Source: a virus. Taken from it: 36,452 nucleotides of DNA. Below are positions 1 through 36,452 of the stretch, one piece after another. A program made the translations under genes and the position numbers. The DNA lies in IMG/VR virus record IMGVR_UViG_3300045988_087108, positions 1-36,452 of that record. One strand, 5' to 3'. The notes under the pieces were generated by a model that made no database searches, was not told where the DNA came from, and saw nothing but the letters and a program-made list of their open reading frames with translations. Numbering within the stretch: the stretch's first letter is position 1; every line of letters starts with the position of its first letter.

Positions 1-55
1 CCCCTGACGGTAGGATATTGAACAAGTGCTGTACGTGCGGAGTGGTTCAAGACAT
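1..55. repeat. Terminal redundancy, identical to 36398-36452. Indicates circular closure or an assembler k-mer overlap.
   Basis: Direct comparison: cccctgacggtaggatattgaacaagtgctgtacgtgcggagtggttcaagacat occurs at both window ends. A reading frame runs through the junction. Confidence 0.95.
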
Positions 56-425
56 AACAAAGATGGACGCTGGACACTACATCTCACGTGGAAAGTATGC
101 TACAAGGTGGAGCGAGGATAATGTCCACCCGCAGTGCCTGACAGAAGACAGTAAACTTAGAATGTTCAATGGCACTAATAAAAGCATAGCAGACATTAAA
201 ATCGGAGATAAACTATGGGCTTTTGACAAAGGCACTTTTGAGCCTGAAGTTGCGGTTGTTGAAAATGTCGATAGCTTTATGCCTAGTGAGCTTTACGAGG
301 TTGAAATGGAGAACGGCGACAAGTTCTATGCTACAGGCGACCACAGAGTGGTTGCGAATGGTAAGTGGGAGAACGTAAGTCATATGTTGCAAAGTCAGTC
401 TACGTATGATATTTTTGAACTATGA
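3..425 (+). CDS. ninG: NinG-like recombination endonuclease N-extein (up to nt 134) fused to a split-intein N-fragment (135-422). The true start is ATG 36304, across the circular junction.
   Basis: Extein motifs CCTCG...DAGHYISRG...NVHPQ match the NinG pattern. From Cys at 135 the sequence is CLTEDSKL (intein block A), then FYATGDHRVV (block B, TxxH). Stop at 423-425. Confidence 0.75.
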   Translation, partial: PDGRILNKCCTCGVVQDITKMDAGHYISRGKYATRWSEDNVHPQCLTEDSKLRMFNGTNKSIADIKIGDKLWAFDKGTFEPEVAVVENVDSFMPSELYEVEMENGDKFYATGDHRVVANGKWENVSHMLQSQSTYDIFEL

Positions 426-1013
426 AAAAAGCACTATTTGACAAGACGGAACATACTAAATGGTACATAGCTGAGGACGGCACTGTGTGGAGTTCTAGCA
501 CTTATCATAAAAACGGCAAGTTAAGAAAAAGGTGTGTCCAAAGAAACAAAAGAGGATACTATTATGCAAGAACTACCAACGGTAACTACCAGGTCCATAG
601 ACTTGTAGCTAGTGCTTTTATACCAAATCCAGAAAACAAGCCAGAGGTAAATCATAAAGACTTCAATAAACAAAACAACTCAATCGAAAACCTTGAATGG
701 GTAAGTCATAAAGAAAATATGAGACATGCTATTGATAACGGGAGGATTGCTCTACTGCCAAAAGACAGCGGAACAAATCTAAAATACACCAAAGAACAAT
801 GTCTAACGGTAATATCACTAGTTGAAAGTGGGCTTACATACAAAAAAGCTGGAGAACAAGTTGGAATGCCGTATTCAACAGTAGCTCACTTAATCACAGG
901 GAGGAGGAGAAGTTATGCGAGTAAAATCAATCAAAAAAGTTGAGCCTAGGAGAGTTTACGCAGTGCAAACGTCTACAGGCACATTTATAGCAGATGGATT
1001 AGCTCATCACAAT
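135..1013 (+). mobile_element. Split (fractured) intein with a free-standing HNH homing endonuclease ORF between IntN and IntC.
   Basis: IntN is 135-422 (96 aa) and IntC is 915-1013 (33 aa, ending AHHN before Cys+1). The host frame between them has several stops (423 tga, 468 tag). Removing 135-1013 restores the NinG motif HPQ-CKRCN. Confidence 0.75.
422..943 (+). CDS. HNH homing endonuclease (HNH_3 type with a C-terminal HTH), free-standing between the intein halves.
   Basis: Motif VHRLVASAFIPNPENKPEVNHKDFNKQNNSIENLEWVSHKEN, and a C-terminal HTH-like segment LTYKKAGEQVGMPYSTVAHLI. The ATG overlaps the upstream stop (ATGA at 422-425). The frame differs from the host gene. Confidence 0.85.
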   Translation: MKKALFDKTEHTKWYIAEDGTVWSSSTYHKNGKLRKRCVQRNKRGYYYARTTNGNYQVHRLVASAFIPNPENKPEVNHKDFNKQNNSIENLEWVSHKENMRHAIDNGRIALLPKDSGTNLKYTKEQCLTVISLVESGLTYKKAGEQVGMPYSTVAHLITGRRRSYASKINQKS

Positions 1014-1229
1014 TGCAAACGCTGTAATATTTTTCTCAAGGGAAACTACACCTCATATGCTTTGTTCATGATTAAAACCTACGGTTACTCAAAACTACAA
1101 GAGCTTGACCGACGCTCCAAATCGACGGAGAAAATCTACACATACGAATTGATAGAGAAGATTGAATACTACAAAGCAAAAGTAAAAGGGGTTGAGAGGG
1201 TGCTTCGTGAAACGAAAACCAATGACTAA
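915..1229 (+). CDS. ninG: Split-intein C-fragment (915-1013) fused to the NinG-like C-extein (1014-1226).
   Basis: MRVKSIKKVEPRRVYAVQTSTGTFIADGLAHHN|CKRCNIFLKGNYTSY gives intein blocks F/G ending HN plus Cys+1, followed by the NinG CxxCN...GN..Y motif. It has its own strong SD, GGGAGGAGGAG, at 899-909. Same frame as 3-425. Confidence 0.75.
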   Translation: MRVKSIKKVEPRRVYAVQTSTGTFIADGLAHHNCKRCNIFLKGNYTSYALFMIKTYGYSKLQELDRRSKSTEKIYTYELIEKIEYYKAKVKGVERVLRETKTND

Positions 1230-1617
1230 CCTAGTCGTATGTTCAAACTACAAGATATTCCGCAGATACTGGGAGAGTTTCTACAAGGACAATCCACAGT
1301 TCAAAAGAGGAACGCCAGAGATTGGCTTTATATGGTTGGACAGCTCAAACCGAGATGTCCTCAGCCGATTTTCGCTAAATAGAAAAGCAGACCACATACA
1401 TAGACGGGGTAGAGATGTTAATATCATATTCTTAAAGTGGTATCAGCCGACTAATCCCAAAACGCAGTATTACATCAGGGAGGCTTGGCTGTATGTATAC
1501 TCAGAGTGGAAGACGTTTGGTCGTCCAATCGTGTCGGACAAGTTATTAAATACAGATGGCATTGACGAGCAGTTCAGCGCGTTCACGATAACAGACGCAA
1601 AGAATATGTTATTTTAA
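1222..1617 (+). CDS. Hypothetical protein. The start is uncertain (TTG 1192 or ATG 1222).
   Basis: Long ORF on the coding strand. ATG 1222 overlaps the upstream stop (ATGACTAA). No recognisable motif. Confidence 0.5.
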   Translation: MTNLVVCSNYKIFRRYWESFYKDNPQFKRGTPEIGFIWLDSSNRDVLSRFSLNRKADHIHRRGRDVNIIFLKWYQPTNPKTQYYIREAWLYVYSEWKTFGRPIVSDKLLNTDGIDEQFSAFTITDAKNMLF

Positions 1618-1626
1618 GAATAACCG

Positions 1627-1655
1627 TTGACAACATAAGCACGATAATATAAACT
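1627..1655 (+). promoter_or_regulatory. Sigma-A type promoter P1 of the repeated family (TTGACA-17-TAAACT) with the TAAGCACG spacer element.
   Basis: ttgaca acataagcacgataata taaact. Lies in the intergenic gap upstream of 1662. Confidence 0.6.
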
Positions 1656-1661
1656 AATAAT

Positions 1662-1859
1662 ATGAACAACACAAACACCACCACCTTTATATCAACCAGA
1701 GCTTGGGTTCGTGAGAAGCAACTCAAAGAAAAACAGGCTCTAAAACGCCGTGAGAGGCTCTGTAACGCTGTTTACGTCGCAAAATTGGTATTCACCAGCT
1801 TGGCGATTTTGGTAACGCTGTGGGCTACTATATGGCTTTGGTACTTTGCAACATCGTAA
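1662..1859 (+). CDS. Small membrane protein, hypothetical.
   Basis: ORF with a basic N-terminal half and one C-terminal hydrophobic helix (LVFTSLAILVTLWATIWLWYF). First gene after P1. Confidence 0.5.
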   Translation: MNNTNTTTFISTRAWVREKQLKEKQALKRRERLCNAVYVAKLVFTSLAILVTLWATIWLWYFATS

Positions 1860-1919
1860 TTACAAGATAGAATAGATTTGACAGTAAAACTAAAATTTCG
1901 TGTACGAAAGGAAACCACT

Positions 1920-2561
1920 ATGTCAAAACTTTCAGCAATCAATTCAAATCAAAATGATACGTTCGGTGCAGCGTCTGTATTGTCGTCGATATTCGCGTCG
2001 TTTGTGCTGCTATCCAATATCTTAAGCACTAAAATCATAAACATAGCGGGGTTAGCAAATGACGCAGGCACTTTAATTTACCCATTTACATTTGTAGTCA
2101 AGGATATTATTCAAAAGAAATACGGCAGGGCGGCTGCGCGGCGTGTTATCTGGACTACCTACGGCATTCTAGCATTTGCTTTTCTGTGCCTATGGATTGT
2201 TGGAAAAATCCCACCAGACGCGTCATGGGCTAACCAGGAAGCTTACGACGCAGTATTGACACCTTTTGGTCGTTTAGTGGTTGCAAGTATCATTTCTGGT
2301 ATTATCTCTGAACTTCTCGACACGAGAGTGTTCAGTTACTTGTGGAAGAAAACGCAACAAGTCTGGGTAGCTTTAATCAGCAACGTTGTAGGAATTGCCG
2401 TTGACACTGCTTTATTTGCTCTAATTGCATTTTACGGCGATTTGCCTGTTGAAGCGTTGTGGGGTGTGTTCATCACCAATATGATTATGAAACTAGCACT
2501 ATCGTCGTTAGCTGCGCCAAGTATTTTATTAGTGAAGCCAACAGCGAAAGAGCTTGTATAA
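1920..2561 (+). CDS. yhhQ: YhhQ/DUF165-family queuosine-precursor (preQ0) transporter.
   Basis: Polytopic membrane protein with family-typical LLSNILSTKIINIAG...GTLIYPFTFVVKDIIQKKYGRAAARRVIW. ATG 1920 is preferred over TTG 1878 because of the AAAGGAAA RBS. Confidence 0.8.
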   Translation: MSKLSAINSNQNDTFGAASVLSSIFASFVLLSNILSTKIINIAGLANDAGTLIYPFTFVVKDIIQKKYGRAAARRVIWTTYGILAFAFLCLWIVGKIPPDASWANQEAYDAVLTPFGRLVVASIISGIISELLDTRVFSYLWKKTQQVWVALISNVVGIAVDTALFALIAFYGDLPVEALWGVFITNMIMKLALSSLAAPSILLVKPTAKELV

Positions 2562-2620
2562 ACAAATAAAAAAATAGAACGAAAAGAGAGTTAGAGAATG
2601 AAAGTCCCTCCTTATGACGA

Positions 2621-3448
2621 GTGAGATACTATCTTACAAACAACTTTTCGAACGCGTACCTTGGTGAAGCTTTTTTGCGTGATAAAATAAAAAACTTGCT
2701 TGTATCTTTTGCTTCGGCGACAGGCGCTACTCTCGAACAGAAAATCGAAAATGCTGTAAAAATGTTGAAGATGTTTCGTCCAGACACCAATATAATCATT
2801 GATTCTGGAGCGTTTTCAGCGTGGAATAGTGGATATCGAGTAGACAGAGACGAGCTACTGCATTTTTACAAGGAAATTAAAAAAGAGTTCCCGCACGCAA
2901 ACTTTATAAATCTAGATGTCATTCCTGGCGAAAAAGGGCGCAAACCGACAGAGAAAGAGGCAAACTTAGCATGTCAATTATCCTGGGAGAACTTCCTGTG
3001 GTTCAAACAGAACGGCATAATGACCTTACCAGTGTTTCACGAGGACGACAACTGGGACTATCTTCATATGATGATGAACGAAACTGATTACATCGCAATC
3101 AGCCCAGCAAACGACTCCAGCACTAAGAGACGTATGGTCTGGTTGGATAGAACGTATAGTATCTTGAAAGCCGATTATAAAACTCACGGGCTAGCAGCCA
3201 CTTCTAAAAAACTACTAGAACGCTACCCGTTCTATTCAGTTGACAGTATTAACTGGAAAACAGTTATTATGTTCGCAAACCAACATAGTTTGAACGGTGA
3301 ACGAACACTACCTCGTCATATCGTCTCTCAATTAGCAAAAAACCCTAACACGATAACACAGTTAGTAAACGAGGAAATCACGAAACAGATAAATTTAGAA
3401 AAGTATATCACTAAGCTATGGGCTAGTCGTGGTGTAAAATGGGAGTGA
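2621..3448 (+). CDS. dpdA: DpdA-like / tRNA-guanine transglycosylase (TGT) superfamily protein. Probable DNA 7-deazaguanine transglycosylase.
   Basis: IIIDSGAFS resembles the TGT catalytic TDSGGFQ motif. YSVDSINW resembles the second catalytic-Asp motif (FDCV/FDS). Lies next to yhhQ. Apparent GTG start overlaps the stop of an 8-codon uORF (2598-2624). Confidence 0.65.
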   Translation: MRYYLTNNFSNAYLGEAFLRDKIKNLLVSFASATGATLEQKIENAVKMLKMFRPDTNIIIDSGAFSAWNSGYRVDRDELLHFYKEIKKEFPHANFINLDVIPGEKGRKPTEKEANLACQLSWENFLWFKQNGIMTLPVFHEDDNWDYLHMMMNETDYIAISPANDSSTKRRMVWLDRTYSILKADYKTHGLAATSKKLLERYPFYSVDSINWKTVIMFANQHSLNGERTLPRHIVSQLAKNPNTITQLVNEEITKQINLEKYITKLWASRGVKWE

Positions 3449-3490
3449 GGCAATACTACTATAAACTAAACAAACGAAAGGAAAGAATAG

Positions 3491-4135
3491 ATGAAAACGA
3501 AACTAAAAACGAAACTAGATAAGCAATTTGACCTTAAAAGGGTTATTAAAGTACCGATTGAAAACATAAGAGTAAACACGTGGAACCCAAAAGAACCCAA
3601 TACTCCAGAATACGAAAAAATAAAGAAATCTATAAAGATAAACGGCTTAAAAGGCTTTATAGCTGTAAGACTAAACCCTCAAAACGGAATTGACTATGAA
3701 ATCTTAGACGGACATCAGAGATTTACAGCAGCAAAAGAACTAAACTATAAAGAAGTTTACGTTTACAACGAGGGCGAAATCGACGACAAAACAGCTAAAG
3801 AATACACAATCTGGTGGCAGCAGCAAGTGCCGTTTGACAGAATACAGGAAGCTTCGTTAGTAAGTGAGCTCATAAAAGAATATGGAGACTATGAAAGCCT
3901 GCCATACTCAGACGCTGAAATAGGCGAAATGAAAATGCTATCAGAGTTCTCATTTGAAGAATACGAAGACGCACCAGACACCGAAAAAGACAAAGACTAT
4001 AAGCTTACTTTTGTGTTCCCAGATAAAAACGAAGCGCACATGATAGCTGACTTCTTTAACGTAGCACATAGCAGCAGAGAAGACTTATTGATTAAGCTGG
4101 TGCAGACACAGAACGAGCTACATCACAAACAATAG
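3491..4135 (+). CDS. ParB-like nuclease (ParB/Srx N-terminal) domain protein with an acidic C-terminus.
   Basis: IENIRVNTWNPKEPN...YEILDGHQRFTAAKEL contains the ParB-box DGHQR. Sits just upstream of the terminase genes. Confidence 0.7.
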   Translation: MKTKLKTKLDKQFDLKRVIKVPIENIRVNTWNPKEPNTPEYEKIKKSIKINGLKGFIAVRLNPQNGIDYEILDGHQRFTAAKELNYKEVYVYNEGEIDDKTAKEYTIWWQQQVPFDRIQEASLVSELIKEYGDYESLPYSDAEIGEMKMLSEFSFEEYEDAPDTEKDKDYKLTFVFPDKNEAHMIADFFNVAHSSREDLLIKLVQTQNELHHKQ

Positions 4136-4186
4136 AATAAAGAGAATAAAGCATAAGAATAAATACAAAAGCAAAAGGAAACGAAA

Positions 4187-4570
4187 ATGACAGCAGGACC
4201 TCCAAGAAAATACAACTCTAAAATGCACACAAATATAATAGCTGCTCACCAGCGTGGATTAAACGTAGAAGAAGTGTGTCATCAGGTAGGAATTTCAAAA
4301 GATACGTATTACAGATGGCTAAAAGAATACCCCAAATTAACGGACGATATAAACAGAGCTAAAACATTACTTATCCGTAAAAGCAAAGAGCTGCTCATGA
4401 AAGCTATATCTGACGGCGACATAAGCACGGCTAAATGGTATCTTGAAAGAAAGGCTAGAAGTGAGTTTGCAAGCCAATCTAACCAAACTATACGCCTTAC
4501 TAGCAGCTTGTCTGAACTATCAGATGAAGAGCTGGAGAAGATAGCCAATGCCTCAAGAAACAGTAAATAG
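4187..4570 (+). CDS. terS: Terminase small subunit (HTH type).
   Basis: HTH segment LNVEEVCHQVGISKDTYYRWLKEYP, WYLERK motif, and position immediately 5' of TerL with overlap. Confidence 0.7.
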   Translation: MTAGPPRKYNSKMHTNIIAAHQRGLNVEEVCHQVGISKDTYYRWLKEYPKLTDDINRAKTLLIRKSKELLMKAISDGDISTAKWYLERKARSEFASQSNQTIRLTSSLSELSDEELEKIANASRNSK

Positions 4571-5975
4571 CGCACAAAGTGTACACGGCACAGAGCTAGA
4601 GCGTATTTATGCGCAGATTGAATTGGCAAGGCGTAGAAGCAAAAACGTAAAAGATGGGTTTAAGTGGTTCGTGAACAATGTGTTCAGCGCTAGTTTTCCA
4701 CGGTTCATAACTGGGCAGTTCATAGACGATACGTGCGACCATATGCAGCAGCATGACTGGACAATGGACGTTACTGCCCGAGACCACTTCAAATCCACAA
4801 GATTGTACGCTGAAATCATGTACGACATATTCACAGCAGAGCAAAACGTTGAAATGGTGTATTTCAGCTATTCCATGGACATGTCTAGATATCACCTTAA
4901 AAAAATCAAGCAGATGATAATGGACAACCCGTTCTTTAAGATTGTTACCGATAATAAACGCTTGTCTGAGGGCGTTTTGGACTACACGAATAGTCAAGGA
5001 GCGAACCTCACGTGTACGCCGTCTGGACTATTGATATTTAAGCGCGGTATTCATGCTGACCGAGTGTACATAGACGACCCCCTAAAAGACCCAGAAAACA
5101 AACTAGCCCCGACAGTAATCCATAAAATCAATGACGTTATGAAACTCCAGATATACGCTATGGTGAAGAAAGACGGGAAATGCAGGGTAGTGGGAACGCC
5201 ACAAACGTATTCAGACTTTTTCTTTGACGAGGGACTGAGAGAGAGATTTGACGTGGTTATCCTAGACGCGATGAAAGACGAAGCCAACAGAATAGCTTTA
5301 TTCCCTGAGTGGAAATCCTTTGATGAACTAGAAGCTATCCGAAGAACAATCGGTGAGAAGTCATTTAACCAGGAGTACCGTGCTAAGCCATCATACTCTG
5401 AGGACAGCTATATCACACGAAATGAACTCATGACGTGTATTAACCCATCTTTAATCAATCAAGCGTCTTACAGCGGCTCTCACGACGTTGTAGCAGGGTA
5501 TGACATAGGCAAGCACACACACCCAGCACACTTTTCTGTATTCGAGATGTGGGAAGACAAAGACGGAACGCACTATAAACAATTATTAAGCAAATGGTTA
5601 GACGGTTGGGACTATAAGAAACAGCTGGAATATCTCACCCACGCGATTGAACTGTACAAGATAGATATTCTACGCTACGACGACACCAGAGGAGAGTTTG
5701 AAGGCTTCAAAGAGCAAGGCTTAATTCCAAGAGAAATGAAACCCGTACACTTTAGTATGAAGTCCAAGAACGCCATGGCAGTATCAATGCAGACAGCAGT
5801 TTTAAGTGGTAACCTGGAGCTTATTAACGATACAAGACAGACCGACCAAATCCTAGCCGTAACCTCTGACCTACAAGCCTTTGAATCAGTAGAGGGACAC
5901 GGAGACAGTTTCTGGAGTAATGCACTAGCACTATGGCAAGAGAAACAAAGGGAATACCAGATAAGAGTTTTGTGA
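4548..5975 (+). CDS. terL: Terminase large subunit.
   Basis: Deviant Walker A ARDHFKST, Walker B-like RVYIDDP, a C-terminal nuclease-like region, and synteny (TerS-TerL-portal). Confidence 0.8.
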   Translation: MPQETVNSAQSVHGTELERIYAQIELARRRSKNVKDGFKWFVNNVFSASFPRFITGQFIDDTCDHMQQHDWTMDVTARDHFKSTRLYAEIMYDIFTAEQNVEMVYFSYSMDMSRYHLKKIKQMIMDNPFFKIVTDNKRLSEGVLDYTNSQGANLTCTPSGLLIFKRGIHADRVYIDDPLKDPENKLAPTVIHKINDVMKLQIYAMVKKDGKCRVVGTPQTYSDFFFDEGLRERFDVVILDAMKDEANRIALFPEWKSFDELEAIRRTIGEKSFNQEYRAKPSYSEDSYITRNELMTCINPSLINQASYSGSHDVVAGYDIGKHTHPAHFSVFEMWEDKDGTHYKQLLSKWLDGWDYKKQLEYLTHAIELYKIDILRYDDTRGEFEGFKEQGLIPREMKPVHFSMKSKNAMAVSMQTAVLSGNLELINDTRQTDQILAVTSDLQAFESVEGHGDSFWSNALALWQEKQREYQIRVL

Positions 5976-6030
5976 TTTATAATGAGAGATGAAAGATGAA
6001 AATAAGGGAAAATAAAAAGGGAAACGAACG

Positions 6031-8157
6031 ATGAGAATGCGAAGAGTGATAAAGAACTTAATAGGGGGGACAGCGTTCCAAGACGTACCTCACATTGACC
6101 TGGACAAATACTTGACTGGAGACTTCACCAGTGGAAGCTCACGTATGAACAACTACTCATCAAAACGCTCACAATTGAGAGCTAACATAGGCTGGGTGTT
6201 TGCTGCCAACAGTGCGATATCAGAAGAGTGTGCCTCAGTGGAGTTGAAACTATACAAAAAGAGAAAGAATGGCGACCGAGAGGAAATCTTTGACCACGAA
6301 ATCCTAGACTTACTGAAGAGACCGAACGGCTGGCTCAGAGGCTCACAGTTCTGGAGCTTGTACTATCAATACATGAACCTCACAGGAGAAGCCTACATTC
6401 TGAAAATGCGGAACGGGGAAATCATGGATGTTGCCTCTGACCAGTTACCACATGCCTTACACGTTGTACCGTCTCACCTAGCAAACTTGAAACTGGGGGA
6501 CAGCCGAGAAGACAGTGTGGTGAACTTCCTAGGACACGATATCCCTCTTGATTGCTTTATCCGAGATATTAACCCAGACCCAGACAATCCGTATCAAGGT
6601 AGAAGTATCATCAAAGCTTCAGCCATGGCGTTAGACACGGACTACCGAATGCGAGAGTGGAACAGGGGATTATTCGCCAACGCAGCACGACCATCAGCTG
6701 TACTAGAAGTACCAGACGTAATGACCGATGAAGTCTACCAAAGATTAAGCAAGCAAATGGACGAGGCTCATGCGGGCAGTGATAACGCCTTTAAGCAGAT
6801 TATCCTGGAGGGTGGAGCTAAGTTAGTGCCGTACTCTCTTAACCAGCAAGACCTAGACTTCCTAGAATCACGGAAGTTCTCCAAAGACGAGATATTCGCT
6901 ATGTTCAGAACCTCACCGTCTATCGTAGGGATGACCGAAGATGTGAACCGAGCCAACGCTGAAGCTCAAGACTACACCATGGCAAAGCGCGTGGTGTTGC
7001 CACGAGTGAGAGGACTGAAAGAGTTATTGAACGTTGAGCTGGTGGAGAAATACGACCCAGCACTAGAGATTGACTTTGTGAACCCAATCCCAGAAGACAA
7101 AGCCCAGGAGTTAGCAGAGGACGCTCAAGGAGTGAACAAGTGGTTGACGATTGATGAAGTGAGAGAGAAGCGAGGACTGCCACCGTTAGAGAATGGAGCA
7201 GGAGCGGTTCTGTATCGACCTTTGAACGAAGTGCCGATTGACATGTTGACAGACATAGTAAAACCAGAGACGGAAGCCCCACAAGAGAGCGAAACCCCAA
7301 CAGAGGAGGGTGAGAAGAGCCAAAAAAAAGATGAGGACGAGCTGGAAGCAATAGGCGAGGCGAAATCCGTCTTGTACACCCGACAGGCGAGACAGTACGA
7401 GAACCTCATTCTAAGAGCCTCTAAGGCGATGTTTAACGCACAGAGGGAAGATGTGTTGAAATGGTTGCAGAACGCCCTCAAAACGTATCCTACAGCCTCA
7501 CAGAAGCAAAAAAAGGAAATGCTGGACGACATGGCAGACTGGGAGAAGTACCAATCAGAGTTTGCAGCGACAATGAAACGGATATACGCCATGATAATCG
7601 AGGAGACGGGGAAAGACGCACTGGACGCACTCAATCTGAACGACGATATCCTATTCGACCCAATCAGTCTCAGGATACAGAGGTTCTTGGAGACCGAGCC
7701 GCTGAAAGCCTCCACCACCATCACCGAGGAGACCAAGAAGCAGATACGGGCAGCATTGTCTCAGGGAATGATGAACGGGGACAGTCTCCATGAATTAACT
7801 GAGAAAGTAAATCAGATATTCGGATACGCAGCACAAGACCGAGCCTACAAGATAGCAGAGAGCGAGACCACGAGAAGCCAGGGCTTTGCAGATGTGGAAG
7901 CGTGGAAGCAGTCGGGACAAGTAACCGCCAAACGCTGGTACACATCAAAAGACGAACGAGTGTGCAAGTTTTGCGGGACTATGCACAACAGGACAGTCTC
8001 AATTGACGACAATTTCTATAACAAGGGGGACAGTATGGTAGTGCCGAGAGAGAACAAGAGCGACGCCGTATTGAACTTTAACTATGAGGATATCGCCCAC
8101 CAACCGCTACATGTGAGGTGTCGCTGTGTGCTACTACCCGTGATGAAAGATTTGTAG
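6031..8157 (+). CDS. Portal protein (HK97-family portal, about residues 1-410) fused to a MuF / SPP1 gp7-like head morphogenesis domain (about residues 445-708).
   Basis: Portal-like NPDPDNPYQGRSIIKASAMALDTDYRMREWNRGLFANAARPSAVLEV. Acidic linker ETEAPQESETPTEEGEKSQKKDEDE. MuF-like ESETTRSQGFADVEAWKQSG...WYTSKDERVCKFCGTMHN...CRC. Confidence 0.8.
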   Translation: MRMRRVIKNLIGGTAFQDVPHIDLDKYLTGDFTSGSSRMNNYSSKRSQLRANIGWVFAANSAISEECASVELKLYKKRKNGDREEIFDHEILDLLKRPNGWLRGSQFWSLYYQYMNLTGEAYILKMRNGEIMDVASDQLPHALHVVPSHLANLKLGDSREDSVVNFLGHDIPLDCFIRDINPDPDNPYQGRSIIKASAMALDTDYRMREWNRGLFANAARPSAVLEVPDVMTDEVYQRLSKQMDEAHAGSDNAFKQIILEGGAKLVPYSLNQQDLDFLESRKFSKDEIFAMFRTSPSIVGMTEDVNRANAEAQDYTMAKRVVLPRVRGLKELLNVELVEKYDPALEIDFVNPIPEDKAQELAEDAQGVNKWLTIDEVREKRGLPPLENGAGAVLYRPLNEVPIDMLTDIVKPETEAPQESETPTEEGEKSQKKDEDELEAIGEAKSVLYTRQARQYENLILRASKAMFNAQREDVLKWLQNALKTYPTASQKQKKEMLDDMADWEKYQSEFAATMKRIYAMIIEETGKDALDALNLNDDILFDPISLRIQRFLETEPLKASTTITEETKKQIRAALSQGMMNGDSLHELTEKVNQIFGYAAQDRAYKIAESETTRSQGFADVEAWKQSGQVTAKRWYTSKDERVCKFCGTMHNRTVSIDDNFYNKGDSMVVPRENKSDAVLNFNYEDIAHQPLHVRCRCVLLPVMKDL

Positions 8158-8212
8158 TATCATAAACGTAAGAAAAGGAACGAAAGAGAACAAAAAACGA
8201 ACGGAAACAAAT

Positions 8213-9136
8213 ATGAGAAAAATCACCAAACTATTCACCTCAAAATCAGTCTCTGTCAACGAGAAAGAGCGAACGGCTCAGTTTATCATCTCTGACGACC
8301 AAGTTGACCGTATGGACGAGATAGTCGAGCAGAGCTGGGACACAGGTAACTACGAGAACAACCCGATAGTCTTATGGGGACACAACCCATCAGAACCAGA
8401 GAACGTCCTAGGAACGTCACTGGGATTAGAGACAGAGAAAGGCGACGACGATGTAACACGCACCACATCTACCGTGAAGTTCAGTGAAGAGGGACTAAAC
8501 CCGAAAGCTGACATGGTGTTTAACCAGATTAAAGCTGGTATTCTTCGTACCGTGTCTGTGGGCTTCATACCTAAGACCTTTAAGACGAGCGATGACAAGA
8601 AAGATATTCTAGCCGATAATGAACTCCTGGAGTTCTCTATCGTGCCTATTCCTGCCAATCCACGTGCGGTAGCGTTAGCATTCAAAGAGGGTACTATTTC
8701 ACGTAAAGACGCACGGTTCATGATTGATTCTATGAACAAAGAGGCGCAACTGTTGCAAGAAGAGTTAGATAGTGATAAAAATAAAGAAGAACAAGAAAGG
8801 AAAACAAAAACAATGAGCGACGAAGACATTCAGAAAATCGCAGAGGCAATGAGTACAGCATTCAATGAGGCGTTTGCCCCAGTTATTGAAAAACTAGACG
8901 CAATCGCTGACAAGGTCGGTGCAGAGGACAACGAAGACAGCGACAGTGAAAGCGATAATAGCGAAAACCAAGACGGCGAAAAGCAGGCGAAATCAGAAGC
9001 TGAAACAGCTAAAGAGGGCGAGAACGACCACTCTGGTGCTGATGAGGTAGATGAGGACACCGAGCTAACTCCGGAGCAAGAGGAAGAGTTTGCGAAAGAG
9101 TTTGAGAAAGCCCTCAAGGAAGAGCAAGAAAAATAG
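8213..9136 (+). CDS. HK97-family prohead protease (S78-like) with an acidic, coiled C-terminal extension.
   Basis: FIISDDQVDRMDEIV...NPIVLWGHN...VSVGFIP...LEFSIVPIPANPRA. Lies between the portal and major capsid genes. Confidence 0.8.
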   Translation: MRKITKLFTSKSVSVNEKERTAQFIISDDQVDRMDEIVEQSWDTGNYENNPIVLWGHNPSEPENVLGTSLGLETEKGDDDVTRTTSTVKFSEEGLNPKADMVFNQIKAGILRTVSVGFIPKTFKTSDDKKDILADNELLEFSIVPIPANPRAVALAFKEGTISRKDARFMIDSMNKEAQLLQEELDSDKNKEEQERKTKTMSDEDIQKIAEAMSTAFNEAFAPVIEKLDAIADKVGAEDNEDSDSESDNSENQDGEKQAKSEAETAKEGENDHSGADEVDEDTELTPEQEEEFAKEFEKALKEEQEK

Positions 9137-9161
9137 GAAAACAGAAAGAAAGGAAAAGACA

Positions 9162-10244
9162 ATGGGAATGACCATTAAAGAGCTGGCAGCTAAAAAGGCT
9201 AAAGAAGCAGCAGCAGCAGCCGCAAAAAACGCAGTCGTGGGTAAAGGTGAGGAAACCAAAGAAGCAGACCGCGAGAAAGACTTGAACAGCCGTTTCTACA
9301 AGGCTTTGGCAAACAAAGATATTGCGGAACTGAAAGCTTTGAACGAAGAGTTCGAGAAAGACTACAAAGCTAAAGGACAGAGCGTTGGCACTGACGCAGA
9401 CGGTGGATACCTTGTCCCGACGACTTTGGACACTCAGATTCGTGAGAAGCTCCGTGTATTAAGCCCTATCCGCCAAATCGCGACGGTTCTGTCGAACATG
9501 CCAGCAGACTTAACTCTGCCGCTTGAGGGTACGTTGCCAACCACTTACTGGGTAGGTGAGGGTGTTGCCCCAACGGAGAGCAAGCAGACCTTTGACATTG
9601 CTAAGATGAAAGCTCACAAGCTGGGTGGCTTTGGCAAGTTTACCCACGAGAGCTTGGTTGACACAGCTACTACTCCAAGTCTTCAGAGTTTTGTGGCTGA
9701 CCGCTTCGCACTGAGCTTGGCTATCAATGAAAACGCAGCATTCGTTGGCGGTGATGGTACTAACAAGCCGTTTGGCTTCCGCAGCTCAAAAATTACCCCT
9801 GCTGAACTGGCACAGGCGGGCGCGGCACTGGCTTGGGACGACTTAGTGAAGTTGACCTTGAAAGTGAACGCAGCGTACCGTGCAAACTCAGTCTTCGTCG
9901 TAAGCACTAAGGCACTTGGATTGATTATGACCTTGAAAGACAACACAGGTCGCCCAATCTACTTGCCAAGCTTGACCGAGGGTACACCTGCTACTCTGTT
10001 AGGACGACCAGTATATGAAGTCTCTGAAATCCCAGAGAACTTGGGTACTGGTACTAACGAAACCGAGGTGTGGTTCGGCGACTTTAAGAACTACCTCATC
10101 GGCGACCGTGAAGCTACCCGTATCAAGTTTGGTACGACTGGCACAGACCTTGAGAGCGACAAGATGTCTCTGGTTATCTTCAAGAGAGTGGCTGGTTTAC
10201 CAATCATGAGCGAAGCCTTTGCTAAGTTGACCAAGGTTAAATAG
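9162..10244 (+). CDS. Major capsid protein, HK97 fold, with an N-terminal delta/scaffold-like domain.
   Basis: DADGGYLVPTTLDTQI..., FGKFTHESL, NENAAFVGGDGTNKPFG, GRPVYEVSE. ATG 9162 (RBS AAAGGAAAAG) is preferred over 9090, which overlaps the protease gene. Confidence 0.85.
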   Translation: MGMTIKELAAKKAKEAAAAAAKNAVVGKGEETKEADREKDLNSRFYKALANKDIAELKALNEEFEKDYKAKGQSVGTDADGGYLVPTTLDTQIREKLRVLSPIRQIATVLSNMPADLTLPLEGTLPTTYWVGEGVAPTESKQTFDIAKMKAHKLGGFGKFTHESLVDTATTPSLQSFVADRFALSLAINENAAFVGGDGTNKPFGFRSSKITPAELAQAGAALAWDDLVKLTLKVNAAYRANSVFVVSTKALGLIMTLKDNTGRPIYLPSLTEGTPATLLGRPVYEVSEIPENLGTGTNETEVWFGDFKNYLIGDREATRIKFGTTGTDLESDKMSLVIFKRVAGLPIMSEAFAKLTKVK

Positions 10245-10277
10245 TAGGTAAGTAGTAAGGTAAGAGAGGAGAAAGCT

Positions 10278-10442
10278 ATGTTGGTAAAGTTCAATGTCGA
10301 TATCTACCCATACTGTAAGGGCGATGTGGTGAAGCTGGACGGTCGTGAGAAAGCACGCGTCGATGAAGCAGCAGAAGCACGCGATATCGCTACGCCGTAT
10401 GTTGAGGTGAAAGCTGAAGAGAAAGCAGCAGAAAAGAAATAG
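10278..10442 (+). CDS. Small hypothetical protein (54 aa), absent from the ORF track.
   Basis: ATG preceded by GAGAGGAGAAAG. Translates to MLVKFNVDIYPYCKGDVVKLDGREKARVDEAAEARDIATPYVEVKAEEKAAEKK. Followed by a terminator. Confidence 0.45.
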   Translation: MLVKFNVDIYPYCKGDVVKLDGREKARVDEAAEARDIATPYVEVKAEEKAAEKK

Positions 10443-10462
10443 TGAGGAAACTCACCGAGCAG

Positions 10463-10489
10463 AAAACTGTCCATTGCGGGCAGTTTTTT
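10463..10489 (+). terminator. Rho-independent terminator/attenuator after the capsid gene block.
   Basis: aaaactgtcc attgc gggcagtttttt: a GC-containing stem with a 5-nt loop, followed by a run of 6 T. Confidence 0.6.
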
Positions 10490-10559
10490 GTGTGGCAGAA
10501 ACAGTGAAGAAACTGCTATAATCAGAGGAAAAGTAACCCAGGAAAGGTGGTAATGACAT

Positions 10560-11147
10560 ATGGGAGCAATCACGGTAGAGAAGTTAGAACAAATTACTGG
10601 AAAGACATTCTCTGCGGAAGAGAAAAAACGTATGCAGTTGCACGTGGAGGCAGTGAATAGGTGGATTGAGGGCTATACTGGACGGGTGTTCGGAGACAAG
10701 AAGACTTTTGAAGTAACACTGGACTATGACCCTGTGGTGTTTCTACCTCATGTGGACATTAAGTCGATAGAATGCGTGGAAGTGCGAGGAACGAAATTAA
10801 AAGAGTTTAGCTGGAACTCTCAGGGACGAATTGTGCTAAGTACAGTGGGGACGTCGTTCAAGGGCGACCGTGGGGATTATGACCAAGTAAAGGTGAAATA
10901 TACAACACAGTATGACGACGGAGAAGTGCCGATGGACGTATTATTAGCAGCTTCTCAGATGATTGAGGACAACCTGAGCAACAAGAATGGCTCTAAGACC
11001 ATTTCTAGTGCCTCCACAGGCGGTTATTCCATAACTTACGGTTCTGGTACAGGGAATACATCTAGCGGCGCTCAGAGCGGCTCTGGTGTGGGCGAGCAGG
11101 GAAGCGTGGCGATGATATTGAACGCGTATCGACTAAGGAGAGTGTGA
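10560..11147 (+). CDS. Head-tail connector (gp6-like adaptor).
   Basis: N-terminus ITVEKLEQITGKTFSAEEKKRMQLHVEAVNRWIEGYTGRVF is typical of gp6-like connectors. Position after the major capsid gene. Confidence 0.65.
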   Translation: MGAITVEKLEQITGKTFSAEEKKRMQLHVEAVNRWIEGYTGRVFGDKKTFEVTLDYDPVVFLPHVDIKSIECVEVRGTKLKEFSWNSQGRIVLSTVGTSFKGDRGDYDQVKVKYTTQYDDGEVPMDVLLAASQMIEDNLSNKNGSKTISSASTGGYSITYGSGTGNTSSGAQSGSGVGEQGSVAMILNAYRLRRV

Positions 11148-11464
11148 TGTTGTTGCTGAACCACAGCGCGAAAGTCTTTAGGAAGACCCAGGTGGGGACG
11201 GGAATATCCAGAAAGTACGGTGATAATCCTGTGAGTGTGATTAAATGCCTAGCCCAGCCCATGTCTGACAAAGACGCAGTGGCGAATGGATACGAGATAG
11301 GGCAGGCTTATACGGTGTACTGCGACGTGAACGCAGACGTGAAGTCGGGCGACAAGCTGGAAGTGATAGGCATGACGATGTACGTGCAGGGGATTAAGCG
11401 GTATGTGAACCAACCCCCTGTAAGCCATTTAGAGCTTGCCTGTACGTCCACAGAGGGAAAATGA
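11144..11464 (+). CDS. Head closure / head-tail joining protein (SPP1 gp16-like).
   Basis: About 105 aa. Pattern VYCDVNADVKSGDKLEVIGMTMYVQGIKRY. Overlapping ATGA start. Synteny. Confidence 0.6.
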   Translation: MMLLLNHSAKVFRKTQVGTGISRKYGDNPVSVIKCLAQPMSDKDAVANGYEIGQAYTVYCDVNADVKSGDKLEVIGMTMYVQGIKRYVNQPPVSHLELACTSTEGK

Positions 11465-11465
11465 T

Positions 11466-11921
11466 ATGCGGGTCAAGATTGACGACAGAGCCTTTCAGAC
11501 AGCCTTAAAACGCGCCCCAGACACTATTAAGCAGGGAACGCACTCAATGTTAGAGCGCGCTGGTATCCAAACACAGGGGATTATGCGCAGGAGAGTGAAT
11601 GTAGGCGTTTCGGGAGAACTCAGGAAGTCAATCAGGTACTCATTCGAGAACTTTTTAACCATATCAGTGTATCCAGCAGCAAAACACGCTGCCCCTCATG
11701 AGTACGGAACGAAACCGCACTGGGTGTCCGTAAAGAGAGGAACGCCCCTGTATCAATGGTCGAGAATGAAAGGTATCAATCCCTACGCAATGCAGCGAGC
11801 GATTGCCAAAAAAGGAACGAGACCGCACCCGTACCTTAAGAGGACGTTATTAGACGTAGACGGCGAAGTACTAGACGACTTTAACCGTGGAATGAATAGG
11901 ATTATAGAAAAGATATTGTGA
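11466..11921 (+). CDS. HK97 gp10-family tail-component protein.
   Basis: MRVKIDDRAFQTALKRAPDTIKQG...HEYGTKPHWV is typical of the gp10 family. ATG 11466 has a GAGGGAAAA RBS. Confidence 0.65.
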   Translation: MRVKIDDRAFQTALKRAPDTIKQGTHSMLERAGIQTQGIMRRRVNVGVSGELRKSIRYSFENFLTISVYPAAKHAAPHEYGTKPHWVSVKRGTPLYQWSRMKGINPYAMQRAIAKKGTRPHPYLKRTLLDVDGEVLDDFNRGMNRIIEKIL

Positions 11922-11931
11922 AAGGAGAAAC

Positions 11932-12375
11932 ATGCAGTTCATAACCAAAGATATCAAGAACTCACTCATACGAGCCTTGAAAACCCTCAAACCAACAGAG
12001 AACGGCACAGAGATACAAGAAGTAGCAGGTTCGAGCTTCCAAGTGTTCGAGGCTTATCCCTCAATCCGTGTCCTACCAGATGATGTAGACAATGAGACCG
12101 AGACTAACCGTAGCGACGAGAGAATGGCAAAGTTCACCCTCTTAACCCACATAGAGATGACAGAAACTCCAGAGAGCGAGGAGGAGGCGTACAACACTAT
12201 GTATGACCTACAAGACCTCATTATGGACAAACTCCAAGAGTATGACTGGGAGAACCTGGTGAACGTGCTACAGACACAGGTTACGTATGGCGGTTACGAG
12301 TTACTAGAGATGAACAACGGCATTAACCTGATATTCAGAATGACCGTGACTGTTAAATATTCCCGCAAAGTGTAG
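11932..12375 (+). CDS. Tail terminator / tail completion protein (positional call).
   Basis: ORF with a GGAG RBS in the expected slot before the major tail protein. Confidence 0.45.
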   Translation: MQFITKDIKNSLIRALKTLKPTENGTEIQEVAGSSFQVFEAYPSIRVLPDDVDNETETNRSDERMAKFTLLTHIEMTETPESEEEAYNTMYDLQDLIMDKLQEYDWENLVNVLQTQVTYGGYELLEMNNGINLIFRMTVTVKYSRKV

Positions 12376-12409
12376 TAAGATAAGAATAAAGAAAAGGAAA
12401 GAGAAAAAC

Positions 12410-12559
12410 ATGGACGAAAAGAAAAAGAAAGATATCCCACAAGAAGTAATCACACCTAAACGGAAATACTTTATGCCAGAGAGTGGCAAAGTAGTGGAAG
12501 CAGAGAGCTTAGAACAAGCAATTCAAGAAGATAAAAACGAACAAAAGGAGAACAAGTAA
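12410..12559 (+). CDS. Small hypothetical protein (49 aa), absent from the ORF track.
   Basis: ATG after an AAAGGAAAGAGAAAAAC leader. The stop overlaps the next start (TAATG). Confidence 0.4.
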   Translation: MDEKKKKDIPQEVITPKRKYFMPESGKVVEAESLEQAIQEDKNEQKENK

Positions 12560-13542
12560 TGGCAGAGTTTATTGGTAGGCGAGTATCAGTCGGTGTAGGA
12601 ACTGAAACCACCCGAGGCACAGCGGTAGCACCAAGCTATTGGTTTAGGCATTTATCATTGAGCTTTGGACGTAAAACCACGGCTATTCAAAACGAAAGTG
12701 CGATGGGACGCGTTGAGAAGATTAACGACTCAGCAATCGTGTCTCAGTGGGCAGAGGGGCAGTTAGAGGGTAAGGTAACCGACATCGGTGTTGGTTATTT
12801 ATTAGCTAACATCTTTGGCACGGTGAGTTCAAAGAAGAAAGCGGACGACGCTACCGTGTATGAACACTCATTTACTGTCAATCAGCTACAAACGCCGCCG
12901 ACTATGACCATTGCACGGAAAGACCCTAACTCTGACCGTCGCCACGCCCTTGGTACTTTGAGCCAGATGGAACTGTCCGTGGAAGCTGGCGACTGGGTGA
13001 AAGTGAACTGCGATATCTTGGCAAAAATGGGTACAGACACCTCAAACACCGTAGCATTTATCGAGGAAAACGAGTTCACCAGCCGTAACCTGTCTGTAAA
13101 GATGGCAAACGATGAGGCAGGACTGGCAACCGCAGCTCCAGTGGCATGTAAGAGCTTCAAAATGACGCTGAATCGCAACGCAACTACATACCTAGCATGC
13201 AACGATTCTATCGACATCACAGACATCCATACAGGCGCATACGAGCTTACAGGTGAAATGGTGCTGATTTACACCAACCAGGATTGGGAGAATAAGTACT
13301 ACAACAACACCGCTCAAGCTATGGAAGTGAACATCGAGAACAAGCAGGTGCAGATTGGTACGAAATCGCACCCAGGCTTGAAGATTAAAGCACCAAAGGT
13401 TCGTGTAAGTGAATGGAGTACGTCAAACGACCTAGACGCAGTCATTGAACAGACGTTGTCGTTCAGCATTGAATTGGACGCAACCAAGGGCAAAGCAATC
13501 GAGGCAATCTTGACCAACACTAAAGCAGACTACAACGCTTAA
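12559..13542 (+). CDS. Major tail (tube) protein.
   Basis: Position immediately upstream of the G/GT chaperone pair and the tape measure gene. No sheath gene is present, which implies a siphovirus tail. Confidence 0.6.
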   Translation: MAEFIGRRVSVGVGTETTRGTAVAPSYWFRHLSLSFGRKTTAIQNESAMGRVEKINDSAIVSQWAEGQLEGKVTDIGVGYLLANIFGTVSSKKKADDATVYEHSFTVNQLQTPPTMTIARKDPNSDRRHALGTLSQMELSVEAGDWVKVNCDILAKMGTDTSNTVAFIEENEFTSRNLSVKMANDEAGLATAAPVACKSFKMTLNRNATTYLACNDSIDITDIHTGAYELTGEMVLIYTNQDWENKYYNNTAQAMEVNIENKQVQIGTKSHPGLKIKAPKVRVSEWSTSNDLDAVIEQTLSFSIELDATKGKAIEAILTNTKADYNA

Positions 13543-13557
13543 AGAATAAGGAGGAAT

Positions 13558-13953
13558 ATGGGACGTTTAGCGCTTAACAAGAAAGTAGACATCGGCAAAC
13601 TAATTGACGGCTGGGACGGAGCTTACGTCATCGTCTCGCCAATGCTGACCAAAGACATGGCAGAGTTCGCCAACTCAAACATTGACGAGGCAGACAAAGC
13701 TCAACTGTCCGCTCAAACGCTAGAGTGGGCTAAGAAGAAGTTTGTGCGAGGCAAGGTCTATATTGAGACCGAAACTGGCAAAGAGTTGGTGGACATGCAA
13801 GTGGAAGACATCGATGAACTACCATTCGTAGTAGTTACCGAGATTTTCTCTGTCTTAGTAGGAAAAGACTTTGACCCAAAAGCTTCAGCGACGGCTCAGA
13901 GCGGCGCACTAGAGCCAACGAGCGTCGCAGCCGTTACAGGAGCGCTATCCTAA
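13558..13953 (+). CDS. Tail assembly chaperone (G-like).
   Basis: 131-aa acidic protein between the major tail protein and the tape measure. A -1 frame extension is open downstream. Confidence 0.7.
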   Translation: MGRLALNKKVDIGKLIDGWDGAYVIVSPMLTKDMAEFANSNIDEADKAQLSAQTLEWAKKKFVRGKVYIETETGKELVDMQVEDIDELPFVVVTEIFSVLVGKDFDPKASATAQSGALEPTSVAAVTGALS

Positions 13954-14144
13954 GAGGCGTTCAAATCCCTCAAGAGTTTGCACAGGAAATCCAGGGCGTA
14001 ACCTATCGAGAGCGCCTTGGATTGTCGTATCAGGAGTATTTGGAAGAGCCATATGAAGAAGTGGAGCGGGCTTTATATATCTGGAAGCTGCAAGATGAGC
14101 GTGATAAACTAGAACAAAAGAGAGCTGAACAGAAACAGCGATAA
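13558..14144 (+). CDS. Tail assembly chaperone frameshift product (GT-like), made by -1 slippage near 13875-13881.
   Basis: The -1 frame is open from the heptamer CCCAAAA through to TAA 14142-14144. It encodes ...GVQIPQEFAQEIQGVTYRERLGLSYQEYLEEPYEEVERALYIWKLQDERDKLEQKRAEQKQR and ends just before the tape measure start. Confidence 0.55.
13875..13881 (+). promoter_or_regulatory. Putative -1 programmed frameshift slippery heptamer C CCA AAA.
   Basis: Fits the X XXY YYZ pattern in the G reading frame (gaC CCA AAA gct). Confidence 0.45.
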
Positions 14145-14167
14145 AAGAGAACAAAAAGAGAACAAAC

Positions 14168-16477
14168 ATGGCAAGTAACAACAGCGTTAAAATCATCATC
14201 TCAGCACACGACAGTGCTTCAGAAGTCTTTGCCAAGTTGGCGGCTGCCTCTAAATCAGCTACTAACGAGGTGGAGGCGAGTTTTAAGCGTCAACAAGCCG
14301 CGGCTGGCAATGCTCATAAGTCTTTCCGTGATTTTCTGACAAACACTCAATCGGGACTGTCGAGAATGGCAACAGGACTAGACGGGGCAGCGTCAAAGGT
14401 TGGTTCATTCTTAAAGGGTATAGCAGGTGTGGCGGTTACGGGTTCAGCTGGGTTCTTAGCGATGGGCAAGGCAGCCTTTGAGCAAGTAAGGAATGTGGAG
14501 AACGCCTCATATGCACTGAAAGCCTATGAAAAAGACGGGAACGCCGTCAATAAAGTCTTACAGGATTTGGTGAAATACGCGAAAAGCGACACTGGTGTCT
14601 TGTTCAATCGTTCGGACTTATTCGCGGCTGCTTCTACCTTAAAGATGTACGGTCAGGAAACAAGCACGTTAGTCGATAAGGTGAAAATCCTGTCCAAGGG
14701 CGTATCTTTGGGCAAAACGACGTTTCAGGAATTATCGTCAATTCTTGGGCGCGTTGCTGCGACTGGAAATCTCGACGCGGTTACTTTTGACATGCTTGTC
14801 GAGAGAGGTATCGGTCTTGATAAATCACTTCGTAGCACGAAAATCAGCAGTGAAGAGTTGTTCAAAGCCTTAGACAAAGCCTTGCCAGACAGTCTCTTGG
14901 AGGGACGGGCTAACACCATCGACGGCGCTTTAATCCGTGTGCAGTCTGCTTTTCGTAACCTAGGTATGCAGATTTTGGGCGTGGACGCAAACACAAATAA
15001 GTTTATTGAGGGCGGAGCTGGCGACAGATTGATGAACTTAATCCGCGACTTGACCACAGAGATGAGCAAGCCCGAGATGAAACAGGCGATGAAAGACCTG
15101 GGCGACCAGTTGGCAAAACTAGCAGAGGAAGTCATACCGAAAATACTTGACGCTCTTAAATGGTTAAGCGAGAACTTTGACAAGGTCGTGTTAGCCGCTA
15201 AAATCGCCGCTGGAGCGTTTGTAGCGTTAAAGGCGGCAGCATTGGGTCTCAAGACTATAAACACCGTTACAGGCGTTATAAAGGGCTTACACGGGGCATT
15301 TTTGAGTTGCCAGACCGCGGCTGATGGATTTAAGTTAGGCATGGAGGGTATTACAGGCGCTTCTCAGGGGGTTACTTCGGCGAAAATCGGCACTGCGTTC
15401 GGCGTGATAGCTGGGGCAGTCAAGAAAGCAACAATCCAGGTCGTGAAGTTGGGAATTGCATTCGCGACTAACCCTATAGGTGCGACAATCATCGCCGTTA
15501 CAGCGCTAGTTGCTGGGTTTATTTGGTTGTGGAATAACGTTGAGGGGTTCAGAAACTTCTTCATAGGCGTTTGGGACGGAATTAAAAATGCTGTGGACGG
15601 CTTCGTAGAAGGGTTTAAGAATGTATTCAACGGGGTTGTGAATTGGATTAAAGAATGGGGACTGACAGTGCTAGCCGTGCTGTTCTTCCCGTTCTCTCTC
15701 TTGCTTGGGTTCATCATTTCGAAATGGGACGAGATATCCGCATTCTTCAGTGGTGTAGCAACGTGGTTCGCGGACTTCTTTAGAGGGGTGTGGGACACTA
15801 TTGTTGCTATCTTTACCCCTGTGGTGCAGTTCTTCTCAGACATGTTTAGCCAGGCTTGGACTGCCGTTTGCGATGTTTGGAACGCGGCAGCTGGGTTCTT
15901 TGGGGACGTTTGGAATAAGGTGGTCGGTATATTCCAGGTTGTCGGAACTTGGTTCGGAGACAGGTTCAGAGAAGCTTGGGAGGGCATAAAGCGTATTTTT
16001 GCGCCTGTCGGAGAGTTCTTCGGAAACATGTGGAATACGATTGTCTCTAAGTTCAAAGACATCGGTAAGATGGTGGGAGACGCTATCTCAGGTGCGGTAA
16101 AGGGTGCTATCAACTGGCTGATTGATAAGGCTGAGGGTTCTATCAACGGCTTCATCGGTTTAATCAACGGTGCAGCTGGGATTATCAACCACATTCCAGG
16201 AGTTCATATCCCGAGAGTTCCCGAAGTTCACTTTAAGCGATTGGCAAAAGGTACAGAACACGCTGAGGGCGGTCGATATCTGGTCGGTGAAAACGGACCT
16301 GAGATGGTTACTCTGCCGAGAGGTGCTAAGGTTATGCCAGCCGAGCGCACAGCGCGCCATCTGGAGAATAATCAGAAGAGAGGCGACATCAATATCAACA
16401 TAGACGCAAAGATATATAAAGACACCGACGCATATCAGTTAGCGTCAAGGATTGGATATCTAGTAAGCCAAGCATAG
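14168..16477 (+). CDS. Tape measure protein.
   Basis: 769 aa. Alpha-helical N-terminal half, hydrophobic segments, and periodic W/F repeats (FFRGVWDTIV..FSQAWTAV..FFGDVWNKVV..FREAWEGI..FFGNMWNTIV). Synteny. Confidence 0.85.
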   Translation: MASNNSVKIIISAHDSASEVFAKLAAASKSATNEVEASFKRQQAAAGNAHKSFRDFLTNTQSGLSRMATGLDGAASKVGSFLKGIAGVAVTGSAGFLAMGKAAFEQVRNVENASYALKAYEKDGNAVNKVLQDLVKYAKSDTGVLFNRSDLFAAASTLKMYGQETSTLVDKVKILSKGVSLGKTTFQELSSILGRVAATGNLDAVTFDMLVERGIGLDKSLRSTKISSEELFKALDKALPDSLLEGRANTIDGALIRVQSAFRNLGMQILGVDANTNKFIEGGAGDRLMNLIRDLTTEMSKPEMKQAMKDLGDQLAKLAEEVIPKILDALKWLSENFDKVVLAAKIAAGAFVALKAAALGLKTINTVTGVIKGLHGAFLSCQTAADGFKLGMEGITGASQGVTSAKIGTAFGVIAGAVKKATIQVVKLGIAFATNPIGATIIAVTALVAGFIWLWNNVEGFRNFFIGVWDGIKNAVDGFVEGFKNVFNGVVNWIKEWGLTVLAVLFFPFSLLLGFIISKWDEISAFFSGVATWFADFFRGVWDTIVAIFTPVVQFFSDMFSQAWTAVCDVWNAAAGFFGDVWNKVVGIFQVVGTWFGDRFREAWEGIKRIFAPVGEFFGNMWNTIVSKFKDIGKMVGDAISGAVKGAINWLIDKAEGSINGFIGLINGAAGIINHIPGVHIPRVPEVHFKRLAKGTEHAEGGRYLVGENGPEMVTLPRGAKVMPAERTARHLENNQKRGDININIDAKIYKDTDAYQLASRIGYLVSQA

Positions 16478-16497
16478 AACGGAAAAGGAGGGGGAAT

Positions 16498-17325
16498 ATG
16501 AGAGTATACTTAGATGATTTTGAACTGAACAGTGCAGAGAACCTTATGTACTTAGACGAGCCGATTGAGGGCGTGTCAGGATTGCCAAACATTCGCTCCG
16601 CCACTGGTGTGAACCAGGGTAGAGACGGTTCGTGGGTGTCCCGACAACTGTATGAGGGGCGCTATATCAGCTTTCAGGGTCGTATCTTTGGTGGTGAACC
16701 AATCGACGTGGAAAACAAGCGCAGAGAGCTTGTGAGTGTGCTACAGAGGAAAAGATTAAAGCTTCGTATCATCACTTATGCTGGTATGGAGTTCGCCACT
16801 GAAGTGTTTGTTATGGCTAACCAAATGCCTATTCAACGAGAATTAAACATAGCCAAGTGGAAGATTGATTTATTATCGGAAGACCCTCTATTCTATGACA
16901 ACTCATCTGGAGAATTACTAGCCGTCATCAGCAAGACAATAGACGGAGGCTTCGATATTCCATTTGATATTCCATTCGATATCTCAGCGGGCAGCGAGCC
17001 GTCTGTCGTAACCAACTCGGGAAACGAAATAGTCTACCCTATTATCACTATCACTACCCCAGCGACTAACCCTAAGATAATCAACCGCACCACGAACAAG
17101 TTTATGCAGGTGATGGTTACAGTGCTAGATGGAGACAAGCTGATAATCGACATGCGAAATAAGACTATCACCCACAATGGATTGAACGTCTACGCGTTGC
17201 AGTACGAGGGTTCGACGTTCTTCGGACTTATCCCAGGAATGAACATAATGGAAGTGCAAAGCGACATAGGTTCAGAGAATACAAAAGCTGAGGTTCGATA
17301 CCAGTCAGGGTTCTTAGGTATTTAA
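16498..17325 (+). CDS. Distal tail protein (Dit / siphovirus tail family).
   Basis: Immediately after the tape measure. GLPNIRSATGVNQGRDGSWVS...YEGRYISFQGRIFG is typical of Dit N-termini. Confidence 0.65.
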   Translation: MRVYLDDFELNSAENLMYLDEPIEGVSGLPNIRSATGVNQGRDGSWVSRQLYEGRYISFQGRIFGGEPIDVENKRRELVSVLQRKRLKLRIITYAGMEFATEVFVMANQMPIQRELNIAKWKIDLLSEDPLFYDNSSGELLAVISKTIDGGFDIPFDIPFDISAGSEPSVVTNSGNEIVYPIITITTPATNPKIINRTTNKFMQVMVTVLDGDKLIIDMRNKTITHNGLNVYALQYEGSTFFGLIPGMNIMEVQSDIGSENTKAEVRYQSGFLGI

Positions 17326-17326
17326 G

Positions 17327-18409
17327 ATGAGGAGATACGAAATTGAAGTATGGAGCAAGAACGGTATCTTACTAGGCGATATCCGTCATCTGTGTTCTAA
17401 CGTGAAGTGGGTTATGCAGAGAAACGCCCACGAAGTCTTAGAGTTCGATATAGACTTAGCAGAATACGAGGAATATATAGAGAAGATTGGCGTGATAGAC
17501 AATCCGTTTTCATTTATGGACATTCTGTCCACAGATATTAGAGTAAAGCGAGAGGGCAAGTATTTATTCGGAGCTAATATTATCAAGTTTGGTTATTCAC
17601 CAGATGGGGCTTCCGTAAAATTGACCGTATCTTGCACGGGTTACTTAAACTATCTGAAAGACCAGTATTTAACGATTGACTACGACAATACTTGGCAAGG
17701 TGATATCCTGTGGGGCGTGATTGAGCAAGTGCAAGCTAAGACTGGGAGTAATTTTGGGATTAAAAAAGGAAACGTAGCTCAAGGAATGAAGCGAGACCGA
17801 CATTTCACGAAGAAGAACGTCAAGGACTTTATCCAGCAAATGACCAACGTGATTAAAGGACCTGACATCAAGTTCGACGCGGACAAGACTTTCCACTCAT
17901 ACGAGGCTTTGGGGAATTACCGACCAGATATTCGATTGGTGTACCCAGAAAATGTAGACTCATTTGCCTTTGAGAGGCGCGGAGACACGCTTTTCAACTT
18001 TATTCAAGGTTTCGGTTCAGGGAACGGAGACGACGCCGTACAAGCGTTCTCACGCGATTATCATTCTATGCAAGAGTTCTACCGTCGAGAGAAAGTCGTT
18101 ACGTATAATTCAGTCGAGAGACTGTCCACCTTACAAGAACACGTGAATGGCGTGCTTCAAGCCGTGAAAGACCCGCGAGAGCTTCCGTCGTTCACAGTTC
18201 ATGATGGGATATTAGACCTCAATGACGTAGGAATAGGCGACACGATTTATGCAGAGCTAGGAGGTTTCAAATCTCTATCTCACATTAAGGGTTATTACAG
18301 GATTGAAAAGATTGAGTGTTCGGTCGATGATAACGACGCAGAGACAGTCGATATCACGTTCGACGACATCAACATAGACGACATCATTGCACAGCAAGAG
18401 GAGGGGTAG
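17327..18409 (+). CDS. Tail-associated (Tal-like / gp27-like) baseplate hub protein, short form.
   Basis: Position after Dit. 360 aa. No lytic domain is visible. Confidence 0.5.
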   Translation: MRRYEIEVWSKNGILLGDIRHLCSNVKWVMQRNAHEVLEFDIDLAEYEEYIEKIGVIDNPFSFMDILSTDIRVKREGKYLFGANIIKFGYSPDGASVKLTVSCTGYLNYLKDQYLTIDYDNTWQGDILWGVIEQVQAKTGSNFGIKKGNVAQGMKRDRHFTKKNVKDFIQQMTNVIKGPDIKFDADKTFHSYEALGNYRPDIRLVYPENVDSFAFERRGDTLFNFIQGFGSGNGDDAVQAFSRDYHSMQEFYRREKVVTYNSVERLSTLQEHVNGVLQAVKDPRELPSFTVHDGILDLNDVGIGDTIYAELGGFKSLSHIKGYYRIEKIECSVDDNDAETVDITFDDINIDDIIAQQEEG

Positions 18410-18999
18410 TGAACAGGCTAAACGATATGCAGGAAATGCACTTGCAGAGGCGAATTGCTGCCCTGGAGGCTAAATTGATAGACCTCAAGATAACACCTCA
18501 GCCAACCTCTAACAAATCAGGGGTAAAAACGTATCTAAACCCAAAGGATACAGACTGGCAATTTTTCGAGTACACAGATTTTAACGGAGCGGTAACCACC
18601 ACTGATACTGTCAATCTGCCAGCGACAGCGATTGGCTTTCTAAACAACATAGACGTTACTTGCGAGTTCCGCCCGCTCAACCAAAACAACCCTATAGTAA
18701 TCCCATATCTGGACGCCCTGCTGAACAACTCTGCAAGGCTACAACCAGCTTACAACCCGAGCTTCGGGATTTGTATGATTGCTTCTGCTGGCGAGGCTTC
18801 CCTGCTGGCTAACAGTAAATTGAACTACCAAAACGATTTGACCAACTATTCTTTACAGAAACCAGTGTACAGGTGGAAATCGTCGTTTTACTGGAAGACG
18901 CCTCCAGGACAAGGTATAAGCTTGAAGTTTCGGTTCTTTGTGAGAAGTACGGATAAAGGTTCATTGAGGATGATGGTAAAAAGCTACCGTAATTTTTAG
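18409..18999 (+). CDS. Distal-tail/baseplate structural protein, paralog 1 of 3.
   Basis: GTG start overlaps the upstream TAG. N-terminal coiled coil MNRLNDMQEMHLQRRIAALEAKLIDLK. C-terminal STDKGSLRMMV is shared with 19447-19893. Confidence 0.5.
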   Translation: MNRLNDMQEMHLQRRIAALEAKLIDLKITPQPTSNKSGVKTYLNPKDTDWQFFEYTDFNGAVTTTDTVNLPATAIGFLNNIDVTCEFRPLNQNNPIVIPYLDALLNNSARLQPAYNPSFGICMIASAGEASLLANSKLNYQNDLTNYSLQKPVYRWKSSFYWKTPPGQGISLKFRFFVRSTDKGSLRMMVKSYRNF

Positions 19000-19008
19000 G
19001 AGGGGAAG

Positions 19009-19443
19009 ATGATTTATAGAAACGACAACAGTTTGATAGAACGTCTACGCGTTTTACTAAGAGAAAGGGACGAACTGAAGAACCGACAGTTCATAGGCTC
19101 AAACCAGATTATGACGTACCCTCAGAGGTCGGATAAGCCTTGGGACATCTCTGTTACGTGCGACAAGAACGGACAAATCCCTGGTAGTAAATGGGGAGCT
19201 GCCATATTTTACGTTCAATCAGAGGGGATAGACCTAGTAGCAGACATAGCGATTGAGATTGACCGAGCTACGGAAGTGGATACTTATCCGTTTTCATTCC
19301 CATTAGACCCTACTAGGTACGGCGCGGACTTCATGGCTTGGTTCGTGCCTGTTTTCGGTAATCCAGCCACAGGTTATACGTTTAACATCAGGGCTACGGT
19401 AACGGCTAACGCCCCTGTTACAATTTGGGCAGAGAGGTATTGA
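19009..19443 (+). CDS. Distal-tail/baseplate structural protein, paralog 2 of 3.
   Basis: N-terminus NDNSLIERLRVLLRERDELKNRQFIGSNQIMTY aligns with the neighbouring paralogs. Confidence 0.5.
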   Translation: MIYRNDNSLIERLRVLLRERDELKNRQFIGSNQIMTYPQRSDKPWDISVTCDKNGQIPGSKWGAAIFYVQSEGIDLVADIAIEIDRATEVDTYPFSFPLDPTRYGADFMAWFVPVFGNPATGYTFNIRATVTANAPVTIWAERY

Positions 19444-19446
19444 AAG

Positions 19447-19893
19447 ATGAGCAGATTAAACGAAGATAATGACTTGATATCCATTATCAAAGAGCTTGAG
19501 ATGGATTTTAACGAGCTAAAGGGCAATCAGATTGTAGGCTCAGACGCGGTGCGGACGTTCAAGTCGCAAACCATGAAAGTGTGGGACGTAGAAATCACCT
19601 TGCCAGCTGGTGCGTTTGGACAACAATACAACTACATTGCCAGATTTACCCCAGAGAAGACACGAGACGGAAAGCAGCCAGCCTGTTTCAAAATCGCCGA
19701 AAACCACGAAGTCAAGACCTCATCGCAGTACCCGCCAGTACCAGATATTCTCATACTTAGAAAGCCGTCAACCTCGCAAGACTATCAAGACTTCGCCGTG
19801 AAACTTACACTGTCAGCAGGAGATAAGCAGACGACGCACAGAATAAAGTTTTACGCGTTATCTACTGGAAAGGGCAGCTTGACGCTGATATGA
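19447..19893 (+). CDS. Distal-tail/baseplate structural protein, paralog 3 of 3.
   Basis: MSRLNEDNDLISIIKELEMDFNELKGNQIVGSDAVRTF and a C-terminal STGKGSLTLI. Confidence 0.5.
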   Translation: MSRLNEDNDLISIIKELEMDFNELKGNQIVGSDAVRTFKSQTMKVWDVEITLPAGAFGQQYNYIARFTPEKTRDGKQPACFKIAENHEVKTSSQYPPVPDILILRKPSTSQDYQDFAVKLTLSAGDKQTTHRIKFYALSTGKGSLTLI

Positions 19894-19918
19894 TAGAGAA
19901 AAGAAAAGGAGAACAAAA

Positions 19919-20950
19919 ATGACACGAAAAGTATTCAATATGAACGGGGGTAGGCACTCACAAGCAGCCCTCTCAGCCTTTATAAACGCCATGTACGGCA
20001 CTTCAGTCGCGAATGGGTTAAATGTTACAGTCTCTGGCGGAACGGGACTTAAAGTGGTCGTAAAAGCTGGCACAGGCAATATCGACACTGGGCTGGGCTA
20101 CGGACACATGGTTCAAGCAGACGCAGATGAGACTATAACTCTAGCGGCAGCCTCACCATCTCTACCACGAAACTCACTGATTGTCGGCTATATAGACAAA
20201 TCCGTAACACCGACAACTACAGTTGTGGACAATATCAACGGCATTTTCAAGATTAAAGAGATTGCTGGGACGCCAGCAGCTTCACCGCAAGACCCGCCTG
20301 CTTCAGTCATTCAGTCCGGAGTGGGTGCGACCAACCCTTATATCATTCTTGGTCGAGTTCGTGTTGGTGCTAATGCTACGTCGCTTGCTCAGCCAATGAT
20401 TATAGACATGAGAAAGCTAGTGGGCTTCCCTCTTAATGCGGAATACTTGGCAGATAAGTCTATCCACAGCGATAAATTGGCAGTTGGAGCTGTTACCCCG
20501 TCAGCAATTAACACGACAAAGTTCCCTATGTTCGCAGCTACCACGTCTGCTTGGGATAATCTTCAAGGCGGAGGTGTTTACGTCGTTAACTACAACAAGA
20601 CGGAGTACGACACCGTCGGCATGTTTAATACTTCAAGCCACCAAGCAGTTGTTCCCCAAGACGGTATCTATACTGTCTCTGCCAAAGTGGCAATAACGTC
20701 GGCAGGCTATAATGCTGCTGCTACGGCGACAGCTATGGTGTACAAGAACGGAGCAATGCTAGAGGAAATGAGCCGTTTCGCTGGAAGTGGCAACGCACTT
20801 ACTCTGGTTCGTCTGTCTCACACGTTTGATGTAAAGCTTAAAAAGGGAGACATAATAGACGTGCGCGCGTACTGTTCAGAAAGCCGAAACTATGGAGGAC
20901 TGGCAACACAGAGTAGGTTCTCTATGCGCTTAATCGCGGAGATGGAGTAA
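19919..20950 (+). CDS. Receptor-binding / tail fibre protein with a C1q/TNF-like C-terminal head domain.
   Basis: Last structural gene before the lysis genes. The C-terminal 130 aa follow the C1q jelly-roll pattern (FAATTSA..YDTVGMFN..VVPQDGIYTVSAKV..VYKNGAML..VKLKKGDIIDVRAY..SRFSMRLI). Confidence 0.55.
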   Translation: MTRKVFNMNGGRHSQAALSAFINAMYGTSVANGLNVTVSGGTGLKVVVKAGTGNIDTGLGYGHMVQADADETITLAAASPSLPRNSLIVGYIDKSVTPTTTVVDNINGIFKIKEIAGTPAASPQDPPASVIQSGVGATNPYIILGRVRVGANATSLAQPMIIDMRKLVGFPLNAEYLADKSIHSDKLAVGAVTPSAINTTKFPMFAATTSAWDNLQGGGVYVVNYNKTEYDTVGMFNTSSHQAVVPQDGIYTVSAKVAITSAGYNAAATATAMVYKNGAMLEEMSRFAGSGNALTLVRLSHTFDVKLKKGDIIDVRAYCSESRNYGGLATQSRFSMRLIAEME

Positions 20951-20988
20951 GATAAAAGGAAGAGAAACAAAAAGAAAAAGAGGACAAA

Positions 20989-21327
20989 ATGGCAAAACAG
21001 ACAAATACAGAGCTGCTTCATGAGATTGACAAGAAAGTGGCAGTACTTTCGGAGGGGCTTTTGAGCTTAGCTCAGAGAATGACGAAATTAGAGAAAGCAA
21101 TCGCAGAAATGCAGATGGTAACGCCTCAGTCTTTACAGGCTTATGTGGAACTGCATGCTAAAGAACATGAGTTTCTAAACAGTAAAATCAATGACCACGA
21201 GGACAGGTTAGACACCATCGAGGGGACAGAAAAGCGGATTTACAAAAATGTTACCGCAGTGGTAGTAATCGGCTTAGTCATGATGGTGCTGTCAAGCTAT
21301 GGACTTGATAAGTTTTTTAGACCATAA
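20989..21327 (+). CDS. XhlA-like lysis-associated membrane protein.
   Basis: Coiled-coil N-terminus plus a single C-terminal TM helix (VTAVVVIGLVMMVLSSYGL). Directly upstream of the holin. Confidence 0.5.
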   Translation: MAKQTNTELLHEIDKKVAVLSEGLLSLAQRMTKLEKAIAEMQMVTPQSLQAYVELHAKEHEFLNSKINDHEDRLDTIEGTEKRIYKNVTAVVVIGLVMMVLSSYGLDKFFRP

Positions 21328-21354
21328 TAAAAAGAAAACAAAAGGAGAACAAAA

Positions 21355-21594
21355 ATGGAACTAGAAAAAAAGACAACTCGCAAACTGTCAATCGCAGTAG
21401 GATTATTGGCGTTCGGCGCGTTCATTATCCAGGGTCTTGGTGATATCTGGGGCTTCCAGGCAATCGCGAAACAATTGACGGCGACAGCTTTGTTGGTCGC
21501 TGGTGGTGTGAACGTTTACTTCCTTGGTGTTACTAACCAGAAGAACAACCAAGACAAGAAACAGGCAAAAGAAACTGACAAGACGGAGGCTTAA
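21355..21594 (+). CDS. Holin (two TM helices, charged C-terminus).
   Basis: 79 aa. Helices LSIAVGLLAFGAFIIQGLG and LTATALLVAGGVNVYFLGV, with tail NQKNNQDKKQAKETDKTEA. Adjacent to the endolysin. Confidence 0.65.
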   Translation: MELEKKTTRKLSIAVGLLAFGAFIIQGLGDIWGFQAIAKQLTATALLVAGGVNVYFLGVTNQKNNQDKKQAKETDKTEA

Positions 21595-21596
21595 TC

Positions 21597-23717
21597 ATGA
21601 AGAAATTAGCTTCCAAACTGAAAGAAATCGTTATCAATCGGCTAGATGTATTGATAGTCGCAAGCGTTATCATCATATCATCTGTGTTTTTAATCATAGG
21701 CAAACCCTCAGAGGACGGCAGTATCACACTGGACGGCTCAAAGGCGAAATACTCAAAGTCTACCGAAAAAGCCTTGTGTGAGCTAGCCAAAAAGCGTGAA
21801 ACGGCGATTGCTGGCATGCTTGGTCTAGACGTACCGCAAGATAAAGGCTCAGGTTGCGACCCTGTGGACAAAGAATTAGCGCAGATGGGTTCTGGCGTCT
21901 ACTACAAGACCGACCTATCAAGTCCTGCGGCGTTCGTCAACGCAATGAACGGGCGAGGCTTTAACGAGGGCTACGGTTTCCAGGCTCACTCTAAATATGC
22001 TATAATCAAGATGGCAGACGGTAGCGTTAAACGTGTTACCGACCTAAGAACTGGAGACAAGGTTATGAACTCAAGCAGCATAAAAGTTAATACTGTTAAA
22101 GATTTGTGGACAAGCGATAATAAAATCTATCGCATGCGTACTACAGCTGGCGATTTGATGTTGTCTGGTGAACACCCAGTGCTGGCTGTAAAAATGTCTC
22201 AGCACCAGAGTGACAATCTGCAGAGAGACCTCGCAACAAGCCCAGATAAATACAAAGGTAAATTCGCATGGACTAAAACTGAAGATATCTCAAAGTTTGA
22301 CCGTATAGCTGTTACTATCCCAGCGTCAGGGACACGCTCTAGATTAACCGATTCTGAATTACGCTTGGTGGGTTACTGGTTGGGCGACGGCGATAAAGTC
22401 TACTACCACAAAAACAGCGACGCACATGGCTTTCGTATCACTTCAAATGACGAAAAGAAAGCGTTTATCGACAGTCTTGGTTTAGATGTTACTTGGACGA
22501 GACACTCTAACGGTAAAGCCTGGACTGGTACTATCCGCCCGTCAGATGAGCTACGCAAGGTACTGGATAGTCTTGGCAGGTATTCAAACGATAAGCAATT
22601 CCCATATAACTTCTCGACTGAGCAAAATAAATTAGTACTTGAGGGATATATAAAAGCTGATGGTCATGAAAAGCGAGCCAATAACTATGTAGTCTCATCA
22701 ACTTCTAAAACACTGCTCACGCAAATGCAAGCGATTGCCTGGCAAAACGGCTATAATGCTTCAATTCAGCTTGTGCGGAGAGCTGGTACTGAAACTAACC
22801 TCGGCAAATCAAACTACGATTTATGGCAACTTAATGTGAACACGAAGCCGGTACGTAAGCAGATAACGTTTATATCTGGCGTACCAACAGTATCTGTTGT
22901 TAATAACGATATGCTAGATGAAGAGAAGACGTACTACATTGAAACTGATGGCGACCATACTTACATTGCAGACAATCACCAGGTGCATAACTGTGTGGCG
23001 GGCTTTAAGCAGTTTATGTTCAGCCTCTCAGGACGCGTGGTGGCGACCCGCACTGGTGGAGCGAGTGGATACGCTAACCAGGTCGGCGAAATCCAAGCAC
23101 TCGGCTTTACATGGCACGCTGGGCAGGCTGGTATGAAAGATGGCGACTGGGCAATCTTTGGCGGTGGAACGTACGGACACGTCGCTATGTATTATCAGGG
23201 TAAGTTTTTCGGACAGAACCAGGGCAGTGGCAATATCTATGTTGGTAATGCGTTTAATTTGATGGATTTGGGCGGCTACCGCAACTCGATTATCGGCTAC
23301 TATCGTCCAAATATCTGGAATGGCACTGCTAGCGCGCCAGCCGCTCCAGCAGCCAACTCAAAAACAGTGAACGACCAAGTTGTTGCAGATGTCTTGCGTG
23401 GTGTGTACGGCAGCGGCAATGACCGCGTATCACGGTTGCAAGCCGCTGGCTACAATCCAGCCGAAGTGCAAGCAGCCGTTAATTCACGTGTAGCAAGTAC
23501 TTACCCACGTGTCCAGACACCCGTAGCACCCTCTGTAAGCTCATCAGCGTACGTTGTGAAGCGCGGGGACACTCTTGGCGGTATTGCGCTCAAGAATGGC
23601 TGGTATCGCTCTGTAAACGGCTTATATGGCGACTCAGGCTATGCCCAGGGATTGGCTAATAAAAACGGAATAGCCAACCGCGGACTAATATTTCCTGGAC
23701 AAGTCATACGAAACTAG
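21597..23717 (+). CDS. Endolysin: N-terminal signal-anchor/TM, CHAP amidase/peptidase interrupted by an intein, CW_7 (Cpl-7) repeat, and LysM.
   Basis: After intein removal the sequence reads NEGYGFQ-CVAGFKQFMF (CHAP catalytic Cys motif), then GHVAMYY (His motif). CW_7 is VNDQVVADVLRGVYGSGNDRVSRLQAAGYNPAEVQAAVN. LysM is YVVKRGDTLGGIA...FPGQVI. TM is LDVLIVASVIIISSVFLIIG. Confidence 0.85.
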   Translation: MKKLASKLKEIVINRLDVLIVASVIIISSVFLIIGKPSEDGSITLDGSKAKYSKSTEKALCELAKKRETAIAGMLGLDVPQDKGSGCDPVDKELAQMGSGVYYKTDLSSPAAFVNAMNGRGFNEGYGFQAHSKYAIIKMADGSVKRVTDLRTGDKVMNSSSIKVNTVKDLWTSDNKIYRMRTTAGDLMLSGEHPVLAVKMSQHQSDNLQRDLATSPDKYKGKFAWTKTEDISKFDRIAVTIPASGTRSRLTDSELRLVGYWLGDGDKVYYHKNSDAHGFRITSNDEKKAFIDSLGLDVTWTRHSNGKAWTGTIRPSDELRKVLDSLGRYSNDKQFPYNFSTEQNKLVLEGYIKADGHEKRANNYVVSSTSKTLLTQMQAIAWQNGYNASIQLVRRAGTETNLGKSNYDLWQLNVNTKPVRKQITFISGVPTVSVVNNDMLDEEKTYYIETDGDHTYIADNHQVHNCVAGFKQFMFSLSGRVVATRTGGASGYANQVGEIQALGFTWHAGQAGMKDGDWAIFGGGTYGHVAMYYQGKFFGQNQGSGNIYVGNAFNLMDLGGYRNSIIGYYRPNIWNGTASAPAAPAANSKTVNDQVVADVLRGVYGSGNDRVSRLQAAGYNPAEVQAAVNSRVASTYPRVQTPVAPSVSSSAYVVKRGDTLGGIALKNGWYRSVNGLYGDSGYAQGLANKNGIANRGLIFPGQVIRN
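21984..22991 (+). mobile_element. In-frame 336-aa intein with a LAGLIDADG homing endonuclease. It starts with Ala, and Cys+1 is the CHAP catalytic cysteine.
   Basis: Block A-like AHSKYAIIKMADGSVKRVTDLRTGDKV. Block B LSGEHPVL. LAGLIDADG motifs LVGYWLGDGDK and LVLEGYIKADGHE. Blocks F/G TYYIETDGDHTYIADNHQVHN|C. Confidence 0.8.
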
Positions 23718-23771
23718 CTAAAATAAAGACGGTGGCTACTTTCTAGCGGTAGCTTCCGAAAACTCCGCGAC

Positions 23772-23810
23772 GAGACCCTTTTTCTTTTTCTGGTGAGGGT
23801 CTCTTTTTTT
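23772..23810 (+). terminator. Rho-independent terminator at the end of the late operon.
   Basis: gagaccct ...16 nt... agggtctc (8-bp perfect stem) followed by ttttttt. Confidence 0.8.
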
Positions 23811-23875
23811 ATGAGAGTTTTCCACAACTCTAACTGGGGTAAACAGAAAAATATAGAAAAATAAGCATAAAACCA

Positions 23876-23904
23876 TTGACAACGTAAGCACGGTTATGTA
23901 TACT
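23876..23904 (+). promoter_or_regulatory. Early promoter P2 (TTGACA-17-TATACT) with the TAAGCACG spacer element.
   Basis: ttgaca acgtaagcacggttatg tatact. The downstream ttataacataaccatt is shared with P3. Confidence 0.75.
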
Positions 23905-23960
23905 TATAACATAACCATTCGGTTACATATAAACTTAAACTCATACGGAGGATAAACGAA

Positions 23961-24284
23961 ATGACAACGACTAAAAAAATTACTAAACGCGACATTGACA
24001 ACATCCGAGAGTTTGCCCAGAGCGGTTACATCAAAACTGCTTCTGAATGGACTACTGGCTCTGGTCGCTACACCAAACGACGCTCTACACCAATCTTTAC
24101 TAAAGAGTATACTCGTATGGACTTTATGTTGGTGGAGGAGGGCTATACGAAACTCTGGCAACTTACATATCAAGAGCGTATGGCGTACGATTACTTGAAA
24201 AATCACCCTCGCGTGCAACGTGTTTTGGTGATGGATTTTGAGAAAGTTCTAAACGCTCTTCACGGCGTTGAGGTCGAGTGCTAA
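23961..24284 (+). CDS. Hypothetical early protein.
   Basis: ORF with an ACGGAGGA RBS downstream of P2. Confidence 0.6.
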   Translation: MTTTKKITKRDIDNIREFAQSGYIKTASEWTTGSGRYTKRRSTPIFTKEYTRMDFMLVEEGYTKLWQLTYQERMAYDYLKNHPRVQRVLVMDFEKVLNALHGVEVEC

Positions 24285-24330
24285 CAGAACCAACAACTAA
24301 ACTAATAATTAACCTACGGAGAACTTAAAA

Positions 24331-24591
24331 ATGTTTGTAGAGAAATACGAAATCTATCACAATGAAAAGCTAATCAAGACCATCGGTTATGACGAAAAGA
24401 ACCGCCTAGAATCTGTGCTACTCGCTGGCGGTGAGACTATGACAATCGATGGCGTGGAATATAACGCGAGAGACCTTAAAATCAAAGACGCTGGTTATGC
24501 ATACCACAGCAAGACTCCCGACGAACTGGCTGCTGCCTGGAAAGCTAAGAAGAATATCAAACTTGATGAGCTAAAAAAGGAGAATTGTTGA
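24331..24591 (+). CDS. Hypothetical early protein.
   Basis: ORF with an ACGGAGAA RBS. Confidence 0.55.
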   Translation: MFVEKYEIYHNEKLIKTIGYDEKNRLESVLLAGGETMTIDGVEYNARDLKIKDAGYAYHSKTPDELAAAWKAKKNIKLDELKKENC

Positions 24592-24599
24592 AAAAATAG

Positions 24600-24629
24600 T
24601 TGACAACATAAGCACAATTAGATTATACT
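24600..24629 (+). promoter_or_regulatory. Early promoter P3 (TTGACA-18-TATACT) with a TAAGCAC spacer element.
   Basis: ttgaca acataagcacaattagat tatact tataacataaccatt. Confidence 0.7.
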
Positions 24630-24670
24630 TATAACATAACCATTTTAATAACCTGAAAGGGGCAAAGGTA

Positions 24671-24907
24671 ATGAACAATTACTATAACAATCACTCAATA
24701 ACCGAATTAACTCAAGAGGAGCTGTTTGAACTCATCGACATTATACGTGATGAGCTTGAGAACGAGGGCTACAACAGCTTTGTGAGCGCTCCTACGGCTT
24801 TGAAAATAGAAATGCGACAAATCCTCAAAGAAATCAACAGACGCGCTAAAATCGTCTCTGACGGCTTCCTGGACGCTATCACAATCAATCAACTGTTCTT
24901 TGAATAA
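24671..24907 (+). CDS. Hypothetical early protein (acidic).
   Basis: ORF with an AAAGGGG RBS downstream of P3. Confidence 0.55.
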   Translation: MNNYYNNHSITELTQEELFELIDIIRDELENEGYNSFVSAPTALKIEMRQILKEINRRAKIVSDGFLDAITINQLFFE

Positions 24908-24955
24908 AGGGCAAACACTAATCAAATCTCTAATCTAACGTAAAAGGAGAAGAAA

Positions 24956-25255
24956 ATGAGCTACGGTAAAAAAGTCTCGATAAACAAAATTAAAATACGG
25001 GCAGTGGGAGGTCTTAAAAAAGAGGTGCTTGTCAAGCGCGACAAGAGAATAAACTTCAAAGAGCTTTACCAGATACGGTTCTTGTCTAATGGTATCGCAA
25101 TCACTGTCAAAACCGCCTCTGCGAAAAAGGCAAAGGCAATCATCGAAAACAATAAAGACGCGGTGATACATCTTCATTCCGACCGAACTGCCTCGCAACT
25201 GTTCCTTGAGGCTCTGCTGAGACAAGCTCGAGGTGAAGAGGGAGTAATCGGATAA
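24956..25255 (+). CDS. Hypothetical early protein (basic).
   Basis: ORF with an AAAGGAGAAG RBS. Confidence 0.55.
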   Translation: MSYGKKVSINKIKIRAVGGLKKEVLVKRDKRINFKELYQIRFLSNGIAITVKTASAKKAKAIIENNKDAVIHLHSDRTASQLFLEALLRQARGEEGVIG

Positions 25256-25344
25256 ATGAAAACGGTTGATGTGATATCCAAAGTCGAGTTGAGGAAAATG
25301 AAGCTGTCCCGCGCGCCAACCAAAAGCCGTCGCGGAACTGTTCT

Positions 25345-25548
25345 GTGATACTTCCGAGAAACTACACGGTTGACGACTTAATAATCGCTTTACAAGCTGT
25401 CATGATTAACCCAGAATACGTCTATTTCGTGGACAGAAAGGAGAAAACCTACCACTTCATAAACCTAATAAAATCTAAAGAATTGATTGAGAAAGGAGAG
25501 AAGAAATGCAAGAACCAAAATCAGACACGAAACAAGAAAAGTTCGTAA
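25345..25548 (+). CDS. Hypothetical protein (GTG start, weak support).
   Basis: ORF on the coding strand with no clear RBS. It overlaps the next gene by 43 nt. Confidence 0.35.
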   Translation: MILPRNYTVDDLIIALQAVMINPEYVYFVDRKEKTYHFINLIKSKELIEKGEKKCKNQNQTRNKKSS

Positions 25549-25775
25549 ACGCCGTGCTGTCGTCGTGGCGACTACCTTGGTACTTTGACGAGGGAAAGCT
25601 CTATAACAAACTACTCGTGAAATACAGGAATATGGGGCTGTCTGGCGATGAACTGAAAGAAAAAATTGCGGTCAAGCTGGAGGTGAAGCGCAAGAAACAT
25701 GCTTTGGCGAGAATGAACGCTACCACAATCGCTAAAATCGCTGAAAGGATTTACGGCGATGACCAAACTAACTAA
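25506..25775 (+). CDS. Hypothetical protein.
   Basis: ORF with a GAAAGGAGAG RBS. Confidence 0.55.
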   Translation: MQEPKSDTKQEKFVNAVLSSWRLPWYFDEGKLYNKLLVKYRNMGLSGDELKEKIAVKLEVKRKKHALARMNATTIAKIAERIYGDDQTN

Positions 25776-25831
25776 CTTACTAACTAAATTAAAATCATGG
25801 TTCAAGGTTGAACTGGAAAGATTGAAAACAC

Positions 25832-26233
25832 ATGATTGGTAATCTTAGAGGAATGTCCCCAGAAGATATACTGGAACTTTTAACAGGCGGTGAGGACGCT
25901 ATGAAAAAACAGATTCACGCAGAGATTGATTCTATGAGCTGCGCGCAATGTAGCGCTTTGGCTTGCCGTTTCATAGAGGAAATGGAGAAGCTCCAGATTG
26001 GGGATTTTGGTAACACACGCCCTGAGGCATACTTGGTCTTTGATAAAGAGAATGGCGAGGTGAACTCAGACAAAGCACCGCTAATCGATGGTCGTGCGCT
26101 GTGCAAAGACTTCAATCTGTCTAAAAAACAACTGAAGACGGTTTTGGCTGTGGCGATGATGGCTCAAGCAGCAGAGTTCGCAGTTGAGTTCAAAAAGATG
26201 GCTGTTGAAAAGGCTGAAAAGGAGAATAAATAA
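25832..26233 (+). CDS. Hypothetical protein.
   Basis: ORF on the coding strand. The start is uncertain. Confidence 0.5.
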   Translation: MIGNLRGMSPEDILELLTGGEDAMKKQIHAEIDSMSCAQCSALACRFIEEMEKLQIGDFGNTRPEAYLVFDKENGEVNSDKAPLIDGRALCKDFNLSKKQLKTVLAVAMMAQAAEFAVEFKKMAVEKAEKENK

Positions 26234-26234
26234 G

Positions 26235-26483
26235 GTGGCAGGAAACCATACAGGAGGGTTGAAAGCCCGAGACGCGAACTTGAAAAGAAACCCGAACTTC
26301 TACCGTGATATCGGCAGGATTGGGGGCAAACGCGGGAAGACTGGCGGCTTTGCTTCCGAGGCAATCGGCGATGATGGTTTAACTGGACGAGAGAGAGCCA
26401 AAGTTGCTGGTAAAAAGGGCGGTCTTATCAGTAAAAGAGGTAAATCTAAGAAGAACAAGACAGGACAAAAACCGAATGCCTAA
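26235..26483 (+). CDS. KGG-repeat (general-stress-protein-like) small basic protein.
   Basis: GTG start 8 nt after AAGGAG. Repeats NFYRDIGRIGGKRGKTGGF and GRERAKVAGKKGGLISKRG resemble the KGG motif of YciG/GsiB-type stress proteins. Confidence 0.55.
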   Translation: MAGNHTGGLKARDANLKRNPNFYRDIGRIGGKRGKTGGFASEAIGDDGLTGRERAKVAGKKGGLISKRGKSKKNKTGQKPNA

Positions 26484-26790
26484 CGCGGTGAAAGAGCGGT
26501 CTGTCATTTACTTCAAAGCACCTCTGAGAATTGACGGCAGGTTGGTGGTGGCAATCCACCCTCAGAAGCTTGCGCTGGTCAATGAGATACGCATCTTGGC
26601 TTGCCGAAAAGATAACGGCAAGCCGTACTATCCTAACCCGTTGTATATCAGAGGGGAAGACGCTGTTAAATACCCTCTGAGACCCTCTGTGAACCATGAA
26701 GCGGTGTTTCTGTATGAAATACCCATTGACGACTTGAAAGAGCGTCTGGAGGGCTTAGATGAGGTCTCAGAGGGGTTTACAGATGATTAA
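26476..26790 (+). CDS. Hypothetical protein.
   Basis: ATG 26476 overlaps the upstream stop (AATGCCTAA). The longer 26404 form lies entirely inside the KGG gene. Confidence 0.5.
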   Translation: MPNAVKERSVIYFKAPLRIDGRLVVAIHPQKLALVNEIRILACRKDNGKPYYPNPLYIRGEDAVKYPLRPSVNHEAVFLYEIPIDDLKERLEGLDEVSEGFTDD

Positions 26791-26975
26791 GGTGGTGCGC
26801 TTTATGTCATTCTCTGAGTTCTTTGGCTTGATAGAGGGCAGGGAACTGGAGAACACCAAGAACCACAAAGAGGAAGATAAATCTAAGACGGCTTCTGGTC
26901 GATAGAATGGAAAAACCCAGTGGAAATCACCGAGAAAGTGAACAATAAACTGTTAAAGAAAGGGACAGAAAAATA

Positions 26976-27260
26976 ATGGGAATGGGGCTTGACGAAATCT
27001 TGAGAAACGACAAGATGGCTAGAAAATGGCACTGTAAAACTAGGAAATACTATGATTATCTGTTGCCAGCTGGCTCTGTGCTGCTGGTGGAGCTGGACAA
27101 GAAAGTTTCGTGTGCAGAGTGCGGGGTGCAGTTTACTTTTGGCGGCATGTACGCTTCCCGCTTTATCCATAATCATGTCGGTATGGGCTACGCTGTGTGC
27201 GAGAGTTGTTATAACCGCGAATTAGAAGAAGAGGAGAAGTATAAAGATGAGCAAGCGTGA
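26976..27260 (+). CDS. Hypothetical zinc-ribbon-like protein.
   Basis: Cys pairs CAEC ... CESC. Confidence 0.5.
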   Translation: MGMGLDEILRNDKMARKWHCKTRKYYDYLLPAGSVLLVELDKKVSCAECGVQFTFGGMYASRFIHNHVGMGYAVCESCYNRELEEEEKYKDEQA

Positions 27261-27525
27261 TTTGTACATGAAAATCACTAAAGATGGCAGGTTTTGGGTA
27301 GCTGGAAGCGTCGTGAACACTCTTACAGAGGCGTTTGAGAGGTACGACAAGAAGCGAAAAGCTGGCGACCCAGAGGTATATCATCTTGAGGAAGAGCCTG
27401 TCATTCTAGCTGACGTGGAGAACAGTATGGAAGCCTCCGCTGGTGTGAGTGGCACGAAAGAATACATCACAGCATGGATAAAAGAGATATTTAGATTATC
27501 AGAAATGGAGTTGAAGTATGAATAA
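27247..27525 (+). CDS. Hypothetical protein.
   Basis: ORF with a GAGGAG RBS and a short overlap with both neighbours. Confidence 0.5.
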   Translation: MSKRDLYMKITKDGRFWVAGSVVNTLTEAFERYDKKRKAGDPEVYHLEEEPVILADVENSMEASAGVSGTKEYITAWIKEIFRLSEMELKYE

Positions 27526-27766
27526 AACCACTAAACCTGTCCAAAATGACGAAAGCGTGTTCAATCTTCACTATGAAGTGGGCAAGCTGATTGGCAAGAT
27601 TGAGATACTTGAGGACAAAATCAAGACACAAGAGAAAGCTCAAGAGCGTACAGCAGAGAATATCCAAGCTTTGTGCGCAACGATTGAAAACTTGAGCAGA
27701 GCGATTAAAGCTTTGGGAGACTACTGCGACAGGCTTGACAGGCGATTAGAGAGCCACGACATGTGA
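27518..27766 (+). CDS. Hypothetical coiled-coil protein.
   Basis: ORF with a GGAG RBS and heptad-like sequence. Confidence 0.5.
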   Translation: MNKTTKPVQNDESVFNLHYEVGKLIGKIEILEDKIKTQEKAQERTAENIQALCATIENLSRAIKALGDYCDRLDRRLESHDM

Positions 27767-27772
27767 AACTGG

Positions 27773-27839
27773 AAAAATACCCGTCTTTCGCACTAAAACC
27801 CCGCAGAGGGCGTTAGAACGCGAAATAGCGGGTATTTTC
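27773..27839 (+). terminator. Long imperfect hairpin, possibly a terminator, at the end of the P3 transcription unit.
   Basis: aaaaatacccgtctttcgc ... gcgaaatagcgggtatttt: 10-bp and 6-bp helices around a loop of about 28 nt, flanked by A and T tracts. Confidence 0.4.
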
Positions 27840-27978
27840 ATTGGAAGCGATAGGCGTTATAATCAAAGAGCGAATGGACGGTAAAAAGTTGAACGAAATG
27901 AGCTAGTCAGCCAATCTGTTCGCAAAACATCAATTTTTTACAGGCTGGCTGGCTTTTTTCGTGGAATAGGGGAAATCT

Positions 27979-28737
27979 ATGTACGATTTTGAAAATCAAA
28001 GAGTTGTCGAGCCACCTCGGCAGTTTACTGGTGTCTGGATACCAAAAGAGGTCTTGCTAGATGACAGATTGACTGGTGCTGAGAAAATACTATACGCCGA
28101 GATAGCTAGTTTCGGTGATAAAGGCTGCTGGAAAAAATCTGAAGAGCTGATGAAGCTTGCGGGCGTAAGAACCTCTACTTTTCAGGCTTCCTGTCGTAAA
28201 CTGGTGTCTCTTGGCTATATCACTCAAAAACGACAATTCAGCAGAATGGTGCGGTGGTCTAATCTTGGCTTCGGAGCAAGCTGTTCAACGCAGTGTAATT
28301 CACATCAACGTGAAACTCAACGCGTTGCACCCGTTAAAATTCAACGCGATGCACCCGTTAAAATTCAACGCGTTCATAAAGATAACACAAAAGATAACAC
28401 AAAAGATAACACAACTACGGGAGATAAACTCCCGGCGGTTGATGGAAGCTTAAAAAAAGAAAAAGATGATGAAATTGCAAGGCTGTACTACCAAGTAATC
28501 AAAGCTCTGTCATTACCAGTGGCAAATCACAATGTAGTGAGGGCAAAGATAGCCGAGATGAAAAGGACGTACACAGAGCAGGTCTGTATTGATTATTTGA
28601 CGTTTATGCGGGACAGGTACAGCAGCTGGGAAACAAAATACAAGCCACAAGTCAGTAACGCCCTGGACATTTACACGAAATCAAGACAAATCATGAGCAG
28701 GCTTTGGGAAGACAACAAAGAGCAGGAGGTCTTTTGA
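27979..28737 (+). CDS. Replication initiator-like protein (N-terminal winged-helix/HTH) containing the putative origin.
   Basis: N-terminus FTGVWIPKEVLLDDRLTGAEKILYAEIASF...SEELMKLAGVRTSTFQASCRKLVSLGYI is typical of phage replication-initiator HTH domains. The central linker is encoded by iterons, as in the lambda O arrangement. Confidence 0.6.
   Translation: MYDFENQRVVEPPRQFTGVWIPKEVLLDDRLTGAEKILYAEIASFGDKGCWKKSEELMKLAGVRTSTFQASCRKLVSLGYITQKRQFSRMVRWSNLGFGASCSTQCNSHQRETQRVAPVKIQRDAPVKIQRVHKDNTKDNTKDNTTTGDKLPAVDGSLKKEKDDEIARLYYQVIKALSLPVANHNVVRAKIAEMKRTYTEQVCIDYLTFMRDRYSSWETKYKPQVSNALDIYTKSRQIMSRLWEDNKEQEVF
28285..28434 (+). repeat. Iteron array / putative origin of replication inside the initiator gene.
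   Basis: TCAACG at 28285, 28305, 28317, 28341 and 28365. Two 24-bp units tcaacgcgWtgcacccgttaaaat (28317-28364, 1 mismatch). Three 12-bp units gataacacaaaa (28381-28416). Hairpin cgggag-ataaa-ctcccg (28418-28434). Confidence 0.65.
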
Positions 28738-29036
28738 TGTGGCAGATAACCACTCATGACGGCAAGACCTACACCATCACCCAGAAAGACCCAAACCGTA
28801 TCAAAGAGCTAGCAAAAAGACTGGGGCTTGTGCCAGTAACCCTCGCCAACGGCAAAATCGAGTATTTTAGCAAGGGTACAGTTGCGAGAATGTCTCAAGT
28901 AAGCCAACCAGCACAAGAGCGTTTGGCGATTGCAGCAGAGGCACAGGGCGACCGTGCTAGAGTGGACAACGAGGGTTTCCAGAAGTTCCAGCAGAAGAAA
29001 GCAGAGCTTTTTGGCAGTAGACGTAGGACAAGGTGA
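28737..29036 (+). CDS. Hypothetical protein.
   Basis: ATG overlaps the upstream TGA (TGATG). Confidence 0.5.
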   Translation: MWQITTHDGKTYTITQKDPNRIKELAKRLGLVPVTLANGKIEYFSKGTVARMSQVSQPAQERLAIAAEAQGDRARVDNEGFQKFQQKKAELFGSRRRTR

Positions 29037-29041
29037 TGACA

Positions 29042-29070
29042 TTGACAATTTAAGCACGATGGTGTATACT
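29042..29070 (+). promoter_or_regulatory. Promoter P4 (TTGACA-17-TATACT) with the TAAGCACG spacer element.
   Basis: ttgaca atttaagcacgatggtg tatact. The leader aaatcaccagaaaggag is shared with P5. Confidence 0.7.
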
Positions 29071-29112
29071 GATAACGTAATATCAAATCACCAGAAAGGA
29101 GAAATCACCAGA

Positions 29113-29757
29113 ATGGACGTGCAATCATTAGCTAAGTTCGCACCGCAGGGCGCAAGTCCGCAGGCGTGGCTTAAGCTAATCCAAGAGCAGCTGTTCGCGG
29201 GCAAAGGCAAAGACCCAAGCATGGAAGAGATGATTTTCTATGCTCAGACCTGCCAAGCCACGGGGTTGAACCCAGCTCGTAAAGAAATCTACGCCATTTA
29301 CCGAGGCGGGAAACTCACAATTCAGACAGGGATTGACGGAATGCGAGCCGTAGCTGAAAGGTCGGGGAAATACGGAGGCTCAGAATTGCCAAAGTTCGAC
29401 TACGACGCGGGGCTAACCGTTAAAGTCGGGGGCAAAGCCAAGAAAGTGCCAAACACCGCCACGGTAACTGTCATAAAAGTCGTGGACGGTATACCGATTA
29501 AGACCTCACGCTCAGCTCAGTGGGAAGATTATTACCCAGGGGACAGTGCTATAGGGCAAATGTACCGCAAGTTCCCAGAAGTCATGCTAGCGAAATGCGC
29601 CGAGGCTCAAGCCTTGCGGGCAGCGTTTCCAAACCTTGGCAAGGTCTATGAGGAAGCTGAAATCGTGGAGGACTTCACGCCCGCTCAAGCCTCAGATGAG
29701 GACAAAGCGGAGGCGAAAAAAGAGGCAATGGAACGCCTCAAGGAGATGTCAGAATGA
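29113..29757 (+). CDS. recT: RecT/Bet-family single-strand annealing recombinase.
   Basis: IFYAQTCQATGLNPARKEIYAIYRGGKLTIQTGIDGMRAVAERSG...MLAKCAEAQALRAAFP. ATG 29113 follows an AAAGGAG RBS. The 28930 extension would cover promoter P4. Confidence 0.85.
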   Translation: MDVQSLAKFAPQGASPQAWLKLIQEQLFAGKGKDPSMEEMIFYAQTCQATGLNPARKEIYAIYRGGKLTIQTGIDGMRAVAERSGKYGGSELPKFDYDAGLTVKVGGKAKKVPNTATVTVIKVVDGIPIKTSRSAQWEDYYPGDSAIGQMYRKFPEVMLAKCAEAQALRAAFPNLGKVYEEAEIVEDFTPAQASDEDKAEAKKEAMERLKEMSE

Positions 29758-30167
29758 TAATCACAATCGACACAGACGATATCGTCATAACCGCCAAAGA
29801 TGGGGGCAAGTTCGTCTTTGACAAAAACGCTGAGGACAAATTGGCGAAACTGCTTGAAATCAAAGACAAGTTGGATAACGTCATTGAGCAAGTCAAGGGA
29901 AATCTTGAAACTAACGGCTTGAAACTGAACCCAGACTTCTCTGGAGTGCGAGGCGACAAAATCAAAGTGGAGTATCGGGCATTTGGAGCTTTGTACAAGC
30001 TGGTTGACCCAAAGAAAGCCCCGCCAGAGCTTTACAAGACGAAAACGACCTACTCGCTGAATATCGATTTGGTATCAGCCTATGTGGAAAACCACGACGG
30101 GAAGTTGCCAGACGGGATAGAAAAGGTGAAACGCCAAAAGAAAATCAGCATTAGTAAATTGAAGTAG
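29754..30167 (+). CDS. Hypothetical protein in the recombination module.
   Basis: ATGA overlap with recT and an AAGGAG RBS. Confidence 0.55.
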   Translation: MIITIDTDDIVITAKDGGKFVFDKNAEDKLAKLLEIKDKLDNVIEQVKGNLETNGLKLNPDFSGVRGDKIKVEYRAFGALYKLVDPKKAPPELYKTKTTYSLNIDLVSAYVENHDGKLPDGIEKVKRQKKISISKLK

Positions 30168-30175
30168 GAGGGCAG

Positions 30176-30541
30176 ATGAAAGCTACCGTAAAAAGTGAAA
30201 TAGAGCAATGTCTAGAAAACAATTTTAGAGGACTTGCAGCTAGAAAATTAGCTGATTATAATCCTAAAGCGGATGAACCAAACGGGGCAGAGGTCTATGA
30301 AAGGATTAAGAAATCGGCACTTGAAGACATTGAGCAGGTGGTTGACGACTACACAAGAGACTTAAACGACGAGTTGATTGACTTTGCCCTAGAGGTAGTA
30401 TGGCAGTACGGGTATAAGATTGGCGATGGCGTCTATGCTACGGGTGGAATGTCAGCCGTAGAGTCGGCTTTCAGTATCTTGGCGCAAAATAACATGTTAG
30501 ATGAAGACGGGAACTACAACGTTCACACGGCTAGCGTATGA
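30176..30541 (+). CDS. Hypothetical protein.
   Basis: ORF with a GTAGGAGGG RBS. Confidence 0.55.
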   Translation: MKATVKSEIEQCLENNFRGLAARKLADYNPKADEPNGAEVYERIKKSALEDIEQVVDDYTRDLNDELIDFALEVVWQYGYKIGDGVYATGGMSAVESAFSILAQNNMLDEDGNYNVHTASV

Positions 30542-31077
30542 ACATTAAACTTAGTTACTCACTTATTAGCTGGTGGCTCGCAGGAGACTACGAGGGCGTC
30601 TTCAAAGCCCTAAAGGGAGACTGGGGAGAAACCAGCGAGGCAGCTCAGTTCGGCATCGACAAGCACAAAGAATGGGAGCAAGAGGTCAGAGACACAGGAT
30701 GTTTACCGAAAATATTCGGAGGCGAGCCTTTGGAAAGATGGGGTACTGAACTCACAAGAGAGTTAGAACTCGCCGATTGGCTAAAGCTGAAAGGTCGGGT
30801 TGACCTCTGCCATTTTGTGGATGGGGAAATGCACCTGGTAGATTTCAAGACGGGGAGAACGCCATTATCTACATATGCGAACGGAATTCAACACAAGATT
30901 TATAAAGTTCTATTCCCAGAAGCTCAAGTGTTTGACTATATGCAATTCAACCAACATACTCAAGAAGTCGATTTTCAACGCGTGCATCTATCACCAAAGA
31001 TGTACGAGGAAGCAGTCGATTTAATAATAACGGTAGGTTGTGATATCAGAGCCACCTTAGAAAGCATGGGAGAATAG
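30538..31077 (+). CDS. PD-(D/E)XK superfamily nuclease (RecB/Cas4-like exonuclease), likely partner of RecT.
   Basis: GRVDLCHF...MHLVDFKTGR...QHKIY matches the D...(D/E)XK...QxxxY motif order. Confidence 0.7.
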   Translation: MNIKLSYSLISWWLAGDYEGVFKALKGDWGETSEAAQFGIDKHKEWEQEVRDTGCLPKIFGGEPLERWGTELTRELELADWLKLKGRVDLCHFVDGEMHLVDFKTGRTPLSTYANGIQHKIYKVLFPEAQVFDYMQFNQHTQEVDFQRVHLSPKMYEEAVDLIITVGCDIRATLESMGE

Positions 31078-31078
31078 A

Positions 31079-31258
31079 ATGGAAACGCCTAGAGAAACAC
31101 TAGACGAGCAGCGAGAGCGCCGACAGTTCGAGATACTGGAGACGTTTGACGACAAAACTCTAGCAGAGATGAAGAGAGGGGCTTTAGATAGCTACTCAGA
31201 ATTAGAAAAACTCATCTTGGCTATATCACGTATCCAAGAGGAGCGCGGGCAGCCTTAG
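31079..31258 (+). CDS. Small hypothetical protein (59 aa), absent from the ORF track.
   Basis: ATG after GGGAGAA. Translates to METPRETLDEQRERRQFEILETFDDKTLAEMKRGALDSYSELEKLILAISRIQEERGQP. Confidence 0.5.
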   Translation: METPRETLDEQRERRQFEILETFDDKTLAEMKRGALDSYSELEKLILAISRIQEERGQP

Positions 31259-31344
31259 GCTTAAGTGGTAAGACGTTTACGATTAGCGTTGTAGATACAA
31301 ATGCTTATCAACTTGAGGGCTATAACTTTTGGTGGACGGACGAA

Positions 31345-31632
31345 ATGCTAGAGCCTGTTGAGAAAACTTTAGATGATTTTTCTGTTGGTGATTTTTTGAA
31401 GGATGTCGTTGGTACAAGAAAGATTTTAGCGAAGTTAGGGGATTGTTGTCTGTTAAGTAATTATGGAGAATATACCAAGGCAAACTCTTGGTATACAGCC
31501 CATGACCTTAAAAGACTTGGCTATAGTTTTGTCAAGCTAGACACTCCAGAGCCTACCATCGAAATAGATGGCAAAAAATACAAAAAGTCTGATGTTGAGA
31601 AAGCTATTAAAGATTTGGAGGCTGTTGAATAG
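31345..31632 (+). CDS. Hypothetical protein. The N-terminus is uncertain.
   Basis: ORF from the track. The same frame is open from 31192, but there is no canonical start before 31345. Confidence 0.45.
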   Translation: MLEPVEKTLDDFSVGDFLKDVVGTRKILAKLGDCCLLSNYGEYTKANSWYTAHDLKRLGYSFVKLDTPEPTIEIDGKKYKKSDVEKAIKDLEAVE

Positions 31633-31771
31633 GTAAAAGTCATTAACCAACGACCTACCACACGTCAATAAACTGGGCAAAATTAAACTAATCGGGTACA
31701 AATCGTACCCTGTAGAAAACCATTTCCGACAAGTGTCGAAATTGGTTTAGAAGAAAGGAAAAGGAAGAAGC

Positions 31772-31894
31772 ATGAAAAAGTTTAACAAATTTAGTAAAGC
31801 AGTCGGAGAAATCCTGGCGATGGTAATAGCGATATTTGTAACGGCGCTGTTCATGGCTCTGGTAGTACGATTTATGATATGGGTATTCTTGTAA
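31772..31894 (+). CDS. Small membrane protein (40 aa).
   Basis: ATG after an AAAGGAAAAGGAAG leader. One TM helix (ILAMVIAIFVTALFMALVV). Confidence 0.45.
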   Translation: MKKFNKFSKAVGEILAMVIAIFVTALFMALVVRFMIWVFL

Positions 31895-31895
31895 A

Positions 31896-32099
31896 ATGTT
31901 GATGGGAATTAGCATATTATTAGCAATCATAGGGCTATACTTGACGTTGATACTTCCAGGGCTTGTAGTGCTATGGAAAGCAATACTCTTTGGGACTTAT
32001 CCAGACGTTGCTGTAATAGCAATCACTAGCGCTATGTTCTTTATAGGCAGCGTTGGGATATGTGTTTTAGCAGACTTATGGAACAGAGAGAGCAAATAG
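31896..32099 (+). CDS. Small membrane protein (67 aa, 2 TM).
   Basis: Hydrophobic ORF that starts 2 nt after the previous stop. Confidence 0.5.
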   Translation: MLMGISILLAIIGLYLTLILPGLVVLWKAILFGTYPDVAVIAITSAMFFIGSVGICVLADLWNRESK

Positions 32100-32152
32100 A
32101 CATTTACGCAGTGTAGTATAATCGACGTAGTCTTACTTATAAGGAGGAAGAT

Positions 32153-32332
32153 ATGTTTAGAGCAATTGTAATAACGACGATAGCCAGCGGATTGGGGTTA
32201 GTCTATCTTTACGCAGGGATGGTCGGTGTCCTCACCACTGCCTTTGTTTTGGGACTAATCAGCATAATCACAGCAATCACCTATGGCTATTATTTGGAAA
32301 AGGACAAAGAAGATGGAGGTCGTAGACAATAA
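32153..32332 (+). CDS. Small membrane protein (59 aa, 2 TM), absent from the ORF track.
   Basis: ATG after TAAGGAGGAAG. Translates to MFRAIVITTIASGLGLVYLYAGMVGVLTTAFVLGLISIITAITYGYYLEKDKEDGGRRQ. Confidence 0.55.
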   Translation: MFRAIVITTIASGLGLVYLYAGMVGVLTTAFVLGLISIITAITYGYYLEKDKEDGGRRQ

Positions 32333-32549
32333 AAATCAGGAAAGAAAGCAAAGAGGCTGGAACTTTAAGAGAGGAGCTAAAAATGCAATCGATACTGAGA
32401 CACTTCGTGAGAGAGGTAGAAAAGGGGGCAAAGCCTGTGGCAGAAAAACTGGCTTTCATGACCCGAGCGTACTTAAAAGAGCGGTTGAAAAGTCAATACA
32501 GACGCGCCGCGCAAAGATTGAGAAACGCAAGGATAGAGAGGTTTCTTGA
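32313..32549 (+). CDS. Small basic protein with one KGG-like motif.
   Basis: TLRERGRKGGKACGRKTGF resembles the repeats in 26235-26483. The internal ATG 32313 is preferred over 32283. Confidence 0.45.
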   Translation: MEVVDNKNQERKQRGWNFKRGAKNAIDTETLRERGRKGGKACGRKTGFHDPSVLKRAVEKSIQTRRAKIEKRKDREVS

Positions 32550-32598
32550 AAACTACAAACTAGACTTCATTGAAACCTAAAAACGTATTGTAAACGTA

Positions 32599-32627
32599 TT
32601 GTAATTTAAGCACGATTAAGTTATAAT
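32599..32627 (+). promoter_or_regulatory. Promoter P5 (TTGTAA-17-TATAAT) with the TAAGCACG spacer element.
   Basis: ttgtaa tttaagcacgattaagt tataat. Preceded by the tandem 11-mer aacgtattgta x2 (32582-32603). The leader aataatcaccagaaaggggg resembles that of P4. Confidence 0.65.
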
Positions 32628-32665
32628 AGAGATGTATTAAATAATCACCAGAAAGGGGGCAATCA

Positions 32666-33121
32666 ATGCCTAAGAAAACCACTAAAAAACGAGAGAAATC
32701 ACCAGAGGAGGAAGCACTGGACATTCTGGAGAAGCTCACAAAAGGTTTGGAGGGAGCGTTAAATAGCGAACCCGAACTACGAAAAAAAGCTGATGAGTTA
32801 GCAGAGGCTATAACAGAAAGTCATGACAAAAACTCATTTACCCGTAGGAGTATGAAGACCGCTATACGCGTTTTGATGGTCGCGGATACTATCGAAAAAG
32901 AAGAGGTTGAGATTAAAGACGTCGCAGAAATGAAAGCGGTACTTACCATGACTGCCGAGACTGTGTTTGGTCTGTCCCGACTTGAGGCTGTTCTCTTTGC
33001 AAGAGAAGTTGGCAAAAACGCTTTTGAGGCTTACAAAGAAGGGCGTGAAAAAGAGGACACAGCTGTCTATAAAACTCTGATAGCACTGTCTGTGTGCCTA
33101 GAAAACTTCAAAGAGGGTTAA
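32666..33121 (+). CDS. Hypothetical protein.
   Basis: ORF with an AAAGGGGG RBS downstream of P5. Confidence 0.55.
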   Translation: MPKKTTKKREKSPEEEALDILEKLTKGLEGALNSEPELRKKADELAEAITESHDKNSFTRRSMKTAIRVLMVADTIEKEEVEIKDVAEMKAVLTMTAETVFGLSRLEAVLFAREVGKNAFEAYKEGREKEDTAVYKTLIALSVCLENFKEG

Positions 33122-33197
33122 ATAACACTGCAAAACTGCCGTCTTGCAAACGGTCGCACCTTTCATTATTTAATTAAAATGGAGATACGTAGGAAAT

Positions 33198-35069
33198 ATG
33201 GCAAACTTCTCTGGGTTAAATACCCTCTTAAACGAAATTGACAAAACAGTTTCAGACAAAATCGATGATAAAATCAGCAACGAAATACCAGAGCTGAAAA
33301 AGCTGGTAAAAAACGCTGAGAAATCTATCAAAGAAAATCTGCCGATGAAAGTCGAGTACGACGGCAAGCTACATGACGTTAAAGGTCTACGCCACAAAGC
33401 GTTGGATAATCTTATTGTGATGGCTTCGCAGAAAATCCCCGTGCTGTTAGTCGGAATGGCAGGGTGCTTTGCGAAAGGCACAGAAGTGCTTACAGCAAAC
33501 GGATATAAGCCAATTGAGGAAATCACAGAGGGCGAAGTCGTGGCAAGCTTTGATAATGAGCAGATTGTTTATAATAAGGTCGCTCAGACAGCTAGGATTG
33601 ACGACCAGCCAAAACCAATGATACAATTTAGATATGGGAATGAAACAATCAGAGCTACCTATGACCACCCTTTCTTCGACGGAGAAAGATATTATCCGCT
33701 CTATCAGCTTGCCTGGAGAGATATGGAGACAAGCCAAAGGATTCAGCTCAAACTATTATGCGAGCAATATGGGCAGACTTTTGACTACAAAACATCACGG
33801 GGGGTATCATATCGCGATTCTCAAACCTGGGAAAGACAAGGACGGGCATTTACGAACAGCGATGAACGGAAAAACTGTCAAGGTACACAGAGTGGTGGCT
33901 CAGACGTGGATACCCAACCCAGAAAACAAGCCAGAGGTGAATCACAAGAACTCAAACCCTGCCGACAACAGAATAACGAACCTGGAGTGGGTTACACACC
34001 AGGAGAACGTAAAACACGGTTACGAGAATGGAAGAATAAAAGAGTCGTTAGCCAAGGCAGTTGCAAAAACACGAAAGTACGACAGAGACGAGCTGCGAGC
34101 GATACAGAGATGGTGGGACACTCATACTGCTTCAGTGGGGAAAAAGGATTGGAAAGCAAGACACCAATTGTTAGAGCAATTGCAGAAGATGTATCCGCAC
34201 ATAGCGAAAACGACGCTCAAAAATATACGACTAAAGCGAGACATTTACAAGACGTTGTAGTTCTTGAGGCTGAGCCATACTATGCCTTAAGCATTGAGAA
34301 TGTCCATACCTATATTGTCAGTAGAGAAAACCTGCCTGTTCATAATACAGGAAAGACGCACGCTGCTGCTCAAGTCGCTGAGGCACTGGGATTAAGCCAC
34401 TACACAATGTCTGTAGGCGCTCAAACATCTAAATCAGACATAATCGGCTACATGCACGCCTCTGGCGGTTACGTGCCGACGCTCTTCCGAAAAGCATATG
34501 AGGAGGGCGGAGTATTCTTGATGGACGAAATCGACGCTGGCAATGCTAACGTCCTTATCCAGGTCAATGCGGCGCTTTCTAACGGCTTCTGTGCCTTTCC
34601 AGACAAGATGGTGGAACAACACAAAGACTTTGTCTTTATCGCCTCTGCTAACACGTTTGGAAACGGTGCTAACCGTATGTACGTTGGTCGTAACCAGCTT
34701 GACGCTGCTACCCTTGACCGCTTTGCCGTCTTAGTCTGGGACATTGACGAGAAGCTGGAAGACAAAATGACAGAAGCCTACGGAGACACTGGCAAGAACT
34801 GGCTCAAGGTGGTGCGAGAGCTGAGAAAGACTATTGAGAATGACGGTATCCGAGCTTTGGTAACGCCACGTGCTACTATTAAAGGTTGCTCTTTACTAAA
34901 TATCGGGCTTGACTTTGAGACTGTCCTAAACGCTGTGATTGTGGAAAACTTGCCGAGCGACAAGAAGTCTCGCTACCGCGACATGGCTAAGAAAAAATGG
35001 GACGAGACTTCCGAAACTGAGAAAGCACACGAGACAGCCGAGGCGGAAGAAGCTGAGATAATCTGGTAG
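33198..35069 (+). CDS. AAA_5 (MoxR/CobS-like) ATPase precursor with an intein in the Walker A loop.
   Basis: Exteins join as PVLLVGMAG-TGKTHAAAQVAEALGL (Walker A GxxGTGKT). Walker B GGVFLMDEID. Downstream DAATLDRF. Confidence 0.85.
   Translation: MANFSGLNTLLNEIDKTVSDKIDDKISNEIPELKKLVKNAEKSIKENLPMKVEYDGKLHDVKGLRHKALDNLIVMASQKIPVLLVGMAGCFAKGTEVLTANGYKPIEEITEGEVVASFDNEQIVYNKVAQTARIDDQPKPMIQFRYGNETIRATYDHPFFDGERYYPLYQLAWRDMETSQRIQLKLLCEQYGQTFDYKTSRGVSYRDSQTWERQGRAFTNSDERKNCQGTQSGGSDVDTQPRKQARGESQELKPCRQQNNEPGVGYTPGERKTRLREWKNKRVVSQGSCKNTKVRQRRAASDTEMVGHSYCFSGEKGLESKTPIVRAIAEDVSAHSENDAQKYTTKARHLQDVVVLEAEPYYALSIENVHTYIVSRENLPVHNTGKTHAAAQVAEALGLSHYTMSVGAQTSKSDIIGYMHASGGYVPTLFRKAYEEGGVFLMDEIDAGNANVLIQVNAALSNGFCAFPDKMVEQHKDFVFIASANTFGNGANRMYVGRNQLDAATLDRFAVLVWDIDEKLEDKMTEAYGDTGKNWLKVVRELRKTIENDGIRALVTPRATIKGCSLLNIGLDFETVLNAVIVENLPSDKKSRYRDMAKKKWDETSETEKAHETAEAEEAEIIW
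33465..34346 (+). mobile_element. 294-aa contiguous intein (Cys1 ... His-Asn, Thr+1). Its central linker is overprinted by an out-of-frame HNH endonuclease ORF.
   Basis: Block A CFAKGTEVLTANG. Block B IRATYDHPFF. Blocks F/G DVVVLEAEPYYALSIENVHTYIVSRENLPVHN|T. The roughly 190 codons between them are polar and low-complexity, and have no stop in the host frame. Confidence 0.8.
33634..34260 (+). CDS. HNH homing endonuclease (NUMOD4 + HNH_3) encoded in an alternative frame inside the intein. The start codon is uncertain.
   Basis: EIWRQAKGFSSNYYASNMGRLL (NUMOD4-like). VHRVVAQTWIPNPENKPEVNHKNSNPADNRITNLEWVTHQEN is paralogous to 422-943. Its stop at 34258-34260 coincides with the start of the intein C-terminal blocks. 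Confidence 0.75.
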   Translation: MGMKQSELPMTTLSSTEKDIIRSISLPGEIWRQAKGFSSNYYASNMGRLLTTKHHGGYHIAILKPGKDKDGHLRTAMNGKTVKVHRVVAQTWIPNPENKPEVNHKNSNPADNRITNLEWVTHQENVKHGYENGRIKESLAKAVAKTRKYDRDELRAIQRWWDTHTASVGKKDWKARHQLLEQLQKMYPHIAKTTLKNIRLKRDIYKTL

Positions 35070-35078
35070 GAGGTCTAG

Positions 35079-36026
35079 ATGGATTTGATAGACTACACGA
35101 CACTAGAAAACACCGTCAAGGGCGATGGCTTTGTCTACGGAGAGTATTCTATAAGTAAAACCAAGACCAAATTGACATATTTTGATGAGGGAGAGCTTTG
35201 CGGAAAGTTCGATGGAATAGACATATTCCTAGATGTGATATCTAACCAACTGAAAGATGGGCGCGGCAGATATAATTCTTCGCAAGACAAAGGCGACGGT
35301 GATTTTCAAATGTTCAAAACTTATGAAGAAGCGATGGACACGTTCAAGAATAATCCATCCAAGGTGGCAGACTTCATGCAAAAAGACGAGAGGATTTTAG
35401 GCGGAGACAGTGCTGGAATGAGCGTAGATTATGACGTTACTGGCGACTTCATCGACATGGGAAGATATGTCGAGGGGATACCAGAGACCTTTGGAAGCAT
35501 GTACAATGGAAATCCACGCTCCAAGCGAGTAAACATTCTAATCCCTGCAATGATAAGCTGCGGGGTGAGTTACAAGCTAATCAACCATAGGTCAAAACGG
35601 GTGAAACGCCTTGTAGACTGGCTAGAGGCAAACCAAGTGAGGTGTGCGGTTACTATCATGTTCACGAACGACAACTGGCACTGTGAGATAGTCGTCAAGA
35701 AGTTTGATGAGGTCTTTAACATAAACGACATAGCAATCGCTACGCACTCTGATTTCTTCAGACGCTGCCAGTTCAAGTTCGGCGAAAACTCTAAAACACT
35801 CTACAGTGGTTATGGTTCGCCAAGACAGTTTTGGAATAACACAAAGGTAAAGAATATGATGAACCAAGAATACAACAACGAGTTTAATGTAGTAATTGGC
35901 AGTAAGTTAGAATATACAGAGCAGATAGACAAAGATATGGACGACCTTGAGAAGAGATTGAGCAAAAGAATATTTGAAGAAGAAAGTAACGAAGCTATGC
36001 TAGGTTGCATGCTGGGGAGTGAGTAG
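35079..36026 (+). CDS. Hypothetical protein, probable partner of the AAA_5 ATPase.
   Basis: ORF with a GTAGGAGG RBS 9 nt after the ATPase stop. No motif recognised. Confidence 0.55.
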   Translation: MDLIDYTTLENTVKGDGFVYGEYSISKTKTKLTYFDEGELCGKFDGIDIFLDVISNQLKDGRGRYNSSQDKGDGDFQMFKTYEEAMDTFKNNPSKVADFMQKDERILGGDSAGMSVDYDVTGDFIDMGRYVEGIPETFGSMYNGNPRSKRVNILIPAMISCGVSYKLINHRSKRVKRLVDWLEANQVRCAVTIMFTNDNWHCEIVVKKFDEVFNINDIAIATHSDFFRRCQFKFGENSKTLYSGYGSPRQFWNNTKVKNMMNQEYNNEFNVVIGSKLEYTEQIDKDMDDLEKRLSKRIFEEESNEAMLGCMLGSE

Positions 36027-36029
36027 TAA

Positions 36030-36314
36030 ATGAAAAGACTGAGAGCTGGAGACCCAAATCGACAAGAAGTATGGGCAGCAAACGGTGCGCTGTTCTCTAT
36101 CGTGGACTTGGGAATACCACTACACTTTGATGAAATGAAGCGGCATATTACGACAGAAGAAGCTAAGAGGATTAAAAAGCTGTTTGCAAATGTAGCCAAA
36201 AGGAGAAAATCAAACATTGAGCTGGCAAGAGTAGACGGTGGCGTGGAAATCCTGGGCAGATTTAGAACTTTCAGACAGGCAAGGAGGTTTATCAAGGAGA
36301 ACTATGAAGACTAA
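36030..36314 (+). CDS. Hypothetical basic protein.
   Basis: ORF with a GGGGAGTGAG RBS. Confidence 0.55.
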   Translation: MKRLRAGDPNRQEVWAANGALFSIVDLGIPLHFDEMKRHITTEEAKRIKKLFANVAKRRKSNIELARVDGGVEILGRFRTFRQARRFIKENYED

Positions 36315-36452
36315 CAAGAAAATGACTAGAGGAGAGGTCGTCAAACGACTAGATTCAATCTTCTCTAAATGGGTCAGGCTCAGGGGTGCGAAAATCACCC
36401 CTGACGGTAGGATATTGAACAAGTGCTGTACGTGCGGAGTGGTTCAAGACAT
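36304..36452 (+). CDS. ninG: 5' end of the NinG-like gene. It continues through the circular junction into 3-425.
   Basis: AAGGAGAA RBS, then ATG 36304. Translates to MKTNKKMTRGEVVKRLDSIFSKWVRLRGAKITPDGRILNKCCTCGVVQD, in phase with the ORF at the window start. Confidence 0.75.
   Translation, partial: MKTNKKMTRGEVVKRLDSIFSKWVRLRGAKITPDGRILNKCCTCGVVQD
36398..36452. repeat. Second copy of the 55-nt terminal redundancy (identical to 1-55).
   Basis: Exact identity by direct comparison. Confidence 0.95.

What the first reader, a model, noticed from the sequence alone, without database searches (positions are those of the whole stretch)
1..1229. Fractured NinG-like gene: split intein halves separated by a free-standing HNH endonuclease gene
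The NinG-like gene starts at 36304 and crosses the circular junction. It is broken inside its QC..CN metal-binding motif.

ORF 1 ends as N-extein plus a 96-aa IntN (CLTEDSKL...TGDH) with a stop at 423. ORF 3 (915-1229) begins with its own strong SD (GGGAGGAGGAG) and a 33-aa IntC ending AHHN. It is followed by Cys+1 and the rest of NinG (CKRCN..GN..Y), in the same frame as ORF 1.

Between them is an HNH ORF in another frame, coupled by an ATGA overlap. The host frame there contains several stops (423, 468), so this is not a single sequencing error.

The IntN and IntC sizes match those of natural split inteins. This resembles the fractured-gene arrangement reported from environmental sequences. 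Here it is in an isolated phage genome, uses an HNH endonuclease, and targets a recombination nuclease rather than a replication protein. It predicts protein trans-splicing to make functional NinG.
Basis: partly seen in the sequence, partly recalled or inferred. Interest (0 to 1): 0.8.

Follow-up and report, generated by a model that had tools for sequence, protein, structure and literature searches.

The report
NinG gene fractured by split intein

Summary
The window is a circular contig with a 55-nt terminal overlap.

There are three translationally coupled ORFs on the + strand:
- ORF1 (36304 across the junction to 425): 76-aa NinG N-extein plus a 96-aa IntN.
- ORF2 (422-943): an I-HmuI-like HNH_3 endonuclease in another frame, with an ATGA overlap.
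- ORF3 (915-1229): a 33-aa IntC ending HHN, then Cys+1 and a 71-aa C-extein.

Joining the exteins gives a 147-aa NinG, not about 117 aa. It is colinear with, and nearly identical to, the uninterrupted NinG of sibling phage contigs (L012-L015).

All five segments are under purifying selection (dN/dS 0.02-0.15). A model of the contiguous relative's precursor matches solved inteins in its intein part. IntN is acidic and IntC basic.

The same cassette occurs in at least nine other contigs. There the exteins are about 30% identical but the cassette is 53-91% identical, which suggests it moves as a unit.

Two siblings (L002, L011) carry a contiguous mini-intein that keeps the first 13-14 nt of the HNH gene. 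This looks like a split intein re-fused after the endonuclease gene was deleted.

This is the fractured-gene arrangement of Dassa et al. 2009, with a new endonuclease class and a new host gene.

The window also holds a second intein, in an AAA ATPase. It contains a paralogous HNH gene nested out of frame.

The parts
36304..36452 (+). Start of ORF1, the 5' part of the NinG N-extein. Bases 36398-36452 are the assembler's duplicate of 1-55.
   Evidence: ATG 36304 with AAGGAG upstream. The 55-nt terminal overlap is exact. Pfam NinG and PHROG 5034 match.
1..134 (+). Remainder of the NinG N-extein, ending ...EDNVHPQ (CAG 132-134). The N-extein is 76 aa in all.
   Evidence: Colinear with the intein-less alleles L012-L015. 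dN/dS 0.02.
135..425 (+). IntN: 96 aa from Cys1 (TGC 135-137), with block B ATGDH, ending YDIFEL. Stop TGA at 423-425.
   Evidence: Pfam Hint and Intein_splicing. Length of 96 aa in nine of ten loci, 98 aa in L010. Net charge -9. dN/dS 0.13.
422..943 (+). Free-standing HNH homing-endonuclease gene (173 aa, HNH_3 plus a C-terminal HTH). It lies in a different frame. Its ATG overlaps the IntN stop (ATGA), and there is no Shine-Dalgarno sequence of its own.
   Evidence: Pfam HNH_3 45.3 bits. PHROG 59. I-HmuI 1U3E, E 8.7e-10. dN/dS 0.15. In 9 of 9 further fractured-NinG contigs examined, the corresponding HNH gene lies between the NinG-IntN and IntC-NinG ORFs.
899..909 (+). Shine-Dalgarno sequence GGGAGGAGGAG for ORF3. 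It lies inside the 3' end of the HNH gene.
   Evidence: AGGAG-like motifs lie upstream of the IntC ATG in most of the other loci.
915..1013 (+). IntC: 33 aa, MRVKSIKKVEPRRVYAVQTSTGTFIADGLAHHN. It overlaps the HNH 3' end by 29 nt.
   Evidence: Length is 33 aa in all ten loci. Net charge +4. dN/dS 0.02.
1014..1229 (+). NinG C-extein: 71 aa from Cys+1 (TGC 1014-1016), CKRCN...GN..Y. Stop TAA at 1227-1229. An in-frame ATG at 1223 lies just before that stop and may start the next gene, which would then overlap it.
   Evidence: Pfam NinG profile 128-192. Colinear with the empty alleles. dN/dS 0.05.

Best explanation
This is a fractured NinG/Rap gene. A class-1 intein (Cys1, TxxH, HN, Cys+1) sits in the QCxxCN motif of the nuclease, immediately before its first Cys. 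The intein is split at the canonical endonuclease-insertion site by a free-standing I-HmuI-like HNH homing-endonuclease gene.

The three ORFs overlap and are probably co-transcribed, since they overlap and the consensus scan finds no promoter-like or terminator-like site among them:
- ORF1 is translated from its own Shine-Dalgarno sequence.
- The HNH ORF has no Shine-Dalgarno sequence. It is probably made at a low level by termination-reinitiation at the ATGA overlap.
- ORF3 is translated from a strong Shine-Dalgarno sequence embedded in the HNH 3' end.

The acidic 96-aa IntN and the basic 33-aa IntC then associate, fold into a HINT domain and trans-splice. This yields a 147-aa NinG whose Cys cluster and His-Me finger are restored.

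The HNH protein most likely cuts or nicks intein-less NinG alleles of co-infecting relatives. Repair would then copy the whole IntN-HNH-IntC cassette into the cut allele (homing).

Shown here: the anatomy, the colinearity with uninterrupted alleles, purifying selection on all parts, the HINT fold of the contiguous relative's model, the recurrence of the cassette and its patchy distribution.

Inferred: the splicing chemistry, the translational coupling and the endonuclease target.
For: - Anatomy.
- The NinG halves match complementary parts of the Pfam profile, and the joined exteins score 75 bits.
- Sibling contigs L012-L015 carry an uninterrupted NinG reading ...HPQCKRCN..., exactly the predicted splice product.
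- dN/dS is 0.02, 0.13, 0.15, 0.02 and 0.05 for the N-extein, IntN, HNH, IntC and C-extein.
- All 50 listed Foldseek PDB hits of the contiguous homologue P0001 are inteins or HINT domains. They include the split inteins gp41-1 (target-normalised TM-score 0.73), NrdJ-1 and Npu DnaE.
- IntN has net charge -6 to -10 and IntC +1 to +5. This is the charge pattern that drives assembly of natural split inteins (PMC11923092).
- Ten loci share IntN of 96 aa (98 in L010), IntC of 33 aa, insertion at Q|CxxCN, and overlapping starts and stops.
- Against distant loci the exteins are 26-46% identical in all but one pair, while IntN is 54-67%, HNH 53-65% and IntC 73-91% identical.
- Empty, mini-intein and fractured alleles all occur among close relatives.
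- ORF2 is HNH_3 and I-HmuI-like.
- There is no promoter-like or terminator-like site on the + strand within 1-1229.
Against: - No protein-level evidence exists. Splicing and endonuclease activity are untested.
- The AlphaFold model is of low confidence overall (mean pLDDT 55.6). The exteins are poorly modelled.
- The target site of the HNH enzyme is unknown. It could recognise the mini-intein allele rather than the empty allele, or it could be inactive.
- The higher conservation of the cassette relative to the exteins could partly reflect stronger constraint rather than mobility.
- The host is unknown, so the Shine-Dalgarno and coupling arguments rest on general bacterial rules.
Confidence: 0.85

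Rival explanations
1. Sequencing or assembly artefact. The real gene would encode one contiguous intein with an in-frame HNH domain, and a frameshift error created the apparent three ORFs.
For: The window is an assembled contig with an assembler-type 55-nt terminal overlap. Inteins with in-frame HNH domains are known (bioRxiv 10.1101/2025.01.02.630785).
Against: The host frame has 12 stops across 426-914. The same three-ORF layout, with the same overlaps, occurs in independent assemblies from different samples: L003, L009, L010, L004, L006, L007, L025, L027 and L028. The N-fragment cluster P0002 alone has 65 member sequences.
Confidence: 0.01
2. Dead gene. An HNH gene invaded NinG or its intein and inactivated it, so the fragments are decaying remnants with no function.
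For: Phages can lose accessory recombination genes. NinG-type genes are non-essential in lambda (general knowledge).
Against: All segments show strong purifying selection, with extein dN/dS of 0.02-0.05 and synonymous divergence (dS) of 0.4-1.0. The catalytic and splice residues and the 96/33-aa fragment lengths are conserved across loci whose exteins are only about 30% identical.
Confidence: 0.03
3. Non-covalent reassembly. The intein halves would serve only as dimerisation domains that bring the two NinG halves together without peptide-bond formation. The split NrdA of phage Aeh1 assembles in that way without an intein.
For: Split genes with an intervening HNH gene can function without splicing: Aeh1 nrdA and mobE, as described in PMC2677866 and PMC3045599.
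Against: Cys1, the block B Thr and His, the penultimate His, the terminal Asn and Cys+1 are invariant in all members examined. That is unexpected if only binding were selected. The break also lies inside the Cys cluster and His-Me finger motif, where a 129-aa insertion would probably be disruptive.
Confidence: 0.07
4. The split intein is real, but the HNH gene is not, or is no longer, the element's homing endonuclease. It could be inactive, could target another site, or could have been recruited for another phage function.
For: No cleavage data exist. Some phage HNH proteins have non-homing roles (general knowledge). The mini-intein alleles L002 and L011 persist without it.
Against: HNH dN/dS is 0.15, and the HNH motif residues are conserved. 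This HNH subfamily was found between fractured NinG halves in all nine further contigs examined. Synonymous divergence (dS) of the cassette is lower than that of the adjacent N-extein between the window and L003 (0.36-0.48 against 0.94), as expected for recent lateral spread.
Confidence: 0.1

Closest known systems
Fractured genes (Dassa, London, Stoddard, Schueler-Furman & Pietrokovski 2009, PMC2677866)
   Same: [quoted passage not shown] The 3' end of the endonuclease overlaps the IntC ORF: 29 nt here, 6-69 bp in that paper. The split is at the endonuclease-insertion site.
   Different: The endonuclease is HNH_3 (I-HmuI-like), not GIY-YIG or Vsr-like. That paper only predicted that HNH 'could fracture genes'. 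The host gene, NinG/Rap, is not among its eight enzyme types. There is no 5' UTR and no hairpin before the endonuclease gene; instead its start overlaps the IntN stop. Complete genomes and all three allelic states are available here.
Natural split inteins gp41-1, NrdJ-1 and Npu DnaE
   Same: IntN is about 100 aa and IntC about 35-40 aa, split at the endonuclease position. IntN is acidic and IntC basic. All have Cys1 and a terminal Asn. The model of the contiguous relative matches the HINT fold of 6qaz (gp41-1), 8ubs (NrdJ-1) and 4kl5 (Npu DnaE).
   Different: Sequence identity is only 13-21% over the Foldseek alignments. The extein is different. The +1 residue is Cys. No biochemical data exist for this intein.
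Aeh1 nrdA split by the HNH gene mobE (Gibb & Edgell 2007; Friedrich et al. 2007; as described in PMC2677866 and PMC3045599)
   Same: A free-standing HNH endonuclease gene lies between two halves of a phage gene, and all three are co-transcribed.
   Different: The Aeh1 case has no intein, and its halves assemble non-covalently. Here the break lies inside an intein, so the protein can be re-ligated.
Inteins with a homing endonuclease in a separate reading frame (Gosselin, Arsenault & Gogarten 2025, bioRxiv 10.1101/2025.01.02.630785)
   Same: A free-standing-type endonuclease gene sits at the endonuclease position of an intein but out of frame. The second intein of this window (33465-34346) has exactly that architecture.
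   Different: In those cases the intein ORF stays contiguous. In the NinG locus the host frame is closed by 12 stops, so the intein is truly split. The endonuclease reported there in another frame is endonuclease VII-like, not HNH.

Membership tests
Intein (HINT superfamily, class 1) | N-terminal nucleophile (Cys, Ser or Thr at position 1) | tested here: met
   Cys1 (TGC 135-137) is invariant in all aligned members.
Intein (HINT superfamily, class 1) | Block B TxxH motif | tested here: met
   ATGDH. T143 and H146 (P0001 numbering) are conserved in at least 90% of alignment A2 and invariant in A3.
Intein (HINT superfamily, class 1) | C-terminal His-Asn followed by a +1 Cys, Ser or Thr | tested here: met
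   ...LAHHN|C in all ten loci.
Intein (HINT superfamily, class 1) | HINT fold | tested here: met
   Pfam Hint hits the fused IntN+IntC at E 3.2e-8. All 50 listed Foldseek PDB hits of the P0001 model are inteins or HINT domains. Model confidence is moderate, with pLDDT about 60-75 in the intein part.
Intein (HINT superfamily, class 1) | Exteins colinear with an uninterrupted homologue, with insertion at a conserved site | tested here: met
   L012-L015 encode a 147-aa NinG reading ...HPQCKRCN.... The site is Q|CxxCN in all loci.
Intein (HINT superfamily, class 1) | Protein splicing activity | not testable with these tools
   Needs co-expression and mass spectrometry.
Naturally split intein (endonuclease-site split) | IntN and IntC encoded by separate ORFs, each with its own start and stop | tested here: met
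   ORF1 stops at 423-425. ORF3 has ATG 915 and a Shine-Dalgarno sequence at 899-909. There are 12 stops in the host frame between them.
Naturally split intein (endonuclease-site split) | Fragment sizes of about 100 aa and 35-40 aa, with opposite net charges | tested here: met
   Fragments of 96 aa and 33 aa, with net charges -9 and +4. The pattern is the same in four other loci. Reference values are from PMC11923092.
Fractured gene sensu Dassa et al. 2009 | Free-standing endonuclease gene between the split-intein halves, in one locus on the same strand | tested here: met
   ORF2 at 422-943 lies between ORF1 and ORF3, and the same holds in nine other loci.
Fractured gene sensu Dassa et al. 2009 | Endonuclease of the GIY-YIG or Vsr-like family (the two types described) | tested here: not met
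   ORF2 is HNH_3 plus an HTH and is I-HmuI-like. The paper names HNH only as a possibility.
Fractured gene sensu Dassa et al. 2009 | Hairpin or regulatory region upstream of the endonuclease gene | tested here: not met
   There is no intergenic space. Folding of the junction regions gives z-scores of +0.46 to -0.60.
NinG/Rap (Pfam PF05766) | Profile match above the gathering threshold over the conserved core | tested here: met
   The joined exteins score 75.1 bits against a cutoff of 25.4, over profile positions 71-192. PHROG 5034 matches at E 2.3e-28.
NinG/Rap (Pfam PF05766) | Structure-specific endonuclease activity on branched DNA | not testable with these tools
   No solved relative was found by sequence. 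Activity was not assayed.
HNH homing endonuclease (I-HmuI-like, Pfam HNH_3) | HNH_3 domain plus a DNA-binding module, similar to a characterised homing enzyme | tested here: met
   HNH_3 scores 45.3 bits against a cutoff of 24.8, with weak HTH hits at residues 130-163. 1U3E (I-HmuI) matches at E 8.7e-10 over residues 30-163.
HNH homing endonuclease (I-HmuI-like, Pfam HNH_3) | Sporadic presence or absence at one site among close relatives | tested here: met
   Fractured alleles: window, L003, L009, L010. HNH deleted: L002, L011. Empty: L012-L015.
HNH homing endonuclease (I-HmuI-like, Pfam HNH_3) | Cleaves the element-free allele | not testable with these tools
   Needs purified protein and the empty-site substrate CACCCGCAGTGCAAACGCTGTAAT.

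The most novel reading that the evidence does not exclude
This phage lineage may preserve, as living alleles, the steps by which free-standing endonuclease genes and inteins combine and separate.

- NinG occurs in an empty form, in a fractured form (split intein plus HNH gene), and in a contiguous mini-intein form. The mini-intein still carries the first 13-14 nt of the HNH gene. It would therefore be a natural re-fusion ('healing') of a split intein after loss of the endonuclease gene, a step not drawn in the 2009 gene-breaking model.
- In the same genome a paralogous HNH gene sits inside a second intein. There the host frame has been kept free of stops, giving a contiguous, dual-coding intein.

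The same endonuclease family would thus have produced both outcomes of intein invasion in a single genome.
Probability: 0.55. Interest if true: 0.7.

Novelty: new variant of a known kind. Interest (0 to 1): 0.6.

Why it matters
Fractured genes were proposed as the missing link between contiguous inteins, inteins that carry endonucleases, and split inteins. They were first described, in 2009, from fragmentary ocean reads with GIY-YIG or Vsr-like endonucleases.

This case adds three things:
- an HNH endonuclease, which the 2009 paper predicted but did not observe;
- a new host enzyme, a recombination nuclease interrupted inside its metal-binding motif;
- complete circular genomes in which empty, fractured and re-fused alleles co-circulate.

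Several questions therefore become testable with defined sequences. What does the endonuclease cut? Does the cassette move as a unit? How well do natural trans-splicing and cis-splicing versions of the same intein compare?

It also provides a new compact natural split intein (96 + 33 aa) with a natural cis-splicing counterpart. That pairing could be useful for protein engineering.

The family is large: about 75 clusters of closely similar HNH proteins and dozens of N- and C-fragment clusters. I found no description of it in the literature I could search.

Tried and rejected
- **Close DNA relatives among GenBank phages:** none. In the protein-level search, the only record matching the intein part was one unannotated faecal contig, with a different NinG intein; the other seven matched the N-extein only.
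- **Prophage copies in 185,579 species-representative genomes:** none for the N-fragment profile.
- **Host identification through the portal protein:** only 28-29% identity, to candidate-phyla-radiation (CPR) metagenome-assembled genomes. This is too weak to name a host.
- **Regulatory RNA hairpins at the IntN/HNH and HNH/IntC junctions, as in the 2009 loci:** no structure beyond shuffled controls.
- **Programmed frameshifting at the A6G run after the IntN stop (TGAAAAAAG):** rejected. The run lies after the stop in the host frame and is absent from the distant loci L004, L006 and L007.
- **HNH insertion into an ancestral mini-intein as the origin of the L002/L011 alleles:** judged less likely. 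Their linker keeps ATGAAAAAGCAC. That string matches the start codon and first codons of an HNH N-terminus (M-K/R-(K)-A-L/I-F-D) that is conserved in distant cassettes. The linker is also frame-shifted relative to the conserved IntN end ...YDILEL*.
- **Sequence search of the PDB with the spliced NinG:** no hit.
- **Similarity between the splicing domains of the two inteins in the window:** none by BLASTP.
- **Literature search for NinG/Rap inteins:** nothing relevant found. This does not prove absence.
Full report
**What is in the sequence**

The first and last 55 bases of the window are identical. The window is therefore a circular assembly of 36,397 bp, and a gene can legitimately run across the junction.

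Three ORFs lie on the + strand.
- ORF1 runs from ATG 36304 (AAGGAG upstream) across the junction to TGA 423-425. It encodes 76 residues of a NinG-like protein ending ...EDNVHPQ. These are followed by 96 residues beginning CLTEDSKL, containing ATGDH, and ending YDIFEL.
- ORF2 (422-943) is in another frame. Its ATG overlaps the ORF1 stop (ATGA).
- ORF3 begins at ATG 915, five bases after GGGAGGAGGAG (899-909), in the same frame as ORF1. It encodes 33 residues ending LAHHN, followed by CKRCN... up to stop 1227-1229.

The host frame between the two halves contains 12 stop codons.

**What the parts are**

Pfam NinG matches ORF1 over profile positions 71-134 and ORF3 over 128-192. The joined exteins match 71-192 at 75.1 bits, against a cutoff of 25.4. 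PHROG 5034 (NinG/Rap junction-specific endonuclease) matches at E 2.3e-28.

IntN fused to IntC hits Hint at E 3.2e-8. ORF2 is HNH_3 (45.3 bits) with weak C-terminal HTH hits. Its only solved relative is I-HmuI (1U3E), the phage SPO1 homing endonuclease, at E 8.7e-10 across residues 30-163.

An AlphaFold model of a contiguous relative has low overall confidence (pLDDT 55.6, about 60-75 in the intein). All 50 of its listed PDB matches are nevertheless inteins or HINT domains, including the natural split inteins gp41-1, NrdJ-1 and Npu DnaE.

IntN carries a net charge of -9 and IntC +4. The same polarity holds in four other family members. This is the electrostatic pattern that drives assembly of natural split inteins (PMC11923092).

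**Comparative evidence**

A search with a virtual precursor found a 175-aa N-fragment at 89% identity (P0002, 65 member sequences). It also found eight more N-fragments at 46-55% identity, all ending YDILE[LMI]. Finally, it found a 279-aa contiguous NinG with a mini-intein at 88% identity (P0001).

Their contigs, together with an IMG/VR scan, show three allelic states of the same gene in closely related phage contigs, most of them about 36-38 kb:
- fractured: window, L003, L009, L010;
- contiguous mini-intein: L002, L011;
- empty: L012-L015.

The empty alleles encode a 147-aa NinG reading ...EDNVHPQCKRCNIFLKGNY...

Among these relatives, Nei-Gojobori dN/dS is 0.02 for the N-extein, 0.13 for IntN, 0.15 for HNH, 0.02 for IntC and 0.05 for the C-extein. 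All five parts are therefore maintained by selection.

**The cassette is widespread and looks mobile**

Six more distant contigs (L004, L006, L007, L025, L027, L028) have the same three ORFs. IntN is 96 aa, IntC is 33 aa, the insertion is at Q|CxxCN, and the IntN stop overlaps the HNH start. The HNH 3' end overlaps the IntC ORF by 4-11 nt there, against 29-35 nt in the window's lineage.

Between the window and three of these loci (L004, L006, L007) the exteins are 29-37% identical. IntN is 59-66%, HNH 53-56% and IntC 76-91% identical.

A search with ORF2 found about 75 clusters of 158-175-aa HNH_3 proteins at 49-92% identity. All six distant HNH homologues whose contigs I examined lie between NinG halves.

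An exhaustive search of 50%-identity representatives lists roughly 38 N-fragment-like and 12 C-fragment-like clusters in its top 150. The C-fragments start exactly at the IntC start.

Between the window and L003, synonymous divergence (dS) is 0.94 in the N-extein but 0.36-0.48 in the cassette (small numbers). Together with the patchy presence of the cassette, this supports lateral spread of the whole IntN-HNH-IntC unit. The cleavage target itself is inferred.

**Direction of change**

L002 and L011 lack about 476 nt of the HNH gene. They retain TTATGAAAAAGCACC, which is the HNH start codon and first codons with one A fewer. They also retain GTTAT[A/G] immediately before the IntC coding sequence. 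Both lack one T upstream, which removes the TGA stop from the reading frame, giving ...YDILSYEKAPV[I/M]RVKS....

The HNH N-terminus M-K/R-(K)-A-L/I-F-D and the IntN end YDILE[LMI]* are conserved in distant cassettes. The contiguous form is therefore best read as a derivative of the fractured form, that is, a split intein re-fused after loss of the endonuclease gene. The reverse order is not excluded.

Another contiguous mini-intein at the same site exists at 34% identity (P0164).

**Expression logic (inferred)**

The consensus scan finds no promoter-like or terminator-like site on the + strand within 1-1229. There is no significant RNA structure at the junctions. The HNH start has no Shine-Dalgarno sequence and overlaps the IntN stop, whereas ORF3 has a strong one. 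This suggests low, coupled synthesis of the endonuclease and efficient synthesis of both intein halves.

**Comparison with what is known**

This is the 'fractured gene' arrangement of Dassa et al. 2009 (PMC2677866). It differs in three respects:
- Those loci used GIY-YIG or Vsr-like endonucleases. HNH was only predicted there as a possibility.
- Their hosts were gp41, NrdA, NrdJ, IMPDH, DnaE, a DNA ligase, a terminase and an unknown protein, not NinG.
- Their endonuclease genes had upstream hairpins.

Their model includes loss of the endonuclease gene that leaves the halves split. It does not include re-fusion into a mini-intein. I found no report of a NinG/Rap intein or of an HNH-fractured split intein in the searchable literature. 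That is not proof of absence.

'Isolated phage' is unsupported. There is no DNA match among GenBank phages, and the portal protein is at most 25% identical to that of any listed isolate.

**Also in the window**

The AAA ATPase gene at 33198-35069 carries a 294-aa intein in its P-loop (VGMAG|CFAKG...PVHN|TGKTH). The orthologue in L002 is 329 aa without it.

The centre of this intein has no endonuclease domain in frame. A +1-frame ORF (33634-34260) encodes an HNH_3 plus NUMOD4 protein that is 44% identical to ORF2. The host frame has no stop across its 208 codons. None of 5000 synonymous shuffles matched that; they averaged 10.3 stops.

This intein assorts independently of the NinG one: L015 has it together with an empty NinG.

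**Verdict**

It is a new variant of a known kind and a member of a large family that appears undescribed. Its unusually complete set of natural intermediates makes the evolutionary model testable.

Noticed in passing
window 33198-35069 (intein 33465-34346; nested ORF 33634-34260, + strand, +1 frame): There is a second intein, in the Walker A P-loop of an AAA ATPase: VGMAG|CFAKG...PVHN|TGKTH. The L002 orthologue is 329 aa without it. The intein ORF is contiguous, but its centre overlaps an out-of-frame HNH_3 plus NUMOD4 gene that is 44% identical to the NinG-locus HNH. The host frame has 0 stops over 208 codons, against 0 of 5000 synonymous shuffles (mean 10.3 stops). This indicates selected dual coding. 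L015 has this intein together with an empty NinG, so the two inteins assort independently.
   Followed up: partly
window 1-55 and 36398-36452: An exact 55-nt direct repeat lies at the two ends. This is an assembler overlap marking a circular contig of 36,397 bp, not a biological terminal repeat.
   Followed up: yes
L001 2899-4230 (MT840030.1); proteins P0149, P0184, P0155, P0193: NinG has a second intein insertion site three residues downstream, at QCxx|CN. It is occupied in other phage contigs by a full-length LAGLIDADG intein (443-456 aa precursors) and by degraded mini versions (321 and 367 aa).
   Followed up: partly
window 915-943; L004 4992-4995; L007 5001-5004: In most distant cassettes the HNH stop overlaps the IntC start as ATGA (4 nt). 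In the window's lineage the start reads ATGC. The HNH ORF therefore runs on for 29-35 nt into the IntC ORF, adding about 9 residues to the endonuclease.
   Followed up: partly
window 6031-8157; L029, L030: The closest portal relatives among species-representative genomes are in candidate-phyla-radiation (CPR) metagenome-assembled genomes, Candidatus Saccharibacteria and Nomurabacteria, at 28-29% identity. Isolated phages reach at most 25%. This is only a weak hint about the host, which remains unknown.
   Followed up: no
window 1878-2561; compare L003 12240-14883: A Vut_1-family (putative vitamin uptake transporter) gene lies downstream of NinG in the window. The relative L003 instead carries acetyltransferase and PAPS-reductase/DUF3440 genes downstream of NinG. 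This points to a variable accessory region.
   Followed up: no
window 135-422 versus L011 and L002 (alignment): The 5' part of IntN in the mini-intein allele L011 is nearly identical to the window, but its 3' part resembles L002. This suggests recombination between fractured and mini-intein alleles that circulate in one population.
   Followed up: no

Follow-up and report, generated by a model that had tools for sequence, protein, structure and literature searches.

A salvage-dependent route to 7-deazaguanine DNA modification is suggested by a transporter, a DpdA1-type transglycosylase and a ParB-like gene in a complete siphovirus genome

The window analysed here, the whole 36,452-nucleotide stretch of DNA, is a complete 36.4-kb siphovirus genome, and we regard it as probable, at roughly 0.6, that three genes with a common orientation, placed immediately before its packaging genes, form a reduced, salvage-dependent module for 7-deazaguanine modification of DNA, in which the scavenged base would most likely be preQ1 and the modified DNA would be shielded from host nucleases. 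Salvage-based modification had already been proposed in a sequence-only reading of this DNA, and it is supported by the presence of an intact TGT-fold DpdA beside a QPTR transporter and by the lack of Que genes. The genome carries an exact 55-bp terminal direct repeat, which indicates that it is complete and circularly permuted, and this completeness makes the genome-wide absence of biosynthesis genes testable. [quoted passage not shown] The earlier claim that biosynthesis genes are missing throughout the genome therefore stands, and the base must come from outside the phage genome. Co-encoded preQ0/preQ1 synthesis, which is typical but not required in the phage DpdA1 family, is thus absent in the window. 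The features of the region are as follows:

1627 to 1655, plus strand: sigma-70-like promoter candidate, TTGACA-17-TAAACT (10/12 matches), after the ORF at 1192-1617
1662 to 1859, plus strand: 65-aa small ORF whose C-terminal helix is hydrophobic, immediately preceding yhhQ (from conservation)
1920 to 2561, plus strand: member of the QPTR/YhhQ (COG1738, Vut_1) queuosine-precursor transporter family, 213 aa (from Pfam and NCBIfam)
2599 to 2625, plus strand: eight-codon uORF, MKVPPYDE-stop, whose TGA overlaps the dpdA GTG start as GTGA (from sequence)
2621 to 3448, plus strand: DpdA1-type DNA-guanine transglycosylase, 275 aa, with the pocket motif SPAND at residues 161-165 (from phrog_887 and AlphaFold/Foldseek)
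3491 to 4135, plus strand: 214-aa protein of ParB/Noc fold, carrying the nucleotide-binding-type motifs NxWNPK and DGHQR (from ParB_N and Foldseek)

The likeness of the 2621-3448 product to phage DpdA enzymes, noted from the sequence alone, is borne out by its match to phrog_887, 'queuine tRNA-ribosyltransferase' (5e-46), and by its identity of 34% over 250 aa to phiSM DpdA1 (1e-37), 35% to Dp-1 DpdA (E=2e-28) and 26% to CAjan DpdA (6e-19). The gene starts at GTG 2621; the public JGI call starts it at TTG 2675 (257 aa), and comparison with homologs indicates that the longer GTG form, rather than the JGI one, is conserved. Both catalytic-Asp motifs of the proposed 275-aa TGT-superfamily protein are present, IDSGAFS at residues 60-66 and SVDS at residues 206-209, and neither D61 nor D208 varies across 43 homologs. 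Across these same 43 DpdA homologs, D61, F65, D99, H140 and D208 are all invariant or nearly so, and by spacing and motifs they correspond to D95, F99, D130, H181 and D256 of bacterial DpdA, the active-site residues of which have been validated by mutation (PMC10164549); the catalytic-residue match is also seen in the CAjan, phiSM and Dp-1 alignments. An AlphaFold2 model of the protein (pLDDT 92.5) predicts a TGT-type TIM-barrel fold, and the top 50 Foldseek matches in the PDB are all tRNA-guanine transglycosylases (probability 1.0, TMq 0.57-0.71), with no non-TGT fold among them. The sequence routes to TGT failed, and the fold was settled solely by structure prediction and Foldseek: DpdA has no match to Pfam TGT (PF01702), which we count against the salvage reading; phmmer and a 43-sequence DpdA profile run against the PDB gave noise and matched no TGT; and hhalign against E. 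coli TGT gave a probability of 1.8%, though DSGAF was aligned to DSGGF. No PADLOC defence model, those for bacterial Dpd proteins included, matches DpdA.

Since DpdA folds like a tRNA-guanine transglycosylase, the pair could conceivably act on tRNAs of the host or of relevance to the phage, raising or altering their queuosine-type modification and so tuning translation instead of modifying DNA, and it has been suggested that phages with Que genes but without DpdA may boost Q in tRNA (Hutinet 2019, PMC6884629). We consider such an RNA or metabolic role very improbable. The protein has a single cysteine and thus lacks the Zn subdomain, and it is a 275-aa minimal barrel without extra tRNA-binding domains. 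Its homology places it among DpdA1 enzymes for which genetics has demonstrated DNA modification (CAjan, 9g), it is conserved beside a ParB-fold protein of DNA-binding type and packaging genes, and the phage encodes no tRNA genes.

The gene at 1920 begins with an ATG preceded by an AGGA Shine-Dalgarno sequence, and its earlier placement and identification as a homolog of the YhhQ/DUF165 preQ0 transporter proved correct. It matches Pfam Vut_1 (PF02592) with E=1.6e-35 and 123 bits (cutoff 27.2) and the NCBIfam equivalog TIGR00697, 'queuosine precursor transporter', with 112 bits (cutoff 51). QPTR proteins are polytopic inner-membrane proteins of ~200-230 aa with ~6 TM helices, and the 213-aa product agrees with this description, having ~6 hydrophobic spans on a Kyte-Doolittle plot (~13-46, 75-101, 111-137, 147-177 and 187-206). 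Its identity to E. coli YhhQ is 27% (E=2e-12), and it scores below the cutoff of the E. coli-type preQ0/preQ1-specific subtype model NF008406 (57.5 bits versus 252); it is therefore a member of the family whose substrate cannot be deduced from orthology, and the fact that the substrate range of a QPTR is unreadable from sequence also counts against the salvage reading. The specificity of QPTR proteins varies, with the E. coli protein carrying both preQ0 and preQ1 and the Chlamydia protein only queuine (PMC11130926). The nearest cellular YhhQ homologs are Chloroflexi MAG proteins at ~36-40% identity, and neither a preQ1 riboswitch nor any other Rfam family was found upstream of yhhQ.

Comparison with related loci supports the substitution of the transporter for base synthesis in the lineage of the window, as judged from gene content and order. 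Three loci with DpdAs 51-59% identical to that of the window (L086, L087 and L088) share the arrangement QueD-QueE-QueC-FolE-QueF-DpdA-ParB-terminase, a fourth (L084, DpdA 56%) has both transporter and pathway, and the window lineage (L001, L083 and L085) has the transporter alone in the Que/QueF slot. The transporter of L084, the cousin with a complete Que pathway, was ruled out as the ancestor of the window YhhQ, as the two share only 29% identity, which implies more than one acquisition of transporters. In a set of 65 non-redundant loci, DpdA is immediately preceded by QueF in 43 cases and by Vut_1 in only 4, and all 4 of the latter are without Que genes in the fetched flanks. Pairs of transporter and DpdA that lack Que genes are seen again, independently, in at least two unrelated DpdA lineages, namely L007, with 27% YhhQ and 36% DpdA identity to the window, and L100, in which the transporter and dpdA genes overlap by 8 nt. 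The window transporter is 98% identical to its ortholog in L083 and 77% to that in L085, and between the window and L083 it is the best-conserved gene, while DpdA there is 65% identical, a pattern that points to strong constraint on YhhQ.

These comparisons bear on whether the transporter is needed at all. DpdA could instead draw on the preQ1/preQ0 of the host's own tRNA-queuosine pathway, with the transporter as an auxiliary boost or dispensable, as is consistent with the persistence of incorporation from host metabolism, ~12-fold lower, in CAjan folE and queC mutants and with the lack of phenotype upon deletion of CAjan yhhQ (PMC7544227). That the yhhQ deletion left modification unchanged counts against the salvage reading as well, though CAjan can synthesize preQ0 itself. 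Bacterial genomes also contain many DpdA-only prophage loci (L093, L105-L108 and L111-L117) in which no Que gene and no transporter lies within 10 kb. Nevertheless, we find host feeding rather unlikely, because no other gene is as well conserved as the transporter between the window and L083, because the transporter sits in the exact slot of the lost Que/QueF genes, because its pairing with DpdA without Que genes arose repeatedly, and because the host-fed DpdA-only phages that have been measured had negligible modification. Salmonella phage 7-11 contained 50 dPreQ0 per 10^6 nt and Mycobacterium phage Orion none (PMC6884629), values that must equally be counted against salvage-dependent modification in the window. 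Host-fed and import-fed supply are not mutually exclusive, and uptake from the medium is inseparable here from reliance on a host preQ1/preQ0 pool.

A further possibility is that the module is a decaying remnant, non-functional after loss of the Que operon and on its way out. The cultured Clostridium (Clostridioides) phage CDKM15 provides a precedent. Like the window, it has a QPTR gene beside an ORF derived from DpdA, shortly before TerS, and no annotated Que genes, but its DpdA is a 78-aa C-terminal fragment and the order is DpdA followed by the transporter; DpdA is also among the less conserved genes of the phage group to which the window belongs. We nonetheless see hardly any likelihood of decay in the window, where DpdA is intact. 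Both ORFs are full length, the catalytic and family-invariant residues are preserved, the structural model is confident, the transporter is maintained across diverged relatives, and so is the overlap of the uORF with the dpdA start.

The question of which base is inserted bears on the DpdA pocket motif, which in the window is SPAND instead of GGxVG. QueF is found alongside SPxND in 53/54 loci, compared with 1/11 for other motifs (Fisher p=7e-10, phylogeny ignored), and the pattern was replicated in genome contigs (14/14 versus 1/10); the rule is a correlative one, uncorrected for shared ancestry, and we count this against the salvage reading. The sister DpdAs of Dp-1 and MS1 align gaplessly at 47% identity, yet their pocket segments differ together with the presence of QueF. 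The DNA of Dp-1 (SPAND, with QueF) contains dPreQ1 at 1.7% of G and that of phiSM (SPAND, with QueF) dPreQ1 at ~1.1% of G, whereas CAjan (GGMVG, without QueF) contains dPreQ0 (PMC6884629, PMC10516641). VH7D DpdA2, which experimentally inserts preQ1, was considered as an anchor for the pocket rule, and its gene was not located near VH7D QueF. Because the SPAND pocket class travels with QueF and with dPreQ1 phages, the predicted base is preQ1 rather than preQ0, and the inserted base is most likely preQ1 (7-aminomethyl-7-deazaguanine), with dPreQ1 expected over dPreQ0 in the DNA.

It is also conceivable that queuine, another 7-deazapurine or an unrelated 'vitamin' is imported and that DpdA inserts that compound. 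The varied specificity of QPTR proteins and the distance of the window transporter both from the E. coli-type equivalog and from its nearest cellular homologs would allow for this, as would the several substrate shifts within the DpdA subfamilies (PMC10516641). We judge a different base quite improbable, given that the SPxND class is tied to QueF, the sole known product of which is preQ1, that both SPAND phages analysed contain dPreQ1, and that the window is devoid of tailoring enzymes. In quantitative terms, supply of preQ1 by salvage looks feasible, since 1.1% of 16,358 G corresponds to ~180 bases per genome and ~18,000 per burst of 100. The latter figure is similar in magnitude to what a cell requires for tRNA-Q.

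The third gene encodes a ParB-like protein, and, as described in the sequence-only reading, it lies at 3491-4135 ahead of the packaging genes, being followed by TerS, TerL and portal genes. The protein matches Pfam ParB_N at 4e-7, and its family profile aligns with the N-domain of Noc/ParB/Spo0J CTPases at 5e-10, pairing NTWNPK with NRFQPR and DGHQRFTA with GERRWRA. Its top Foldseek matches are ParB, Noc and KorB (probability 1.0), and the box I (NxxxP[KR]) and box II (GxxR/DGxQR) motifs are invariant in 35 homologs. PADLOC found no match to a defence model, bacterial Dpd included, apart from a weak MTase_II hit (0.004). ParB_N is the commonest gene directly downstream of DpdA (19/65 non-redundant loci), with no other family exceeding 2 of the 65 if overlapping GmrSD_N matches are set aside, and in phiSM, L018 and L072 the ParB-like gene is embedded in a Que cluster at a distance from the terminase. 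The gene probably belongs to the module and is more than a neighbour, and by analogy its product may act like bacterial DpdB. Its lack of a PADLOC match is counted against the salvage reading, as is its position beside TerS in the window, which makes a role in packaging possible.

Taken as a working model, the QPTR/YhhQ-family inner-membrane transporter would be made in the infected cell and import a free queuosine-precursor base, either preQ1 as such or preQ0 that is then reduced by host QueF. Following replication, the DpdA1-type enzyme would excise guanine from double-stranded phage DNA and insert the 7-deazaguanine base, presumably by way of an intermediate in which Asp208 is bound covalently to the DNA, Asp61 serving as general acid/base. 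The ParB-fold DGxQR protein would probably assist DpdA on DNA, as the ParB-like ATPase DpdB does for bacterial DpdA. The expected level of modification would be ~1% of G at specific motifs, and this may protect the DNA from restriction enzymes. A bolder version, possible but to our minds doubtful, holds that DpdA1 proteins with SPxND in place of the GGxVG loop form a subclass of dedicated preQ1 inserters for which the adjacent ParB-fold DGxQR NTPase is an obligatory, DpdB-like partner, and that a single importer has replaced the five-gene preQ1 pathway, so that the anti-restriction state would hang on a micronutrient from the microbial community or the host. Such an obligatory partner would explain why phiSM DpdA1 is inactive when expressed alone.

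Among known systems, Cellulophaga phage phiSM is the best cultured match to the window DpdA and likewise has the SPAND pocket and a ParB-like gene directly after dpdA; unlike the window, it encodes FolE, QueC, QueD, QueE, QueF and the methyltransferase DpdM and has no transporter, and the inactivity of its DpdA upon expression alone was observed in E. coli. Streptococcus phage Dp-1, with the cluster QueF-QueC-QueD-QueE-FolE-QueT-DpdA, shares with the window a DpdA1 bearing an ISPANDS(S/T)TK pocket segment and a Q-precursor transporter immediately upstream of dpdA. Dp-1 differs, however, in having the whole preQ1 pathway, an unrelated ECF-type QueT transporter and no ParB-like gene after dpdA, whereas the window has only a Vut_1-type transporter, DpdA and the ParB-like protein. 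A YhhQ/Vut_1 gene is also found inside the DpdA cluster of Escherichia phage CAjan/Seuratvirus and, in the cultured Streptococcus virus MS1, directly upstream of dpdA and overlapping it, but CAjan and MS1 have a full preQ0 pathway and a GG-type DpdA, and CAjan inserts preQ0 and can dispense with yhhQ (PMC7544227). The bacterial Dpd system of Salmonella Montevideo, like the window, combines a TGT-fold DNA transglycosylase with a ParB-superfamily protein bearing a DGxQR-type NTPase motif, and the two DpdAs have the same catalytic Asp/Asp/His/Asp set. They differ in that DpdB is roughly twice as large as the window ParB-like protein, the window lacks the DpdC-K restriction part, and the pocket of bacterial DpdA is GGMVPL, with specificity for preQ0.

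The DpdA-only phages, such as Salmonella 7-11 and Mycobacterium Orion, resemble the window in having DpdA without preQ0/G+ synthesis genes, but the window differs from those tested in carrying a transporter in place of the Que/QueF genes of its sister lineages and an enzyme of the preQ1-type class. Hutinet et al. (2019) described 76 DpdA-only phages, proposed host supply or uptake as the source of the base, and noted YhhQ in some phages (PMC6884629). The idea of an uptake-dependent DpdA-only phage is therefore already present in that work, and the window provides a clean, well-supported example of it rather than a new principle. If the salvage reading is true, this would be the first well-defined phage that relies solely on a scavenged base to arm its DNA against restriction, and phage fitness would depend on how available queuosine precursors are in the environment or host. 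It would also define a minimal three-gene cassette of importer, transglycosylase and ParB-like helper that could be transferred to E. coli to write preQ1 into DNA when the base is fed. The distinction between SPxND and GGxVG would, if it holds, be a signature that predicts preQ1 or preQ0 insertion from sequence alone, and a missing ParB-like partner is a candidate reason for the failure of some DpdA1 enzymes in heterologous assays.

The phage itself is uncultured. No near-identical phage was found, TerL had no match among 50,697 phage records, and a scan of genome collections gave no match above 40% identity, with matches spread over very diverse taxa. The lysin shows only weak CW_7/LysM similarity, to Microbacterium phage lysins, and this, together with a cousin's QueF lying nearest to the QueFs of Firmicutes phages, is a faint hint of a Gram-positive host, too weak to have been built upon.

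Upstream of the transporter, the sigma-70-like candidate at 1627-1655 is the best promoter match in positions 1-6000 and precedes the 65-aa ORF, and it is possibly the 'promoter P1' after which the sequence-only reading had placed the module. That promoter finds no support, as promoter-like sites are no commoner than in shuffled sequence (11 found versus 12.2 expected), and whether the candidate belongs to the module is uncertain. No plus-strand terminator-like site was found between the 1627-1655 candidate and position 6000. The 65-aa ORF at 1662-1859 has no Pfam or PHROG match; it is kept at the same position in L001 (95%) and L083 (80%) and was not found in L085, and its membership of the module is likewise uncertain. 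The short uORF at 2599-2625 is probably coupled translationally to dpdA, since dpdA lacks a Shine-Dalgarno sequence of its own, and an equivalent uORF with the stop/start overlap is conserved in both L001 and L083.

The window holds an entire phage genome, with an identical 55-base sequence at its two ends and a NinG gene that continues over the end-to-start junction. Every gene that could be recognised lies on the + strand, and those for structural proteins are siphovirus-like (portal and MuF, S78 protease, HK97-type capsid, tail tube, and Dit). The sequence-only reading had proposed a salvage-fed DNA modification by a YhhQ-like transporter and a DpdA-like enzyme without biosynthesis genes, and both genes are real, at 1920-2561 and 2621-3448.

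Features of the region
1662-1859, + strand: ORF of 65 aa, hydrophobic helix at its C terminus, directly upstream of yhhQ
1920-2561, + strand: QPTR/YhhQ-family transporter, 213 aa (Pfam Vut_1, E=1.6e-35; TIGR00697)
2599-2625, + strand: 8-codon uORF whose TGA stop overlaps the dpdA GTG
2621-3448, + strand: DpdA1-type ORF, 275 aa (PHROG 887 'queuine tRNA-ribosyltransferase', 5e-46)
3491-4135, + strand: ParB-like ORF with a ParB_N domain
4548-5975: large terminase, weak PHROG matches only

The family assignment of the transporter held up in HMM comparison, as it scores 112 bits against NCBIfam TIGR00697 'queuosine precursor transporter' (curated cutoff 51); it falls below the cutoff set for the E. 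coli-type model NF008406, which is narrower (57 vs 252), shares 27% identity with E. coli YhhQ, and shows some six hydrophobic stretches. Pfam comparison of every + strand ORF of at least 100 aa in the window found no Que-pathway or tailoring enzymes, and six-frame tblastn of the window with FolE, QueD, QueE, QueC, QueF, DpdM-region, and other references from CAjan, phiSM, MS1, and the cousin locus L084 found none, the best E value being ~0.1. Because the genome is complete, the proposed absence of these genes holds genome-wide.

A DpdA profile search retrieved 80 viral loci, and the contexts of the closer relatives, which are fetched parts of contigs, were obtained via exact-protein look-ups.

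DpdA identity to the window and gene layout in relatives
L083 (same lineage), 65%: syntenic ~36.6-kb phage, YhhQ-DpdA, contig ending after DpdA
L085 (same lineage), 51%: syntenic ~36.6-kb phage, YhhQ-DpdA-ParB-TerS-TerL
L086, L087, L088 (cousin loci), 51-59%: QueD-QueE-QueC-FolE-QueF-DpdA-ParB, then terminase and portal
L084 (cousin locus), 56%: unrelated YhhQ (29% identical), then QueE-QueD-FolE-QueC-QueF-(261-aa unknown)-DpdA-ParB

The transporter occupies the slot where the cousins have the Que pathway, and this gene order is evidence that an importer replaced the pathway. Across 65 non-redundant loci, the gene immediately upstream of DpdA is QueF in 43, FolE in 8, Vut_1 in 4, and QueC in 3. 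The four Vut_1 cases are the window, L083, L085, and L007, and no Que genes were found in their fetched flanks; L007 has a tightly packed Vut_1-DpdA-ParB_N arrangement with a DpdA 36% and a YhhQ 27% identical to those of the window. A further locus without Que genes is L100, whose contig carries viral replication genes and was placed in the bin of an Aenigmatarchaeota MAG; there Vut_1 overlaps DpdA by 8 nt. In a neighbour-joining tree, lineages that have only the transporter lie dispersed between those with Que genes, and therefore the reduced layout arose more than once. Within the Que clusters, a 261-aa gene between QueF and DpdA (L084, 7661-8446) and a ~197-aa gene between QueC and FolE (L086, 6330-6923; L088, 5763-6359) have no Pfam match; these conserved genes are candidates for additional pathway or tailoring components.

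Between the window and L083, YhhQ shows the highest conservation of any protein (98%, with DpdA at 65% and most others at 70-95%), and at 77% it comes right after TerS (78%) in the comparison with L085, where DpdA is at 51%. Given this ranking, YhhQ is not a passenger undergoing decay. The contrast in conservation between the adjacent YhhQ and DpdA is sharp (window 1920-3448 against L083 9299-10819 and L085 7256-8801); DpdA is a local hotspot of divergence or recombination, and this may reflect diversification of DNA target specificity. The 65-aa ORF upstream of yhhQ is also conserved (95% in the same-lineage relative L001, 80% in L083) and has no family match in Pfam or PHROG.

The product of 2621-3448 was not matched by Pfam TGT, and sequence and profile searches found nothing for it in the PDB; it aligns with DpdA1 of Cellulophaga phage phiSM (34%, 1e-37), Streptococcus phage Dp-1 (35%, 2e-28), and Escherichia phage CAjan (26%, 6e-19). 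Its placement in the TGT superfamily is borne out by a confident AlphaFold2 model (43 homologs, pLDDT 92.5), for which the best 50 PDB matches are all tRNA-guanine transglycosylases (prob 1.0, TMq up to 0.71). With its single cysteine, it has no Zn subdomain of the kind in tRNA TGTs. Both catalytic-Asp motifs that had been pointed out are present, with D61 in DSGAFS and D208 in a YSxDS-type motif, and across the 43 homologs D61, G63, A64, D99, H140, S161, P162, N164, H189, S206, and D208 are invariant and F65 nearly so. In Salmonella DpdA, the general acid/base Asp95 and the nucleophile Asp256 are both essential by mutagenesis, the base is bound by Asp130 and His181, and Phe99 stacks on it (PMC10164549). 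This set is reproduced in the window as D61-x3-F65, D99, H140, and D208, in the motifs of CAjan DpdA (DSGAFS, LPxFH, YSxDS), and the enzyme therefore looks catalytically competent. The dpdA start is GTG 2621 rather than TTG 2675 of the public JGI call (P0002, 257 aa), which omits 18 N-terminal residues that form the first barrel beta-strand and are conserved as far as phiSM.

In bacterial DpdA/TGT structures, the determinant for the 7-substituent lies in the loop that follows GG in 'GGhsbb' (PMC10164549). This pocket loop reads IGGMVGR in CAjan and ISPANDS in the window, with S161, P162, and N164 invariant in the clade of the window. Among viral loci showing any biosynthesis gene, QueF accompanies 53 of 54 S[PA]xND-type DpdAs and 1 of 11 with other motifs (Fisher p=7e-10, ignoring shared ancestry), and an independent genome-contig set gives 14/14 against 1/10, likewise ignoring shared ancestry. 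Dp-1, with QueF and an ISPANDST pocket, contains dPreQ1, amounting to 1.7% of G, and lacks dPreQ0 (PMC6884629); phiSM, with QueF and ISPANDTH, has ~1.1% dPreQ1 plus mdPreQ1 (PMC10516641); and CAjan, with GGMVG and without QueF, carries dPreQ0. MS1, the sister of Dp-1, has a cluster without QueF and an LGGLVGVH pocket; the two DpdAs otherwise align ungapped at 47% identity, and the pocket segment (SPAND vs GGLVG) changes together with QueF presence. From this covariation and these agreeing anchors, we predict that the inserted base is preQ1, not preQ0. In these two sister pneumococcal phages, the Q-precursor transporters that directly precede dpdA at the equivalent position are not homologous: Dp-1 (L135, 3306-4728) has an ECF-type QueT there, and MS1 (L133, 2749-4352) a Vut_1.

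Because E. coli QPTR takes up both preQ0 and preQ1 (PMC11130926), the base could be taken up as preQ1, or as preQ0 with subsequent reduction by host QueF; the supply may come by import or from the host. By our computation, each genome would need ~180 bases for a Dp-1/phiSM-like level, which makes ~18,000 for a burst of 100; salvage could plausibly supply this, whereas 30-100% G replacement would need ~0.8-2.7 mM cell-equivalents, which it could not.

Bacterial DpdA depends on DpdB, an ATPase of the ParB superfamily that carries a DGQQR motif (PMC10164549). The ParB-like family downstream of DpdA (35 homologs) has invariant NxWNPK, VR, DGxQR, and TIWWQQQVPF motifs, and its profile matches the N-terminal CTPase domains of Noc, ParB, and Spo0J (5e-10), with NTWNPK aligned as box I and DGHQRFTA opposite GERRWRA; the structural matches of the protein model (pLDDT 79) are ParB, Noc, and KorB (prob 1.0). 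We do not call it DpdB, as it matched none of the PADLOC defence models, bacterial Dpd proteins included. ParB_N lies directly downstream of DpdA in 19 of the 65 non-redundant loci, the strongest downstream association, and the adjacency is kept inside Que clusters far from terminase (phiSM, L018, L072). A DpdA-ParB partnership was already suggested in passing for mycobacteriophage CRB2 (PMC6392294). We hypothesize that the protein is a candidate DpdB-like partner of the window DpdA, and that a missing ParB-like partner might explain why phiSM DpdA1 was inactive when expressed alone in E. coli (PMC10516641).

A AAAGGAAA Shine-Dalgarno sequence precedes each of yhhQ, parB, and terS, and dpdA of the window has none. 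A uORF of 7-8 codons with its stop overlapping the dpdA start (GTGA or ATGA) is kept in L001 (~4700-4727) and L083 (~9980-10003), and this conserved overlap suggests translational coupling; L085 instead has a Shine-Dalgarno sequence and GTG for dpdA, with a terminator-like hairpin in the yhhQ-dpdA spacer. The best promoter-like site in the first 6 kb is at 1627-1655, such sites being no more frequent than chance. No terminator-like site was found on the + strand between 1327 and 6000, and neither a riboswitch nor any other Rfam family was found.

The concept of a salvage-dependent DpdA is not new, since DpdA-only phages (76 listed by Hutinet et al. 2019, PMC6884629), CAjan yhhQ, which is dispensable (PMC7544227), and CDKM15 were already known. 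In the DpdA-only phages that have been measured, modifications did not exceed 50 per 10^6 nt (PMC6884629). In CDKM15, a cultured C. difficile phage, a QPTR gene lies beside DpdA and upstream of TerS, but the annotated 'queuine tRNA-ribosyltransferase' (L132, 6744-7615) is only a 78-aa C-terminal remnant, whereas the window DpdA is intact. The remnant retains FYSVDSSSW, with stop codons throughout the upstream sequence and an intact adjacent QPTR gene, and the two genes are a decayed form of the transporter-DpdA pair. Within the literature searched, what is added here is an intact minimal cassette with evidence of an importer replacing the pathway, a pocket signature predicting preQ1, and a statistical link of DpdA to a ParB-fold partner.

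The phage belongs to a lineage without a cultured relative; its large terminase had no Pfam match and no tblastn match (E<=1e-5) among 50,697 GenBank phage records.

Genes with apparent intein- or homing-endonuclease-type insertions
36.33 kb to end, then 18-1229: NinG/Rap gene, interrupted, spanning the genome junction
18-425: NinG N-part and Hint domain
422-943: free-standing HNH_3 endonuclease ORF, in a frame other than NinG
915-1229: NinG C-part, in the same frame as the N-part
21597-23717: lysin-like protein, 706 aa, with C-terminal CW_7 and LysM wall-binding domains
33198-35069: AAA ATPase, 623 aa, with an intein (Intein_splicing match, residues 98-383)

L001 and L083 have NinG and Hint and lack the HNH ORF, and the region resembles an intein invaded by a homing endonuclease, a 'fractured gene' of the split-intein type. 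The homologous AAA ATPase is 329 aa long in L083 and 407 aa in L085, in both cases without the intein. The wall-binding domains of the lysin-like protein weakly hint at a Gram-positive host, and its internal LAGLIDADG_3 match (residues 344-397) marks a third intein or homing-endonuclease-type insertion within this 36-kb genome.

Follow-up and report, generated by a model that had tools for sequence, protein, structure and literature searches.

An alanine-initiated, cysteine-free intein at the catalytic cysteine of a Saccharibacteria phage endolysin, probably spliced by a class 2 type route

The endolysin gene of a phage genome of 36,452 nucleotides (the whole stretch of DNA analysed, here called the window) is interrupted by an intein that begins with alanine and lies between Gln129 and Cys466, the catalytic cysteine of the CHAP domain. 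Sequence comparisons and structural models together suggest that this is probably a functional homing intein, which would be spliced by a class 2 type route and would probably represent a second, independent example of this rare mechanism. The window is a circular phage genome that is complete and has its structural genes intact, and its source is a phage or prophage of roughly 36.4 kb from oral Candidatus Saccharibacteria (TM7). The intein-containing lysin recurs in independent oral metagenomes, in several samples and as an integrated prophage, and public data contain a protein identical to the window precursor (P0001).

Results

Insertion of the intein at the CHAP active site

Residues 130-465 of the precursor begin with AHSKYAIIKMADG, finish with VHN and are followed directly by Cys466 (Table 1). 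Removing these 336 residues leaves the joint GYGFQ-CVAGFKQF, which intein-less homologues (P0006-P0009 and the Saccharibacteria alleles L020-L024 and L029) read without a gap as GYG[LMF]Q-CVAGFK. At the DNA level, blastn matches between the window and the intein-less Saccharibacteria alleles break exactly between 21983 and 21984 and between 22991 and 22992; in the subject allele the matching halves follow one another directly (in L021, for example, 1618 is followed by 1619). These intein-free alleles of Candidatus Saccharibacteria are 95-99% identical over the catalytic (CHAP) domain, and their empty-site DNA reads TTTAACGAGGGCTACGG[C/A][T/A]T[G/A]CAG followed immediately by TGTGTGGCAGGCTTTAAGCAGTTT. 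The intein is thus confirmed as an in-frame insertion with contiguous intein-less alleles. Alignment with CHAP lysins, the check proposed with the original prediction, placed the insertion right at the catalytic Cys. The claims that the intein directly precedes this residue, which doubles as the +1 nucleophile, and that excision restores the CHAP motif therefore both hold, with the empty alleles joining 21983 to 22992.

Table 1 Features of the lysis cassette and the intein-containing endolysin gene in the window.
Feature	Position	Strand	Remarks
XhlA-like coiled-coil protein, lysis cassette	20989..21327	+	C-terminal hydrophobic tail; weak Pfam matches to DUF7201, DUF16 and XhlA
Holin-like protein (putative)	21355..21594	+	79 aa; two hydrophobic segments; directly upstream of the lysin
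Endolysin precursor gene	21597..23717	+	706 aa plus stop; GGAGG ribosome-binding site 9 nt upstream
N-terminal hydrophobic transmembrane/signal-anchor segment	21642..21698	+	About aa 16-34; Kyte-Doolittle window mean 2.07
CHAP domain, N-extein part	21888..21983	+	aa 98-129, ending YYKTDLSSPAAFVNAMNGRGFNEGYGFQ; residue -1 is Gln129
Intein, HINT splicing domain plus LAGLIDADG endonuclease	21984..22991	+	336 aa; Ala1 to His-Asn336; no Cys
Intein block A (AHSKYAIIKMADG)	21984..22022	+	Ala1 codon GCT; aligns residue for residue with Cys1 of relatives
Trp42	22107..22109	+	Invariant in the Ala1 clade; missing from 41 Cys1/Ser1 relatives
Intein block B (LMLSGEHPVLAV)	22155..22190	+	Ser61 (B:7), His64 (B:10), Val66 (B:12, not Trp)
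First LAGLIDADG motif (LRLVGYWLGDGD)	22359..22394	+	GYWLGDGD; structural match to PI-SceI and I-DmoI
Second LAGLIDADG motif (LVLEGYIKADGHE)	22632..22670	+	YIKADGHE; Asp intact here, Gly in P0002/L011
Intein blocks F and G (TYYIETDGDHTYIADN HQVHN)	22929..22991	+	Tyr318 (F:4), Glu320 (F:6), His325 (F:13), Tyr327 (F:15)
Block G residues in the same stretch	22929..22991	+	Val334 (G:5), His335 (G:6), Asn336 (G:7)
Cys466 (TGT)	22992..22994	+	Both +1 splice nucleophile and CHAP catalytic cysteine
CHAP domain, C-extein part	22992..23321	+	Cys466, His528 and Gln-Asn-Gln 540-542 invariant
CW_7 cell-wall-binding repeat	23373..23489	+	Pfam PF08230, E 4.7e-13
LysM domain	23550..23711	+	Pfam PF01476, E 5e-7

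The interrupted domain resembles a CHAP hydrolase. Seven of eight spliced domains of the family match PF05257 (best E 1.8e-5), whereas the spliced endolysin itself scores 18.9-20.7 bits, below the gathering score of 26. The best PDB sequence match of the spliced domain is the CHAP domain of LytN, with GWQC and GH aligned, and Cys466, His528 and Asn541 are invariant across lysin homologues. A model of the spliced domain (pLDDT 74) matches CHAPK of LysK (4csh), LysGH15 (4olk), PlyGRCS and PlyPy (probability 1.0, TM about 0.5, E 3e-3), which points with moderate strength to a papain-like CHAP fold. In this model, the N-extein stretch before the junction forms a helix of the fold.

The whole precursor contains three Cys. 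Its N-terminal transmembrane or signal-anchor segment (hydrophobic over about aa 11-34), proposed in the original prediction, is real, and the Lys/Arg-rich N side predicts an N-in/C-out topology under the positive-inside rule. Since the segment is also found in intein-less alleles of the same lysin family, it did not arrive with the intein. Directly upstream lies a protein that its position suggests to be holin-like; it had no match in a Pfam search, and its gene is conserved beside the lysin in Saccharibacteria prophages (blastn of 21342-21573 to L020-L023). Among the Pfam matches listed for the 50 other open reading frames of the window (25 of 26 families) there is no second lysin family, and around P0003 and P0004 no other lysin family is recorded.

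Architecture of the intein

Sequence searches with the insert alone returned little. Pfam gave weak matches to LAGLIDADG_3 (PF14528, E 9e-5), Intein_splicing and Hint, phmmer of the single intein sequence found nothing among PDB sequences at E<=1, and a PHROGs search gave no match for the intein. Similarly, megablast of 21000-24300 had no match among 50,697 phage records, and tblastn yielded only a weak intein match in a Mannheimia phage methyltransferase along with matches to CW_7 and LysM. A profile of the intein family built from 25 sequences finds solved inteins, including gp41-1 (1.5e-14) as well as PI-SceI, DnaB and PRP8. The AF2 model of the intein (pLDDT 93.3) matches PI-SceI, TliVMA and PI-PfuI in Foldseek (E 1e-16 to 1e-11, probability 1.0), while its endonuclease part matches I-DmoI, I-Tsp061I and I-SceI. 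The sequence and the model thus both point to a HINT fold with blocks A, B, F and G, the block B His, the terminal His-Asn and Cys+1, together with a predicted endonuclease that has two acidic LAGLIDADG motifs and an I-DmoI/PI-SceI-like fold. Profile, fold and empty alleles bear out the original description of a LAGLIDADG intein with an Ala1 start.

PI-SceI/VMA-type inteins and PI-PfuI share this two-domain organization of HINT plus a two-motif LAGLIDADG endonuclease (Foldseek E 2.7e-16 to 8e-11), but they are 11-15% identical to the window intein, are class 1 inteins with Cys1, and reside in ATPases or ribonucleotide reductases of eukaryotes or archaea. Group I introns, which occur in lysin genes of Streptococcus thermophilus phages and in lysK of staphylococcal phage K, are likewise mobile homing-endonuclease elements that interrupt a phage lysin, but they are removed at the RNA level; a group I intron was rejected here since the reading frame is continuous and protein-splicing blocks are present. 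A BIL domain was also rejected, since the element has an endonuclease and is followed by a +1 nucleophile, and empty alleles exist.

Nucleophiles and class assignment

Class 1 inteins carry Cys, Ser or Thr at position 1, the place taken here by Ala1, and in that class every experimental change of Cys1 or Ser1 to Ala blocks splicing (PMC3196547). Class 3 inteins of the mycobacteriophage Bethlehem DnaB type are, like the window intein, phage-associated and without an N-terminal nucleophile, but they need Trp at B:12, Cys at F:4 and Thr at G:5 and usually have Ser or Thr at +1; the window intein has Val66, Tyr318, Val334 and Cys+1, with block F numbered from a gapless alignment with the positions given for KlbA in PMC2807308. 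The original prediction was correct in noting that block F lacks Cys and that Val precedes His-Asn, and in placing the intein outside class 3. With Ala as its first residue and no Cys at all, the intein can form neither the N-terminal thioester of class 1 nor the block-F thioester of class 3.

Class 2, on the other hand, is defined by the lack of an N-terminal nucleophile, a missing WCT triplet and the presence of Cys+1 (PMC2807308), and the window intein has all three properties. It also has the class 2 block B residues, Ser61 at the Thr/Ser position B:7 and His64 at B:10, and it resembles the KlbA intein of Methanocaldococcus jannaschii (Mja) in Ala1 and the C-terminal Asn. By analogy, the same chemistry would be expected, in which Cys+1 attacks the N-terminal peptide bond directly (PMC2807308, PMC4031507). 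Why Cys+1 attacks the amide directly in class 2 but never in class 1 has been stated to be unresolved. Two KlbA residues are replaced: the Asp at F:4 that Mja KlbA requires is Tyr318, and the Ser at G:6 found in all KlbA inteins is His335 (PMC4031507). Nor is the window intein an orthologue of KlbA inteins, as its nearest relatives are Cys1 lysin inteins and the profile scores KlbA weakly (2jmz, E 1.8e-4) compared with class 1 inteins (up to 1.5e-14). Furthermore, the Mja KlbA intein is a mini-intein of 168 aa, whereas the window intein has a LAGLIDADG endonuclease, sits in a bacterial phage lysin and carries a signature of its own. Judged from these sequences, the Ala1 lineage arose independently of the archaeal KlbA inteins.

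This signature consists of His/Gln2, Trp42 and Glu at F:6 and is specific to the clade of Ala1 inteins. Across the clade, the S/T-x-x-H of block B, the terminal His-Asn and Cys+1 do not vary, and neither positions 1-3 nor F:4, which is Tyr, His or Asn, hold a conserved Ser, Thr or Cys. A shifted boundary that would make Ser3 the nucleophile was rejected, as members of the clade have S, A, R or P at position 3.

Endolysin inteins as a family and the origin of the Ala1 clade

The original prediction held that an intein in an endolysin seems rare, which the sequence data contradict: about 45 of the best 50 clusters (at 50% identity) found with this intein are lysins with the intein at the catalytic Cys, and metagenomes contain at least dozens of clusters of CHAP-site inteins. 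Our literature search found no publication describing inteins in endolysins, and a survey of mycobacteriophage lysins counted no intein in 224 Lysin A genes (PMC3314691). The relatives in CHAP and NlpC/P60-like lysins (for example P0010, P0011, P0015 and P0018-P0045) are homologous to the window intein at 28-39% identity, with the same LAGLIDADG architecture and the same site before the catalytic Cys, and always with Cys+1. Their first residue is Cys in 39 of 41 and Ser in the other two, so that, unlike for the window intein, the standard class 1 route is open to them. One of the Cys1 inteins (P0021) resides in the same lysin family as the window intein.

Eight Ala1 inteins form a monophyletic group inside the Cys1 lysin inteins (bootstrap 88, neighbour-joining tree) and occupy three different CHAP families. 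Intein-less homologues confirm the boundaries in two of these families, and the third is placed by its GWQ-C motif only. In the P0016 group, placing the boundary at the Cys farther upstream, in STCWNRE, was rejected, as intein-less homologues read NRE-CVSY. The GCT codon for Ala1 is present in four diverged alleles, among alleles as low as 39% in identity Ala1 persists, and it is kept in at least eight clusters, down to about 28-39% identity. In the P0050 intein both LAGLIDADG motifs have been lost, and Ala1 and blocks A, B, F and G are retained. These sequences indicate that the Ala1 clade is old and that the window intein is not a decayed remnant.

Selection on the gene is consistent with this picture. 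Between the window and L001, the one unsaturated pair on which the estimate rests, NG86 dN/dS is 0.063 for the intein and 0.074 and 0.075 for the N-extein and C-extein (differences: 77.5 synonymous, 23.5 non-synonymous). Homing by itself might in principle account for the purifying selection on the endonuclease part. The intein is 90% identical between alleles at the nucleotide level compared with 82-83% for the flanks, with dS of 0.48 against 0.90 and 1.73; that the intein DNA is more alike than its flanks fits homing or gene conversion. The original prediction left the choice between a class-2-like mechanism and a degenerate intein. We favour the former and not the latter, based on the purifying selection, the old and monophyletic Ala1 clade found in three CHAP families, and the splicing blocks that outlast the endonuclease.

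Probable class 2 type splicing and other readings of the Ala1 intein

That splicing occurs, and in what order its steps would run, we infer from the conserved residues. The thiol of Cys466 (Cys+1) would attack the Gln129-Ala1 bond directly, with assistance from Ser61 and His64, giving the single branched intermediate expected of class 2 inteins. Asn336 would then cyclise and release the intein, and an S-to-N shift would join the exteins and restore the CHAP active site. Until then the precursor should be inactive, since the active site of the intein would enclose its nucleophile and 336 residues separate the halves of the CHAP fold. The dead precursor and the lysis clock of the original prediction are conjectures, if reasonable ones.

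The intein could instead act by cleavage alone, with cyclisation of Asn336 freeing a soluble fragment from Cys466 through CW_7 and LysM from an anchored N-extein-intein, so that it would work as a pro-region that cleaves itself, or as a means of release, and would no longer splice. C-terminal cleavage is typical of Ala1 mutants and of C+1A mutants of KlbA (PMC2807308), His-Asn-Cys is intact in the window intein, and a release step could be useful to a protein with an N-terminal anchor, which all eight Ala1-hosting lysins have. Yet the N-extein residues by the junction are equally conserved in intein-plus and intein-minus alleles, which argues that ligation is needed and not cleavage alone. Within the 32 N-extein residues 98-129, 16 positions are invariant in homologues of both kinds and are contiguous with the Cys in intein-less enzymes; in intein-plus alleles the N-extein evolves at a dN/dS of 0.07, and it supplies a helix of the modelled CHAP fold. 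The block B His and Ser/Thr, required at the N-terminal junction only, are invariant in the clade as well. We regard cleavage alone as unlikely. Another reading keeps splicing but lets a hydroxyl residue of the intein, such as a Ser or Thr close to the active site, be the first to attack the N-terminal junction, in a class-3-like oxyester route. Thr53 and the B:7 Ser/Thr are conserved, and the clade has its signature residues, but the former two are equally conserved in the Cys1 relatives and so are not specific to Ala1 inteins, and the class 3 position F:4 holds no conserved nucleophile. We know of no precedent for such a route and consider it very improbable.

Two further readings have the intein remain in the protein. 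The Ala1 could be inactivating, leaving a remnant in a defective prophage or in a phage rescued by another lysin, as the Arthrobacter FB24 Gly1 'intein', the one earlier candidate that was neither KlbA nor WCT, proved to be a pseudogene (PMC3196547). Against this stand a reading frame open over 2.1 kb, dN/dS values of 0.06-0.07 in all three parts, the persistence of Ala1 in at least eight clusters and three CHAP families, and a complete circular genome with no second lysin detected and an allele that is found in several samples; a dead intein or lysin thus has very little probability. That the intein is simply tolerated, the CHAP domain folding around it and working unspliced, is hardly credible. 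In HINT domains the two termini lie next to each other, and the model has the usual HINT fold, but the catalytic Cys would sit in the active site of the intein, its amide still linked to Asn336, and there would be no reason for every clade member to keep Asn336, His335 and block B so strictly. Class 2 type splicing remains our preferred reading.

Discussion

The membrane segment of the lysin correlates strikingly with the Ala1 clade: it is present in 8 of 8 lysins that host Ala1 inteins compared with 4 of 38 that host Cys1 or Ser1 inteins. The eight Ala1 inteins are also poor in Cys, with a mean of 1.5 per intein beyond the first residue compared with 4.8 in the Cys1/Ser1 relatives. This association hints at splicing outside the cytoplasm. 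The anchor would insert the lysin in the membrane, and the C-terminal part with the intein would be translocated unfolded, to fold and splice on the wall side. The loss of Cys1 and other intein Cys would avoid oxidative disulfide traps between Cys1 and Cys+1, and the lysin's single free thiol would serve both splicing and catalysis. We offer it only tentatively, and rather doubt, that the Cys-free Ala1 intein is an adaptation to extracytoplasmic splicing. If it were, activation of the lysin would depend on export and on the redox state of Cys466, making the intein the gate of a zymogen that helps time lysis, and the window would hold the first extracytoplasmic intein together with a second origin of class 2 splicing, distinct in its mechanism.

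An independent Ala1 lineage with close Cys1/Ser1 relatives at the same site, including P0021, provides a natural comparison set, in which His/Gln2, Trp42 and Glu at F:6 are candidate residues for enabling direct attack. A compact, Cys-free intein that would need only the +1 Cys, and from which the endonuclease can be removed, may also be of interest to protein engineers. These findings extend inteins from cytoplasmic enzymes of DNA and nucleotide metabolism to a membrane-anchored and probably exported cell-wall hydrolase, and they place inteins in the phages of Saccharibacteria (TM7), the biology of which is almost unknown.

Identity of the insert and its host domain

Profile searches and structural models identify the insert in the lysin precursor of this Saccharibacteria phage as a predicted intein and its host domain as CHAP. 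A 25-sequence profile of the intein family matches solved inteins, including gp41-1 (1.5e-14), PI-SceI, DnaB and PRP8. AlphaFold models the intein and short flanks with confidence (pLDDT 93.3, pTM 0.91), and the model most resembles PI-SceI, the Tli and Pho VMA inteins, PI-PfuI and PI-PkoII; free LAGLIDADG enzymes come next. In the full lysin protein, the insert itself has weak Pfam matches to LAGLIDADG_3, Intein_splicing and Hint, and CHAP is seen, again weakly (E 0.002), only once the insert is deleted in silico. This deletion yields GYGFQ-CVAGFKQF. The original prediction of a 336-aa intein whose removal restores the CHAP motif was right in every checkable detail, and the reading placed on it was largely right.

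PF05257 (CHAP) is matched by seven of eight spliced domains, and the GWQC and GH motifs of the LytN CHAP domain align with GLQC and GH. The spliced-domain model (pLDDT 74) resembles CHAPK of LysK, LysGH15, PlyGRCS and PlyPy, and Cys466, His528 and Asn541 are invariant in an alignment of lysin homologues.

Features of the lysin gene and of the NinG/Rap-like gene (slashes in the text mark intein junctions)
Feature	Position	Strand	Remarks
Lysin precursor, 706 aa	21597..23717	+	ORF with GGAGG ribosome-binding site
Intein, residues 130-465	21984-22991	+	begins AHSKYAIIKMADG, ends HQVHN, then Cys466
CW_7	lysin aa 593-631	+	Pfam, full protein
LysM	lysin aa 652-705	+	Pfam, full protein
N-intein	135-422	+	N-extein ...NVHPQ, then CLTEDSKL... 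(96 aa) and stop
Free-standing HNH_3 endonuclease ORF	422-943	+	between the putative split-intein halves
C-intein	915-1013	+	33-aa piece ending GLAHHN, then CKRCNIFLKGNY...

Empty alleles and phage host

Four kinds of relative emerged when 5.8 billion proteins were searched, one of them the identical protein. Three diverged intein-bearing relatives, P0002 (88%), P0003 (59%) and P0004 (39%), all start with AH[SA]K and end with VHN/C, and four intein-less relatives (P0006-P0009) read G[YF]G[LMF]Q-CVAGFK. The latter align without a gap and place the insertion directly before the CHAP catalytic Cys, as had been proposed. P0005 (391 aa) shares its N-terminal anchor region and CW_7-LysM C-terminus almost exactly with P0002 and carries an unrelated, intein-free CHAP domain (GAYGSQCWDLANLF...), a module swap relative to the window lysin.

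When bacterial species were scanned with one genome for each, an intein-free version of the lysin was found in Nanosynbacter sp. TM7-087 and in MAGs of Candidatus Saccharibacteria, with 95-99% identity to the window lysin across the 141-aa spliced catalytic domain. In blastn alignments with these empty alleles the breakpoints fall exactly at 21983/21984 and 22991/22992 and the two halves are contiguous in the subject; what the alleles show is thus a presence/absence polymorphism of 1008 bp, and the predicted insertion point is proven by the empty alleles. Position -2 is Phe in intein-bearing alleles of the window lysin and Leu or Met in the closest empty ones.

The phage has as its host a TM7 bacterium living in the human mouth. 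Saccharibacteria genomes and MAGs carry near-identical, intein-free lysin and holin genes (L020-L024, L029), and an integrase adjoins a near-identical lysin at the end of a 181-kb scaffold. A related allele (72%) is carried by a contig that bears the name Leucobacter sp. G161 and may be epibiont sequence within an actinobacterial assembly.

Intein class

Ala1 is in register, residue for residue, with Cys1 of homologous inteins, and the class 3 WCT positions hold Val66 (B:12), Tyr318 (F:4) and Val334 (G:5), which bears out the predicted Ala start and missing WCT signature. The whole precursor has three cysteines (C61, C87 and C466), none of them in the intein. Across the eight lysin inteins starting with Ala (the Ala1 clade), position 3 varies among S, A, R and P, and F:4 among Y, H and N; the alignment shows no conserved substitute nucleophile near either junction. 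Every member keeps the Ser/Thr-x-x-His of block B, His335-Asn336 and Cys+1. Since class 2 is defined by the absence of both an N-terminal nucleophile and WCT (PMC2807308), the putative intein is of class 2 type by this published definition.

According to reviews, class 2 inteins are known from KlbA genes only (PMC3196547, PMC4031507). KlbA inteins, the sole proven members, need Asp at F:4 and carry Ser at G:6 (PMC4031507), whereas the window intein has Tyr and His, respectively. In profile searches it is no closer to KlbA, which scores only 1.8e-4 with the 25-sequence profile, than to ordinary inteins. The Ala1 clade is set apart from 41 Cys1/Ser1 relatives by four columns of the alignment: Ala1; a second residue that is His or Gln (Phe, Leu or Pro in the relatives); Trp42; and Glu320 at F:6 (mostly Asn, Thr or Ser). 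As F:4 and F:6 lie on the same beta-strand face, Glu320 could supply the carboxylate given by Asp F:4 in KlbA.

A working or a decayed intein

The Ala start had been read as either class-2-like or degenerate. The sequence comparisons favour a working intein, in which the lysin catalytic Cys466 would attack the N-terminal junction directly, and several independent lines point to function. Between the window and allele L001, dN/dS is 0.063 for the intein, close to 0.074 and 0.075 for the N- and C-exteins. An intein search against 1.84 billion cluster representatives gave 317 matches; among the best 50, about 45 belong to CHAP or NlpC-like lysins in which the intein stands directly before the catalytic Cys. 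In a neighbour-joining tree of 46 such lysin inteins the eight Ala1 members group together in a single clade (bootstrap 88) that is surrounded by Cys1 inteins. They occupy three CHAP families (GxQ/CVAGF, GWQ/CSKY and NRE/CVSY, the last boundary confirmed by intein-less homologues reading NRE-CVSY). A splicing-dead element could hardly have moved between essential lysis genes and survived to ~30% identity. In the relative P0050 both LAGLIDADG motifs are lost but Ala1 is retained, as are blocks A, B, F and G; its splicing blocks have outlasted the endonuclease motifs, which argues for selection on splicing itself. Selection, the spread of the clade and P0050 thus weigh against degeneracy and leave the class-2-like reading favoured.

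No second lysin family was found among the window's 50 other ORFs (25 of 26 families listed), and the records for the surroundings of P0003 and P0004 contain none either. Directly before the junction, the N-extein is conserved to the same degree in intein-plus and intein-minus alleles, which favours ligation over C-terminal cleavage alone. Between alleles, nucleotide identity is 90% in the intein against 82-83% in the flanks (dS 0.48 versus 0.90 and 1.73), as expected from homing or gene conversion. At the second LAGLIDADG motif, P0002/L011 have KAGGHE where the window (22632-22670) and L010 have KADGHE; some alleles (P0002/L011), otherwise 93% identical, may already have lost endonuclease activity.

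Lysin membrane anchor and cysteine-poor inteins

The N-terminal hydrophobic segment, predicted earlier as a TM/signal-anchor, is present in intein-less alleles as well and so belongs to the lysin family, not to the intein. N-terminal TM lysins host all eight Ala1 inteins but only 4 of 38 Cys1/Ser1 inteins (Fisher 2e-6, uncorrected for shared ancestry). Ala1 inteins have on average 1.5 internal cysteines compared with 4.8 in the others, and three of the eight have none; P0031, the one Ser1 intein in a TM lysin, also lacks them. Work cited in PMC4031507 (refs 79, 99, 100) describes splicing blocked by disulfides between catalytic cysteines. Together with the TM association and the cysteine depletion, this suggests that Ala1 inteins may act on the outer side of the membrane. 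The only non-catalytic cysteines, Cys61 (21777-21779) and Cys87 (21855-21857), lie in the N-extein linker after the anchor and are shared by the nearest alleles without the intein (KALCELAKK, GSGCE); a disulfide, if one forms, would fit an extracytoplasmic location.

Other elements of the phage genome and distant relatives

An exact direct terminal repeat of 55 nt (1-55 = 36398-36452) marks the assembly, 36,397 bp long, as complete and circular; all its predicted genes lie on the + strand. A NinG/Rap-like gene (135-1013), whose start at 36322 lies beyond the circular junction, resembles a 'fractured gene' interrupted by a naturally split intein, similar to metagenomic gp41-1/NrdJ-1 type split inteins. 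A third intein (33465-34346 within ORF 33198..35069; 294 aa, Cys1...VHN, Thr+1) interrupts the Walker A P-loop (GMAG/.../TGKT) of an AAA/AAA_5 ATPase; no recognisable endonuclease motif was seen in its low-complexity middle part. One 708-aa ORF (6031-8157) fuses Phage_portal (aa 56-382) with a Mu-F-like head morphogenesis domain (aa 570-701).

Distant relatives of the lysin intein occur at the catalytic Pro-Cys of C5 cytosine DNA methyltransferases (GxP/C...HN/CQxFSxAG) in P0054, P0056, P0062, P0067, P0091-P0096 and others, and in Mannheimia phage vB_MhS_587AP2 (27584-28435), another case of a host enzyme's catalytic Cys doubling as the +1 nucleophile.

Prevalence and origin of lysin inteins

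Full-text literature searches, whose coverage excludes most subscription journals so that absence is no proof, brought up no account of an endolysin with an intein; none of 224 surveyed mycobacteriophage Lysin A genes has an intron or intein (PMC3314691). The original expectation that such inteins are rare is not borne out in sequence data, where they dominate the best 50 intein matches; lysin inteins are common in metagenomic data, yet appear to be undescribed. The Ala1 lysin intein probably has an origin separate from that of KlbA, having evolved from Cys1 lysin inteins in Saccharibacteria phages.

What the first reader, a model, noticed from the sequence alone, without database searches (positions are those of the whole stretch)
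33465..34346. Intein in the ATPase P-loop whose HNH homing endonuclease is overprinted in a different reading frame
The AAA_5 ATPase ORF (33198-35069) is interrupted between GMAG and TGKT by a canonical intein (Cys1, TxxH block, terminal HN, Thr+1).

Normally the endonuclease domain is in frame. Here a NUMOD4+HNH endonuclease is encoded by a separate ORF (33634-34260) in another frame. It begins right after intein block B and ends exactly where blocks F/G begin.

The host frame stays open across all of these roughly 190 overlapping codons and encodes only a polar, low-complexity linker.

Direct evidence of selection: in the HNH frame I counted roughly three dozen T-ending codons. None is followed by AA, AG or GA, so the host frame has no TAA, TAG or TGA. 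Yet such codons (K, N, E, D, R) make up nearly half of the ORF. The paralogous HNH ORF at 422-943 closes the equivalent frame within 20 codons (ttt|gac, act|aaa, gct|gag).

This implies a dual-coding region of about 600 nt. One message yields a splicing-competent precursor and an independently translated, or frameshift-derived, homing endonuclease. No Shine-Dalgarno precedes any candidate ATG (33634, 33640, 33661), so how the HNH ORF is expressed is an open question. I do not know of a described intein with this architecture.
Basis: partly seen in the sequence, partly recalled or inferred. Interest (0 to 1): 0.9.

Follow-up and report, generated by a model that had tools for sequence, protein, structure and literature searches.

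The report
Intein with an overprinted HNH endonuclease gene
A phage ATPase gene is interrupted in its ATP-binding loop by a self-splicing protein element (intein), and the intein's homing endonuclease is a separate gene written over the intein's middle in another reading frame; both frames have stayed open in about a dozen diverged relatives, but this kind of architecture was first described in 2025.

Summary
ORF 33198-35069 (623 aa, AAA_5 ATPase) carries a 294-aa Hint-type intein (33465-34346) between GMAG and TGKT of Walker A. A NUMOD4+HNH_3 ORF (33634-34260) lies in the +1 frame. The host frame has no stops across its 208 codons, against 10-13 expected (0 of 200,000 synonymous shuffles).

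Independent assemblies at 92-96% identity keep both frames open. Their substitutions are synonymous in the host frame outside the overlap and synonymous in the HNH frame inside it.

The same composite sits at Walker A of AAA_5, CbbQ-like, RecA-like, PIF1, SNF2-like and terminase genes. All ~20 loci examined keep the host frame open. None of 78 free-standing relatives does.

The HNH product models confidently (pLDDT 91.5) and matches I-HmuI. The host-frame reading of the same DNA is unstructured.

The HNH start has no Shine-Dalgarno. A conserved extended -10 element ends six bases before the ATG, which suggests a leaderless transcript; this step is inferred.

A 2025 preprint describes inteins with endonucleases in a separate frame, and a 2025 paper describes an out-of-frame HNH without an intein. 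I rate this a new variant of a known kind.

The parts
33198..33464 (+). N-extein of the AAA_5 (MoxR/CobS-like) ATPase, ending in GMAG, the first half of Walker A.
   Evidence: ORF listing. Intein-less orthologues P0003 and P0004 read LLVGMAGTGKTH. Differences between relatives are mostly synonymous in this frame.
33465..34346 (+). Intein in the host frame, 294 aa, from Cys1 to the terminal His-Asn. The next residue is Thr+1.
   Evidence: Hint-family Pfam hits. With the linker removed it aligns end to end with 2LWY. The same 294-aa unit is present in P0001, P0002, L005 and L006.
33465..33728 (+). N-terminal splicing lobe of the Hint domain: block A (CFAKGTEVL) and block B (TYDH, 33657-33668). 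From 33634 onward it is also read in the HNH frame, so both frames are constrained there.
   Evidence: AF2 pLDDT is 55-75 for residues 1-60.
33598..33627 (+). Promoter-like site inside the intein coding sequence: TTGACG, 18 nt, TG-n-TACAAT. The -10 hexamer ends 6 nt before ATG 33634, so the A of the ATG would be the transcription start (leaderless candidate).
   Evidence: Promoter scan: 10 of 12 matches and the only site with a TG extension. TGnTAnnnT lies 6-9 nt before the first ATG in 11 of 16 lineages, against 1.4% of all ATGs. Host third positions are more conserved here than in neighbouring codons.
33634..34260 (+). Overprinted homing-endonuclease gene, 208 codons, +1 frame. NUMOD4 is at about 33718-33852 and HNH_3 at about 33880-34011, followed by a C-terminal helical region. 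The stop codon TAG is at 34258-34260.
   Evidence: Pfam. Purifying selection acts in this frame: 28 synonymous and 11 non-synonymous differences between the window and L003. AF2 pLDDT is 91.5. The only significant Foldseek hit is I-HmuI, 1U3E.
33729..34235 (+). Host-frame linker: about 170 polar codons that are only the shadow of the HNH gene. It is kept free of stops but has no amino-acid constraint.
   Evidence: No Pfam hit. AF2 pLDDT is about 25. Host-frame differences are 7 synonymous and 32 non-synonymous. Zero stops against 10-13 expected.
34236..34346 (+). C-terminal splicing lobe of the Hint domain: blocks F and G (VVVLEAEPYYALSIENVHTYIVSRENLPVHN).
   Evidence: Aligns with the C-terminus of 2LWY up to VHN. 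All differences between relatives are synonymous in the host frame. AF2 places strands at residues 261-277.
34347..35069 (+). C-extein of the ATPase, starting with TGKT, the second half of Walker A.
   Evidence: AAA_5 and AAA Pfam hits. Purifying selection: 55 synonymous and 14 non-synonymous differences.
422..943 (+). Free-standing HNH paralogue, 33% identical to the nested one. It is not part of the element and was used as an internal control.
   Evidence: Alignment. It has 16 stops in the equivalent -1 frame.

Best explanation
**What it is.** This is a mobile intein whose homing endonuclease is a separate, overprinted gene rather than an in-frame domain.

**How it works.**
1. The ATPase message is translated in the host frame straight through the intein. 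That includes about 170 codons that are merely the out-of-frame shadow of the HNH gene and give a polar, unstructured loop.
2. The N- and C-terminal Hint lobes come together and splice. This restores Walker A (GMAG-TGKT) and yields a 329-aa ATPase.
3. The I-HmuI-like NUMOD4-HNH endonuclease is made independently from the +1 frame. It starts at ATG 33634, or at the ATG that block B itself creates at 33661.
4. Most likely the endonuclease message is a leaderless or near-leaderless transcript. It would be fired by an extended -10 promoter embedded in the intein coding sequence.
5. The endonuclease nicks or cuts intein-free alleles at the Walker A coding site. Repair then copies the whole intein-plus-endonuclease unit.

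**What holds it together.** A host-frame stop would destroy the ATPase, and loss of the HNH would end mobility. Both frames are therefore held open. The HNH gene achieves this by using few T-ending codons and never placing one before an AA, AG or GA codon.

**Shown versus inferred.** Shown here: the two ORFs, selection on each frame, the domain and fold assignments, and conservation of the composite across many host genes. Inferred: splicing, the endonuclease start and promoter, and homing. The confidence of 0.8 is for the overall picture (a functional intein with an independently expressed, overprinted HNH gene). The leaderless-promoter step on its own I put at about 0.45.
For: **Dual coding beyond chance**
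- Zero host-frame stops against 10-13 expected, and none of 200,000 shuffles open.
- The same holds in 18 loci from about 12 lineages, with 7-15 stops expected and at most 1 of 20,000 shuffles open. L031 and L032 also fit.

**Natural controls**
- Free-standing relatives have 16-20 stops in that frame.
- None of 78 genomic relatives is open, with a median of 11.7 stops per 100 codons.

**Not an assembly error**
- Identical-length alleles at 96% and 92% identity occur in separate samples, without indels.

**Selection switches frame at the overlap**
- Between the window and L003, differences in the overlap are 28 synonymous and 11 non-synonymous in the HNH frame. They are 7 and 32 in the host frame.
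- In the C-extein they are 55 and 14 in the host frame.

**Intein features**
- Cys1, TYDH, the terminal HN and Thr+1 are present.
- The linker-deleted sequence aligns over residues 2-127 with the 2LWY Hint domain (E 2.8e-6). It covers positions 2-136 of the 137-position PT-HINT model.
- Intein-less orthologues have a seamless GMAGTGKT.
- No RNA family is detected, so there is no sign of an intron.

**The HNH looks like a working protein**
- pLDDT is 91.5 and the fold matches I-HmuI at E 1.2e-7.
- The host-frame linker has pLDDT about 25.

**The unit moves as one**
- Identity of the non-overlapping Hint part tracks HNH identity across 11 lineages (Mantel r 0.80, p 1e-4).
- It always sits before [ST]GK[ST] of Walker A. 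The host genes are AAA_5, CbbQ-like, RecA, PIF1, SNF2-like and terminase.

**Codon adaptation**
- The T-ending codon fraction is 0.12-0.25 in the nested HNH genes. It is 0.16-0.36 (mostly 0.22-0.36) in their exteins and 0.28-0.32 in the free-standing copies.

**Expression**
- No Shine-Dalgarno precedes the first ATG: +0.4 kcal/mol against a median of -6.4 for the window's genes. The same holds in 13 of 15 loci.
- TTGACG-18-TGnTACAAT ends 6 nt before the ATG. TGnTAnnnT is present in 11 of 16 lineages, against a 1.4% background.
- On my reading of the sequences, 7 of those 11 have a TTGnnn element 17-18 nt upstream. It is encoded by different host amino acids and in two codon phases.
Against: - Nothing was tested experimentally: not splicing, not translation of the HNH frame, not the transcription start, not cleavage.
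- Hint-family Pfam scores for the window sequence are below the curated cut-offs (best 27.3 against 27.7).
- The AF2 model of the intein is poor (mean pLDDT 39, only 7 sequences).
- The promoter argument is weakened in three ways. The lineages share ancestry. The -10 element coincides with a conserved host peptide, PMI(Q/E)F. Five of 16 lineages lack the motif at that spacing.
- Within the window's own clade I found only intein-containing alleles, so recent homing is not demonstrated.
- One relative (L016) has a broken HNH frame, which shows that the endonuclease can decay.
Confidence: 0.8

Rival explanations
1. Frameshift-derived endonuclease. Ribosomes translating the ATPase message shift +1 between 33622 and 33718. 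They produce an N-extein / N-intein / HNH fusion that ends at 34260. No independent initiation is needed.
For: The candidate ATGs have no Shine-Dalgarno. The HNH frame opens only four codons before the first ATG, so a short window for shifting exists.
Against: There is no conserved slippery or pausing motif. The host codons between the HNH-frame stop and block B are the least conserved in the region. Every lineage keeps an in-frame ATG within about 10 codons of block B. The fusion would be a dead-end, unspliceable product.
Confidence: 0.07
2. Internal initiation on the full-length ATPase mRNA without a dedicated promoter. Ribosomes start at ATG 33634 or 33661 in an A/U-rich, unstructured stretch, without a Shine-Dalgarno. 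The promoter-like motif would then be a by-product of the conserved Hint peptide KPKPMIQF.
For: The sequence upstream is A/T-rich. The -10-like hexamer is encoded by conserved host residues. Five of 16 lineages lack the motif at the expected spacing yet keep the HNH. Arsenault et al. (PMC11855218) also invoke initiation without a ribosome-binding site for a hidden HNH.
Against: Synonymous host positions in AAA-CCt-ATG-aTA-gAA-TTT are more conserved than their neighbours. In my reading of the sequences, the -35-like TTG is kept through different amino acids and codon phases. The spacing puts the predicted transcription start exactly on the A of the ATG.
Confidence: 0.3
3. Decaying or non-mobile relic. 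The HNH ORF is a recently frameshifted, formerly in-frame endonuclease domain and no longer does anything. The open host frame is all that matters.
For: L016 has a truncated HNH frame with an open host frame. No intein-free allele was seen among the closest relatives.
Against: The HNH frame is under purifying selection. It is intact in nearly all lineages, down to about 40% identity. No in-frame version turned up among 965 HNH relatives. The closest relatives outside inteins are free-standing genes. The product models at pLDDT 91.5.
Confidence: 0.05
4. Non-splicing tolerated insertion, like the ShiLan domain. The insert stays in the mature ATPase.
For: Hint Pfam scores are below the curated cut-offs for the window sequence. 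Splicing was not tested.
Against: The insert splits Walker A between GMAG and TGKT, where a 294-aa insertion should abolish nucleotide binding. All catalytic intein residues are conserved in every lineage. Some family members pass the Pfam Hint cut-offs: L008 scores 31.0 on Hint_2 and L021 scores 29.6 on PT-HINT.
Confidence: 0.04

Closest known systems
Non-canonical inteins with the homing endonuclease in a separate frame or strand (Gosselin, Arsenault and Gogarten, bioRxiv 10.1101/2025.01.02.630785; antisense LAGLIDADG first noted by Gorbalenya 1998, as cited there)
   Same: A complete intein has a central region that is meaningless in the host frame but encodes an endonuclease in another reading. 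The preprint includes one same-strand case (endonuclease VII-like, frame 3). It also reports terminase large subunits as hosts, proposes invasion of an intein by a free-standing endonuclease gene, and describes switching between host genes through shared nucleotide-binding motifs.
   Different: The endonuclease here is a NUMOD4 + HNH_3, I-HmuI-like enzyme in the +1 frame; the HNH inteins in that survey are in frame. The hosts here are uncultured phages from oral, gut, digester and other metagenomes, not actinobacteriophages. No member occurs in 50,697 GenBank phage records. All insertions are at Walker A. I also add a statistical test of frame openness, natural controls and a candidate internal promoter.
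ShiLan domain and Pacc40 insertions: hidden out-of-frame HNH in mycobacteriophage DNA methylases (Arsenault et al. 2025, PMC11855218)
   Same: An HNH gene is overprinted out of frame on an insertion that stays open in the host frame. There is no recognisable ribosome-binding site, and leaderless initiation is proposed.
   Different: Those insertions have no splicing domains and are thought to remain in the mature protein. Here the HNH lies between intact Hint lobes, in an active-site loop where removal is required.
[quoted passage not shown] 2009, PMC2677866)
   Same: A free-standing-type endonuclease gene with its own expression signals sits at the endonuclease insertion point of an intein in phage-like DNA-metabolism genes. 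The evolutionary model is the same.
   Different: In fractured genes the host frame is broken and splicing occurs in trans. The endonucleases are GIY-YIG or Vsr-like. Here the host frame is continuous, so splicing would be in cis, and the two genes overlap fully.
I-HmuI and related free-standing or intron-encoded NUMOD4-HNH endonucleases of phages
   Same: The fold and motifs match: 1U3E at E 1.2e-7 and 34% identity over 121 columns, plus the Pfam domains NUMOD4 and HNH_3. The free-standing sister P0127 is 53% identical and lies next to an SNF2-like helicase gene.
   Different: I-HmuI is encoded in a group I intron and the others are free-standing. None of them has to keep a second frame open; 0 of 78 relatives does.

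Membership tests
Intein (class 1, Hint fold) | N-terminal nucleophile (Cys or Ser at position 1) in block A | tested here: met
   Cys1 in CFAKGTEVL at 33465. It is conserved in all lineages.
Intein (class 1, Hint fold) | Block B TxxH motif | tested here: met
   TYDH at 33657-33668. The Y, D and H columns are invariant and the first is T in all 14 lineages; the anchoring pattern itself required [TS]YDH, so these columns were partly pre-selected.
Intein (class 1, Hint fold) | Blocks F and G with a terminal Asn (usually His-Asn), followed by Cys, Ser or Thr at +1 | tested here: met
   The window reads ...LPVHN|TGKT. Relatives have HN, SN or AN followed by S or T.
Intein (class 1, Hint fold) | Recognisable Hint domain by profile or structure | tested here: inconclusive
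   The linker-deleted sequence aligns end to end with 2LWY (E 2.8e-6) and covers positions 2-136 of the 137-position PT-HINT model. The score is 27.3 against a cut-off of 27.7. Relatives L008 and L021 pass the cut-offs. The AF2 model has low confidence.
Intein (class 1, Hint fold) | In-frame insertion in a conserved site, with intein-less homologues that are seamless across the junction | tested here: met
   P0003 and P0004 read GMAGTGKT.
Intein (class 1, Hint fold) | Protein splicing actually occurs | not testable with these tools
   Needs expression followed by western blot or mass spectrometry.
Non-canonical intein with an out-of-frame homing endonuclease (Gosselin et al. 2025) | Endonuclease ORF located between the splicing blocks, in a frame other than the intein's | tested here: met
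   The +1-frame ORF 33634-34260 lies between blocks B and F.
Non-canonical intein with an out-of-frame homing endonuclease (Gosselin et al. 2025) | The host-frame reading of that region is open but unstructured and unassignable | tested here: met
   Zero stops, no Pfam hit and pLDDT about 25.
Non-canonical intein with an out-of-frame homing endonuclease (Gosselin et al. 2025) | Same endonuclease family as the described same-strand cases (endonuclease VII-like) | tested here: not met
   The domains are NUMOD4 + HNH_3 with an I-HmuI-like fold, not Endonuclease_7. This is why I call it a new variant.
HNH homing endonuclease (I-HmuI-like, NUMOD4 + HNH_3) | HNH beta-beta-alpha-metal motif with conserved His and Asn residues | tested here: met
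   HNH_3 at 1.6e-10, above the cut-off. H85, H104, N112 and N116 are invariant in 43 sequences. Matches 1U3E.
HNH homing endonuclease (I-HmuI-like, NUMOD4 + HNH_3) | Site-specific nicking or cleavage of the element-free allele, and homing | not testable with these tools
   Supported only indirectly: purifying selection and spread across six host-gene families at the same motif.
Fractured gene / split intein (Dassa et al. 2009) | Host gene broken into two ORFs, with intein halves on separate polypeptides | tested here: not met
   The host frame is continuous in all loci examined.
Group I or II intron carrying an HNH ORF | Ribozyme core detectable, with no requirement for an open host frame | tested here: not met
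   No Rfam match at E up to 1 in 33100-34600. The host frame is under selection to stay open.

The most novel reading that the evidence does not exclude
This could be a long-lived, obligately overprinted mobile unit: a Hint splicing domain plus a free-standing-type I-HmuI-like endonuclease gene. The endonuclease would be transcribed from a promoter written inside the intein's own coding sequence, as a leaderless mRNA whose first base is the A of the ATG. The unit would have hopped between at least six unrelated P-loop NTPase genes by targeting the Walker A coding sequence. If so, it is a stable evolutionary state, not a brief intermediate between a free-standing endonuclease and a canonical in-frame intein. 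It would also give a general answer to how hidden endonucleases are expressed.
Probability: 0.4. Interest if true: 0.78.

Novelty: new variant of a known kind. Interest (0 to 1): 0.62.

Why it matters
**Origin of inteins.** Inteins are thought to have gained mobility when free-standing endonuclease genes invaded splicing-only inteins. Captured stages of that process are rare.
- This family shows such a composite held for a long time. HNH identity falls to about 40% between lineages.
- Selection on two overlapping frames is measurable.
- A free-standing sister gene sits beside an uninterrupted target-type gene.
- The unit has moved repeatedly between unrelated ATPases through the shared Walker A motif.

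**Annotation.** Gene callers report only the long ORF, so pipelines miss these endonucleases and take the inteins for decaying ones or mini-inteins.

**Experiments.** The locus is a clean test bed. Each frame can be knocked out with changes that are silent in the other. It can show how a fully nested gene without a ribosome-binding site is expressed in phage.

Tried and rejected
**Rejected explanations**
- Sequencing or assembly artefact with two compensating indels. Independent assemblies have the same length and no indels, and the arrangement recurs in about 12 diverged lineages.
- Chance open frame. Rejected by shuffles, by the window's other genes and by 78 free-standing relatives.
- Group I or II intron. 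No Rfam hit.
- Split intein. The host frame is continuous.
- Programmed frameshift. No conserved shift site.
- A Shine-Dalgarno hidden near any start. None at 33634, 33640, 33661 or TTG 33709.

**Searches that led nowhere**
- Megablast against phage records found nothing.
- tblastn of the intein against 50,697 phage records found only weak N-terminal Hint matches.
- The word-indexed protein search with the 294-aa intein returned only two hits and missed known relatives. The exhaustive phmmer search was needed.
- AF2 on the host-frame intein with a 7-sequence alignment gave a poor model. It is usable only for the contrast between the lobes and the linker.

**Not found**
- No in-frame HNH-intein ancestor appeared among the HNH relatives.
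Full report
**1. The observation**

ORF 33198-35069 (623 aa) and a nested ORF 33634-34260 (208 aa) lie on the + strand. The nested ORF is in the +1 frame relative to the host.

Pfam places AAA_5 and AAA on host residues 384-509, and Hint-family models on residues 87-383. It places HNH_3 (1.6e-10) and NUMOD4 (3e-5) on the nested ORF.

The insert starts at Cys 33465 after GMAG and ends with His-Asn at 34346 before TGKT. It is 294 aa, and block B (TYDH) is at 33657-33668.

In the HNH frame there are 34 T-ending codons. None of them precedes any of the 68 codons that begin with AA, AG or GA, so the host frame has no stop.

Two details in the finding are slightly off. The ORF starts 23 nt before block B and overlaps it. 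The at-risk codons are one third of the ORF, not nearly half.

**2. More than chance**

- Synonymous shuffles expect 10.3 host-frame stops when codons are shuffled within the ORF, and 13.3 when they are drawn from the window's usage. None of 200,000 shuffles of either kind was open.
- In 44 other genes of the window, the same relative frame has a stop density of 0.07. Its longest open run is 118 codons.
- The window's own free-standing HNH paralogue (422-943, 33% identical) has 16 stops in that frame.

**3. Not an artefact, and which frame is selected**

Proteins P0001 (96% identical) and P0002 (92%) are also 623 aa. They come from separate metagenome assemblies, including a 38-kb human oral contig. 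Both frames are open and there are no indels.

The phase of substitution switches exactly at the overlap:

| Region (window vs L003) | Host frame, syn / non-syn | HNH frame, syn / non-syn |
|---|---|---|
| C-extein | 55 / 14 | 12 / 57 |
| Overlap | 7 / 32 | 28 / 11 |

So the HNH protein is under purifying selection. The host-frame linker is only kept open.

**4. A family, not a one-off**

The same 294-297-aa unit occurs in a CbbQ-like AAA protein (L005) and a RecA-like protein (L006). Their HNH products are 56-58% identical to the window's.

I scanned metagenomic and viral contigs with the HNH alignment and examined the 16 closest relatives, at 45-97% identity. Every one is nested in a longer ORF in the -1 frame that carries intein blocks.

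- All 18 loci I tested have zero host-frame stops, against 7-15 expected.
- Called HNH proteins P0123 and P0126 proved to be nested as well.
- The insertion is always directly before [ST]GK[ST] of Walker A.
- The host genes are AAA_5, AAA_5/CbbQ, RecA, PIF1 helicase, SNF2-like helicase and several terminase large subunits.
- An exhaustive phmmer search of 1.84 billion cluster representatives found 38 hits at E ≤ 1e-10. About 35-40 representatives matched the full length including the linker.
- No cultured phage in GenBank carries the element.

**5. Natural controls**

P0127 is 53% identical to the window's HNH. It is a free-standing gene immediately upstream of an SNF2-like helicase whose P-loop is intact, and its -1 frame has 20 stops.

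Among 78 further relatives in bacterial genomes, none has an open -1 frame. The minimum is 4 stops and the median is 11.7 per 100 codons.

Nested genes use few T-ending codons. The fraction is 0.12-0.25, against 0.16-0.36 (mostly 0.22-0.36) in their exteins and 0.28-0.32 in free-standing copies.

**6. What the two readings encode**

The HNH product models at pLDDT 91.5. Its only significant PDB match is the homing endonuclease I-HmuI (1U3E, E 1.2e-7).

The host-frame intein models poorly, with mean pLDDT 39 from a shallow alignment. The pattern is still informative: 55-75 in the N lobe, 52-63 in the C lobe and about 25 across residues 96-261.

With the linker removed, the sequence aligns end to end with the solved Hint domain 2LWY (E 2.8e-6). 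It covers positions 2-136 of the 137-position PT-HINT model at 27.3 bits, just under the 27.7 cut-off. The linker alone hits nothing.

Intein-less orthologues read GMAGTGKT. No RNA family is detected.

**7. The unit evolves as one**

Across 11 lineages, identity of the Hint part that does not overlap the HNH tracks HNH identity (Mantel r 0.80, p 1e-4). This fits a single origin of the composite followed by movement between host genes.

One member (L016) has a truncated HNH with an open host frame. That is what a decaying endonuclease would look like.

**8. Expression (inferred)**

The first ATG has no Shine-Dalgarno. Its anti-SD duplex energy is +0.4 kcal/mol, against a median of -6.4 for the window's genes, 78% of which are at or below -4. 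The same holds in 13 of 15 loci, whereas free-standing P0127 has one at -6.3.

A promoter-like site lies at 33598-33627: TTGACG, 18 nt, TG-n-TACAAT.
- It scores 10 of 12 and is the only site in 3 kb with a TG extension.
- Its -10 hexamer ends 6 nt before ATG 33634. That puts the expected start on the A of the ATG.
- TGnTAnnnT lies 6-9 nt before the first ATG in 11 of 16 lineages. The background is 1.4% of all ATGs in these loci.
- Host synonymous positions in this stretch are more conserved than in neighbouring codons.
- Reading the sequences, 7 of those 11 lineages have TTGnnn 17-18 nt upstream. It is encoded by different amino acids and in two codon phases (aTT GAC, acT TGT, xTT GCT).

This points to an internal promoter that gives a leaderless mRNA. 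Three caveats apply. The lineages share ancestry. The -10 coincides with a conserved host peptide. Five lineages lack the motif at that spacing.

Block B itself (acc TAT GAC) creates a second, widely conserved ATG, at 33661 in the window. It is the first ATG in some lineages.

I found no conserved frameshift site.

**9. Comparison with what is known**

- Gosselin, Arsenault and Gogarten (bioRxiv 10.1101/2025.01.02.630785) report actinobacteriophage inteins whose endonuclease lies on the antisense strand (LAGLIDADG, Vsr-like) or in frame 3 (endonuclease VII-like). The HNH inteins in that survey are in frame.
- Arsenault et al. (PMC11855218) report an out-of-frame hidden HNH in a methylase without splicing domains. 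They suggest leaderless initiation.
- Dassa et al. [quoted passage not shown]
- Searches for intein with NUMOD4, out-of-frame or overlapping reading frame found no description of this family.

**10. Verdict**

The claim that nothing like it has been described is out of date.

It is a new variant of a recently recognised kind. It uses a different endonuclease family and occurs in different phages. It is specific to Walker A. It also comes with unusually strong comparative evidence for long-term dual coding, plus a testable hypothesis for expression.

Splicing, the endonuclease start and homing remain to be shown.

Noticed in passing
window 422-943: A free-standing HNH endonuclease gene, 33% identical to the nested one. 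Its ATG overlaps the end of the upstream ORF (18-425) and it has no Shine-Dalgarno. I used it only as a control (16 stops in the -1 frame).
   Followed up: partly
L018 2203-5085: A terminase large subunit with two inteins. One is the overprinted-HNH type, in the P-loop. The second is an ordinary intein further downstream (Intein_splicing 6e-19, residues 689-932).
   Followed up: no
L016 2501-2893: A family member in an SNF2-like helicase. Its HNH frame is cut short at about 130 codons while the host frame stays open. This looks like a decaying endonuclease inside a still-intact intein.
   Followed up: partly
L029 798-1406 and 1408-2661: The closest free-standing relative of the nested HNH (P0127, 53% identical). 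It ends two bases before an SNF2-like helicase gene whose Walker A (AAETGVGKT) is uninterrupted and lies about 25 codons in. This is the layout expected of an endonuclease that targets its neighbour.
   Followed up: partly
P0027 (822 aa, homologue of the window ATPase): A different, LAGLIDADG-containing insert in the same Walker A, placed after GTGK rather than before TGK. It apparently begins with Gly instead of Cys. The same P-loop has therefore been invaded independently.
   Followed up: no
P0122 (354 aa): A family member whose sequence diverges from the block F/G consensus near its end. It may be a frameshifted or decaying intein C-terminus.
   Followed up: no
window 1-36452: The window looks like most of a siphovirus-type phage genome of about 38 kb. 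It encodes terminase, portal, major head, tape measure, endolysin-like, replication initiator and RecT-like proteins. It has no tRNA genes. Near-identical contigs come from human oral metagenomes.
   Followed up: partly
window 35079-36026: The gene directly downstream of the ATPase encodes a DUF7192 protein. In L005 the equivalent neighbour is a CobT/VWA-like protein. This suggests a conserved ATPase-plus-partner pair of unknown role.
   Followed up: no
Listeria phage LMTA-94, KJ586795.1 15574-16314: The homologous ATPase region is annotated as two hypothetical proteins. The gene may be split or interrupted there.
   Followed up: no
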